A DNA stretch of 64,000 nt from Eledone cirrhosa (Eukaryota), in assembly GCA_964016885.1 (NCBI GenBank), contig OZ024742.1, forward strand, positions 316,510,001 through 316,574,000, in the 5' to 3' direction. The notes beneath the pieces were generated by a model that searched no databases, had not been told where the DNA came from, and saw only the letters and a list, made by a program, of their open reading frames with translations. Numbering within the stretch: the first letter of the stretch is position 1; the number at the start of each line of letters is the position of its first letter. Both the position numbers and the translations under genes were made by a program. Shown here piece by piece: positions 1 through 64,000 of this stretch.

Positions 1-1415
1 TTGCAGTCACTGAAAATGTAAATTGCTCGTGTTATATGAAGCCAATAAGACAGCTATTTTGAAGAATGTGACAGTGAAGACTTTTCTTCTTCCTTCATTT
101 AATGTTCTTGAGTAACCTCAAGAGAACAAATTACTGAAAACTGCATAAAAACGTCAAAGCTTGATAAAGAGTTTCAGAAAACTTGGCAGATATTGTGGAA
201 TTTTTTTGTGGGTGTGAGATTACTTAAAATAACTACATCAGGTAAATAATGATGTACAGAATCACACACGCAACAATTCTCAATTGAGTTTTGCTTCGTA
301 GTTTGAGAACAAAAAATAGTGGCAAGTGATACTGAAAAAATCTGGTTTTTGCTTATAGACAAGATGTTAGCTATGGAGCTAAACCGCTGCTATTTACATA
401 TAGAATAAATGCTCCGAAGTTTATTTTCAATAAAAAGAAAACAAAAAAAAAACAAACTGCAAAACAGCAAAACAGCTGAAAATATAACTGAAGTGAGCCA
501 ATAGCGTGAAGTTAAATATACCAGTCATGATGTTTTAGGGTTATTAACAGAAATCCACACGGAAACTATTTCTGTGATTTGAATTTTTGTCTTATATTTA
601 AAGAAACACAATAGAAGCCTACTGGCAATTGTTAGCGAATCTCAACGAAATCTGAAATCTATATGTAATATCTCTGTCACTGATGAAGTCACATAAGACT
701 ATAACATATTTGTAGCTGTTAACACAGATAAGATTTCCTTCTATACATATGAATTAATTTGTTGAAATTGATTCTCTATTATCAACACCTTCTTCCAGCA
801 CACAGACATCCATATATATATATATGATATAAGGGGTATCAGGGACGGAGATCAAAATTGATTTTTTATTGTCTCTGATCTCTTCTATTCTGTGCTGAAT
901 GTTCGTATTAAGAGAAGAGGTGAGCTGTGAACTGATCACTATCTAGTTATCTTAAACTTGAGACTACCTAAAGCCAACGAAGCCCACAAAACTGACAGGT
1001 ACAGGTCGACCTACAGAATAAAGTGTGAAGCGTTGGTGGATAAGGAAGGCCCGGGTATGAAGATACTATTGTATTTAATTCAGAGGACTCTCTGAGCAAA
1101 CTAAGATCGTTGAAATGGAGTGGAGATTATCCAGCTCAGCAGTTACTGAGATATGAGGAATCGCAGCAAAGAGAGTAAAGGCGTCCAAATTTAAGACATC
1201 GGGTTAACCTGGAATCCGAATTTCAGATCAACAAATAAGTATTCTGGCAGACCATCCGCCGACTAGAAGTCCTCCACTAGGACGCTGAGGTCACAAGCTG
1301 AGGTCATAAGGCCGTCAGCCTTTCACTATTCAAATTGTTTAATTATTAAACATACCGTATATTTTAAGATATACAAAATTCACATGCATGTATACAGCTA
1401 TGCCGAAGCAATAAA

Positions 1416-2312
1416 TGAGGTGTGTCTAGAAAAGTTCCAGGACTGATGTCACAAAAGATTTATTTCAAACCTAATCTTCACACTAAGAGTTTTCTCCTTC
1501 AATGTAATCACCCTGGAGTATGTAACTGTAATTTTAGCACTCTGCAGCGATCAAACCTTTTTCTTCATAATTTTATATACATGTCCTCTGTTTCAGGTCG
1601 TTAAGCAGTGAGCACAGATCAACGAACAAACTTGAAAACTCCGTCAGAAGCACTGGGATTGCTGCAGCAAGTGTATGGAGATGAGACGATGTCACGCTCA
1701 CATGTTTTTGAGTGGTGCAAGAGGTTTAAAGAAGAATGCGAGGACGTGGAAGATGACCCCAGAAGCGGAAGGCCCTCAACAACCAGGACTGAGGTCAACG
1801 TTGAGCGCGTCGGGCAGATAGTGCGTAGCGATCGTCGGTTGACTGTTTGACTGATGGCAAATGAGCTGGGCTTGAATAGAGACAGCGTCTGGAAGATTCT
1901 CCCTGAAGATTTGGACATGCGGAAAGTCTGCGCGAAGATGGTGCCAAAACTGCTGAACGATGACCAGAAGGGTTGACGCATGCAAGTGTGCCAGGACATC
2001 CTCGAGCGTCTTGAAATCGAACCAGACTTGCTAGGGACAGTCATCACCGGTGATGAATCATGGATCTTAGAGTACGATCCGGAGGGGACCCGTTTTAAAG
2101 ACGTGGACGACATCAAAAAGGCCGTGACGACGGAACTGCGGAGGATCCCGGAAGAATCGTTCCAGGAGTGCATGCAAACGTGGAAGAAAAGGATGGAAAA
2201 GTGCATTAGACTCCAGGGGGATTACTTTGAAGGAGAAAACTCTTAGTGTGAAATTTGCGTTTGAAATAAATCTTTTGTGACACCAGTCCTGGAACTTTTC
2301 TGACACACCTCG
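1416..2312 (+). mobile_element. Tc1/mariner DNA transposon, internally deleted and non-autonomous
   Basis: ~55-bp terminal inverted repeats (gaggtgtgtctagaaaagttccaggactgatgtcacaaaagatttatttcaaac / gtttgaaataaatcttttgtgacaccagtcctggaacttttctgacacacctcg), with TA after the right end. Internal reading frames are mariner transposase-like. Confidence 0.95.
1608..2246 (+). pseudogene. Mariner transposase remnant
   Basis: Motifs VYGDETMSRSHVFEWCKRFKE..DDPRSGRP, KMVPKLL, ITGDESW..YDPE and C-terminal RMEKCIRLQGDYFE. In-frame stops are present, and the catalytic core between YDPE and GTRF is deleted. Confidence 0.93.
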
Positions 2313-2321
2313 TATATATAT

Positions 2322-2366
<45 letters not shown>

Positions 2367-4269
2367 CGTGTGTTTACTATAGATAATTCAATATAGAGGC
2401 TTCTGTAATTTCCTCATCTCATGTTATTCGCTGTTGTTTTTCCGTGTTGTATATAGTGTGTATATCTAAAATGTATGATAATGTAGGGTTCGATTATTTC
2501 TCTATAGGAAATTTCTAATCCTTTGCAAAACTTTAAAATCTTCACATTCGTTTACATTTCTGCGAGAAGAAATCACTGATATCAACGCCACACTCTTCAT
2601 AATAAAACAAACAAAAAAACAAAAACAAAGAAAACCGTTTCCTTCATCTTCCATTAAAAACAAAATTGAAATTAACGATGACGAAATTACATTTGATGGG
2701 ACAAAATGAAGACTGATTATGGCGAAATTGAAGTTGAAGATGAACAATTAGAGATAAACGATGTTGAAATTGCAGTTGATAATGACAAATCTGAGAAGAA
2801 ACCCTATATTTTTAGAAAGTGATTTAAACATACCAACCCGTATATTTGAAATTTAATTTACTCATGTAACGCCTCCGATGTTTCAATTATATCAGATGGC
2901 GATAGTTCCCAGAAACCTATACCTAAATTAATAATATATTTAAAGTATATTTATACACAGAATAAGCGTTGTCTATTTTTTACTATTTCGTAACTACTAC
3001 AAGAATAGATTACAGTAGAACTGATTTCACAGATAGTTCAATTTATATGAGGACGTACAAATATATAAGTTTTATATAAATAAGTGCAGCTACATACAGA
3101 ATATCGTATTTTCATGTACGAGTACCATGCCATATGTATACTGTGTATATTAGAAGGAAGGTTGATGGATGTTGTATAAGTAATTATAGAGAAACTACAC
3201 GGATACAAGAGTTCGGAAGAAATACTGCTGCTCAAGCATGGCTGCGGGCTATCGATTGAAACCAATAAGAGAATGAAATAATAAATAGTATTGAAAAAAT
3301 ACATAATTGCCATATAAACGGCATATAATTTACGACATAGATAAGAGCCTTAACTCTAAACAACGTTATTGCATTAGTTTTCTTGTCATTGGCTAGAATT
3401 CCATACACATGTTTGTTGCAATGTGTTTGTTGCCCATAGCATTGATACACTGTCTATGTTCTCTAGTAGCCGCTTTTAAATGATACAGACTTAACGTTAA
3501 ATTTCAAAGAAATATCAGGTTTATTGATTGTAGTTATTTATAATCAAATCGTCTCTATTATCAGTGTCTATGAAAACTGCTAGAAAATATGATAATTATG
3601 CTACGAAAATGAAATATTGATTTATACTTGGAAAGTTTCAACGTCTGCCGAATAAGTTAAAGAGCTTATAGACATTAATAGAAAAATAAAACCGACATCT
3701 TCGTACTTTTTGTCCCCGTAATAATGATTCATAAGAACTTATCACATATAACTACCCATATAATCAATTTTATTTAAGTACACACATGTACGCACACACA
3801 GGCAGTGACATGAAGTGTGTGCATACATAAACACATACATACGTACACACATACATGCTTACATACATACATAAATACATGCATAATACATAAATACATA
3901 CATACGTACAAACATACATACGTACATACATAAATACATAAATACATACACATGGTCGCTGTCAACTCGTTTTCGAGTACGGCCACTACTTTATATCCAT
4001 GTAGGAGAACCCCTACCGATGCGCTGAACGAGTGTGACTTTTTAGTCCAGCCAGCGACTTGAAAACTCTGGTACAAACACTACACTTGTGACAATTATTG
4101 ACACATAGTGCAGGGCCCATGGTACCATGTGACGACAAGTGTAGAGCGATCTCCAGATATAAAGCAATGCCTGTGCCGTGAAGATTTTATAGTGAGCAAA
4201 GGCACTGCACAAAGCCAGTCCCACTCTCTTAACCAAGATGATATTTACCAAAAAGAAGAACAAGTCAAC

Positions 4270-4560
4270 ATCATTGGATACCATCAGGGTTGCAGGTGCT
4301 ATATCAGAGTTTTCCTTCTCCTAGAATTCTGCCTTGAGAAAGGCTAAGGGGTCATCTCTCTCGGTGATTTTGGATGGCCATTGACTCTTAAGAGCTCCTT
4401 AGCCCTTTGACAGGTTTTGTTTTTAGTCCTGCAGGATGTCCAAAGTCACCTTCCTCACCAAGAAACCTTGATGGGGTTGCCAGTTTAGTCGCCAACGACC
4501 CGACCACGAGACAGGTTGTACTGCGATACATGTTACCAGTAGCACTAACTGGTGACCTGA
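4270..4560 (-). mobile_element. Probable RTE-type LINE 5' UTR fragment or RTE-derived short element
   Basis: Minus strand contains ggcgactaaa and ctaggagaaggaaaactctga, motifs I recall from RTE 5' regions. Motif order is shared with 12785-13148. Confidence 0.4.
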
Positions 4561-4708
4561 CATAAATACATACATACATAAATACATACATACATAAACA
4601 CAATTATATATACGTTCGTACGTACATATATTAATCTGTTTTCCTGTTTGCACATCCAAATCTCTCTCTCTCTCTCTATGTATATATATGTATATACATT
4701 CGGTATTT

Positions 4709-4819
<111 letters not shown>

Positions 4820-5441
4820 CACAAATATACATACTTGTACATGTGTGACTTTGGAGTTTGTAGGTATGTAGCAATCATCCCTATAGTGGTTCTGTACTTC
4901 ATTAATTTACGTGTGTGTAAGTTAGACTCAATCAATAGCCTTTGGAAAGAGGAACCCTACCATATTTTCTTCCCGATGGCATATGACATGAATACAATAT
5001 TAGTAATATTGATATAATATTTCAATGGTGTACAAGGCATTTACATAATTTCAATCAATCTAAAAAGCAACAAACTGATTTATCTAATACACATTTCTAT
5101 AACAAATGTACTCACTATCATGACAAAGCATATAGTGTATCATATATATTCATCAGTAAATGCTTTTAGACAATTTATATATACGCATGGGTATAGCTAA
5201 TGCTGTATACATACAAATGCATGTGGTGTATATATTAGAGATTCAATTTCTCATTACAATCTTCTCATATTTTCTAATAAGGTCACGACAATTCATTTGG
5301 ATCAATTTTCTTATGTTCATACCACTGTAATGAATGAGGCAATGAAAATAACTCAACAATACTCCTGACGTGGAAAACATGAGTGTCTAGAAACGTTACG
5401 AAAATTATGGAACTAGTAACTGTTGAGGCCTTATGAGAAAA

Positions 5442-5625
5442 TTTCAGTATCTAGCACAAGGCCAGCAATTATTCCAGTACATTACTGGTACTTTATTTTA
5501 TCGACCTCGTAAAGATGAAAGGCAAAGTTAACATAGGCGGGATTTTTATTTAGAACGTAAAGGGTCATAACTCTATGCTGCAAAGCATAGCGACCGACCC
5601 CCTTCCTATACTGCTAATCCACCAC
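5442..5625 (-). mobile_element. tRNA-derived SINE, octopus-type family
   Basis: Minus strand has a degenerate B-box followed by the conserved body ...actttgcctttcatctttacgaggtcgataaaataaagtaccagt. Six related copies occur in the window. Confidence 0.85.
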
Positions 5626-5631
5626 TAATAA

Positions 5632-5808
5632 TTGTTTCTAATTTTGGCTCAAGGCCAGCAATCACCCAGTACATTACTGGTGCTTTATTTTATCGACCCC
5701 GTAAGGATGAAAGGCAGAGTTAACCTCGGCGGGATTTGAACTCAGATCGTAAAGGGACGTAACTACGCTGGAAAGCATGTCTGACCCTTTACCAATACTG
5801 CCAATTCA
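5632..5808 (-). mobile_element. tRNA-derived SINE, tandem second copy
   Basis: Minus strand has A-box-like tggcagtattgg, B-box gagttcaaatccc and the same body as the previous copy. Confidence 0.85.
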
Positions 5809-5852
5809 TAATGAATTAAAACTTGAAATAGTCGTTTCGTCAGCTATATATA

Positions 5853-8800
5853 CTTGCAGAAGTAGCCGGCGTTGCCCGGGTGTAAGTCGACCTTTGCTCT
5901 GTTATTAAAATGTGTGAAAATTACTTCCCGCGCATCACAGGTGCAAAATCTTCGAACCTCAAGGAAAAAAACAGAGGTTAGTAGACGCAGGTGTGTAATT
6001 GAGGATAAATAATGGATCAATTGTAGATTTTCAGTGTATCGTTGAAATTGTTCTTTGCACGATTGACGGAAGTCAAATTCACTTGAAATTGAATTTTCAG
6101 TTGATTTTTAAAGCAGGGTGAAAAAGTCGATTTTTTCACAGTTTTTTTTTTTTTTACAATTTTCGTGCTCACATGTGCAGAAGAAGAAATAAAAGGGACT
6201 TTATCTGAACCGCGGTATAATGGCGAGTCTTTTGCAACAGTTTTCAAGAAAATTGGACGTTCCTGTAAAAAGTTTTCCCATGTGCAACTTTGCCTTGTTT
6301 TTTGCGCAAAGTCGAAACCCCGCTTCAGTTTTATTGATACATGAATGCGTGACCTCTGAAATAGATTTGAGTAGCTAAAAACCTGTCCCGGTAAATTTGC
6401 TATAGGTGAAAAATAGTTGATCAAAATTGTGTCTAGGGTTATTGCCCTTTGCAACAGCCTCAACGTGTCTTCAAGTATGGTTTGTTAATTTTTTGTGGAA
6501 CTAAATCGGATTTGGTCAAATCGGACCGAGGAAACAATGTTTCAATTTGTCTTTCTAGCTGGTGTACCCGGTTACACTCGGGGTTATAAGGCGCTGGATT
6601 TAAACGGGTCTGCGCTAAATTCCAGCAGGATGCTTTAACCGAAATAAATGAAGAACAAACGTTTCTTTTTGTGCCCCAATCTGTGATACGGGTATTTTTA
6701 AAAAATAGTCCACTTACATCCATGGAACATGTGTAACGCATGTATCAGGTTATGAGAAAAAGGGTTTTCGATTCTCCATTCATAAGATACCTAAAAATTG
6801 CACGCAAGTAAACCGGGATTTTAAGGCACTGCCCAATTCATAGCTGAAAGGTAAGAATCAAGTGGAATAATGTTTTGCGACATTTTCAAATGTACAACCG
6901 TACAAAAGCAAAGGATATAGCCATTGAAATCTAGGTAGACCAAAGAATTTGGTGGGGTTGTATATCAGATGATTGTTTTCCTTGTGATTCGCATCTAGCC
7001 TACAAAGTGAAGTTAGATGATTGTTGTCGGTGTTGTATCAATAAAAAATAAAAGCATACGGAAGACTGAACACTTACGAATTAAGTGAAAATTACGTTGA
7101 TATTCCTATCGGAGCAACATGCGCCGAAAAACCTGACGGACTGTTGTGTCAATATTGAAATCGTAGAAATTGCGAATCCCGACCTCTAAGATGTAATGGA
7201 TAGGCCTTGGAGGTGACGAGGAAGAATTGGTACAATTGTTTTGCTGAACACGTTGACCATTAATTTAAATAGACTTACACAGCATCATCGTGCGGTTTTG
7301 TTATTTATGGCCATGCTGATGATATTTAGGGGCGTCGCAGGGAATAGATGCGGCGTTGTGAGTCAATTGTGAGGACAGTGGAAGGCACGCTGATCGCTTG
7401 AGAAGACGCGATGCTACACAGAATGCTTCTCGGCCATAATTGACGGAAAGGCATGTCAGGAGAAATGAAAGAGTTGCTTTTCATCCTTTGCTTAGCATGA
7501 TGAACATGTAATTAAAAAGATTTACCATGGACTGTCGTGCACGTTGGTATTGTGTTTAACCTTGCGAAAATCGGTGGTCAAACGGGCCAACATTAAGCCA
7601 TGCTGATTACGTTTAAGCGGGTGGCAAGGAATTGATGCGGCATAGATAGCCATGGGAGTCTTGAAGGAACACGGCGGTCAGGCAAGAGAAAGGGCAGAGG
7701 AGGGGATGGTGGCTGACAGTGCATGGATGTGGCATCCTGAGGCATGACGATGCAGTTGGACGACGGCCAGTAGGCACGTAAGAGAGCAGAGGTGGACGGT
7801 GGCAAGGATGCCGCATGGTGAGCCATGGCAGTCTTGAAGGAGCACTGCGGGCAGGCAAAAGAAAGGACCGAGGAGGGGATGGCGGCTGACAGAGCATTGA
7901 TGCGGCATGGTGATGCATGACGATGCAGTGAGACGACGGCGTGCAGGGAACGGAGAGGGCAGGGGTTGACGGTGACAGGGATGTAACTTGGTCCCTCAAG
8001 ACTGCCATGCCTAGGCAGTGGAAAGGGTCGGGAAGTGGATGGCGGCTGACTGGGCAGGGATGCAACATGATGAGGCATGACGAAAGGGCAGGGTTCATGG
8101 CGGCTGACAGGGCGTGGATGCGGCATGCCAATTGAGTTGCACCTCGGGAATGTAAAGCACGATGATTGTTTGAGAAAACCGGGTGCAAGGCAGGATGTTT
8201 ATCGGCCATACATGATCGGTAGGCTTTGGAGGAGAAAGGGATGAATTTTTGTTTAATTTTGTTAAATATGATCAAAATGAATTTAAAAAGACTTACACAG
8301 GATCGTCTTCATGTTGGGTGCTGCCTTTGGTCTGAGATAATGGGCCGTTATGTGCGGCGCAGGAATAAACCATGCTGATGACATTTGAGCAAGTTGCTGA
8401 CAGGGCAGGAATGCCGCATGGTGAGCCATGGCAGTCGTGAGGGATCAAGGTGTGCGGGCAAGGGAGGGGACAGGGGTTGACGGTGGCTGGGATGCGGCTT
8501 GGTTAGGCATGGCAGTCTTGAAGGAGTACGGCGGGCAGGCAAAATAAAGGGCTGAGGAGGGGATGGCGGCTGACAGATCATGGATGCGGCATGGTGAGGC
8601 ATAACGATGCAGTGGGTCGACGGCGTGCAGAGAAGGGAGATGGCCGGGATTGACGGTTGCAGGATTGACGGTTGCAGGGATTCCGCATGGTGAGCCATGG
8701 TACTCGTGAAGGACCAAGGCGTGCGAGTAAGGGAGAGGGCAGGGGAGGGCATGGCGTCAGGCAGAGCATGGATGCGGCATGGTGAGGCATGACGATGCAG

Positions 8801-9420
8801 TGGGACGACGGCGTGCAGGGAAGGGAGAGGGCAGGGTTTGACGGATGCCTCATTATGCTACGGTAGTGGGACCGCGGGAATGAAGAGAGCGCATGGAGGC
8901 TCGATGATCGCTTGAGAAGACTGGGCGCAATACAGGATGATGCGCGGTAGTATAGTCTTGATAATCCTTATATAAGAAATGGAAGAATCGGCATAAAAGG
9001 TTTGCTGAATATGGTGAGGGTTAATTTAAAGAGACTTACGGTGGATAATCCTGATAGATTGAACGTTTTTTGCATGGCGGGTGTCGCGACAAATGGAAGC
9101 AAGAAGATGGCGTTTTTCGGTTGCCGGACATTTGCCGCTGGGGTCCGATTATTTCAAGTACCCCACGTTGATCCCCGCATCAAAATACAAACCTACGTCA
9201 AATTTCATTGGAATCGGACAAATTTCGTAAATATCGATTTTTGCCTCTGGCGATCCAATTATCGATTTTTCGAAGATTTAATGTAGCCCACATTCATCCT
9301 CGGATCAAAATACACATTTGCATCGAGTTTTATCGAAAGTAGCCTATTCCAATTTACGGGTCGAGTTTTATACATCTGTCAAGTTTCATGAAAATCGGAT
9401 GAAGACTGGAAAATGAACTC
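5853..9420 (-). mobile_element. Probable non-autonomous Helitron-like element
   Basis: Minus strand at 5853-5880 reads cccgggcaacgccggctacttctgcaag|t, a GC hairpin followed by a CTAG-like end. The distal part has aagtttcatgaaaatcgg and caaatttcattggaatcgg motifs typical of Helitron-derived repeats. The distal boundary is approximate. Confidence 0.55.
7620..8850. repeat. GC-rich diverged minisatellite with ~170-190 bp units in two blocks (7620-8130, 8395-8850)
   Basis: Recurring gcatggatgcggcatggtgaggcatgacgatgcagtggg..cggcgtgcaggg and gaggaggggatggcggctgacag motifs. Confidence 0.85.
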
Positions 9421-11422
9421 TTTCTGATTGAAAGCTACCACTGATGCTTTGTTCTGTTTTTTTTTTTTATTTTCCATCACAAAGGGACCTCTGAAACACA
9501 CACACTCTTCCCCCACACACACATGTGTGTATTTTTAGACATACACTCCCAGAATTTCTTTTACAACCCTACTGTTGCCAATCCCATAGAATTTATCTCT
9601 AATTTACAATTTCCCTCTCTGTCACCCCCATCTGAAATCTTGACCTGTCCATTAACACAATTGAGATACACACATATTTACAGAATATTTCCTTTGTCCT
9701 TAAAAACAATTTTGTTCTCTATGAAAAAACACACCCACCACCACCGCTGCTGCTACTATCATCACTACACCACTCTTTCTATACACAAGAGTTCATATAT
9801 TGACAAGGCTGGGGTAGATAAGGACTCCTTAGTCTTAATCATGACAACCTATCCGTGTGCGAGAATTCATAAATTGCCAAGCCTCACAGTAAATTAATTG
9901 TAAATGTAGGAACTCGAGCTGTTATATGGCATTCTTCTATGAGAGAGAAACTCTGTAGTGAAACCTGCAATGTCTGTGATTACTAGCCATCTTGCGTAGG
10001 CTTCTCATCAGATAATATTCATTGTGACTTCAGGAATAGTTTGTCATTATAATCCGCAATACACAAAGGTTTCTTTCGCAGAAAGACTGAATTCTTGGCA
10101 ACATATAGACAGTGGTATTATCTCTGCAGCTATCAGAGTGTTTCACGAATTTGCGGCAATGAAATACCGCCACTATCTATCTATCTATCTCTCTATCTAT
10201 CTATCAATCAACCAATCAATATATATATATATATATATATACATATTTATATATATGCGTGTGTGTGTACGCAAAAATACACATATATACACACAGTCTT
10301 GTGGGTACATTCACCGCCAAAGATGTCTATTACATGCGTAAAATCCTGTGCGTACGACGTAGAAAATTATGTCTGTGATTTTATAAAAATACAGGAAATT
10401 ATCAAGAATAAACATATCTAGAATAAAATTCTTTAAAATATAAATATAAACAAAATTATTGTAGGAGGACAAAGAAATTATAAGAATTACTGCATGGTGG
10501 CCGAAGAGCTACAATAGAATGAACTGATACGAAGCCTGGAGAGACTGAAAGAATAAGGAAATGAGCTTTATAGAACCGAAATATATAGAAAAAATCAAGA
10601 ACGTTTAAACGTGAGCAGAGCTGTAAGAAAATAGTAAGAAAAGAAGAAAATATTAGTCGTTGAGAAGAAGAAATATAAGCATTTATTTAGTTCATAAAAG
10701 AAAGGAAAAACAGCCAAGAGGCAAAGTACACAATATGACGTCAGAAAAGGGTAAAAAACTCGATTTGTTATATCACAGCAACATCAGCACGTCTCAGGCG
10801 TAACTAGATAATTGTGGTAAATTACTATAATGCTTCTTTTGGCACTATCAACTGGCTATCTGTGACGTCTGAACGTGTATTATCCAATTCCAACTAACTT
10901 ACCCTCCGCCTGTTGGTCCAAGCCGATAGGATCTAGAAGTTAATTTGAAGTATTTCATCCATTACACGTTGGTATGTCTGAAAATTTAGTAATTTATTTT
11001 TTTTGTTTCAAGAAAACTTTATCATGAAATACAAAGAAACATTTCTCGCTAAAACACAACTGACATCTGTCAAAAACTCAGTAAGAGTATTTGGATCCAC
11101 ATGATCTAATATTAACCTCTGTATATGAATGAAAAGCAAGTTGAATAATTTCTTCCAAATTGTGTGCAAGTTTTGATTGATATTTTGATTTTCTTAACGC
11201 TTATGTTGTCTTTAAATATCGTCACGGTAGATTTTATTTTTATATTTTCGTTCAGAGATAGCAAACTTAAGACTCGCGAAGTAACGATGTGCCACGTTTA
11301 CAGATTAGTATACAACAAACCGACAACGACTGTGAAACACAAATAAAAATAATTATATAGGCACAGTATATAGAATATTAGTTTTTAATTAAATGCATAC
11401 ATACAGACACACACACACACGC

Positions 11423-11493
<71 letters not shown>

Positions 11494-11726
11494 CACACAC
11501 GACATATATATATATATGTATGTTAGTTAAGTGTGTAATTAGAGTTATAGGCGATGCGCCATTCGAAGAACTTGATGCTGTAGTTACTAAGTCCCTGAGC
11601 TGATCGGTACTGAAACGATTGTAATATGTCAATAAAGATCGATCTCACTTACTGTATATATATAACGAAGGAAGTGTGGTAAGGAGCAAGGTGGACCATA
11701 ACGCACCAGAGTACTCGATACTATGG

Positions 11727-11809
<83 letters not shown>

Positions 11810-11938
11810 GGGGTATTTAATTTGTTGGAGATCCGACAAATATAAATGTTTATAAGGGATTTAGAGCACTCAATAGCTTTCTGGAGTAAATATTCAATGA
11901 TATTAAATAAATGGAAACTATATTTATAAAACCATATT

Positions 11939-12002
11939 TATTTTATTATATATATTTCAAGGGTACCAAAAGACTTTGGAAACGCTTTCTTCAGATAAAA
12001 TA
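11939..12002 (-). ncRNA. Minimal type I hammerhead ribozyme, Penelope pLTR family B, solo copy
   Basis: UAUUUUAU-CUGAAGA-[stem II]-GAAA-UAUAUA-UA|AUAAAAUA. Stem I pairs over 8 bp and stem III is palindromic. Confidence 0.7.
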
Positions 12003-12204
12003 CAAAGTTTGTTTTATAAATAGAGACTTACCCAGGAAAATCATACCTTATCGGTTGGATATTCTCTGGATAGTGGAAATGTATTGGGGATTTTTCAAAA
12101 CTTATGGCTGAATATGCAAATGAATATGTAAATAATTGAAAAACAACCGTTTATTTAAACGACTATGGAGAGAGAGAAGAGAGAAGAGAAGAAGGACAAA
12201 AAAG

Positions 12205-12312
<108 letters not shown>

Positions 12313-12784
12313 TATATTTATATATACATAAATGTGAGCAAGTAGATATATCTATAAACATTTTATTTCTGATGGGTGACAGCAAAAATATTGTTTGAAT
12401 TAATACTTTATACTAAGTGTTAAAACATCCATTATTTAATATCTACCACAGGAAACAACTTTCATTATATTTATATATTGTTAGGGTCTTGTGGCCAATA
12501 ACGAAACAATTATATTTGGAATATCACCAGTCCGTCCTCTTGTTATTTTAATCAAATTAATATTTAACACGGTTTATGTACCAGCCACGGGATTCAACAT
12601 CAACAATAGATGAGTTGCGTAACGTAGGGTGCTTTTCATATTAATACATCAAGGTTAACAAAACGGAATGACCAGTTCTATCAATTGGTAAACCAGAAAA
12701 ACATAAATGTATATACACACATACATATATATATATATCATATATCACGTATGTACATATATCATATATATCATATATATATAC

Positions 12785-13148
12785 TGTGGTCAGATCAGTC
12801 TTCTGCCCGCTACTGGTTCCATGTAAGCCAGTACAAGCTGGTACATGGTCAAGTGGTCAGTGACTAAACCGTCTCCTCTACTAGTTTCTAGTCCGGTGAG
12901 GAGGGTAAACACCCTTTACTCCAGCAATAAAAAAGCAAGAGCTGTTCAGGTCAGATGATCTCCTCAGAATCAAAGGTCATCTAAACCACCTATGGGTTAA
13001 ATAACCTAACCAGCCTGCAATTGGTCAAACGTGGTGAGTATGGCTACAAACGTGGTAAGCATAGCCAAAATCAAATGGAATGCGGTGGAGGTCAGCAAGG
13101 GAGGGATTCCTTCAACAGAAGTGACGAGGCTCTGGATTGGATTGGATA
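12785..13148 (+). mobile_element. Short retroposon-like element ending in a (GGATT)n tail
   Basis: Unique-looking island between microsatellites. Shares gactaaac...ggtgagga.ggt...aaaaa motif order with 4270-4560 and ends in ggattggattgga. Confidence 0.35.
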
Positions 13149-13178
13149 CATTATATATGTATATATTATATATATTTA

Positions 13179-13185
13179 TATCTAC

Positions 13186-13263
<78 letters not shown>

Positions 13264-13662
13264 CCGGCCAACAACTGATTCTTTTTTTCAAATACCACTT
13301 TGGAAGAAGAATCAGGATGGAGAGAGGGGTGCTGTACCCCAGCAAGTTTTATGAAAGGTGGGTGAAAGTGGCGAGAATGGCCCGAGAGAATGGGCCTTCT
13401 CTCTATATCAGCCTGTAGGTTGAGGAAAAGGAGGAGGAGAGGAAAGGAGTACAAGTTCTTCGTACTCCTGGAGATGAGGGTTGCACATTTTTTTTCGGAG
13501 GTATGTGTTACCCATATAAACTGTCTCCCTCTATTGGGGAAAATCGACTAACTTTTAAATTCCATCTGTGATAACATTTTACACGTTTTTATTGGATGTA
13601 AACTTCCCCCTTTGTATTTGTCCCCTTCTTTTGTGCCCCTGTGGCTAATAAAGAAATCTATC

Positions 13663-13760
<98 letters not shown>
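13179..13760. repeat. (TATC)n microsatellite interrupted by a truncated LINE
   Basis: TATC tracts at 13179-13263 and 13657-13760. Confidence 0.95.
13261..13656 (+). mobile_element. 5'-truncated Tx1-like LINE copy
   Basis: Encodes FFKYHFGRRIRMERGVL...FYERWVKVARMARENGPSLYISL, homologous to the end of ORF2 at 19190-19329. The 3' UTR ends in AATAAAGAAA. Confidence 0.9.
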
Positions 13761-14357
13761 GTTGTCGTCTGTTCGATAGCGTAGACGTAATTCACTTCGT
13801 GCAATAGTTTTGTTCCAATTTATTGCGGAAATTTTGTAAGTTTAATTTTAATTTTGATACTATTGTGTAGCTTGACTGAACTGTCAGGCGGTGGTTCAGC
13901 TCATTTTCGCCCCCCCCCCCCAGGAGTAAAAAACCTGTTTTTAAAAATGTTGTTGCATAAAATTTCAATCGTCTGGGAGAAATGTTAAACGAAGCTAACG
14001 AAAATAGTGGTGGGGGACAGCGGTAAGAGTTGTAAGCTCGCACGCTTTAGTCCACCCCTTCCTTCCCAACTAACGTCATAGAGAAGGAAAGAAAAAATAA
14101 AATAAAAACATACGAAAGTGCGGAGAAAAATGTCGACGAAAACACAAATCTGGAGATTGATTCCAACAACAACAAAAAAAATATGAAAGAATTGCATGAC
14201 AATATTAATACCACAAACAAAGAAACAACAAACACAAAAATAACATTTGAAAACAACATCATAACAGAAAGCAAAACAGACGACAAAGTCAACACCAATA
14301 ACATCTAATTTGCACAAACAACAAAAATATCTTTAACATACATACCTGAAAATATAT

Positions 14358-15932
14358 GTGGCACAAAGAATAAAAAACGCCAAACAATTCATAACTCAAG
14401 GGGAAAATGGAGCCTTGTCAGTAAAAATGCCCCAAGAACTCACCAAAGATATTGAAAGTCGGACGGTCGTTTTCCGCACCATCAACAACATCTCAAAAAA
14501 GCCACAACAACCAACACAAGCAGAAATTAAAGCGGTACTTAGAGAAGTACTTAATGAAGCCACTTTCATAAGAAGAGACAGGCTCTATGGAGGCCTGGCC
14601 ATTATTATGAAGAACGAATCGGCGGCAAAAAAATATGCTTTGTCGCCGATTCGTTCGACAAATTTTACCTTTTATCCATCTTATATGGGTAAAAGAACTC
14701 AGCGCATATGGCTGGATGCAATGATGCCAGATATGGACTACTGCTGGCTCATAGCTGGCTTCATCGATCCAGCGAATGACAACGTGATTTCCATTGGGAA
14801 AACCAGAGGCAATGCGTTCAGTGGAACAGGTATAGAACTTGTAGTGAAAATGAAGCCTGAACGCATTGCACAAATACCCGACAGAATCCTATTAGAGGGC
14901 CACGGGTATATAAACATTAGCGTGGAGGGGAGAAGGCCGTCCTGTCATATCTGTGCAGGCAGAGGGCACCTGAAGGCGGCTTGTCCCCAACTCAACAAGA
15001 AGAAAACCCTGCTACCAACACCAGCTCCACCACCACCACCACAACAGATAAACAAACAAAACTCAGTCCCACCCAACCCGTCCCTCAGTAAAACTACGCC
15101 ACCACCACAGCACAAACAGACACAACACATTACCCCAAAACAAAACACAGTCCCACCCAACCCCTCACTCAATAAAACAACACAACCACCGCAGCCACAA
15201 CACACAACACAGTCTAACATAGTGACATCCATCTCCCCCACAAAGAAAACTAACACGGAAACATTACCAGCAAACATACCTCTTCCCTCCAACACTGAAG
15301 ATAACCCAACGAATTCGGAGGAAGAAACGGAGTCCTTCAGACAGATTAAAAGGAAAAAAAGAAAACATGTGCAAAACACACAAGGCCAAACAACCCCCAC
15401 CCAAATGTCAACACAATCCAACAAAACAGAAAACACCCCTCCAGCAACAAACAAAACCAAACCTGCCCCTCCCCTCTTCGAAACACTCACACCATCCGAA
15501 AAAAAGACATTACACTATACTTACATCAACAGAAACAATAATAAATTAAATGAACTCATAAACAATAAACCTTCGGTACAAACCGAAGGTGTAAACTTTG
15601 TTTCTTCAGAAAACTACCCACATTTAAAATTAATTAAGATCCCAATGAACCTCTACCAAAAACTAAAAAAGGATTTTAAGGAGGACGTAGGACCACCCTC
15701 TGTCAAACCCATAAACCGCGTCCTACTAAAAATCTTTCCCCCTCTCCTCCCCCTCCCCAACACAACTCCAAACACCCCAACCCCACCACACACTGACGAC
15801 CCCACACCACCACAAGACACCCCTTCACCCAACACCCCTGACCCCATGGAAGTCGTGCGACCGAACCCCGGGAAGCAGAAAGGTAGGTCTCTACACTCTC
15901 CTCTGGCTTTGCCGCCCAAATGGATGTGTTAA
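14358..15932 (+). CDS. LINE ORF1 (gag-like) protein with zinc knuckle
   Basis: 524-aa open frame with CHICAGRGHLKAAC (CX2CX4HX4C), followed by Pro/Thr-rich and basic regions. The true start may lie upstream. Confidence 0.8.
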   Translation: MAQRIKNAKQFITQGENGALSVKMPQELTKDIESRTVVFRTINNISKKPQQPTQAEIKAVLREVLNEATFIRRDRLYGGLAIIMKNESAAKKYALSPIRSTNFTFYPSYMGKRTQRIWLDAMMPDMDYCWLIAGFIDPANDNVISIGKTRGNAFSGTGIELVVKMKPERIAQIPDRILLEGHGYINISVEGRRPSCHICAGRGHLKAACPQLNKKKTLLPTPAPPPPPQQINKQNSVPPNPSLSKTTPPPQHKQTQHITPKQNTVPPNPSLNKTTQPPQPQHTTQSNIVTSISPTKKTNTETLPANIPLPSNTEDNPTNSEEETESFRQIKRKKRKHVQNTQGQTTPTQMSTQSNKTENTPPATNKTKPAPPLFETLTPSEKKTLHYTYINRNNNKLNELINNKPSVQTEGVNFVSSENYPHLKLIKIPMNLYQKLKKDFKEDVGPPSVKPINRVLLKIFPPLLPLPNTTPNTPTPPHTDDPTPPQDTPSPNTPDPMEVVRPNPGKQKGRSLHSPLALPPKWMC

Positions 15933-18900
15933 GAGTAGGATGTTTGAATGCACGTGGCCTGGGCTCAACTTGGAAGCAAGCAAAGCTTCTAAATGACTTC
16001 AGGTCACGTGGTATAAATGTAATGGTTATCTGTGAGACTCGGATCAGCGTCGTGCGGCAGCTGGCCACTTTCTTCGATGACTTTCAGGTGCACGCAGCTC
16101 TCTGTCAACCTGGAGGTGGGGGTGGGGTTGTACTGCTGGAAAAACACCTGGGTATCGCCGTACAGGTTGTTCACTCGGACCCGGAAGGTCGTTTGTTGGT
16201 GCTAGACGTTGGCAGTAGGGGTGGTGCGGCCTTGAGTCTGGTCGCCGTCTACTCCCCTTTCGGAGCTGAACGACCCGACTTCTTCCAGCGTCTGGAGACT
16301 TTTCTCGGAACTTCGCGTTCCCTGCTTCTAGCGGGGGACTGGAATGACATCCTAGATGCACGTTGGGACTATGCAGGAGCATGTCCTAATAGAGGGGGGT
16401 GTAACAGCCTCAAGGGGTTACTCGACCGTTTTAACTTGGTCGATAGATATAGACTAGATTTTCCAACTGTGCCAACCTGGACTTTGACGAACCACAGTGA
16501 TCAATCTAGATCGTACTTAGATAGATTCTTAGTTAGAAGTAAGGATAGGGACATTTTAAGCTGTCCAGAAATGCGCACGGTTGGCTATACAGATCACAAA
16601 TTAGTGACCTGCGTAATCAACCTCGAGAGAACACATAGACAGGGTCCCGGTTATTGGAAACTTAATTTGTCTTTACCGGCAAAAGAGACTTACAGAGACC
16701 GGATTAGCAGATTAGTTAAGGAGAGGTTGACGGGTGCAATCGTCAACAACCGATGGTGGGCATCTCTCAAAAGAGAGATTAGAACAGAATCAATAAGTTA
16801 TAGCAAGATGTTAGCTGCCGATAGGAATAGGAACGAGAAAGAATTAACAGGTAAATTAGAAGAGGCAATCAAGAGCGAAGATGTGGTCAGAGTGCTGGCA
16901 TCGAGGACGGCCTTGAGCCAGTTTTTCGATGCAAAGCACGAAGGCTGCGTCATCCGAAGTAAAATACGTGCTCTAGGTAATGAGGGGGCCAAAGCCGTTG
17001 GCTGGGCCCGCGTGACAGAAGCTAAGAGTGGAAATCGATCCACCATCCGATCTTTGCAAGATGAGGATGGACGGGTGATCCGGGAGCCTAAGCAGATGTG
17101 CGAGGCCTTTCAAAGGCACTTTGCCCGATTGTTCGGGGGAGGCGAGGGTCCGGGCGGGGACGTGGATTTCGGTCCATACCTCGACGGCATGCCGCGTCTC
17201 TCAAGCGAAGAGGCAGAGTCCTGCGAGGGACCAATCTCGGCTGATGAGATCGGGGATGCGCTGAGCCAATGCAGCAGACGCAAATCTCCAGGTCTCGATG
17301 GTATACCTTACGAACTTTATTTAGCAATGCCGGTCTTCTTCTCCGAACTCCTCAAAGCAGTCTACTGCAATTGGTAGCAGAACGGGAGAAATCCTTGTTC
17401 TGTATCGAAGGGCGTAGTCTCGCTGGTGAGGAAGGACGAGAACAAAGGGGATAGTATAAATAATTTTCGGCCCATCACCCTGCTAAACACAGAGTTAAAG
17501 ATTTTGGCCGAGGTGTTAACAAAGAGGTTGGCGCTTGTCGTGTGTGGCCTGGTGGGAGATGCGCAGACATGTGCTATCCCATCCAGGTCCATTCACGACA
17601 ACCTCCATCTCATGCGATACATCATAGAGAGGGTTGGCAACAAACCCGGCTTCGGTGGGGGCCCTGATCAACTTGGATCAATCTAAGGCGTTCGATAGGG
17701 TCGACCATGATTACCTGGATGCGGTGCTAGCGGCGGCTGGGTTCGGTACTGTTTTCAGAGGCTGGATCACTGCCTTACATAGCAACCACATCTGTTCTAG
17801 GATCAAGGTGAACGGCTACCTTTCGAAGCTGTTCGAAATCACACGATCCATTCGACAGGGGTGCCCTCTCTCCTCCCTTCTGTACGTATTGACTCTCGAG
17901 CCTTTACTGAGGAAGTTGGAGCTGTTGCAGGGTATCCCCCTGGAACCAGGATTGAGCAAAGCAATGTCGGCCTACGCCGATGGCGTAACAGTAATGGTAT
18001 CGACCGACTCGGAGATCGAGGCGATCGGTACCTTACTGGAGGATTACGAAAGGTTGTCAGGAGCGAAACGGAACCGGGAAAAATCCATCGGGCTGCAACT
18101 CGGAACGTGGAGAGGCAGACCGATGCCTCCCGACGGTGTCGTCGGACACTGGACGGAGGGCCCGGTAAAGTTGCTTGGGGTCTGGTTTGGACCGGACCTC
18201 CAGGTGGAAAAGAACTGGGACGAGGTTACGAACAAGGTTTTTGCACTAACCCAGAAATGGGCCAAGTGTAAGCTGTCCCTAAAAGCCCGGGCGGAGGTGG
18301 CGAACATTTACATAGCGTCTGTCACTTACTACCGCCTGACTGTCGTGCCTTGCCCTAAGGAAACACTCACCACCTTTGGAAGAAGCGCTCTCCTATGGTG
18401 AGAAAATCCATCTGCTGCCAACAACCTTCGAAAGGAGGGCTGGGGATGCCGTGCTTGATGATGCGTAGGAACGCATTAAGGCTACGGCACCTACAGGTAT
18501 TCCTCACTGGTCAACCGGTGTGGGCTCCGTTCGTGAAACGAGCCTTTCCGAGACTCGTCTCGCTCACCGAGCTGCAGTCCTGGGTCAAGCAAAGATCCGG
18601 AAAACTGGGAGACTGGCACACTGAGTGTGCTCAGGCGCTCAGGGCTCTCTGGCAAGCGGTCCAGGCCATCGGTGGAGAATCCACCTCATCATTCTATAGA
18701 GGGCTGGTGGCTAGCAGGGGCGATGACACCCTTGGAGAGTCGCTGGACATGGAAGAGGACGAACTGGCCAGCCTGTTCGGTAGGACTTTCGGCTCGGGAC
18801 CAATGGACAACTTCCAGAAATCACTAGCCTGGCAGTCTACCGCGGGGCTCTACCCGTTTGAGAGAGGCTCTACAGACACGGGCGCCCGGGCAGCGATTCC

Positions 18901-19329
18901 TCGAAAAAGATTTGCCCTAGATGCGTGCGTCACGAAGAAACCGTTGCGCACGCATTGGTGCAATGTTCGGGCGTAGCTGATCTGTGGGGCTACGCCGAAC
19001 GACTGCTGTCGCGGGTGGCGCCGATTCAATTGACCGCCGAGTCCGTGATGACAATCAAACCGCCTCCCCTCTTCACAAAGGAAGCAAAGGCGGTTTTTCT
19101 GTGCGTAATAGCCATGTTGAAAGAGGTTGTTTGGTGGACACGATTGAAAGGTCTGAAGTCAGGCAACTTCCTCTCTGGCCATAGTCTGGTCTACTTCTTC
19201 CGATATCACTTCGGAAGAAGGATAAGAATGGAGAGAGAGGTGCTTGGCCACAGGCAATTTTATGAAAGGTGGGTGATAGTGGCGAGAATGGCTCGTGTAA
19301 ATGGGCCTTCTCTGTATACCATTCTGTAG
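15920..19329 (+). pseudogene. LINE ORF2 (AP endonuclease + reverse transcriptase), disrupted
   Basis: APE motifs LNARGL, ICETR, GDWN, SYLDRF, TDH; GPGYWKLN linker; RT motifs KSPGLDG, NFRPITLLN, KAFDRVDH, RQGCPLS; C-terminal EETVAHALVQC. Disabled by a stop at 17375, frameshifts near 17660, 18395 and 18840, and YADD changed to YADG. Confidence 0.93.
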
Positions 19330-19518
19330 GTAAAGAAGTGAAGGAGAGGGGAGCACCTTCTCCATGTGCTCCCTGGGCAAAGGATTGCACACTTTTTCGG
19401 GGGTGTGTGCAACCCCCATCACGTCCCCTCCCTTTTGAGGTTGTTTTCGATTATTTTCATTTTATACCCTTTTTACTCGATGTATGTAAACTCCCCCTTT
19501 GTATTTGTCCCTTCCAGT

Positions 19519-21650
19519 GCTAAGTATTCTATAAGTCTCTAGCTGTGTCATTCTCGATAAAAGCACTGGATATGTAATCCTGATGATTTCTAATAAGAAT
19601 GAAACGCGTAGGTTACTTCCCTTGCTTTTACCGAGAATCTCAAATTGTAATACGTGACGTATTCTATTCTATAGCGATTAGGTCTTCAAAATGTTTATTA
19701 TAAACATACAGAATATTTTCGAATATTCTATGTTTGTCTTCACATATATATCGCTATTTCAGAGCATTATATCCAAATTCTAATTTCTGCCGGACCGGCA
19801 ACCGCTCTTTCAAACCAGTTCCTGTACACAGCTAAGTATTCTATAAGTCTCTAGCTGTGTCATTCTCGATAAAAGCACTGGATATGTAATCCTGATGATT
19901 TCTAATAAGAATGAAACGCGTAGGTTACTTCCCTTGCTTTTACCGAGAATCTCAAATTGTAATACGTGACGTATTCTATTCTATAGCGATTAGGTCTTCA
20001 AAATGTTTATTATAAACATACAGAATATTTTCGAATATTCTATGTTTGTCTTCACATATATATCGCTATTTAAGAGCATTATATCCAAATTCTAATTTCT
20101 GCCGGACCGGCAACCGCTCTTTCAAACCAGTTCCTGTACACAGCTAAGTATTCTATAAGTCTCTAGCTGTGTCATTCTCGATAAAAGCACTGGATATGTA
20201 ATCCTGATGATTTCTAATAAGAATGAAACGCGTAGGTTACTTCCCTTGCTTTTACCGAGAATCTCAAATTGTAATACGTGACGTATTCTATTCTATAGCG
20301 ATTAGGTCTTCAAAATGTTTATTATAAACATACAGAATATTTTCGAATATTCTATGTTTGTCTTCACATATATATCGCTATTTCAGAGCATTATATCCAA
20401 ATTCTAATTTCTGCCGGACCGGCAACCGCTCTTTCAAACCAGTTCCTGTACACAGCTAAGTATTCTATAAGTCTCTAGCTGTGTCATTCTCGATAAAAGC
20501 ACTGGATATGTAATCCTGATGATTTCTAATAAGAATGAAACGCGTAGGTTACTTCCCGTGCTTTTACCGAGAATCTCAAATTGTAATACGTGACGTATTC
20601 TATTCTATAGCGATTAGGTCTTCAAAATGTTTATTATAAACATACAGAATATTTTCGAATATTCTATGTTTGTCTTCACATATATATCGCTATTTCAGAG
20701 CATTATATCCAAATTCTAATTTCTGCCGGACCGGCAACCGCTCTTTCAAACCAGTTCCTGTACACAGTTAAGTATTCTATAAGTCTCTAGCTGTGTCATT
20801 CTCGATAAAAGCACTGGATATGTAATCCTGATGATTTCTAATAAGAATGAAACGCGTAGGTTACTTCCCTTGCTTTTACCGAGAATCTCAAATTGTAATA
20901 CGTGACGTATTCTATTCTATAGCGATTAGGTCTTCAAAATGTTTATTATAAACATACAGAATATTTTCGAATATTCTATGTTTGTCTTCACATATATATC
21001 GCTATTTCAGAGCATTATATCCAAATTCTAATTTCTGCCGGACCGGCAACCGCTCTTTCAAACCAGTTCCTGTACACAGCTAAGTATTCTATAAGTCTCT
21101 AGCTGTGTCATTCTCGATAAAAGCACTGGATATGTAATCCTGATGATTTCTAATAAGAATGAAACGCGTAGGTTACTTCCCTTGCTTTTACCGAGAATCT
21201 CAAATTGTAATACGTGACGTATTCTATTCTATAGCGATTAGGTCTTCAAAATGTTTATTATAAACATACAGAATATTTTCGAATATTCTATGTTTGTCTT
21301 CACATATATATCGCTATTTAAGAGCATTATATCCAAATTCTAATTTCTGCCGGACCGGCAACCGCTCTTTCAAACCAGTTCCTGTACACAGCTAAGTATT
21401 CTATAAGTCTCTAGCTGTGTCATTCTCGATAAAAGCACTGGATATGTAATCCTGATGATTTCTAATAAGAATGAAACGCGTAGGTTACTTCCCTTGCTTT
21501 TACCGAGAATCTCAAATTGTAATACGTGACGTATTCTATTCTATAGCGATTAGGTCTTCAAAATGTTTATTATAAACATACAGAATATTTTCGAATATTC
21601 TATGTTTGTCTTCACATATATATCGCTATTTCAGAGCATTATATCCAAAT
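19519..21650 (+). repeat. Tandem array of 312-bp units (6.8 copies), each carrying a hammerhead ribozyme; retrozyme-like
   Basis: Unit starts at 19519, 19831, 20143, 20455, 20767, 21079 and 21391. Only a handful of single-base differences separate the copies. Confidence 0.97.
19574..19616 (+). ncRNA. Minimal type I hammerhead ribozyme, copy 1 of 7 (others at +312 bp steps up to 21446-21488)
   Basis: GUAAUC-CUGAUGA-U.UUCU(AAUA)AGAA.U-GAAA-CGCG-UA|GGUUAC. Stem I GUAAUC/GGUUAC has 6 bp, both catalytic boxes are intact, stem III is palindromic (ACGCGU) and the cleavage triplet is GUA. Confidence 0.88.
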
Positions 21651-21867
21651 ATATATATAGTTAGCTATCCTCTTTGTTGTTATCTTGTTTCACTCACTTT
21701 ACGCGTTTTAATTGTCCTAATAACTTAATTTAGTTATTATTGCACCGACGTGAGGTATATGATTTTTAATGCAATGAAATATCTATGATCGTCGGCAAAT
21801 CACTGATGAGGGACTTATTTTATTACATGTTATCCATGTGCAACCAGCAGTATTCTTCTCCCCATTT

Positions 21868-21956
<89 letters not shown>

Positions 21957-24098
21957 ACCTAAATTATGTTAATTTTAAATCTAACCACCCTACTAATATT
22001 AAGAATGCTATAGTTAGTAATATTGGAAAAAGAATATCTAACCTATCTTCTAATAAAAACATCTTCGATGCTAACGCCAATTAATATAATAACGCGCTTT
22101 CTAAAGCCGGCTATCCTGATAAAATCAAATATAATAAAGAAACAAATTCTAGAAATCTTACAGTAGAATAATTAATCATGATCATTCCAATAACTTTAAT
22201 AAAAGACCTAGATACAAAAACATAATCTGGTATAATGCTCCTTTCTCCATCTCTATTAATAATAATATTCCTAAATTATTCTTTAGTGCCTTAAATAAAT
22301 GCTTCCCTCCCTCACATATCTATAGTAAAATATTTAACAAACACACTATAAAATTTTCCTATTCTACATCCTCCAACATTTCCAACATTATCTCTAAACA
22401 CAACAATAAAATACTAAATACTAAATCTCTTCCTTCCAACACTGAATATCATAATAATAGTAATAGTACTCCCGACGTCATTGTAAACCCTAGGCTAATT
22501 TCTGCAAATACAACGTCAAACACAACTTCGCTAAATGTTCTTAATCCCATTCTAAATCAAGAAACTATTATTCCTATCGCAAATAACTTCTCCAATCCAA
22601 TTCCTTCTATAGATAACACTAGGTCACTCGTTAATAATCTCTCTAATTGCAATTGCCCTGCAATTGTCTTGATAAAAACGTAATTTACGAATGTAAAGTT
22701 ATAACTGACACCAATTCCTTCACCTATTTTGGCTCCACTTCCACCTCTTTTAAAGCTCGTCTTTATAATCATCATTCGTCTTTTAAATATAAACTTAAAA
22801 GAACCAACACGGCTCTCTCAGAACTCATATGGTCCTTAAAAGACAAAAATATAAAATATAACATCTCTTGGAAGAAGGTTTCCTCTGCTTTTTCATACTT
22901 GAACAGTTCTCTATCCAAGACTTGCAATCTCTGTCTGAATGAAAAAATTACCATTATACCTAATTTAGATTCTATAATAAATAGACGCACTGACTTGTTT
23001 TCTATCTCCTTGCATAAATTACACAGAACTTTCCATAAAGTAAACAGCTAATATCCTAAACTTTTTCAATTCAGAATCCTTTTTTCAAAGGCACATATAT
23101 ATATATATACTTCTTTAAAAATATACCCATCTTTCTACCTTATTTCAAAGTTATTTATCATATTCTATATCATTCCTATTCATCACTTCTCTTTCTTCCT
23201 TTTCCTTTTCTTTTCTTTTGCTTTTTCTTTTAATTTCTAACCCCTAATCTGTACCTTTTCTCACTGTGCCTAATATAGAAACAATTATTACACATACACT
23301 ATATTCTTACTTTATATCACCTTGAAAAAATCCTTCGTAAACATAAACATTTTTTTTTACATTAGATTATTCATCCTCTATTCATTATTTTTTTCTCACT
23401 TTCATCTAACTTATTCATGCTCATCTCACAATATATCCTTACTTACATTACTTCTGTGTTTTTTTAATAATACATATCAACATTTTCTTTCCATCGCACA
23501 TATTATTAAACCCTTAAATATTATTCTTAATACATATTAACATTTTCTTTCCATCTCACATATTATCAAACCCTTAAATATTATTCTTAATACATATTAA
23601 CAATTTATTTTCATCGCACATATTATTAAACCCTTCAATATACAAACCTTAACTTTACATTATTTTTCTCTTCGTTAATTTTCAAATTCTTTTAATTTAT
23701 ACATTATCTTCCAACGGTTTTTCAACCTCTCTATGTAAAACAATATATTTTTCTCAGTTATAAAAGCTATCTCTATCTCTCTATCAGCCATCTCTCCTCC
23801 TATCGCATCCTTCCTCATTATACTCCTCCCCCTCTACTTTTTACTCTCATCTCCTCCTCTTTTTCATCCTTACCAACCTCCCCTCCTCAAAACAAATTTT
23901 TTCCCCAATATCACACATCAATCTAAAACTACTTTTCATATGTTGATTTAAAACTGCACTATCCACAAGTGTTTTTAACCTTCATATCATGTCCTCCTAT
24001 TTTATCTGATGAAAACACAAATGTTATTGCATGATGATATTTGTTTTTGAAATGCGCATAATAAAATACCTGGAACTCATTTAACCATCTTTTGATCT

Positions 24099-24100
<2 letters not shown>
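21957..24100 (+). mobile_element. 5'-truncated Penelope-like element, family A (Naiad-like)
   Basis: RT C-terminal remnant (YVNFKSNHP, NIIWYNAPFS, KIFNKHTIKFSYS), GIY-YIG domain at 22647-23051 (VIYECKV..YFGST..FKARLYNH..LSELIW..CNLCLNEK), and a long 3' UTR ending in a hammerhead. Confidence 0.9.
24000..24066 (+). ncRNA. Type I hammerhead ribozyme, Penelope family A terminus
   Basis: UUUUAU-CUGAUGA-[long stem II]-GAAA-UGCGCA-UA|AUAAAA, with palindromic stem III AUGCGCAU. Confidence 0.82.
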
Positions 24101-24148
<48 letters not shown>

Positions 24149-24246
24149 TCAGGTTATCAATAATGTAGTGATAATATATCGTTACGTTATAGATGAACAG
24201 CGTACGTGCAGGTTTGCTCAACGAGTATAAATTATATTCCGGAGAA

Positions 24247-25336
24247 AATGTATAATCAGTTGTCACTTCTTCAGAGATTTTGGATAAATTGGATAAAATC
24301 AGAAAAATTGAAGTATTTATATTAGTGATAGAGGAAGAAACAGAGGGGATAGTATATGACAGATGGTAAATTATTTTACTGCTAAACAAGTATATAATGG
24401 GTTTCTAATGAGAATACCATGAATAAATCTAAATAAGAATTTTGGGAGTGCCAATTTTAATCTCTACTTGACCAACTGGACAGTGGACAGGGCTGGTCAT
24501 TTGGTGTAGTAGTATTAATTATAAAGTGTCAATTGGGGAAGGGGGAGATTTCGATTGCTACTAAATAACATCAATGCTAGTAGCCAGCTGGTATATGCAT
24601 TAGGGAATTGAATCAAGAAATCAGAAATCTCATTTTATCTATAGCTGTTTGTATTAAAAGGTAAATAATAGAAGAGTTGATAGAATTAAGACTAATAAAG
24701 AATGTTAATATCTATTTTGACAATCAAACGGGGATAGAGACAGGCGTTCAATCCTGGTAGTATTTATAATATGAAAATGTAGATTTTAAGCGATGGTTAC
24801 AGTATAACGATCGCTCTATTCTGTTATTTAATAAAATGTTTTTGGATTTCATAATACAAAATAATTCTACATTACATAATTTACAAAATTCCTGTCCATG
24901 GGAATAGGGGGGGGGGGTATGCGCTATTATATCCCATTTTAGGTGAAATTGTTGGTTATTTTCACGCAGCTGCCAAGCCTTGTCTGCGAGTGTTGTTACA
25001 TAACGTAGAATTATTGTAACGTAGAATTATGTAATGTAGAATTATTTCGTATTATGAAATCCAAAAACATTTTATTAAATAACAGAATAGAGCGATCGTT
25101 ATACTGTAACCATCGCTTAAAATCTACATTGGCACTCCTAAAATTCTTATTTAGATTTACTCATGGTATTCTCATTAGAAACCCATTATATACTTGTGTA
25201 GCAGTAAAATAATTTACCATCTGTCATATACTATCCCCTCTGTTTCTTCCTCTATTACTAATATAAATACTTCAATTTTTCTGATTTTATCCAATTTATC
25301 CAAAATCTCTGAAGAAGTGACAACTGATTATACATT
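24247..25336. repeat. Nested inverted duplications
   Basis: ~24247-24455 is the reverse complement of ~25128-25336, and ~24776-24865 of ~25042-25129. Confidence 0.85.
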
Positions 25337-25474
25337 TGCTATCGAATACTTGCTAACATTATATGATTACGCAAGCAGCGATACATAGGTATTCCGTCTG
25401 TTACAGAAACATATGTCAATACCTAATAAATTCCCTTTTTTTTAAAAAAAGCACTTTCATTTTATATTCATCCT

Positions 25475-25566
<92 letters not shown>

Positions 25567-25888
25567 CTGCCGTCACAGAACTAAAACCCTTTTTTCCCAC
25601 TACAAGCCGAATATTACATAAAAGAGGGACATCCCCCAACTATATAAACCTTAATCTAGTTAGAAAAATATAAAAACAATCTCTTCTCAACATATATTAA
25701 TAACCATAAATTACCACACTAATAATGGAAAGATATGCTGATGAGAATAGGTACAAATATGCGATAATGAATGTGTCTAAAAACGTCCATAAGTATGTAT
25801 ATATATGTGAAAATGTATATAAATAAGTAAATATATATATATGTTTGATGTGTATAGTTAGATGTAAGTGTATTCATGTATTAAAGTG

Positions 25889-25985
<97 letters not shown>

Positions 25986-26539
25986 ATGTGTGTATATGGA
26001 TGTGTATGTATGTGTATGTGTGTACACATGGACTAGAGTATGTATATATGTGTGTGTCTATACGTGTGTATATAAAGATAAGTTGAGTATGAAAATGTAT
26101 ACACATGAGCGCGTATGTATGTACATGAATACATGTGTGTATATATATGTGTATGCATGTGTATATATATGTAAGTATGAATATGTGAATTGTGAGTATA
26201 TGTATTTTGTAGAGGTGTGCAAATATATTTGTGTGTGAATGCGTGGGTGAAAGGATACGTACACTTGAAAGAAAAATTTAAGTCTGAATGTTAATTAAGT
26301 GCAAACACAAAACCAACCACGCATATCTTTACTATCTCTAATCCTTCTATAGATTTAGAAAAATAACCAATAATATATTCTATAAAAAAAATGTCAAAAC
26401 AACAGATGGGAATCTAATTACTCACTGCCACCAAGAATTCTCACTGCTATCGAAAAACCACTCCTTCAACTATTCTTCTAACAACTTCACCCCTCCCTCC
26501 TAATATTCTCTATAAAAACTAAATAGGTCCTCAGTAATA

Positions 26540-26659
26540 TTATTCTGATGAAATGACAGTAAATAATAACATTGAAATATTGAATGTCTGCATAACTAAA
26601 AGTTTGTAGATAGCAGCTGTTTTAGGTTATGTAACTGTTATAGAAACACGTGTCAATAA
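26540..26659 (+). ncRNA. Type I hammerhead ribozyme with ~90-nt extended stem II
   Basis: UUAUU-CUGAUGA-(A)AUGACAGU...ACUGUUAU(A)-GAAA-CACGUG-UC|AAUAA, with palindromic stem III ACACGUGU and a GUC triplet. Confidence 0.7.
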
Positions 26660-26806
26660 ATTCCTTTCAACTAAACTGTATCCATTCAAATCTTTCTATT
26701 TTTCTCCGGATTACTTTTGGAACTACAACTGGAACCGTCGAGCAAACTATACGTGAGCTGATAATCTACTGTGTGTAATATTTATATTACAACACAACGG
26801 AAAATA

Positions 26807-26880
<74 letters not shown>

Positions 26881-26923
26881 TTCGTTTGTTAAATTGGCAG
26901 CATGACCCTTCCAAAGTATAACA

Positions 26924-26955
<32 letters not shown>

Positions 26956-26975
26956 GTACATATATATGAAAATAA

Positions 26976-27063
26976 TCAGGACCCCGACGGCTGAGCTCCG
27001 GCCGTTTCGACAGCTAGATATCTAGCTATGGAAACAGCCGGAGCTTAAACGTCGGGGTCCTGA
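26976..27063. repeat. GC-rich imperfect palindrome, related to 39706-39826
   Basis: tcaggaccccgacg..gctccggccgtttc..agctagatatctagct..gaaacagccggagc..cgtcggggtcctga. Confidence 0.8.
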
Positions 27064-27138
27064 CTCTTTTCCTATTACCGAGTCTACTATCCTGTACCGA
27101 GTACTCTGGTGTGTTATGGTCCACCTCGTTATGCTCCA

Positions 27139-27192
<54 letters not shown>

Positions 27193-27499
27193 GAAAGGTA
27201 TAGAAAACATTGTAGCAAAAAACCAACAGTATTCCATAATATATAAGTAACTATAGCGTAAAAATGGGAAAAATAGTTAACGTAAGATGTGGGAAAAATA
27301 ATTCAAACTCATCTCAAAGAGAATCAGGATATAGATTCATCCACAGAATTTAGTGAAATCCAGGGAAAAATCAATAGAGCCTTAACTCATGATAAAATAA
27401 AGTTTAAAATACTCATCCTTCAATTTGGAAAAACTTCAAATGCTCTGTATAGTCTTAAAGACTATTTCACGAAAAGTTTCAGTGGAGATGGTCACGGTT

Positions 27500-27536
<37 letters not shown>

Positions 27537-27636
27537 TATTGAAATTTCCGTTGGAAACAGAAAAGGTCATAGAAGTAAAGAGTGCTCTATGTAATTATCA
27601 GAGCAAAATTTAATGTATAAAAATCAATACAATATA

Positions 27637-27714
27637 ATTACCTCATTACCAGAGGTTTCCCGAATGAGGCGAATACGAAAGAAACGTCTTCATTCGTTCG
27701 TCAGACGAGGCAAT
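27637..27714 (-). ncRNA. Type I hammerhead ribozyme, inverted pLTR copy
   Basis: Reverse complement of 32071-32148. Confidence 0.85.
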
Positions 27715-28464
27715 ATAAAACATGGGTAAATACTTGGAAAGTCTCATCAAGAAAATCAAAAAAAGGATATAGACAAATGAGTTAGAAATTGAAATATATA
27801 AAAATCTATCAAGAAATATAGTTAGGTGTGTGTATATGTATGTATATACGCTCACAGATGTGCATATATGTGTTTGCACATGTGTATACGTATAGTGAAA
27901 AAGTGTGCGTAAATATAAAATTTAGGGCAAATGTATCTGTATGTCTGTAATCTACAGACAGAATAGATACATCATAAGAATATGAATATGAAGGCGCGCG
28001 CATAAACACACCTACATACACGTACGCTTAGATGCTGAAGTAAAAGAGGTAAGCGAGTGTAATAAATAAAGGAAAGTATCAATCTCGATATATTTATAAA
28101 AATGTAACAGTAAATTAGAAAGAAAAAGCTTTAGAAAGAAAAAATTAAAGAAAAGAAGACAAAAAAGGGGTACATACATACACAGACACGCATCTCTCAC
28201 AAAAGAAACGCAAAAATATACATGCTTATATACACATGCACACTTACACATCCATACGTTCGATACGTACATAAACACACACACACATACTTACACTCAC
28301 GCATATTGACCTGTTTGCATGCACACGCATAAAAATGAGTAAGTAAAAAGGGAGGGGGGAGAAGAAAAAAGGAACAAAACATAAAACCTAGATGTCAAAA
28401 CACGGATATAAATACACATACACATACGCATAATATATATACACACACACACACACACACATAT

Positions 28465-28495
<31 letters not shown>

Positions 28496-28746
28496 CATAC
28501 ATACACGCACGCACGCGCACATACGTAGTCGCTCATGTACATATATAGAAAGTGTACACACATTAAGGCGTTCAGCCATATTGATACAGGGTGTAAAAAC
28601 TTTCTGTTTCCAACGGAAATTTCAATACTTATAAAGCTCCCAAGGGAATGATCGCAGCATATTCTACATCTTTATGAGATTGGCACCTTCCAGCCCTTTT
28701 AAAGTCGAGGACTCTTCAGTCATAGGATTTTAAACCAATACCGAAC

Positions 28747-30378
28747 ATGGATAAATACCCTTTGGACTACTCTGTAAAGAATATCCCAACACCTTCTAAC
28801 ACTCTCTACATGAAAATACTGATAGACAAAGTAGAGAAGGTTTTTAAAAGAATGAGATGGAAAGCTTTGATTCTCGATGGACAATTTAACACGGATTCTA
28901 CGGAATATTTTGACATAAAAACTCATAAATACCCGCAAAGAGTAAAAGATATGACCGCCTTTGAATTAGACCTAGTTAACCTAATCAACAATATCAATTT
29001 TCGTAAGTACTCTAACCCTTTTCAATCTAAATTATCTAATGATATTTCAACTTTCAAATCTTCTAATAATAAGTTCATCTTCTCCGATAAAACTAAAAAC
29101 CTATATGAAGTTAATAATAATTTACACGACCAACTATTAATAGATAATATCACCTCTAAATACCAAATAGCTAATATAAATACGTACCATAATATAAATA
29201 AGGAAGCTAAAGAATTAGCTGTTTCTTTAAAAATAGATAATAGGACAGAAAAACTTGCTAAACGTTCTGCGTATATCACCCTGAAAGATCATAAACCCGA
29301 CTTTATTAATCGTCCTAGTTGTAGATTAATCAACCCTGCTAAGACTGATATTGGTCTTGCCAGCAAAAAAATTTTAAATAAATTAAATAAACACATTAGA
29401 AGTAAGTCTAAATTACTCCAATGGATAAATAGCTCTTCCGTAGTACATTGGTTTAATAATATTAAAAACAAAATCAGTTCTAGATTCACCCAATTTGACA
29501 TTGTAGATTTCTACCCATCTATTACTCAGACCCTTTTAGCGAAAGCTTTAAATTTCGCTAGAGGGTTTACTAATATCTCCGATATTGAAGAGAATGTCAT
29601 CTTGCATGCTAGGAACACTCTACTTTTTAATGATAATGACACTTGGGTAAAAATATCTAACCCAGAGAACCCATTCGATGTCTCAATGGGCTCTTACGAC
29701 AGTGCAGATGTTTGTGATCTGGTCGGCCTATTCCTCTTACATACACGTAAAGAAAAATTTCCTAACCATATTTTTGGGCTTTATCGCGACGATGGTCTAA
29801 TACTTTCTCATACCACCATAGGCCATAACTTAGATAGATTAAGGAAAGACTTAATAAAAACCTTCGCTAGTTTTAATCTTAAAATTACTATTGACACTAA
29901 CCTTTCCAACGTAGATTTCCTAGATATAAACCTAGATTTGCCTACTGCTTCTTATAAACCATACCATAAACCTAATGGAAACTTAAAATATATAAATAAA
30001 GGATCTTGCCATCCACCTATAGTTTTTAAAAACCTTATCCCTAATATTAGCCGTAGGATCTCCACCCTCTCTTCCTCAGAAGCTATTTTTAATAAGGCAT
30101 CCCCCTACTATAATAAAGCCCTCCAAAATAGCGGTTTTAGCGAACCGATTAAATACATACCTAACTATACTAACTCTATTAAACATAAAAATAGGAAAAG
30201 AAAAATAATCTGGTTCACACCCCCCTACTCTCTAGCAGTTAAAACTAATGTAGGCAAAAAATTCCTTGAGCTCCTAGATAAACATTTCCCTAGAACACAT
30301 AGATACTATAAGATCTTTAACAGAAACTGTGTCAAAATTAGCTATTTAGTCCTATATCCTCAACAAAATATCACCTAG
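28747..30378 (+). CDS. Penelope-like reverse transcriptase
   Basis: 543-aa ORF with ITLKDHK, CRLINP, FDIVDFYPSI, MGSYDSADVCDLVG, YRDDGL, DFLDI, KYINKGSCHPP and RKIIWFTPPYS. Frameshifted or deleted after KISY. Confidence 0.92.
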   Translation: MDKYPLDYSVKNIPTPSNTLYMKILIDKVEKVFKRMRWKALILDGQFNTDSTEYFDIKTHKYPQRVKDMTAFELDLVNLINNINFRKYSNPFQSKLSNDISTFKSSNNKFIFSDKTKNLYEVNNNLHDQLLIDNITSKYQIANINTYHNINKEAKELAVSLKIDNRTEKLAKRSAYITLKDHKPDFINRPSCRLINPAKTDIGLASKKILNKLNKHIRSKSKLLQWINSSSVVHWFNNIKNKISSRFTQFDIVDFYPSITQTLLAKALNFARGFTNISDIEENVILHARNTLLFNDNDTWVKISNPENPFDVSMGSYDSADVCDLVGLFLLHTRKEKFPNHIFGLYRDDGLILSHTTIGHNLDRLRKDLIKTFASFNLKITIDTNLSNVDFLDINLDLPTASYKPYHKPNGNLKYINKGSCHPPIVFKNLIPNISRRISTLSSSEAIFNKASPYYNKALQNSGFSEPIKYIPNYTNSIKHKNRKRKIIWFTPPYSLAVKTNVGKKFLELLDKHFPRTHRYYKIFNRNCVKISYLVLYPQQNIT

Positions 30379-30384
30379 AGAAAA

Positions 30385-30868
30385 TCAAACTTGCTCCTGT
30401 AGAATCAAAAGTGAATGCCCATTACAAGGCAAATGCAACACCAAAGCCATTGTATATGCGGCTAAAGTGACAACCATCAGCAACAACCATCCAGCCACCA
30501 GTGAACGATATGTGGGTATGACGCAAGACAAATTCAAAACGCGTTATTACTCACATGTCGCATCCTTTCGACATCCAGAAAAAAGATTTACAACAGCTCT
30601 GGCTAGCAGAATTTGGGATTTGAAAGACCAAGGCATCCAATATAAATTAGATTGGTCAATTTTGAACCAATCTATAGAATATGCTAGAGGAACAAGAAAA
30701 TGCACGCTCTGCATAAATGAAAAATATTGGATATTGCAAAATCTAAAATCACCAAAGACCTGCCTGAACACAAAGACGGAAATTTTCACCAGTTGCCCAC
30801 ACATGAAATCACACCTGCTTTCCAGCTCATATAAACTTAACACACTTTCAGATACTTATCCTCCATAA
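30385..30868 (+). pseudogene. GIY-YIG endonuclease domain of the same element, out of frame with the RT
   Basis: CSCRIKSECPLQGKC..IVYAAKV..YVGMT..FKTRYYSH..LASRIW..CTLCINEK..LN....IFTSCPH. Confidence 0.88.
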
Positions 30869-31314
30869 ACTCTTATTATTCTCTTTTTAATTACCCTTTC
30901 TGACTTACTTTCATTTTTATCCTTGTCAATAATTTCATTTATTTTTATTCTTATTTTTTATTTTTTATTTTTACTTCACATCCACCAATAACCCCCCCCT
31001 TTATTCTCCGATTCACTTTCCATTTTTTACTTCCCCTTTTTTTTACTTCCCTTTTTCCTTCACTAACTGATTACACATGTCATTTGTGTTTTCCAATCCA
31101 GATATATTTTTCATTTTTATTTTTATTTTTTTATTTTTGCGCAGCCAATCTTACAATTTTATATTTGTACTTACTTATCCACAAGTTTTTTACAACCTGT
31201 ATCAATATGGCTGAACGCCTTAATGTGTGTACACTTTCTATATATGTACATGAGCGACTACGTATGTGCGCGTGCGTGCGTGTATGTATGTATATATATA
31301 TATATATATGTATG

Positions 31315-31349
<35 letters not shown>

Positions 31350-32070
31350 ATTATGCGTATGTGTATGTGTATTTATATCCGTGTTTTGACATCTAGGTTT
31401 TATGTTTTGTTCCTTTTTTCTTCTTCCCCCCTTTTTACTTACTCATTTTTATGCGTGTGCATGCAAACAGGTCAATATGCGTGAGTGTAAGTATGTGTGT
31501 GTGTGTGTGTGTATGTACGTATCGAACGTATGGATGTGTAAGTGTGCATGTGTATATAAGCATGTATATTTTTGCGTTTCTTTTGTGAGAGATGCGTGTC
31601 TGTGTATGTATGTACCCCTTTTTTGTCTTCTTTTCTTTAATTTTTTCTTTCTAAAATTTTTTCTTTCTAATTTACTGTTACATTTTTATAAATATATCGA
31701 GATTGATACTTTCCTTTAATTATTACACTCCCTTACCTCTTTTACTTCAGCATCTAAGCGTACGTGTATGTAGGTGTGTTTATGCGCGCGCCTTCATATT
31801 CATATTCTTATGATGTATCTATTCTGTCTGTAGATTACAGACATACAGATACATTTGCCCTAAATTTTATATTTACGCACACTTTTTCACTATACGTATA
31901 CACATGTGCAAACACATATATGCACATCTGTGAGCGTATATACATACATATACACACACCTAACTATATTTCTTGATAGATTTTTATATATTTCAATTTC
32001 TAACTCATTTGTCTATATCCTTTTTTTGATTTTCTTGATGAGACTTTCCAAGTATTTACCCATGTTTTAT

Positions 32071-32148
32071 ATTGCCTCGTCTGACGAACGAATGAAGACG
32101 TTTCTTTCGTATTCGCCTCATTCGGGAAACCTCTGGTAATGAGGTAAT
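32071..32148 (+). ncRNA. Type I hammerhead ribozyme, Penelope 3' pLTR
   Basis: UUGCCUCGU-CUGACGA-[CGAAUGA...UCAUUCG]-GAAA-CC(UCU)GG-UA|AUGAGGUAA. Stem I has 9 bp and the triplet is GUA. Confidence 0.88.
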
Positions 32149-32170
32149 TATATTGTATTGATTTTTATAC

Positions 32171-32217
<47 letters not shown>

Positions 32218-33044
32218 GTGTGTGTTTGCGTGTGTGGGTTTATACAGATAAACACATACAGACGTCCATTCAGAGAATATTATGTACAACATTAAATGTA
32301 TAATATTTCAGCACATAAAGAAATATAGTTATAATGAACGGAACGTACAAATTTCCGTTCATTGTATATATCTTTTGTATAGTTTTTACATCCATAGGCA
32401 GTTTTCCGCTGGAGCGTTCTTGGATAGACTCAACTGATTTTGGGAATGATATATGTAAATCTGATATGAGAGATCTATTTTCAAAGTTGCACAGCCTTCA
32501 GGCGTTTGATCGATATCATCACATATTTGAAGAATGTTCATTGTTTGTCTGTTTAGTTTTTCGTGTTACACAATGGAACTATATGTTATCTGTCATTATT
32601 TACGCTCGTCTTGAATTACATAATGAATACTAGATTGAAGACGCGTGGTCACCTCAGGAGACGCTGAAGTTATGTTTAGTGTGTAATGCTGAATAATTTG
32701 ATCAGAAAATAATGGATGCTGATGAAGCTAATCTGCTAATGAAAATAATATTGCAAGCCTTTAGTGGTTCAATTAACAGAAAATTCACCATTGTTTTCAC
32801 AAGTTTAGAACTCTAATCACAAAGGAAAATAGAAACATTGTTATCTGGGTGTGTCTGCATGTCTGTGTTTGCTTCAGTAGAAATTTTATAATCAGATTTA
32901 TTTCTGGTCAGAGGCAAAATAAATAAAATAAAAATAAAAACTGTTGAATATTAATTTCTTCATATGCACAATGAAACGTTTTTATTATCCATAATAAAAT
33001 ACAGACATACACACTCACAGACACAAACGCACACACACACACAC

Positions 33045-33159
<115 letters not shown>

Positions 33160-33281
33160 TATATATATATATATATATGCGCGTGTGTGTGTGAAAATGA
33201 AAAGTGGGTACGTTTATATCCACTTCACATTTTTAGATTCCAGAATTCTTCAAGCAAAATACAACACCCTCAAATATATAA

Positions 33282-33402
<121 letters not shown>

Positions 33403-33448
33403 TATATATATACATATATATATATATACACACACATACACACATATA

Positions 33449-33548
<100 letters not shown>

Positions 33549-34324
33549 ACAAAATAATAGGCATTGCGCATCTGTATCTATGACTGTGTATTTATTTTCT
33601 GGATGCAATTTTTTATAAAAATAATTTATGAAAGAAAACAGTTATCATATTGATAATATACTTTCCTATTAAAAACATGTTCTGTAAAATATCAACCATA
33701 ATATAAATGTTTCGAGTTTTGTTGACAATTACAAAGAAGGTTTCAATTTTTCTTATTTAATCACTAAGATATATATTTCTCCTATCGATTAGATGTAAAA
33801 TATATATGATCATGCACAAAAAATACATATGCTTTTGTTACTTTAGTATTTCTGTTTTAATCCTTGTAAAATCTTCCCCAATCAATGTGCATATGATTTA
33901 CGTTGAAGATATATGCTAACCACCATCAATTTTAACGGGCTCCCTGGTATATATATATAAATGGAAAAAATGAAACGAATCTACATCTCTCACTCTTAGT
34001 ATGGCTGTTACTTAAATATAAGTATGTATACGTACATACTTATATGTATACAGACGTACAGTAGTATGTATATATATACATGCACACATATATATATGTA
34101 CGTATGGGTTTACCGAACATTTATTATAATGCTCGGTTTGTTTGTAAACAAACAGCCCGAATTAAGCCGCACAGTGTTTAGCTGCCCTTTTGTTCAACAC
34201 TGACAAAGGAACGATGTACTAGTTTCAAGCTTATTAGCTATTTGTCAGCATCGTATATGCTTCCTACCAGATGATTGAACGTCTGAAAGTATATACTTTC
34301 CTTGTGCATATTAACGGCTGAGCA

Positions 34325-34610
34325 GCCTAATTTGCATATTGAGTGAGTTAGTCGGCCGGGCGCACCGAAAACGATAAATGGAAAAAATGAAACGAAATTT
34401 CCTTTCTCACTCTTAGTATGGCTGTTACTTAAATATAAGTATGTATACAGACGTACAGTAGTATCTATATACATGCACACATATATATATATGTACGTAT
34501 GGGTTTACCGAACAGTTATTATAATGCTCGGTTTGTTTGTAAACAAATAGCCTGAATTTATCGTTTTCGGTGCGCCCCGCCGACTAACTCACTCGATATG
34601 CAAATTAGGC
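34325..34610. repeat. 55-bp inverted repeats flanking a ~180-bp dispersed repeat (MITE-like)
   Basis: Arms at 34325-34379 and 34556-34610. The interior is duplicated at ~33960-34160 and partly at ~39120-39200 and ~62897-62975. Confidence 0.7.
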
Positions 34611-34621
34611 AAACATTCATG

Positions 34622-34717
34622 ATTTTCAGCAAACAGGTGGAGTACTTAGCTTTGATAAGTACCAAAAAGTACGAAACAGAGCTCTGTCAGCTTTATCTCC
34701 CCCTGTTTGCTGAAAAT
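34622..34717 (+). ncRNA. Degenerate hammerhead ribozyme inside a long hairpin
   Basis: AGCU-UUGAUAA(from CUGAUGA)-GUAC(CAAAAA)GUAC-GAAA-CAGAGCUCUG-UC|AGCU, closed by the outer helix AUUUUCAGCAAACAGG/CCUGUUUGCUGAAAAU. Confidence 0.65.
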
Positions 34718-34845
34718 TTAAAGTAAGTGAGACTATATATACATTCATATATATATATGTAAAAGGTAAACAGAAATAACAACAGAATCGGTACAGTATA
34801 TGGAAGGGATATATTAGGTTAACGCTTGATATAGCAGGAAGAGGG

Positions 34846-34882
34846 TCTTAACATTTCGGACGTTAGTCCTTCATCAGAAGAA
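34846..34882 (-). ncRNA. Minimal hammerhead ribozyme with altered stem III
   Basis: UCUU-CUGAUGA-A.GGAC(UAAC)GUCC-GAAA-UG-UU|AAGA. Confidence 0.65.
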
Positions 34883-36299
34883 AGAATGAGAAATAAGATT
34901 GAGGGTCGGGCAGGCTGGAGTTGGAAAATATGTCTTATATATGCGTGCTCTAATGTATTCTTTTATTCTTTTGCCTGTTCCAGCCATCCAGCTGGAGCCA
35001 TGCTGGGGCACCGCCCATGTTGTTACACGTTCTATATCTAGCTTGCGTTGGTTGGCTATTGATGTAGGAAAGAGTTCATTGTTACTGTCCTTAGGTTACA
35101 TGGAATTTCTGTGATATGTATATATTCTCTGTAAAACTAATCTCTGTAATACACATTGAGTACTGATTCGAAAATAATTAACTTACAGTTACTAGACAAA
35201 TTAATGCAATGCTTTGAAAAATAAAAGCATGCTTTTCAAAGAAATAGTAAATATGTAACTATCACAATTTAATTTTAGATTATTATTTTATTTTCAATTT
35301 GCTTTCATTTTGCACATATCTAATAACTGGCATGCGCCTTGAGGGCATGATTATGGGTGCAGAGCAATCTCATCAGCTCCACATAAGCATTTATGTGGCT
35401 CAGACACGCAGACACTGAGACGTTGGGCCACCCCGATGCGAGTGCACTCGTCATCATGAAGGGTACCGGTTGAATTTACGTGAATGTGCTCCGTATTTTT
35501 TTACTTTTGGGAATATGCAATTTCAGATTAGATATTGAATTATTTCCTGGAGACTCTTAGAAACATATTTTTTATATTTAACTATCCAAAAAGTAAATCA
35601 TTAACAACAGAGGTATGTTCAATAAATATGCAGTCACGTTGACGTCTTACTTAAACGCAATGTAAATGTCATAGTGTATGCTTAAGAACTAAGCAAATTC
35701 AGTTCAGTATAACATTTACGCTGAATGTAGGTGGTGCTTTTTAGCCCCAGGTCAGACCCGGTATTTACAGAAATACCTGCTTCACCAATGACTACACATT
35801 TTGTAAAAACATATTCTCGAATCGTGCACTCCGTACACCATTAATCAATGAGTAATTCTATTATATAGTATTGTATAATTTAAGTTGTTCCTATCAATTT
35901 AAAATATCAATGTAGCATGCTTGAAAGGCGTAAGCTAGTAAGCTTTTCCTGTTCCCTCCCGAGCATTATCTTTATCTTTTTATGAAAGATGTATTAATAT
36001 TGAAATGATGAAAATAAGTATTCATGCATAGCTTGCTTCTGTTGGACACAACCAGAGGACGATAGCCCCGGTATGTTGCATAGCTACGGCTATGTAGCCA
36101 ACTGTATCAGCCTGACATATGGACAGGACATGAATTTCATGAAACTCTATAACCAGGATTTAATTGAGACCTTTTGTCAAGGACCTGTTTTTCAGAAAAT
36201 TAGAATAGACCTCCATCAATTTCGATTATGCAGCGCTCGAGTTGATCCATAATCGAAGAGCCTGCACGTGAAATTATCATGAACGGGGCAAATTATTCT

Positions 36300-36637
36300 A
36301 CCGACATGTTTACCTTTGGTTTACTACTCAGAGAACGTTAGCCTGACACAATGAAGAAATCGATGGACAGATTTTACAGGCAAAAACCGACCGACAGGAA
36401 ACCCAGGGATAGAAACCGAACAAGATGGTTGAATAACATCATGAGCTTGGCTGGTCTCGCTTGGTAATCCAGCCGGATCGGTTGGAGACGGTTGCTTCTG
36501 AAAGGACTCGCTGGAAGAAGAAGAAGAAGAAGAAGAAGAAGAAGAAGAAGAAGAAGAAGAAGAAGAAGAAGAAGAAGAAGAAGAAGAAGAAGAAGAAGAA
36601 GAAGAAGAAGAAGAAGAAGAAGAAGAAGAAGAAGAAG
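36300..36637 (+). mobile_element. RTE-clade LINE 3' fragment followed by a (GAA)~41 tract
   Basis: Degenerate translation KPRDRNRTRW...GWSRL..QPDRLETVASERTRW resembles the RTE C-terminus RPRGRPRTRW..WERLGI..LEEVA.ER..W. The GAA tract spans 36514-36637. Confidence 0.7.
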
Positions 36638-37482
36638 GTTTCTTTTGAAACATATAGCAGTAGAATCATACAGCATTCCGAGCCACCAAATACATTTCTT
36701 CCTTCGTTGGGAAAGCTAAATATGGTTTTCTGTAATAAAAACCCATATGAAATGGAATGTTTCATTTTTTGGGGCAACATATTAATTCTTGTGAATGTTC
36801 GTTTTACAAAACATTTGCATGGATACCTGTGATATAATAGATTATGTGATAGTAGAAATCGAAAATATTTATTATTGTTGAACGTTTAAAGCAGTGAATA
36901 AAAACACTATACATCAATAAATAAAATGTCTGTTCTCTAAATTATAAAAGAGATAACAGGTGATATTGAAATTTCATGTGTTTATTTATGATCTGTAAAC
37001 GCCAATATCATTTGTTCTACAGACAGAATTCTAATAGTTCTAACTGCATCACAGATCTCAATAGAGTTTCTATTTGAATTGAACAATATTTGACTCCTAA
37101 TATCTAATAACATTATCTCGAAGCAGAAAACATTATTTATTCCGGTAAAAAACAAATATCAATCTTCCTTTTATATTTTGGGTTATTTTTATCAATATAT
37201 TCCAATCTAATCGACTTTTTGCACATAACTCAATATAACTAATCTCCATCTTTTTATTATTTTACTTTAAATAACATGTAGCAATTTATAAAGAATAATA
37301 GTTAGATGTTGTTACTAAATTGAAACATTGTGTGCTGTTTAGGAAAGTAATAGGAGTAAAACATATTAACAACTTTTCTGTACTTAGAAACGGGGAAACA
37401 TCATTTTCTAGTAAAATAGCTTTCAGTAAATTGGAAAAAAAAGAGAAGATTGTATTGATTATGATGACGATCATGAGACGAA

Positions 37483-37810
37483 GGGGGCAGTAGATTGGCA
37501 GTATCGGTAGCGGGTCGGGCGCCATGCTTTGCAGCATAGAGTTACGTCCCTTTGTGGTATGAGTTCAAATCCCGCCGAGATTAACTTTGCCTTTCATCTT
37601 TACGGGGTCGATAAAATAAAGTAACAGTAATGCACTGGGTAATTGCTGGCCTTGTGTCAAAAGTAGAAAGAAAGTTACGGCCCTTGCCACTCTGAGGTCA
37701 AATCCCGCCGAGGTTAACTTTGCCTTTGATCCTTGTGGGGTCGATCGATAAAATAAAGTACCAGTAATGCAACTGGTGATTTGCTGGCCTTGTGCCAAAT
37801 GTAGAAACAA
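37483..37810 (+). mobile_element. tRNA-derived SINE, one full copy plus a tandem partial copy
   Basis: A-box tggcagtatcgg, B-box gagttcaaatccc, conserved body, then a second body at 37670-37810 with an (att)n tail. Confidence 0.88.
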
Positions 37811-38009
37811 TTATTATTATGAGAAGAAGCATATAAGAGAGGAGTGGGAGATGGCAACAAAGATTATGATCTCAATAACAATGATGATGATTGTGATGGT
37901 TAATAATTGTAGTGATAGATGGGGAGATTCTTAGCTGCTGGTGAGGTCTGTAATAAACATGATTGATAGGGCTGAAACTGATGACAAACATATTGAATAT
38001 ACACATACG

Positions 38010-38120
<111 letters not shown>

Positions 38121-38388
38121 GGACAAACACGGACGGATATATGAACTTTCCTCTCTAAATATGTATGTACAAACTAATAATTTTTCTTCCGGTTTTTATT
38201 ATTCGTATAAATATGCAACATAACTACATTATGCATATCCGCAGTTGAAAAAGCGTATAATGCTGAAACCGCTATTAATAAATGCGGAAATATCCACATT
38301 GTAAATAAAAAAATATTTTGATATTACTCTGAAATAATCTCTTCACCATTTTATATTGAAAAAAATCTTTTCCCTCTCTCTACTATTT

Positions 38389-38458
<70 letters not shown>

Positions 38459-38705
38459 ATAATAATAAATTCGAAGACTAAAATCCAAAGAGGGCTCGAT
38501 AAGGATAAATATATATCAAATATATAAGAACCGTAGAGCAATTGTTCTCCACGCCGCACATATGACGTATTATCTTCGTTTTTTTCCGTTCATTGCCAGA
38601 GAACGTCTCTATGAACCACCTAAGAGAACATTAGTCTACGACTTCTTTTATACCATAAACGTGGTTATGCTTTGCGCGTAATTGTTTTTCACCGCTCCTA
38701 TTAAT

Positions 38706-38812
38706 TGTTTCTACTTTAGGCACAAGGCCAGCAATTACCTAGTGCATTACTGGTATTTTATTTTATCGACCCCGTAAGGATGAAAGGCAAAGTCAACCTC
38801 GGCGGGATTTGA
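38706..38812 (-). mobile_element. 5'-truncated SINE with 15-bp target-site duplication
   Basis: SINE body flanked by accgctcctattaat at 38691-38705 and 38813-38827. Confidence 0.88.
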
Positions 38813-39027
38813 ACCGCTCCTATTAATGACGTATTATATTCGTTTTTTCCCGTTCTTTGCCAGGGAACGGTTCCACGAACCAAAGTATCGTCTTCCTGTC
38901 TTCCTCCGGTTGCAACGTTTTTTGAAATATCCACTTCTGCGTTTACAGATTGACTTTGTTAGTTTCAGAAGATCCCGTTAAGGGTGAAAGCAGCGATTCT
39001 TTGCTTAAACTTTAATCTGGTATTTTA

Positions 39028-39101
<74 letters not shown>

Positions 39102-39511
39102 ATATATATATATATATATACATACATGCACACATATATATATGTACGTATGGATTCACCAAACATTTATTATAATGCTCGGTGTGTTTGTAAACAAACA
39201 TCCCGTATTAAGCTGTAGTGTCTAGCAACCACCGTTGCTCGTTTATTCAACACTGACAAAGGAACGCTGTACTAAGCGGGTAAGCAAGATTATTATGGTG
39301 GTTGTAGTGGTAAGGTATTTATTGTATAGAACAATAAAGTATGTGTGCAGAAAAATAAAAATAAAAAGAAGAAGCAATGATGTTATTACATTGAGCTATT
39401 TATCTTACTGGTAATAAGGTAGTAATAAATTACTGACCTGCACTGTTTAGGGTTTGAAATATACATAACTATAAAAAGTTTTTATATATACATAAACATG
39501 AATAGTATCCC

Positions 39512-39616
<105 letters not shown>

Positions 39617-39705
39617 ATATATATATATAACGGCGGAAATGTGGTAAGGAACCAGGTGGACCATAACGCACCAAAGTACTCAATACTTAGGGTAGTAGAG
39701 TGGGT

Positions 39706-40011
<306 letters not shown>

Positions 40012-40140
40012 TGTGTGTATTTATGTGTTCTGTTATTAATTCTGGCAATATTACACAAATATGACCCTCCCCAAGTATAGCAATATTTGTTTCGACACAC
40101 GATTTCATATAAAAAACCTCGCAAAACTAATTCATCGCCG

Positions 40141-40204
<64 letters not shown>

Positions 40205-40258
40205 GTGAGGTTTTTTTTACAAAATGAAAAATAACCGAGGTGTCCTACACGAGTGAAA

Positions 40259-40706
40259 GTATAAAGAAAAAGAGATGAAATCGAAAATGCAACTGAAGTC
40301 TTATTTTTTTTTAAAATATATATATTTATTTGGTTCCTTTACCGGTTTCGCAGTTCTTCTGCTTTTCAAAAGGTGAGTTGAGATGGAGGGTCTGTGGTTT
40401 TTCTCACATCTGGTTGGTCTCTGAATGTTACTTGTTTTATATGGAAAAAGTGGCTCGAAATTCCAGGTTTTTCGAGAAGTAATTTGATTGGTTTGTCAAT
40501 AATTATAATAAATTTCGAGCCACTTTTTCCATATAAAACAAGTAACATTCAGAGACCAACCAGATGTGAGAAAAACCACAGACCCTCCATCTCAACTCAC
40601 CTTTTGAAAAGCAGAAGAACTGCGAAACCGGTAAAGGAACCAAATAAATATATATATTTTTAAAAAAAATAAGACTTCAGTTGCATTTTCGATTTCATTT
40701 CTTTTT

Positions 40707-40713
<7 letters not shown>
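40259..40713. repeat. Fold-back palindrome with ~200-bp arms and ~48-bp spacer
   Basis: The right arm 40511-40713 is the reverse complement of 40259-40462. Same family as 51490-52830. Confidence 0.92.
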
Positions 40714-40764
<51 letters not shown>

Positions 40765-40804
40765 GATATTAAACAAATGGAAACTATATTTATAAAACCA
40801 TATT

Positions 40805-40870
40805 TATTTCATTATACATATTTCAGGGATACCATATTAAAAATATGGTATGCCTTCCTCAGATAAAATA
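40805..40870 (-). ncRNA. Type I hammerhead ribozyme, family B
   Basis: Inverted copy of 41353-41418 with the core intact. Confidence 0.75.
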
Positions 40871-41352
40871 CAATATATAAGCAGTTTTATAAATAAATTT
40901 GACGTACCATAAATATTGATCAACTTCCATTTGAGAAGTTGGTTTGGTAGTGAAATGTTTATAAATATTTAGTGTTAAGCACAGTTAGAAAGACGGAGAG
41001 AATGAAGAAATGTATGTAAAGAAAAACAGAGAGAGATAGAGAGAGATATGGGAGAGAGAAATAGTGAGGAGGTGAAAAATGAGAGGCAGCTGAGGCAACA
41101 GATGAATAATAATAATTCATCATACAAATTGAGAGATTTAGGAGGGAGGGAGTACTGTAATTATTTATTTATTTATTTATTTAGTTATAGTGTTAAGGAG
41201 ACGGAGAGAAATAAAAAATAAATAAAGAGAAAACAGAGAGGTAGAGAAAGATAGAGGTGGGGGGAAATTTCACTACCAAACCAACTTCTCAAATGGAAGT
41301 TGATCAATATTTATGGTACGTCAAATTTATTTATAAAACTGCTTATATATTG

Positions 41353-41418
41353 TATTTTATCTGAGGAAGACATGCCATATTTTTAATATGGCATCCCTGA
41401 AATATGTATAATGAAATA
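41353..41418 (+). ncRNA. Type I hammerhead ribozyme, family B
   Basis: UAUUUUAU-CUGAGGA-[AUGCCAUAUU/AAUAUGGCAU]-GAAA-UAUGUA-UA|AUGAAAUA. Confidence 0.78.
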
Positions 41419-41652
41419 AATATGGTTTTATAAATATAGTTTCCATTTGTTTAATATCGTATATCTACTCCAAAACTTGTTGAGTGCTTTATATCAGTTA
41501 TAAAATATTTACTCGTTGTAACCCAACAATTTTAAATAAAACTTTTGCATATATATATATATATTTTTTTACTATTAATAATGAGTTCAAATCTCAGGTA
41601 GTCCTTTACAATGAAATAGCTCAAAGAAAGAAGTATTTCTGAGCCGTGTAAT

Positions 41653-42409
41653 ACAAGTTAATATAAATTAATATATTTGATAAACACAAATACCAACATA
41701 TCCATGTTTGTATTGTAAATGACTAAGTTAGCTAGATTGAAAAATACTAATTATAATAATACAGTTTGCCTGTCTCGATTTAAAATAATAAATCAATAAA
41801 AACAAAGTATATTGGCAAATGGCCGTGGTGCTTGGACAAATTTAAATTTCAAAATCAAACCTGTTCCGTAGACTGGTTTAAACCTTAAAATCCAAATAAG
41901 TTTCGAAAAATGAAAGTGAAAGAATACCGCATTTCTATCTCCTCAGCAAGCACCAGAAAAATTGGTATGTTTCACTTCAAAATATTTAAAAAGACTGTTT
42001 AACGCACGTGGTTTTCACACATGGTTATCCAGTGTCTAGCTGCCGCATACTCGTGCTGCTAGAAATAACAGCCGTTTATATGGGGTTAAATTTAGCTCTA
42101 CGTAAGGAGCAGTGATACTATTAATTTGTCCAGTGATACTATTAATTTGTGATACTATTAATTGTGATACTATTAATTTGTGATACTATTAATTGTGATA
42201 CTATTAATTGTGATACTATTAATTTGTCCAAGCACCACGGCCATTTGCCAATATACTTTGTTTTTATTGATTTATTATTTTAAATCGAGACAGGCAAACT
42301 GTATTATTATAATTAGTATTGTTCAATCTAGCTAACTTAGTCATTTACAATACAAACATGGATATGTTGGTATTTGTGTTTATCAAATATATTAATTTAT
42401 ATCAACTTG

Positions 42410-42410
<1 letters not shown>
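41653..42410. repeat. Inverted duplication with ~190-bp arms and an internal 15-16 bp minisatellite
   Basis: 41653-41842 is inverted at 42221-42410. About 7 copies of gtgatactattaatt(t) lie at 42111-42228, and a third arm copy is at ~46848-47060. Confidence 0.85.
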
Positions 42411-42456
<46 letters not shown>

Positions 42457-42460
42457 ATAC

Positions 42461-42493
<33 letters not shown>

Positions 42494-42519
42494 AACATAC
42501 ATATATATATACATATATA

Positions 42520-44378
42520 ATATATAAGAACAAAAGATGGTTAAAAGAGTTCCATGTATTTTATTATGCGCATTTCAAAAACAAATATCATCATGCAATA
42601 ATATTTGTGTTTTCATCAGATAAAACAGGAAGACATGATATGAAGGTTATAAAACACTTGTGGATAGTTCAGTTTTAAATCAACATATGAGAAGTAGTTT
42701 TAGATTAATGTGTGATATTGGGAAAAATATTTTATTTAGAGGGGGGGGGAGGATGAAAAAGAGGAGGAGATAAGAGTAAAAAGTGGAGAGAGAGGAGTAT
42801 AATGAGGAAGGATGAGATAGGAGGAGAGATGGGTGATAGAGAGAGAGAGAGAGAGAGATAGCTTTTATAAATGAGAAAGATATATTGTTTTACATAGAGA
42901 GGTTGAAAACCGTTGGAAGATAATGTATAAATTAAAAGAATTTGAAAATTAACGAAGAGAAAATAATGTAAAGTTAAGGTTTGTAAATTGAGGGGTTTGA
43001 TAATATGTGCGATGAAAAAGAAAATGTTAATATGTATTGAGAATAATGTTTAAGGGTTTAATAATATGTGCGATGTTAAGAAAATGTTGATATAAAAGGA
43101 ACAGCAGATTATTTAAGTAAGGAAATATTGTGAGAAGAGCATGAAAGGGAGAAAAGAATAATGAATTGAGGATGAATAATCTAACGTCAAAACAATGTAT
43201 ATGTTTACGAAGGATTTTTTTACAAGGTGACATAGAGTAAGAATGTATTGTATTATGTAATAATTGATTCTATGTTAGGCAAGAGTGAGAAAAGGTACAG
43301 ATTAGGGGTTAGACATTAAAAGAAGAAGAGAAGAAAGGGAAGTGATAAATAGGAGCGATATAGAATGAGTAACAAGTATTATAGAAAGTAAGGTAGAAAG
43401 ATGGGTATATTTTTAAAAGAAGTGTATATATATATGTGTGTGTGCCTTTGAGAAAAAGATTCTAAATTGATAAAGAATTGAATATTAGCTGTATACTTTG
43501 TGAAAGGATTTATGGAATTTATGCAAGCAGATAGAAAACAAGTCAGTGCGTCTATTTATTATAGAATCTAGATTAGAAATAATGGTAAATTTTTCATTTA
43601 GACAGAGATTGCAAATTTTGGATAGAGAACTGTTCAAGTATGGAGACGCAGAAGAAACCTTCTTCCAAAAGATGCTATATTTAATGTTTTTGTCTTTCAA
43701 GGACCATATGAGTTCTGAGAGAGCCGTGTTGGTTCTTTTAAGTTTGTATTTAAAAGACGAATGATGGTTATAAAGACGAGCTTTAAAAGAGGTGGAAGTG
43801 GAGCCAAAATAGGTGAAGGAATTGGTGTCAGTTATAACTTTACATTCGTAAATTAAGTTTTTATCAAGACAATGGTTGTTGAGAGGACATTTATTTTTAA
43901 TAGGGCAATTGCAATTGCGATTAGAGAGATTATTAATGAGTGACCTAGTGTTATCTATAGAAGGAATTGGATTGGAGAAGTTATTTGCGATAGGAATAAT
44001 AGTTTCTTGATTTAGAATGGGATTAAGAACATTTAGCGAAGTTGTGTTTGATGTTGTATTTGGGTTTGTAGAAATTAGCCTAGGGTTTACAATGATGTTG
44101 GGAGTACTATTACTATTATTAAGATATTCAGTGTTGGAAGGAAGAGATTTAGTATTTAGTATTTTATTGTTGTGTTTAGAGATAATGTTAGAAATGTTGG
44201 AGGATGTAGAATAGGAAAATTTTATAGTGTGTTTGTTAAATATTTTACTATAGATATGTGAGGGAGGGAAGCATTTATTTAAGGCACTAAAGAATAATTT
44301 AGGAATATTGTTATTAATAGAGATGGAGAAAGGAACATTATACCAGATTATGTTTTTGTATCTATGTCTTTTAACCAT
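42520..44378 (-). mobile_element. 5'-truncated Penelope-like element, family A
   Basis: ORF 43485-44378 contains [25 protein letters not shown] and GIY-YIG motifs. The 3' UTR is similar to 23050-24100. Confidence 0.92.
42559..42625 (-). ncRNA. Type I hammerhead ribozyme, family A
   Basis: Homologue of 24000-24066 with CUGAUGA, GAAA and AUA intact. Confidence 0.8.
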
Positions 44379-44481
44379 CTTTTGTTCTCATATATTATGT
44401 ATACTCCAGTCCTACAAACTGTAGAGTGCTTCTTATCCGATATCTGGATTGCTTTATTGTACTACAATAAAACTCACCTCC

Positions 44482-44558
<77 letters not shown>

Positions 44559-44567
44559 ATATGTATG

Positions 44568-44604
<37 letters not shown>

Positions 44605-44609
44605 ATATG

Positions 44610-44695
<86 letters not shown>

Positions 44696-44696
44696 G

Positions 44697-44763
<67 letters not shown>

Positions 44764-44878
44764 AGGTGAGTTTTATTGTAGTACAATAAAGCAATGCAGA
44801 TATCGGATAAGTAGCACTCAACAGTTTGTAGGACTGGAGTATAAATAATATATAAGATGAAAAGATGGTTAAAAGAGT
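44368..44878. repeat. ~115-bp inverted repeats bracketing a ~280-bp (TA)n tract
   Basis: 44368-44482 is inverted at 44761-44878. Confidence 0.88.
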
Positions 44879-46835
44879 TCCATATATTTTATTATGCGCA
44901 TTTCAAAAACAAATATCATCATGCAATCACATTTGCGTTTTCGTCAGATAAAATAGGGAGACATGATATGAAGGTTAAAACACACTTGTGAATAGTGCAG
45001 TTTTAAATAAACATATGAAAAGTAGTTTTAGATTGATGTGTGATATTGGGAAAGAAATTGAGGGGGGGGGGTGGAGGTTGGAGAGGATGAAAAAGTGGAG
45101 GAGATGAGAGTAAAAAGTGGAGGGGGAGGAGTATAATGAGGAAGGATGAGATAAGAGGAGAGATGGTTGATAGAGAGAGAGAGAGATAGCTTTTATAACT
45201 GAGAAAAATATATTGTTTTAAATAGAGAGGTTGAAAAACCGTTGGAAGATAATATATAAATTAAAAGAATTTGAAAATTAACGAAGAGAAAAATTTAGAA
45301 TAATGTTAAATTAAGGTTTGTATATTTAAGGGTTTAATAATATGTGCGATGGAAAGAAATTGTTGATACGTGTTATTAAAAAATATAAAAATATAGCAAT
45401 AGTAATGTAATTAAGGATATATTGTGAAAGAAGTAGAAGAGTGGAAGAATAAGTGTAATATGTATAAGTTAGATGAGCATGAAAGGGAGAAAAAAATAAT
45501 GAATTGAGGATGAATAATCTAACGTCAAAAAATGTTTATGTTTACGTTATAGATGTTATAGTTAATATTATCTCTTGGAAGAAGGTTTGTTCTGCTTCTC
45601 CAAACTTGAATAGTTCTCTATCCAACACATGCGATCTCTGTTTATGTGAAAAATTTACCATTATATCTAATTTAGATTCTATAATAAATAGACGCACTGA
45701 CTGTTTTCTCTCTGCTTGCATAAATTCCACAGAACATTCCATAAAGTATACAGCTAATATCTAATACTTTATCAATTTAAAATCCTTTTCTCAAAGGCAC
45801 ATATATATATATATACATATATATTTCTTTAAAAATATACCCATCTTTCTACCTTATTTCAATGTTATTTATTATACATTATATAATACTAGTTACTCAT
45901 TTTATATCACTCCTATTTATCACTTCCCTTTCTTTCTTTTTTCCTTTTTTCTTTTCTTTTTTTCTTTTTCTTTTAATTTCTAACCCCTAATCTGTACCTT
46001 TTCTTCCTAGATACTTCTCAATTATCATTGTGCCTAACGTAGAACAATTATTACTCAGCACAATATATACTTACTTTATATCACCTTGAAAAAATCCTTC
46101 GTAAACATTAACATTTTTTTGACGTTAGATTATTCATCCTCAATTCATTATTTTTTTCTCACTTTCATGCTCATCTAACTTATACATATTACACTTATTC
46201 ATCCACTCTTCTACTTCTTTCACAATATATCCTTAATTACATTACTATTGCTATATTTTTACATTTTTTAATAATACATATCAACAATTTCTTTCCATCG
46301 CACATATTATTAAACCCTTAAATATTATTATTAATACATATTAACAATTTCTTTCCATCGCACATATTATTAAATACTTAAATATACAAACCTTAATTTA
46401 ACATTATTCTAAATTTTTCTCTTTGTTAATTTTCAAATTCTTTTAATTTATATATTATCTTCCAACAGTTTTTCAACATCTCTATTTAAAACAATACATT
46501 TTTCTCAGTTATAAAAGTTAACTCTCTCTCCTCCTATCTCATCCTTCCTCATTATAGTCCTCCCCCTCCACTTTTTACTCTCATCTCCTCCTCTTTTTCA
46601 TCCTTTCCAGCCCCCCCCCCTCAATTTTTTTCCCAATATCACACATCAATCTAAAACTACTTTTCATATGTTGATTTAAAACTGCACTATTCACAAGTGT
46701 GTGTTAACCTTCATATCATGTCTCCCTATTTTATCTGACGAAAACGCAAATGTTATTGCAAGATGATATTTGTTTTTGAAATGCGCATAATAAAATGCAT
46801 GGAACTCTTTTAAACATCTTTTGATCTTATATATT
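44850..46835 (+). mobile_element. Heavily truncated Penelope family A copy with inverted pLTR
   Basis: 44850-45548 is the reverse complement of ~46097-46835. A GIY-YIG tail (ISWKKV..CDLCLCEK) lies at 45565-45760. Hammerheads (CUGACGA) are at 44887-44953 (-) and 46729-46795 (+). Confidence 0.9.
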
Positions 46836-47086
46836 ATATATATATATATTTTAAATCGAGACAGGCAAACTGTATTATTATAATTAGTATTTTTCAATCT
46901 AGCTAACTTAGTCATTTACAATACAAACACCTATATGTTGGTATTAGTGTTTATCAAATATATTAATTTATATTAACTTGTATTACACGGGTCGGAAATA
47001 CTTCTTTGTTTGAGCTATTTCATTGTAAAGGACTGTTTGAGTTTAGAACTCGTTATTCATATTATATATATATATGTATATATATA

Positions 47087-47122
<36 letters not shown>

Positions 47123-47127
<5 letters not shown>

Positions 47128-47480
47128 ATAACAGGAATTCCAACTTTGTCTGATTTACTCGTTTTATTTACAATCCTTTAAAATTTATAATGGTATTATC
47201 ATGAAATAGTATGATAGAATATTAAATTCTAAGTGTTAATTGAACAAGTACTTCCATGCTTTCGCAATCTTCAGGTTCATAATATATGGTGACAGTCAAG
47301 TTTGCAACTGTCACCACATATTATGAACCTGAAGATTGCGAAAGCATGAAAGTACTTGTTCAATTAACACTTAGAATTTAATATTCTATCATACTATTTC
47401 ATGATAATACCATTATAAATTTTAAAGGATTGTAAATAAGACGAGTAAATCAGACGAAGTTGGAATTCCTCTTATTAATA
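47123..47480. repeat. ~175-bp-arm palindrome with a hammerhead in each arm
   Basis: Centre ggtgacagt-caagtttgca-actgtcacc; the arms have only a few mismatches. Confidence 0.92.
47324..47362 (+). ncRNA. Minimal hammerhead ribozyme, 39 nt
   Basis: UGAAC-CUGAAGA-U.UGC(GAAA)GCA.U-GAAA-GUAC-UU|GUUCA, with palindromic stem III AGUACU. The mirror copy at 47241-47279 has GAAA changed to GGAA. Confidence 0.78.
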
Positions 47481-47485
47481 TAATC

Positions 47486-47553
<68 letters not shown>

Positions 47554-47554
47554 G

Positions 47555-50615
<3,061 letters not shown>

Positions 50616-50625
50616 TATAATAACT

Positions 50626-51489
<864 letters not shown>

Positions 51490-51493
<4 letters not shown>

Positions 51494-52824
51494 GTGAGTT
51501 TTTTTTTACAAAATGAAAAATAACCGAGGTGTCCTACACGAGTGAAAGTATAAAGAAAAAGAGATGAAATCGAAAATTCAATTAGAGTCTTATTTTTTTA
51601 AAAAATATATATATTTATTTGGTTCCTTTACCGGTTTCGCAGTTCTTCTGTTTTTCAAAAGGTGAGTTGAGATGGAGGATCTGTGGTTTTTCTCACATCT
51701 GGTTGGTCTCTGAATGTTACTTGTTTTATATGGAAAAAGTGGCTCGAAATGCCAGGTTCTTCGAAAATTAATTTGATTGGTTTGTCAATAATTATAATAA
51801 ATTTCGCGCCAGTTCGCGTTACAATAGTTCTTCAAATAAGAGGGGGGGGGTTGCAACAGGTTGTTTTTTTCATATATGAGTGTTTGAATTTCTTTTTACT
51901 TGAAAAAAGGGGCTCACGAAGGCTTTTTTGGGGTTGGTTATAAATGAAATTATGGCTGTCACGTGAACAAGTTTTCATTAAATTTTCGTGCCCTTATTAT
52001 GAAATCCATTCTGTAGCCTTTTTAGTGAATTTTATGATAAGTGAAAGATAATGGTCAAGAGAAAGGGATGGGAGAATTGTTCTGGTTCAGTGAATATGGT
52101 TAGTTCGCTGGGGTGTCATAATTCAGATTTTCTATTGAATAAAGACCGTTTATTAAATCACGTTTATTAAAAAAAAGCCTTCGTGAGCCACCTTTTGTTT
52201 AAGTAAAGAAATTCAAACACACACACACACACACACACGCACACATACACAAGCACACAAATAAACATGCATATCTTTACTTTCTTTATTCACTGAACCA
52301 GAACAATTCTCCCATCCCTTTCTCTTGACCATTATCTTTCACTTATCATAACATTCTCTAAAAAGGCTACAGAATGGATTTCCAAATAAGGACACGAAAA
52401 TTTAATGAAAACTTGTTCACGTGACAGCCATAATTTCATTTACAACCAACCAAAAAAAGCCTTCGTGAGCCCCTTTTTTCAAGTAAAAAGAAATTCAAAC
52501 ACTCATATATGAAAAAAACAACCTGTGACAACCCCCCCTCTTATTTGAAGAACTATTGTAACACGAACTGGCGCGAAATTTATTATAATTATTGACAAAC
52601 CGATCAAATTACTTCTCGAAAAACCTGGCATTTCGAGCAACTTTTTCCATATAAAACAAGTAACATTCAGAGACCAACCAGATGTGAGAAAAACCACAGA
52701 ACCTCCATCTCAACTCACCTTTTGAAAAGCAGAAGAACTGCGAAACCGGTAAAGGAACCAAATAAATATATATATTTAAAAAAAAAATAAGACTCCAATT
52801 GAATTTTCGATTTCATCTCTTTTT

Positions 52825-52830
<6 letters not shown>
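51490..52830. repeat. Inverted duplication with ~540-bp arms from an unclassified dispersed repeat
   Basis: ~51549-52095 is inverted at ~52290-52830. The 5' part matches 40197-40520. Confidence 0.88.
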
Positions 52831-52869
<39 letters not shown>

Positions 52870-53003
52870 GGGATACTATTTATGGTTATGTATATATTAA
52901 AACTTTTTATAGTTATGTATATTTTAAACCCTAAACTGTGAAGGTCAGTAAATTATTACTACCTTATTACCAGTAAGATAAATAGCTCAATATAATAACA
53001 TCA

Positions 53004-54560
53004 GTTGTTCTACAGAGCACAAGACTTTCAAAAACTATAACTTAAGTATCTCCATAGACAAAAACACTAAAAACGTTAACTTCCTGGATGCCACCCTTTA
53101 CCTAGACTCTAAAATATATACACCATTCCATAAACCTAACGAAAAACTGATTTACGTAGATACCAAGTCTAACCACCCTAGATCAATATTAAGCTCTATC
53201 TCTAAAGGAATATCCAATAGAATCTCTAATCTATCTTATGACGAAACCATATTTAGCAAAATCTCACAATACTATATTCAGGCATTGGCTAGATCAGGCC
53301 ATAATAATTGTTTCTACGTTTTGGCACAAGGTCAGTGCAGTACTGGTACTTTATTTTATCGACCCCGTAAGGATGAAAGGCAAAGTTAACCTCGGCGAGA
53401 TCGAGTTCCTACCTATAAAAACACATAGTTACAACATTATTTCGCACATGTCCATGAGGAAAAATAGTAATAAGAATAATAACCACACACACACTAGTAC
53501 GATGGGTGGCAACAAACGTAACCCACACCATGGAGGACACCAAAATACCATAAACGGAAGCATCTCACCACACATAAAAAACAAAAATAGAAGAAGAAAT
53601 AATAAATTTTTCAACCCCCCTTTCAATCTAAACGTCTCTACCAACCTACCTAAGGCTTTCTTCTCACTCCTAGTTAAAACTTCCCATCTGGCCACAAGTA
53701 CCATAGTCTTATAAATAAAAACACCATTAAAATCTCCTACTCTACCACGCCTAACATAGCTAGTAGCAATAAAAGAAAAAATAATACTTACTTCCAACAA
53801 ACTAAAACACAGCAGGGGGTAAACCTTCAAAGCAACGTAATACCTGCAAACCCTAATATCAATAGTAATAATAGTAATAGCACTAGTGAAAGCAATAACG
53901 CTAAGCGACTACCCCCATAACCATAATGCAATATCTCGCAACCAGACTTCTACACAACCTAATATCCGGCAGGTTAACATCCAAAATAATTGTAACTGTA
54001 GATCTAATAGAACCTGCCCTTTAGATAAAAACTGCTTAATCAAGGACATCATATACTCATGCACGGTCAGAACTAGCAACTCTTCTGAAACCTATATAGG
54101 CTCTACTTCGAACTGCTTCAAAACAAGATACAATTCACACCTCCATTCTTTAAAAAAACACAGTCTAGCCAACTCCACTTCACTATCTAGCTACATACAC
54201 TACCTAAAAACTAGAAATAGATCTTATACACTTCAATGGGAAGTGATAGGTAAGGCGGCATCGTTCAAACCACCTAATAAATTCTGTAACCTCTGTCTAC
54301 TAGAGACCCATACTATAATCTTCTCAAACCATAACCTCCTTAATAAAAAATCGGAAGTGTTTGCGTCGTACCAGCACCGCTTCCGGCACTCCTTCCAAAA
54401 CTTTAAACCCAATATATAACAATGTCGGACTTGATGCCATCACCACTTCTAACACCACACCTCAAGGTACACCTTACACAACTCCACGCGCTCTAATCCA
54501 CCCTATCTCGACACAAATCATTCAATCTATCTATAACTTTATACCCTAAAAAATCCCCAT
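53004..54560 (+). mobile_element. 5'-truncated Penelope-like element (Naiad-like) with a SINE insertion
   Basis: VNFLDATL, PFHKPNEKLIYVDTKSNHP and FFNPPFNLNV motifs, and GIY-YIG ORF 53886-54419. A SINE body (-) sits at ~53305-53400. Confidence 0.88.
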
Positions 54561-55985
54561 AAACACCTACTTTTAATATAACTACTTTCAATTACTTATA
54601 ATTATATAATGATACAATACAGTCTATATAAACTTTAAATACTAGATACTGCAATGAATTATTTATGCAATTGTAATTAAATGTATGGCGTGATAACATT
54701 GGATATATATAAGATTAATTTATTAACATAAGAGATCTGTCTAACTTATATGTAGGGTGGTGCAATGAATTATGTATGAATTATATATGAATTATATATG
54801 CAAGTATAACTTGATGGATAGATTAATGACATTGTAAATGAGGGATGTATTTGTCTTCCCTAGAGATGTATTTTATTTTACCACGCAAACAGCCATACGC
54901 TGCTCCATAACTTGCCAGGGGTTATGTAAACAAAATTCTAATAGGTCCCCTGATATGTTCTAAGAGTAGACTGCATATACAGTGAACTTTGATATAAAGG
55001 TATGGCATTTTGTATGGAATATTCAATTGTAGCACTATATAATAGGGAGTAATCAACTTAATATAGATACCTTTAGTACATCATGATAGAGTAGACTGTA
55101 TTTAAAATTGGAAACTAGATATAAATGTATAACCGTCTGTATAAGGGACCCAATTGAGGCGCCTTATAATGTATGTTAGAACAATGAATTTAGTTATGAG
55201 ATTCGGCTAGTTACCTCCCCTTACGGATTAACTCCCCTTAATTACACACATACTTCCGGGTAATAAACCGCTGTAAATTCATGCAGCAGAATCACCCTAT
55301 TCTATAAACTTGGATTAAATAACACTGAGCCTTAATACGCTAAAATAATTTATTTTAATGCATCAAACATTCAATACGGAATAATCGTTACTTATGTGAT
55401 GGATGTAGAAACAATATCTTACTTTTTCTGAATGTGAAAATGATGGTGGATACGAATACCATAACTTTCTTTTGCTTCTTCTTTTTCTTTTTATTTTTCT
55501 GCACACATACTTTTTTGTTCTATACAAAAAATACCTTACCACTACAACCACCATAATAATCTTCCTTACCCGCATAAAGTGCTTGCATTACGTGTAACAC
55601 ACTGCCACACATTAATAGTATAACAATGAGACACACTCGCATGCTCCACGTGTAACTAACGCATACACTACCTACTAGACCTGACTATCAAACTATCCTC
55701 TTGCATTATCTGTGTTATCTGCCGAATGTATTTTAATTTTAATTTTTATTTTAAATTTGATTTTGATTTTGAATTTGAATTGCTGTACACAAATAGTATA
55801 GTATAATATATGCCACTCCACTGTACATCAATATATATATAAGTATCTGTATGTCTCTAGCGTTGGAAAGGAGATCAATTATGTGTACAAACATTGAACA
55901 ATGCTCCGAATATTCCAAGCCTAGGTTTGGATGAAACAATTGTAAGTGAATAAATGCTTTGAACATAGCTTTGATTCTTGTAAAT

Positions 55986-57083
<1,098 letters not shown>

Positions 57084-57084
<1 letters not shown>

Positions 57085-57200
57085 GGCGTGTGGTTGAGTG
57101 GTTAGAGAATTGGATTCGCAATCGTAAGGTTGTGAGTTCGATTCCTGGACCAGGCGATGCGTTATGTTCTTGAGCAAGACACTTTATTTCACGTTGCTTC
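57084..57200 (+). mobile_element. tRNA-derived SINE of a second family
   Basis: A-box tggttgagtggt and B-box gagttcgattcc, followed by the CORE/V-like motif tgttcttgagcaagacacttt. Confidence 0.75.
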
Positions 57201-59250
57201 TTCTACCTGGAGTTGCGACCGATAGATAGTATTAGCAATTGGAAAGACCAACGGAAACATTGTTCCCTCGGTCCGATTTGACGAAAGTCGATCGTTCCTT
57301 TAAATATATATATATATGTATATATATATGTATATATGTAGAAGTTCTATTTAAATTGTTGGGATACATCAAGCAAATATTTGTATAACTGATATAAAGC
57401 ATTCAACAAATAATTGTAGTAAAAATACGATATTAACAAATGGAAACTATATTTATAAAACCATATTTATTTCAAGGACACCAAGTTAAATTATCGTGTG
57501 CTTCATCAGATAAAATATAATATAGAGCAGTTTTATAAATAAATATTGACATACCCTTAAAGAATGCAACCATTACTGTTGGAGCTCCCGGTAGTGGTGT
57601 TATAAATTTATTTATACTATTATGTAAATTAGTATTGGATATTTTTAAATCAGAATAGATTTAAATAAGCCGTTGGGTTACGGAGAAAGAGAGAGATAGA
57701 AAGAGAGAGAAAAAACAAGAGAGAGAAAAAAGAGAGAGATATCAAAAGAGAAAAAAGAGCAAACCTTTAAGAAGAAAATAAGTAAAGAGAGAGAGAGAGA
57801 AGAAAAAGAGAAGAGAAAGCGAAAGCTCTAAGTGATAGGTTGTTGAGTTATCTTAACATTTGAGATGAAGTGAAAGAATATAATAAATATATAATGGATG
57901 AATAGAGAAATGTAAATAAGCGTGATGGAAAATACATATATAATAGGAGAGTTTTAACCATTGTTTAAATATGATTAAATGTTTAGTTTATCATTTAAAT
58001 TATTGAGATCTATACATTAAAAATTGAGATCTATATATTATTAAGAAATCTATATATTATTAAGACTATATATTATTAAAAAAGCTATATATTATTAAAA
58101 GAATATATTCATATATATACACACGCACACACAGATATATATACATATAAATATATATACATACAAATAATATACACATACATCTACGTACATATACATA
58201 TACATACAAAATATAAAGGATTTTTTAATTTAAGATATAGGAATGTTCATAAACTTATAGACTTTTCTGAGAAAATCATAGAAAAAACAGAGGAAATCAT
58301 TTCTATGTAATATCAAAACAGCGTGAAGGAAATTATGTTATTTAGTTATATAAATGTTACAAATGTTAAGATATTAAAGGAAATTTTATGTTATACATAC
58401 TTTATGTTATTATACAAAACTGTTTATATATAAGTTTTATATCTAATAAATCCACATGTTATGTAGTTATGACTGTTATTATATAGGTTTGTTTATCACG
58501 AACCTTAAGAAAATCCTTATAAACGAGTGCAATCGAATTGTATGCATATATATATATATACACAATACCACGTATATACACATAGACGTACCTACACATA
58601 TAGGTAGATATGCATCACACATATATATATACATACATACACACACATAAATATATATACATACATATACATATATATATATACACACATACATATATAT
58701 AGAGAGAGATACATAAATACAGTACATAGTATAATTGAAGTACACAATATATGTAATATAAAATAAAATAAAATAAAATAAAATAAAATAAAATAAAATA
58801 AAATAAAATAAAATAAAATAAAATAAAATGAAATAAAATAAAATAAAATAAAAAATAAAATAAGATAGAATTATATTACGATTTGGAAATATAATTATAA
58901 GCAATATAACTTTAAATCAATATAATTTAAAAAATATTATAGAATATTTCAAGTTATAATTTTAAAATAATAATATGTTTAATAGATTCAGTATAAAAAT
59001 TTTCTTCTTATGTTTAACTTAATTTTATAGCCATAATAGAAAGAAAGAGAAACTTTCAAAAATAAGAGAAACTATCAAAAATATTTTCCCTTTTTAAGAG
59101 CTTTCAGTATGTTTCTCTAGAAGAGTTTTTTTATATTTATTTATATTTAGGAAGAAAAACTTTTTTCCTTGAGAGTTTAAGCAGTCAAAAGAAGGAATCT
59201 AATGATTTATCGATAGGTTCAATATATTAATAGAATTAATTAATTATATA

Positions 59251-61227
59251 TTACATTTTAAATTTATGTTTAAACGTTGAGTTCAATCTATGTCTGCAGC
59301 AACTGAATAAATTGTTCCTTAGGTTTAGGGAATTTTTGGTCTTTAATATAAAGAATATTTCCTCTATACAAAGATCACAATTTTCTGAAGAGGAGTTAAA
59401 AGGTGTAGCTTTTGAAATAATATTCCAAAGCAACGAATATTTAACGTTCTTTAATTTGAGGTCCCATAATAAACTAGATAGAGAAGTTGAAAATTTTTTG
59501 TTTGGATTTGTAAAATAATTTTTATGATTATTGAAACGTGATTTACACATAATTAAATGAATTTAAATTAGTTTTTACATTACAATTATATACTATATTT
59601 TTAGCTAAGCAATTGTTATTTAACGGACAGTTAGATTTATTTCTACAGTTACATTTATCGAATTGGATATTGCTTGGGTTATTAGTGGTATTTTGGTTAG
59701 GTTTTAAATTTCTATTATTAATTCTATTAATATTTTGCGCTAAACTTTTGGTGGGTGAATAATTTAATTTATTGTATGTCTATTAAAAATTGAATAATAT
59801 CTATGTGTTCTAGGGAAGCATTTGTCAAGAGCTTTAAAGAATAGTTTAGCAATAGGGGTTTTAATATTTAATGAGAAAGGAGGAGCGAACCATAATATAT
59901 TCCTAGTTCTATTTCTTTTTTTGTTTTCCGAATTATTGTAAGGTATTCTATTATAGTTGTTAAAATTGTTAAAATAGTTAAAATTGTTAAGATTATGGTT
60001 AGTTGTTATATTATTATTATTAATGTATTTAATTTTATTTCTATACTCAGCTCTACCTAACGATTCATTATAATAATGCGCTTTATCATCAAATATATTC
60101 TTATTAGCTGAAATTATAGAAATGCGTTGCTGTACAGAATTCACTATAGTATTTTTAACGGATCTGGGGTGATTAGAGTTAAAATTAACGTAGTTTAAGT
60201 TCTCGTTTAGTTTGTGAAATGGATAATGAAGACATAGGTTAAGGTTTAATGTTACATCTAGAAAGTTAACTATTTTATGGTTATTCTCTATTTCTACTTT
60301 TAGATTAATGTAATTAAAAAATTGTATAATTTCTTTTCTTTTCCTATTTAATTCACAGTTATTATTTTCGATAAGTAAAGACATGTCGTCACGATAGAAA
60401 CCTCCGGTCATCTCAGGTATTTTCCTATGTAGAGAATTATTTATAAAGAAGCCCACAAGATCCGTTACCTGAGCGGAAACGGATGATCCCATAGTTATAT
60501 CAAAGTTATTATTTCTATCTGCTCTAGTCCAGAGTTGGTTATTAAATTCTATTAATATTTTCCGTGCCGATAATATAATGTGCATTTCATTACCAGTTAA
60601 GTCTGTATGTTTAAATGCGTAAGTTAGTGCTTTATTAAGTAGATTAGGAGTGATGGATGAGCAATAATTAGCAATATCCAATTGAATAAACTTATTATTA
60701 TAGTTATATTTAATTTCCTTAAACCAATCGATAACTTCACTAGTTCCTTTCCATAACTTTAAATAAGATAATTTCTTAATTTGTGGTATTACTCTGTCTA
60801 AAATGTTCTTGCTAAGTCTGCCAAGGTCCGATTTAGATGGTGCAATTAATCTGACTGGTAAATCAGTTTCAAAGTTCTTTTTGTGATCCTTCATATTAAT
60901 TTTAGTTTTCCTTGGCATGAAGGGTTGTGTCTTATTTTCAATGCCTAGTTCATGCATTATATAAGAGGCATCTGTATTCAATTTTTCAAGGTCGTCATTA
61001 TTTGTTACTTTGTATTTCTTCCTTAATTCCTTTAATATAAGATCGTTATAAATGTCCTTTTGTATTCCGTAAAGATTATTGGTTTTGTCCGACTTGACTA
61101 GAATTTTCTCCGTTTTCTCCAAGTTTTCAATATTATTTTTAATATTTCGTAAGTAATCCTGGCCTTTGAAGTTGTTTTTGAATTTGATGCTTTGTATGAT
61201 AGATATGATTTCATTTTCAAAATCCAT
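59251..61227 (-). pseudogene. Penelope-like RT + GIY-YIG, disrupted
   Basis: KSDKT, MKDHK, VRLIAP, LDIANYCSSI, MGSSVSAQVTDLVG, FYRDD, VNFLDV and ILWFAPPFS, then a frameshifted CNCRNKSNCPLNNNC...CDLCIEE..CCRH. Confidence 0.9.
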
Positions 61228-61406
61228 TAGTAGTTTCTCCGTAACACAACGGCTTATTTAAATCTATTCTGATTTTAAAATATCCAATACTAATTTAAAT
61301 AATAGTATAAATAAATTTATAACCCCACTATCCGGGAGCTTCCAACAGTAATGGTTGCATTCTTTAAGGATATGTCAATATTTATTTATAAAACTGCTCT
61401 ATATTA

Positions 61407-61471
61407 TATTTTATCTGATGAAAGCACACCATAATTTAACTTGGTGTCCTTGAAATATGTATAATGAAATA
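61407..61471 (+). ncRNA. Type I hammerhead ribozyme, family B
   Basis: UAUUUUAU-CUGAUGA-[stem II]-GAAA-UAUGUA-UA|AUGAAAUA. The mirror copy at ~57465-57517 lacks stem III and the cleavage site. Confidence 0.78.
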
Positions 61472-61522
61472 AATATGGTTTTATAAATATAGTTTCCATT
61501 TGTTAATATCGTATATATATAT

Positions 61523-61639
<117 letters not shown>

Positions 61640-61674
61640 TAAACGGAATAGAAAATGCTGACAAATTGTTCACA

Positions 61675-61709
<35 letters not shown>

Positions 61710-61744
61710 TATAAATATATATGAATATATATATATATATATCT

Positions 61745-62482
61745 ATCTAACGCGGGTAATATTCCCGAGATCCATGGACGAGTTCTCTCCAGCAGTCTCT
61801 GTCCCTCATTATCGCTGCCATGTCCTGTATCTCCAACAGACCAGTGTCTGTCCTTAGGGCATCAACATAGGTTAACCTTGGTCTTCCACTTCTAGTGTGT
61901 CCATGTAGGGGCTCCCAAAGGAGTACTGTGTGCAATGTCAACTCTGGATGTCGGTGAGCATGTCCAGCCAACCTCAGTCTCCTCTGTGTCACTTTTGAGC
62001 TGACTTTTGGGATGCTCCCATACAGCTCTGAGTTTTTCATCCTCAGTGTATACTGATTAATGTTCAGAGCCATCCTCAGCATTCTCGTGTAGCACCCATC
62101 CACCATCTGAGTGAGTTTCTTGGTCAGTGTCCAAGTCTCAGACCCATACAGCAGCACAGACTCCACTACAGCAATGAAGAGGCGGATTTTCAGGTCTCTA
62201 CGAAGGTCCGACTTCCACACCGATCTCAAGCTGTGGCACGCCGCCCAGGCCTTGCTCTTCCTCTAAACCACATCATCTTCCGTATTCCCAATCTTTGCAC
62301 CCAAATAAAGGAAGTCCTCAACCAATTCCAGCGGCTTCCCGCCTACATTAGTGATCCCCTCTGGCCTCTCAACATTCTCTACCAGATATTTTGTTTTAGT
62401 CTCATTCATTCTCAGCCCCACACTCAGCGACACAGTCGCAACCTCCCGCTTCAAATCCTCTGCCCCCTTCACTGTATTTGTC
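61745..62482 (-). mobile_element. RTE-clade LINE 3' fragment
   Basis: [57 protein letters not shown] and RDCWR motifs. Confidence 0.9.
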
Positions 62483-63487
<1,005 letters not shown>

Positions 63488-64000
63488 GGGGTAACAAATA
63501 ATAGTTATATCCAGTCCCCTTAGGTGTAGTCCAGTTATGGTATTCCGGGTAGTGGATGATATCAACGCTAGGCTTGGTTTGACTCAACAAGGCGTATTCA
63601 TAGTGATGTTGCGAGTACGCTGTAATTCCTATGTTGTAAACACTTGGAGTAATAATAAATCAGGAAAGAAGATGGACATGGTTTGCAATACAAAAAAGGT
63701 TTTTAATCTCATTGCTGACAATTGTTTCTCTGAACTGGTAGGTCTAGAGATCGCTATTCGCTTGTTTCACGTTACTCGATCGCCAATACAAAATTATAAC
63801 CGGTCAGTTCTTCGGAGCATGCGAGAATGAAGAGAATATACAGGCATGAATGGAATATACAGGCTACTATATGAAGTAGTAATGCCATTCAGTTAGAACA
63901 ATAACAACAATTACAACAATGCTAGTAATACATTATTTGAGGAGACCCTGACATTACATTAGGTGGGGGGTATAGTGTATCTAAGATTTCGGCGTGTAAA

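What the first reader, a model, noticed from the sequence alone, without database searches (positions are those of the whole stretch)
19519..19922. The 312-nt monomer is base-paired throughout, like a viroid-type structured RNA
Seen: a 16-bp helix encloses the ribozyme (AUUCUCGAUAAAAGCA / UGCUUUUACCGAGAAU, one mismatch). Other hairpins are AAUACG(UGA)CGUAUU, AGAAUAUU(UUCG)AAUAUUCU with an AAACAU/AUGUUU extension, UGCCGG-A-CCGGCA and ACACAGCUA...UAGCUGUGU, plus long-range AUAGCGAU/AUCGCUAU and UGGAUAU/AUAUCCA. The 16-bp helix spans the cleavage site, so it would hold the two monomer ends together. Inference: this favours ligation into a circle and implies selection at the RNA level.
Basis: partly seen in the sequence, partly recalled or inferred. 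Interest (0 to 1): 0.75.

Follow-up and report, generated by a model that had tools for sequence, protein, structure and literature searches.

The report
Folded self-cutting RNA repeat (retrozyme)
This is one of thousands of genomic copies of a 312-base, protein-less repeat whose hammerhead self-cutting motif and the long helix around it have been kept by paired mutations; it belongs to a known class of animal mobile elements that likely make small RNA circles and are likely pasted in by a Penelope-type enzyme, and it is only about 60% paired in the predicted fold, so it is not a viroid.

Summary
The window holds 6.8 near-identical 312-bp units (19519-21650), each with a type I hammerhead; the core motif occurs 14,242 times in the genome. 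This is an animal non-LTR retrozyme, a known class. The monomer folds better than shuffles (z -3.9) but is 60% paired against 55%, so 'paired throughout' overstates. Older sister families (down to 53% identity) supply the covariation test: the enclosing 16-bp helix shows 8 independent two-sided changes (null 1.3) and the ribozyme 9 (null 0.6, including C3-G8 to U3-A8); other body helices are conserved without significant covariation. In a tandem transcript the helix clamps neighbouring units, not one monomer's ends, so it does not by itself select circles. Insertions carry Penelope scars: (TA)n targets, mirror-image arms, two fixed 3' ends about 27 nt apart (58 of 73 inverted loci). Arms share a haplotype (57 of 62) and truncations ignore the cleavage site, fitting a circular or uncut template. 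No RNA evidence was obtainable. The scan noted such elements before on other DNA.

The parts
19519..21650 (+). Tandem array, 6.8 units of 312 bp, one retrozyme insertion
   Evidence: TRF period 312, 99% matches; only 4 single-base differences among 7 units
19611..19922 (+). Predicted RNA monomer, cleavage site to cleavage site (repeats every 312 nt)
   Evidence: Sites after 19610, 19922, 20234, 20546, 20858, 21170, 21482
19568..19620 (+). Type I hammerhead, first of 7: stem I 19574-79/19611-16 plus 19568-70/19618-20, core CUGAUGA 19580-86, U.U then 4-bp stem II with AAUA loop, GAAA, palindromic ACGCGU helix III, predicted cut after GUA at 19610
   Evidence: Sequence; Rfam HH9 19.9 bits, E 0.041, below the gathering score of 52; covariation in stem II and C3-G8
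19550..19638 (+). 16-bp helix (19550-65 with 19623-38) that extends stem I around the ribozyme
   Evidence: Pair probability 0.90; 8 independent two-sided changes on a 46-sequence tree, null mean 1.33, 0 of 5000
19649..19663 (+). 6-bp triloop hairpin; same place holds a hairpin of other sequence in older families
   Evidence: Probability 0.93; 19 of 29 family C copies fold a hairpin of 5 bp or more here; not alignable in register
19671..19757 (+). Arm closed by 19671-78/19750-57, holding hairpins 19691-19707 and 19710-19729
   Evidence: 92-95% paired across 46 sequences, 4 two-sided events in all; 19691-19707 and 19710-19729 recovered by RNAalifold
19751..19810 (+). Best-conserved block: the two fixed 3' end points (monomer 141 and about 166-172) and helices 19761-65/19804-08 and 19788-19800; likely site recognised by the mobilising enzyme
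   Evidence: 83% and 82% identity blocks against 35-79% elsewhere; motif found 16,398 times in the genome
19826..19860 (+). Hairpin ACACAGCUA/UAGCUGUGU with inner stem
   Evidence: Probability 0.97; upper 3 pairs kept with two-sided change in family C, lower pairs not in register
21624..21650 (+). 27-nt Penelope-type 'tail' at the 3' end of the array
   Evidence: Array ends at monomer position 168; other arms end at 141
21651..21660 (.). (TA)n target remnant
   Evidence: Sequence; 2,387 forward-strand tail-(TA)6 junctions in the genome
14337..19518 (+). Neighbouring decayed L1/Tx1-type LINE, cut about 30 nt before its usual end, then 4 unmatched bases; flank, not part of the retrozyme
   Evidence: Exo_endo_phos, RVT_1, zf-RVT; 9 of 9 other copies run on into an (ATCT)n-type tail

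Best explanation
The 312-bp unit is a protein-less tandem repeat with a type I hammerhead and a covarying helix around it, an animal non-LTR retrozyme whose tandem transcript is predicted to cut itself into monomers that are likely closed into circles and likely copied back into (TA)n DNA by a borrowed Penelope-type enzyme. Steps: (1, inferred) arrays are transcribed on the + strand; (2, predicted) because helix III is a bare palindrome, cutting works best as a double hammerhead in the multimer, which would leave a monomeric circle largely stable; (3, shown by covariation) the 16-bp helix prolongs stem I to about 25 bp and fixes the ribozyme fold and the nick; (4, inferred from PMC7229834) an RtcB-type ligase rather than the ribozyme seals the nick, giving a circle only after the helix exchanges partners; (5, shown as genomic scars, mechanism inferred) the enzyme nicks both strands of a (TA)n tract and starts copying at two fixed internal sites 141 and about 168 nt after the cut, running through several units, which gives mirror-image arrays with a one-sided tail.
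For: Tandem 312-bp unit, 34.6% GC, no ORF of 100 aa in the array. 14,242 core matches, control 0. Covariation: 86.6% of cells paired, 15 of 56 pairs with two-sided change, slid controls 31-42%; independent RNAalifold consensus recovers the enclosing helix and stems I-III; 21 independent two-sided events on 55 pairs, null mean 1.7, max 10 of 5000; C3-G8 becomes U3-A8 in 27 of 33 rows, a known core variant (PMC4209133 passage). Among young copies, 5 of 37 array-fixed changes break a strong pair against 10.5 expected (P 0.018). Helix III forms no hairpin alone but a -9.5 kcal/mol dimer duplex, as in axolotl retrozymes that cut well only as dimers (PMC7229834). Penelope scars: 73 of 96 loci inverted; 58 of the 73 pair a 135-145 end with a 160-176 end, none pairs two alike; PLE enzymes start internally at two sites that bound a 30-40 nt tail, cut both strands and prefer AT-rich DNA (PMC11167929). 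Template: both arms share a haplotype in 57 of 62 loci against 9% for arms of different loci; 4 of 164 truncation points lie at the cleavage site against 5.8 expected; arms reach 4,092 nt; the private C at 19631 is in all 7 copies here and in none of 37 other loci. Young autonomous PLEs with open 784-aa frames exist in the genome.
Against: No RNA evidence at all: transcription, cleavage and circles are untested here. Folding z alone is not exceptional in this genome (2 of 30 control stretches lower) and is as strong on the minus strand. Body helices other than the enclosing one show no significant covariation (567 of 5000). The strand test failed to favour RNA: internal-branch changes to G.U 10, to A.C 13. 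Mean ddG of young variants is only borderline (P 0.077). The ribozyme-active fold is 3.6-8.8 kcal/mol above the circular MFE and Rfam does not pass it. Only 1 of 9 Xenopus retrozyme dimers cut in vitro (bioRxiv 10.64898/2026.07.22.740005), and unprocessed RNA was the main PLE substrate in vitro. No autonomous partner sharing the tail was found in two PLE families or 15 odd-flank loci. 5 of 62 loci have arms that differ.
Confidence: 0.7

Rival explanations
1. Same retrozyme and same Penelope enzyme, but the template is an uncut linear multimer transcribed from a homogeneous parent array; the helix serves ribozyme folding or enzyme binding and circles are rare or by-products.
For: In vitro a PLE used unprocessed RNA and ribozyme mutants inserted as well (PMC11167929); the helix pairs locally in multimers; shared arm haplotypes and uniform truncation fit a multimer equally; one variant recurs 4 units apart in this array and 25 non-fixed variants recur within arrays.
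Against: Array-fixed private variants (e.g. 7 of 7 here, 20 of 20 in L144) need an unsampled parent each; arrays cross up to 12 intact cleavage sites per arm although the ribozyme is under selection; circles are abundant in coral, mussel and axolotl.
Confidence: 0.22
2. A monomer or short unit is inserted and then amplified at the DNA level as a minisatellite; the hairpins matter as single-stranded DNA or cDNA structure, not as RNA.
For: Minus strand folds as well; G.U against A.C test neutral; 5 of 71 inversion junctions fall on predicted helices; local amplification is proposed in the 2026 preprint.
Against: C3-G8/U3-A8 is a tertiary pair of the RNA catalyst on one strand only; both mirror arms are multimeric, share a haplotype and end at two fixed sites; units within an array differ by 0.3% against 0.8-1.3% between arrays, which fits either but gives no gradient of age.
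Confidence: 0.05
3. A viroid-like circle that replicates RNA-to-RNA and is repeatedly archived in the genome by the Penelope enzyme.
For: Size, one haplotype per array, recurrent variants on several backgrounds, cloned mussel circles matched no genomic copy (PMC7229834).
Against: No minus-strand hammerhead; thousands of genomic templates suffice; no RNA data.
Confidence: 0.03

Closest known systems
Animal non-LTR retrozymes (Cervera and de la Pena 2020, PMC7229834; review PMC7761336; Li, Clavereau, Pollet 2026, bioRxiv 10.64898/2026.07.22.740005)
   Same: Tandem 150-450 bp units, type I hammerhead in each, low GC, no protein, predicted self-paired circle with the ribozyme left free to fold; palindromic weak helix III as in axolotl HHR_Amex1 and a U.U at the base of helix II as in HHR_Amex2; PLEs in the same genome.
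   Different: New sequence family; most copies are mirror-image double arrays in (TA)n with two fixed ends, and the end region is the best-conserved block, whereas the review (passage) says metazoan repeats show no conserved motif pointing to the mobiliser; the parts read give MFE predictions, not covariation; RNA and cleavage are shown there, not here.
Penelope-like elements: pLTR, tail and inverted 5'-truncated copy (Craig et al. 2021, PMC8557442; Frangieh et al. 2024, PMC11167929)
   Same: Partial tandems, inverted truncated copy, about 30-nt tail on one end only, (TA)n/AT-rich targets, two internal start sites downstream of a hammerhead.
   Different: No RT or GIY-YIG frame; no partner element sharing the tail found.
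Hammerhead viroids (Avsunviroidae) and satellite circles
   Same: Size range, hammerhead, branched predicted fold, possible double-hammerhead control.
   Different: Genome-encoded in thousands of copies; ribozyme on one strand only; ribozyme not blocked by a complementary strand (contrast stated in PMC7229834); replication and infectivity not shown.

Membership tests
Animal non-LTR retrozyme | Tandem repeats of 150-450 bp, GC under 50% | tested here: met
   312 bp x 6.8, 34.6% GC
Animal non-LTR retrozyme | Complete type I hammerhead motif in each unit | tested here: met
   7 of 7 units; covariation; Rfam match only sub-threshold
Animal non-LTR retrozyme | No protein coding, no LTR organisation | tested here: met
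   No ORF of 100 aa or more inside the array; no tRNA head; PBS/PPT not searched
Animal non-LTR retrozyme | Dispersed, mobile family co-occurring with PLEs | tested here: met
   14,242 core matches; young PLEs with open frames
Animal non-LTR retrozyme | Stable self-paired predicted circle | tested here: met
   z -3.9, 60% paired, branched; enclosing helix covaries
Animal non-LTR retrozyme | Self-cleavage in vitro | not testable with these tools
   Needs transcription assay
Animal non-LTR retrozyme | Accumulation of circular monomer RNA in tissues | not testable with these tools
   No RNA holder listed; contigs cannot tell circle from tandem DNA
Autonomous Penelope-like element | ORF with PLE RT and GIY-YIG endonuclease | tested here: not met
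   None in or joined to the arrays examined
Autonomous Penelope-like element | Insertion signature: inverted truncated copy, one-sided 30-40 nt tail, AT target | tested here: met
   58 of 73 inverted loci pair short and tailed ends, none two alike; tail here is 25-33 nt
Hammerhead viroid | Ribozymes in both polarities (recalled; also stated in the PMC8781251 abstract listing) | tested here: not met
   No minus-strand hammerhead in the array
Hammerhead viroid | No genomic DNA form; autonomous RNA-to-RNA replication (recalled) | tested here: not met
   Thousands of chromosomal copies; RNA replication itself untested
Hammerhead viroid | Ribozyme blocked by a complementary stretch in the circle | tested here: not met
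   Stem I stays formed in the circular MFE; only short core mispairing predicted, not conserved in older families

The most novel reading that the evidence does not exclude
The arrays are direct genomic records of single circular RNA molecules read round and round from two start sites by a two-strand-nicking Penelope enzyme, and the circles change at the RNA level between insertions (A-to-I editing, template switching or RNA copying), which would explain one haplotype per array, recurrent variants on different backgrounds and the A-to-G bias of array-fixed changes (10 of 35 against 19 of 265 single-copy changes). The conserved block around the two start sites would then be a portable signal that lets a Penelope enzyme write any circle into DNA.
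Probability: 0.15. Interest if true: 0.7.

Novelty: new member of a known kind. Interest (0 to 1): 0.36.

Why it matters
As a class it is known. What this family adds is a natural series, from near-identical young arrays to sister families at 53-65% identity in one genome, that turns the usual folding prediction into a covariation result and names which helices matter. The insertion scars make the open question of who mobilises animal retrozymes, and from what template, directly testable: two fixed start sites, one haplotype per insertion, and a conserved 60-nt block as the candidate enzyme-binding signal. A ribozyme that cuts as a dimer but rests as a monomer would also explain how such circles persist.

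Tried and rejected
Rfam at gathering scores: 0 matches in the window. RNA evidence: no RNA holder listed; four runs of unrecorded kind hold the unit as contigs, three as 340-342 nt looped contigs, which a tandem DNA array also gives; not used for or against expression. Strand test G.U against A.C: neutral (7 against 3 among young variants by hand, too few). Folding z as proof: weakened by controls. Idea that inversions are guided by the RNA helices: only 5 of 71 junctions lie on helices; 24 of 71 have 4 nt or more overlap against 2% by chance, but BLAST overlaps allow mismatches while the null was exact. Linear cleaved monomer as template: no pile-up of truncations at the cut. Autonomous partner: hammerheads with a similar stem II at 16 loci, 20 tail-(TA)n loci, 7 of 15 odd-flank loci read and two young PLE families gave only more non-coding sister families; no shared tail. 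LINE as mobiliser: the adjacent L1/Tx1 is a truncated flank, and 3' ends lack its tail. Core invariance among young copies was not used, because 58 of 96 loci were picked by a core pattern. Target-site duplications were not tested systematically; (TA)n flanks hide them. No R-scape on hand; a parsimony count on a FastTree tree was used instead.

Full report
1. What is there. The finding covers the start of a tandem array at 19519-21650: period 312, 6.8 copies, 99% matches, four single-base differences among seven units. Each unit holds a type I hammerhead: stem I 19574-79/19611-16, core CUGAUGA at 19580, a U.U pair and 4-bp stem II, GAAA, a palindromic ACGCGU in place of a stable helix III, and a predicted cut after GUA at 19610 (7 of the 12 pattern matches in the window, chance mean 0.89). 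Rfam finds nothing at gathering scores and only a weak HH9 match (19.9 bits, E 0.041). No ORF of 100 aa lies in the array. To the left is a decayed L1/Tx1-type LINE cut about 30 nt short of the end seen in 9 of 9 other copies; to the right a short (TA)n.

2. Check of the fold. The monomer 19611-19922 has a circular MFE of -66.3 kcal/mol, z -3.88, 0 of 200 shuffles as low; 60% of bases pair against 55% in shuffles; the minus strand gives z -4.67. Of 30 control stretches of like GC from this window (30 of 61 eligible), 2 have a lower z. So the fold is better than chance but neither 'throughout' nor unique. The mismatch in the 16-bp helix is private to this locus: 37 of 38 loci have the perfect helix.

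3. The family. The exact core pattern occurs 14,242 times in G000, reversed control 0; about 674 belong to the window's 312-nt subfamily, most others to a 310-311 nt subfamily about 95% identical. Among 96 loci (38 picked by similarity, 58 by position-ordered pattern lists), units differ by 0.3% within arrays and 0.8-1.3% between arrays. Of 37 array-fixed changes, 5 break a strong pair against 10.5 expected (P 0.018); mean ddG is borderline (P 0.077).

4. Covariation. A chance hit led to an older family at about 63% identity and to further families sharing the same end motif. RNAalifold on 16 sequences, given no structure, recovers the enclosing helix, stems I-III and three hairpins, 20 of 46 pairs with two-sided change. 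Counting events on a tree of 46 sequences (53-96% identity; L104 left out as partial) gives 21 two-sided events on 55 pairs, null mean 1.7. Split up: enclosing helix 8 against 1.33 (0 of 5000), ribozyme 9 against 0.62 (0 of 5000), other body helices 4 against 1.87 (567 of 5000). C3-G8 turns into U3-A8, a variant known from PLE hammerheads (PMC4209133, passage); this is a tertiary RNA pair and the clearest sign of RNA-level selection. A G.U against A.C strand test was neutral (10 against 13).

5. What the helix does. It extends stem I to about 25 bp. In a three-unit transcript it pairs across the cleavage site with probability 1.0, and with the same monomer's far end 0.0. After cutting it therefore holds neighbours together at a nick; a circle needs a partner exchange (inference). 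In published retrozymes self-ligation gave 1-3% circles and RtcB 30-80% (PMC7229834). Helix III forms no hairpin alone but a -9.5 kcal/mol dimer duplex, like amphibian ribozymes that cut well only as dimers; this would let multimers cut and circles rest (inference).

6. How it moves. 73 of 96 loci are mirror-image double arrays; 58 pair an arm ending at monomer 135-145 with one ending at 160-176, 15 have one irregular end, none has two alike; most ends run into (TA)n. This is the Penelope signature: inverted truncated copy, one-sided 30-40 nt tail, (TA)n bias (PMC8557442, passages), explained in vitro by two internal start sites and cutting of both strands (PMC11167929, parts 1-2 of 4). The window's array ends at the tailed site (168). 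Both arms share a haplotype in 57 of 62 loci (9% for arms of different loci), truncation points are spread evenly with 4 of 164 at the cleavage site (5.8 expected), and arms reach 4,092 nt. The template is thus one molecule or one source, circular or uncut; these data cannot separate the two, and the in vitro study favoured uncut RNA. Young PLEs with open frames exist but none shared the tail.

7. Comparison and novelty. It meets every testable feature of animal non-LTR retrozymes (PMC7229834, parts 2-4 of 6; bioRxiv 10.64898/2026.07.22.740005, parts 1 and 3 of 5; PMC7761336, passages), whose circles are already described as highly self-paired. It fails viroid membership. Five searches (listings and abstract starts) showed no paper on this family or on covariation in retrozyme bodies; an octopus repeat annotation has no mention of ribozyme or retrozyme (PMC13282606, term search). 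The host group was not tested; an earlier AI note calls this genome octopus. Earlier notes of this scan report the same Penelope scars on other retrozymes, in this and other genomes; my reading predates them. Supplements were not read.

8. Verdict. Observation partly confirmed, interpretation partly supported, new member of a known kind, interest 0.36. Shown: array, ribozyme motif, covariation of ribozyme and enclosing helix, insertion scars. Inferred: transcription, cleavage, ligation, circular template, identity of the enzyme.

Noticed in passing
window 21760-21815: GAAA precedes CUGAUGA just 3' of the array, in the reversed order that earlier notes describe for a rearranged hammerhead; seen by eye only.
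   Followed up: no
window 22153-23051: Decayed frames with a GIY-YIG-like motif by eye, probably an old PLE end; no Pfam hit.
   Followed up: partly
window 48479-49357: Copy of a young PLE family with open 784-aa frames at many loci, ending in (TA)n with a 31-nt optional tail.
   Followed up: partly
window 20072 and 21320: The same C-to-A change recurs four units apart in the array; may be a 4-unit duplication, gene conversion or a multimeric template.
   Followed up: partly
96 loci: Array-fixed changes are A-to-G rich (10 of 35) against single-copy changes (19 of 265); tolerated G.U pairs or RNA editing of the template; polarity assumed from majority.
   Followed up: partly
L099/L140, L126/L144, L095/L105, L122/L123: Identical inversion junctions recur at unlinked loci, twice across different haplotypes; whole double arrays may be re-copied or junctions have hot spots.
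   Followed up: no
L169-L178, L311, L315: A separate abundant element ending in (TA)n carries a hammerhead with the same U.U plus UUC/GAA stem II, often with an inverted copy just upstream.
   Followed up: partly
L220, L225, L229, L222, L223: Older families replace the 6-nt helix III palindrome by 12-nt palindromes and vary the core (CUGAGGA, UUGAUAA).
   Followed up: partly
window 34854-34877, 57470-57509, 61415-61455: Other CUGAUGA...GAAA motifs belonging to different repeats.
   Followed up: no
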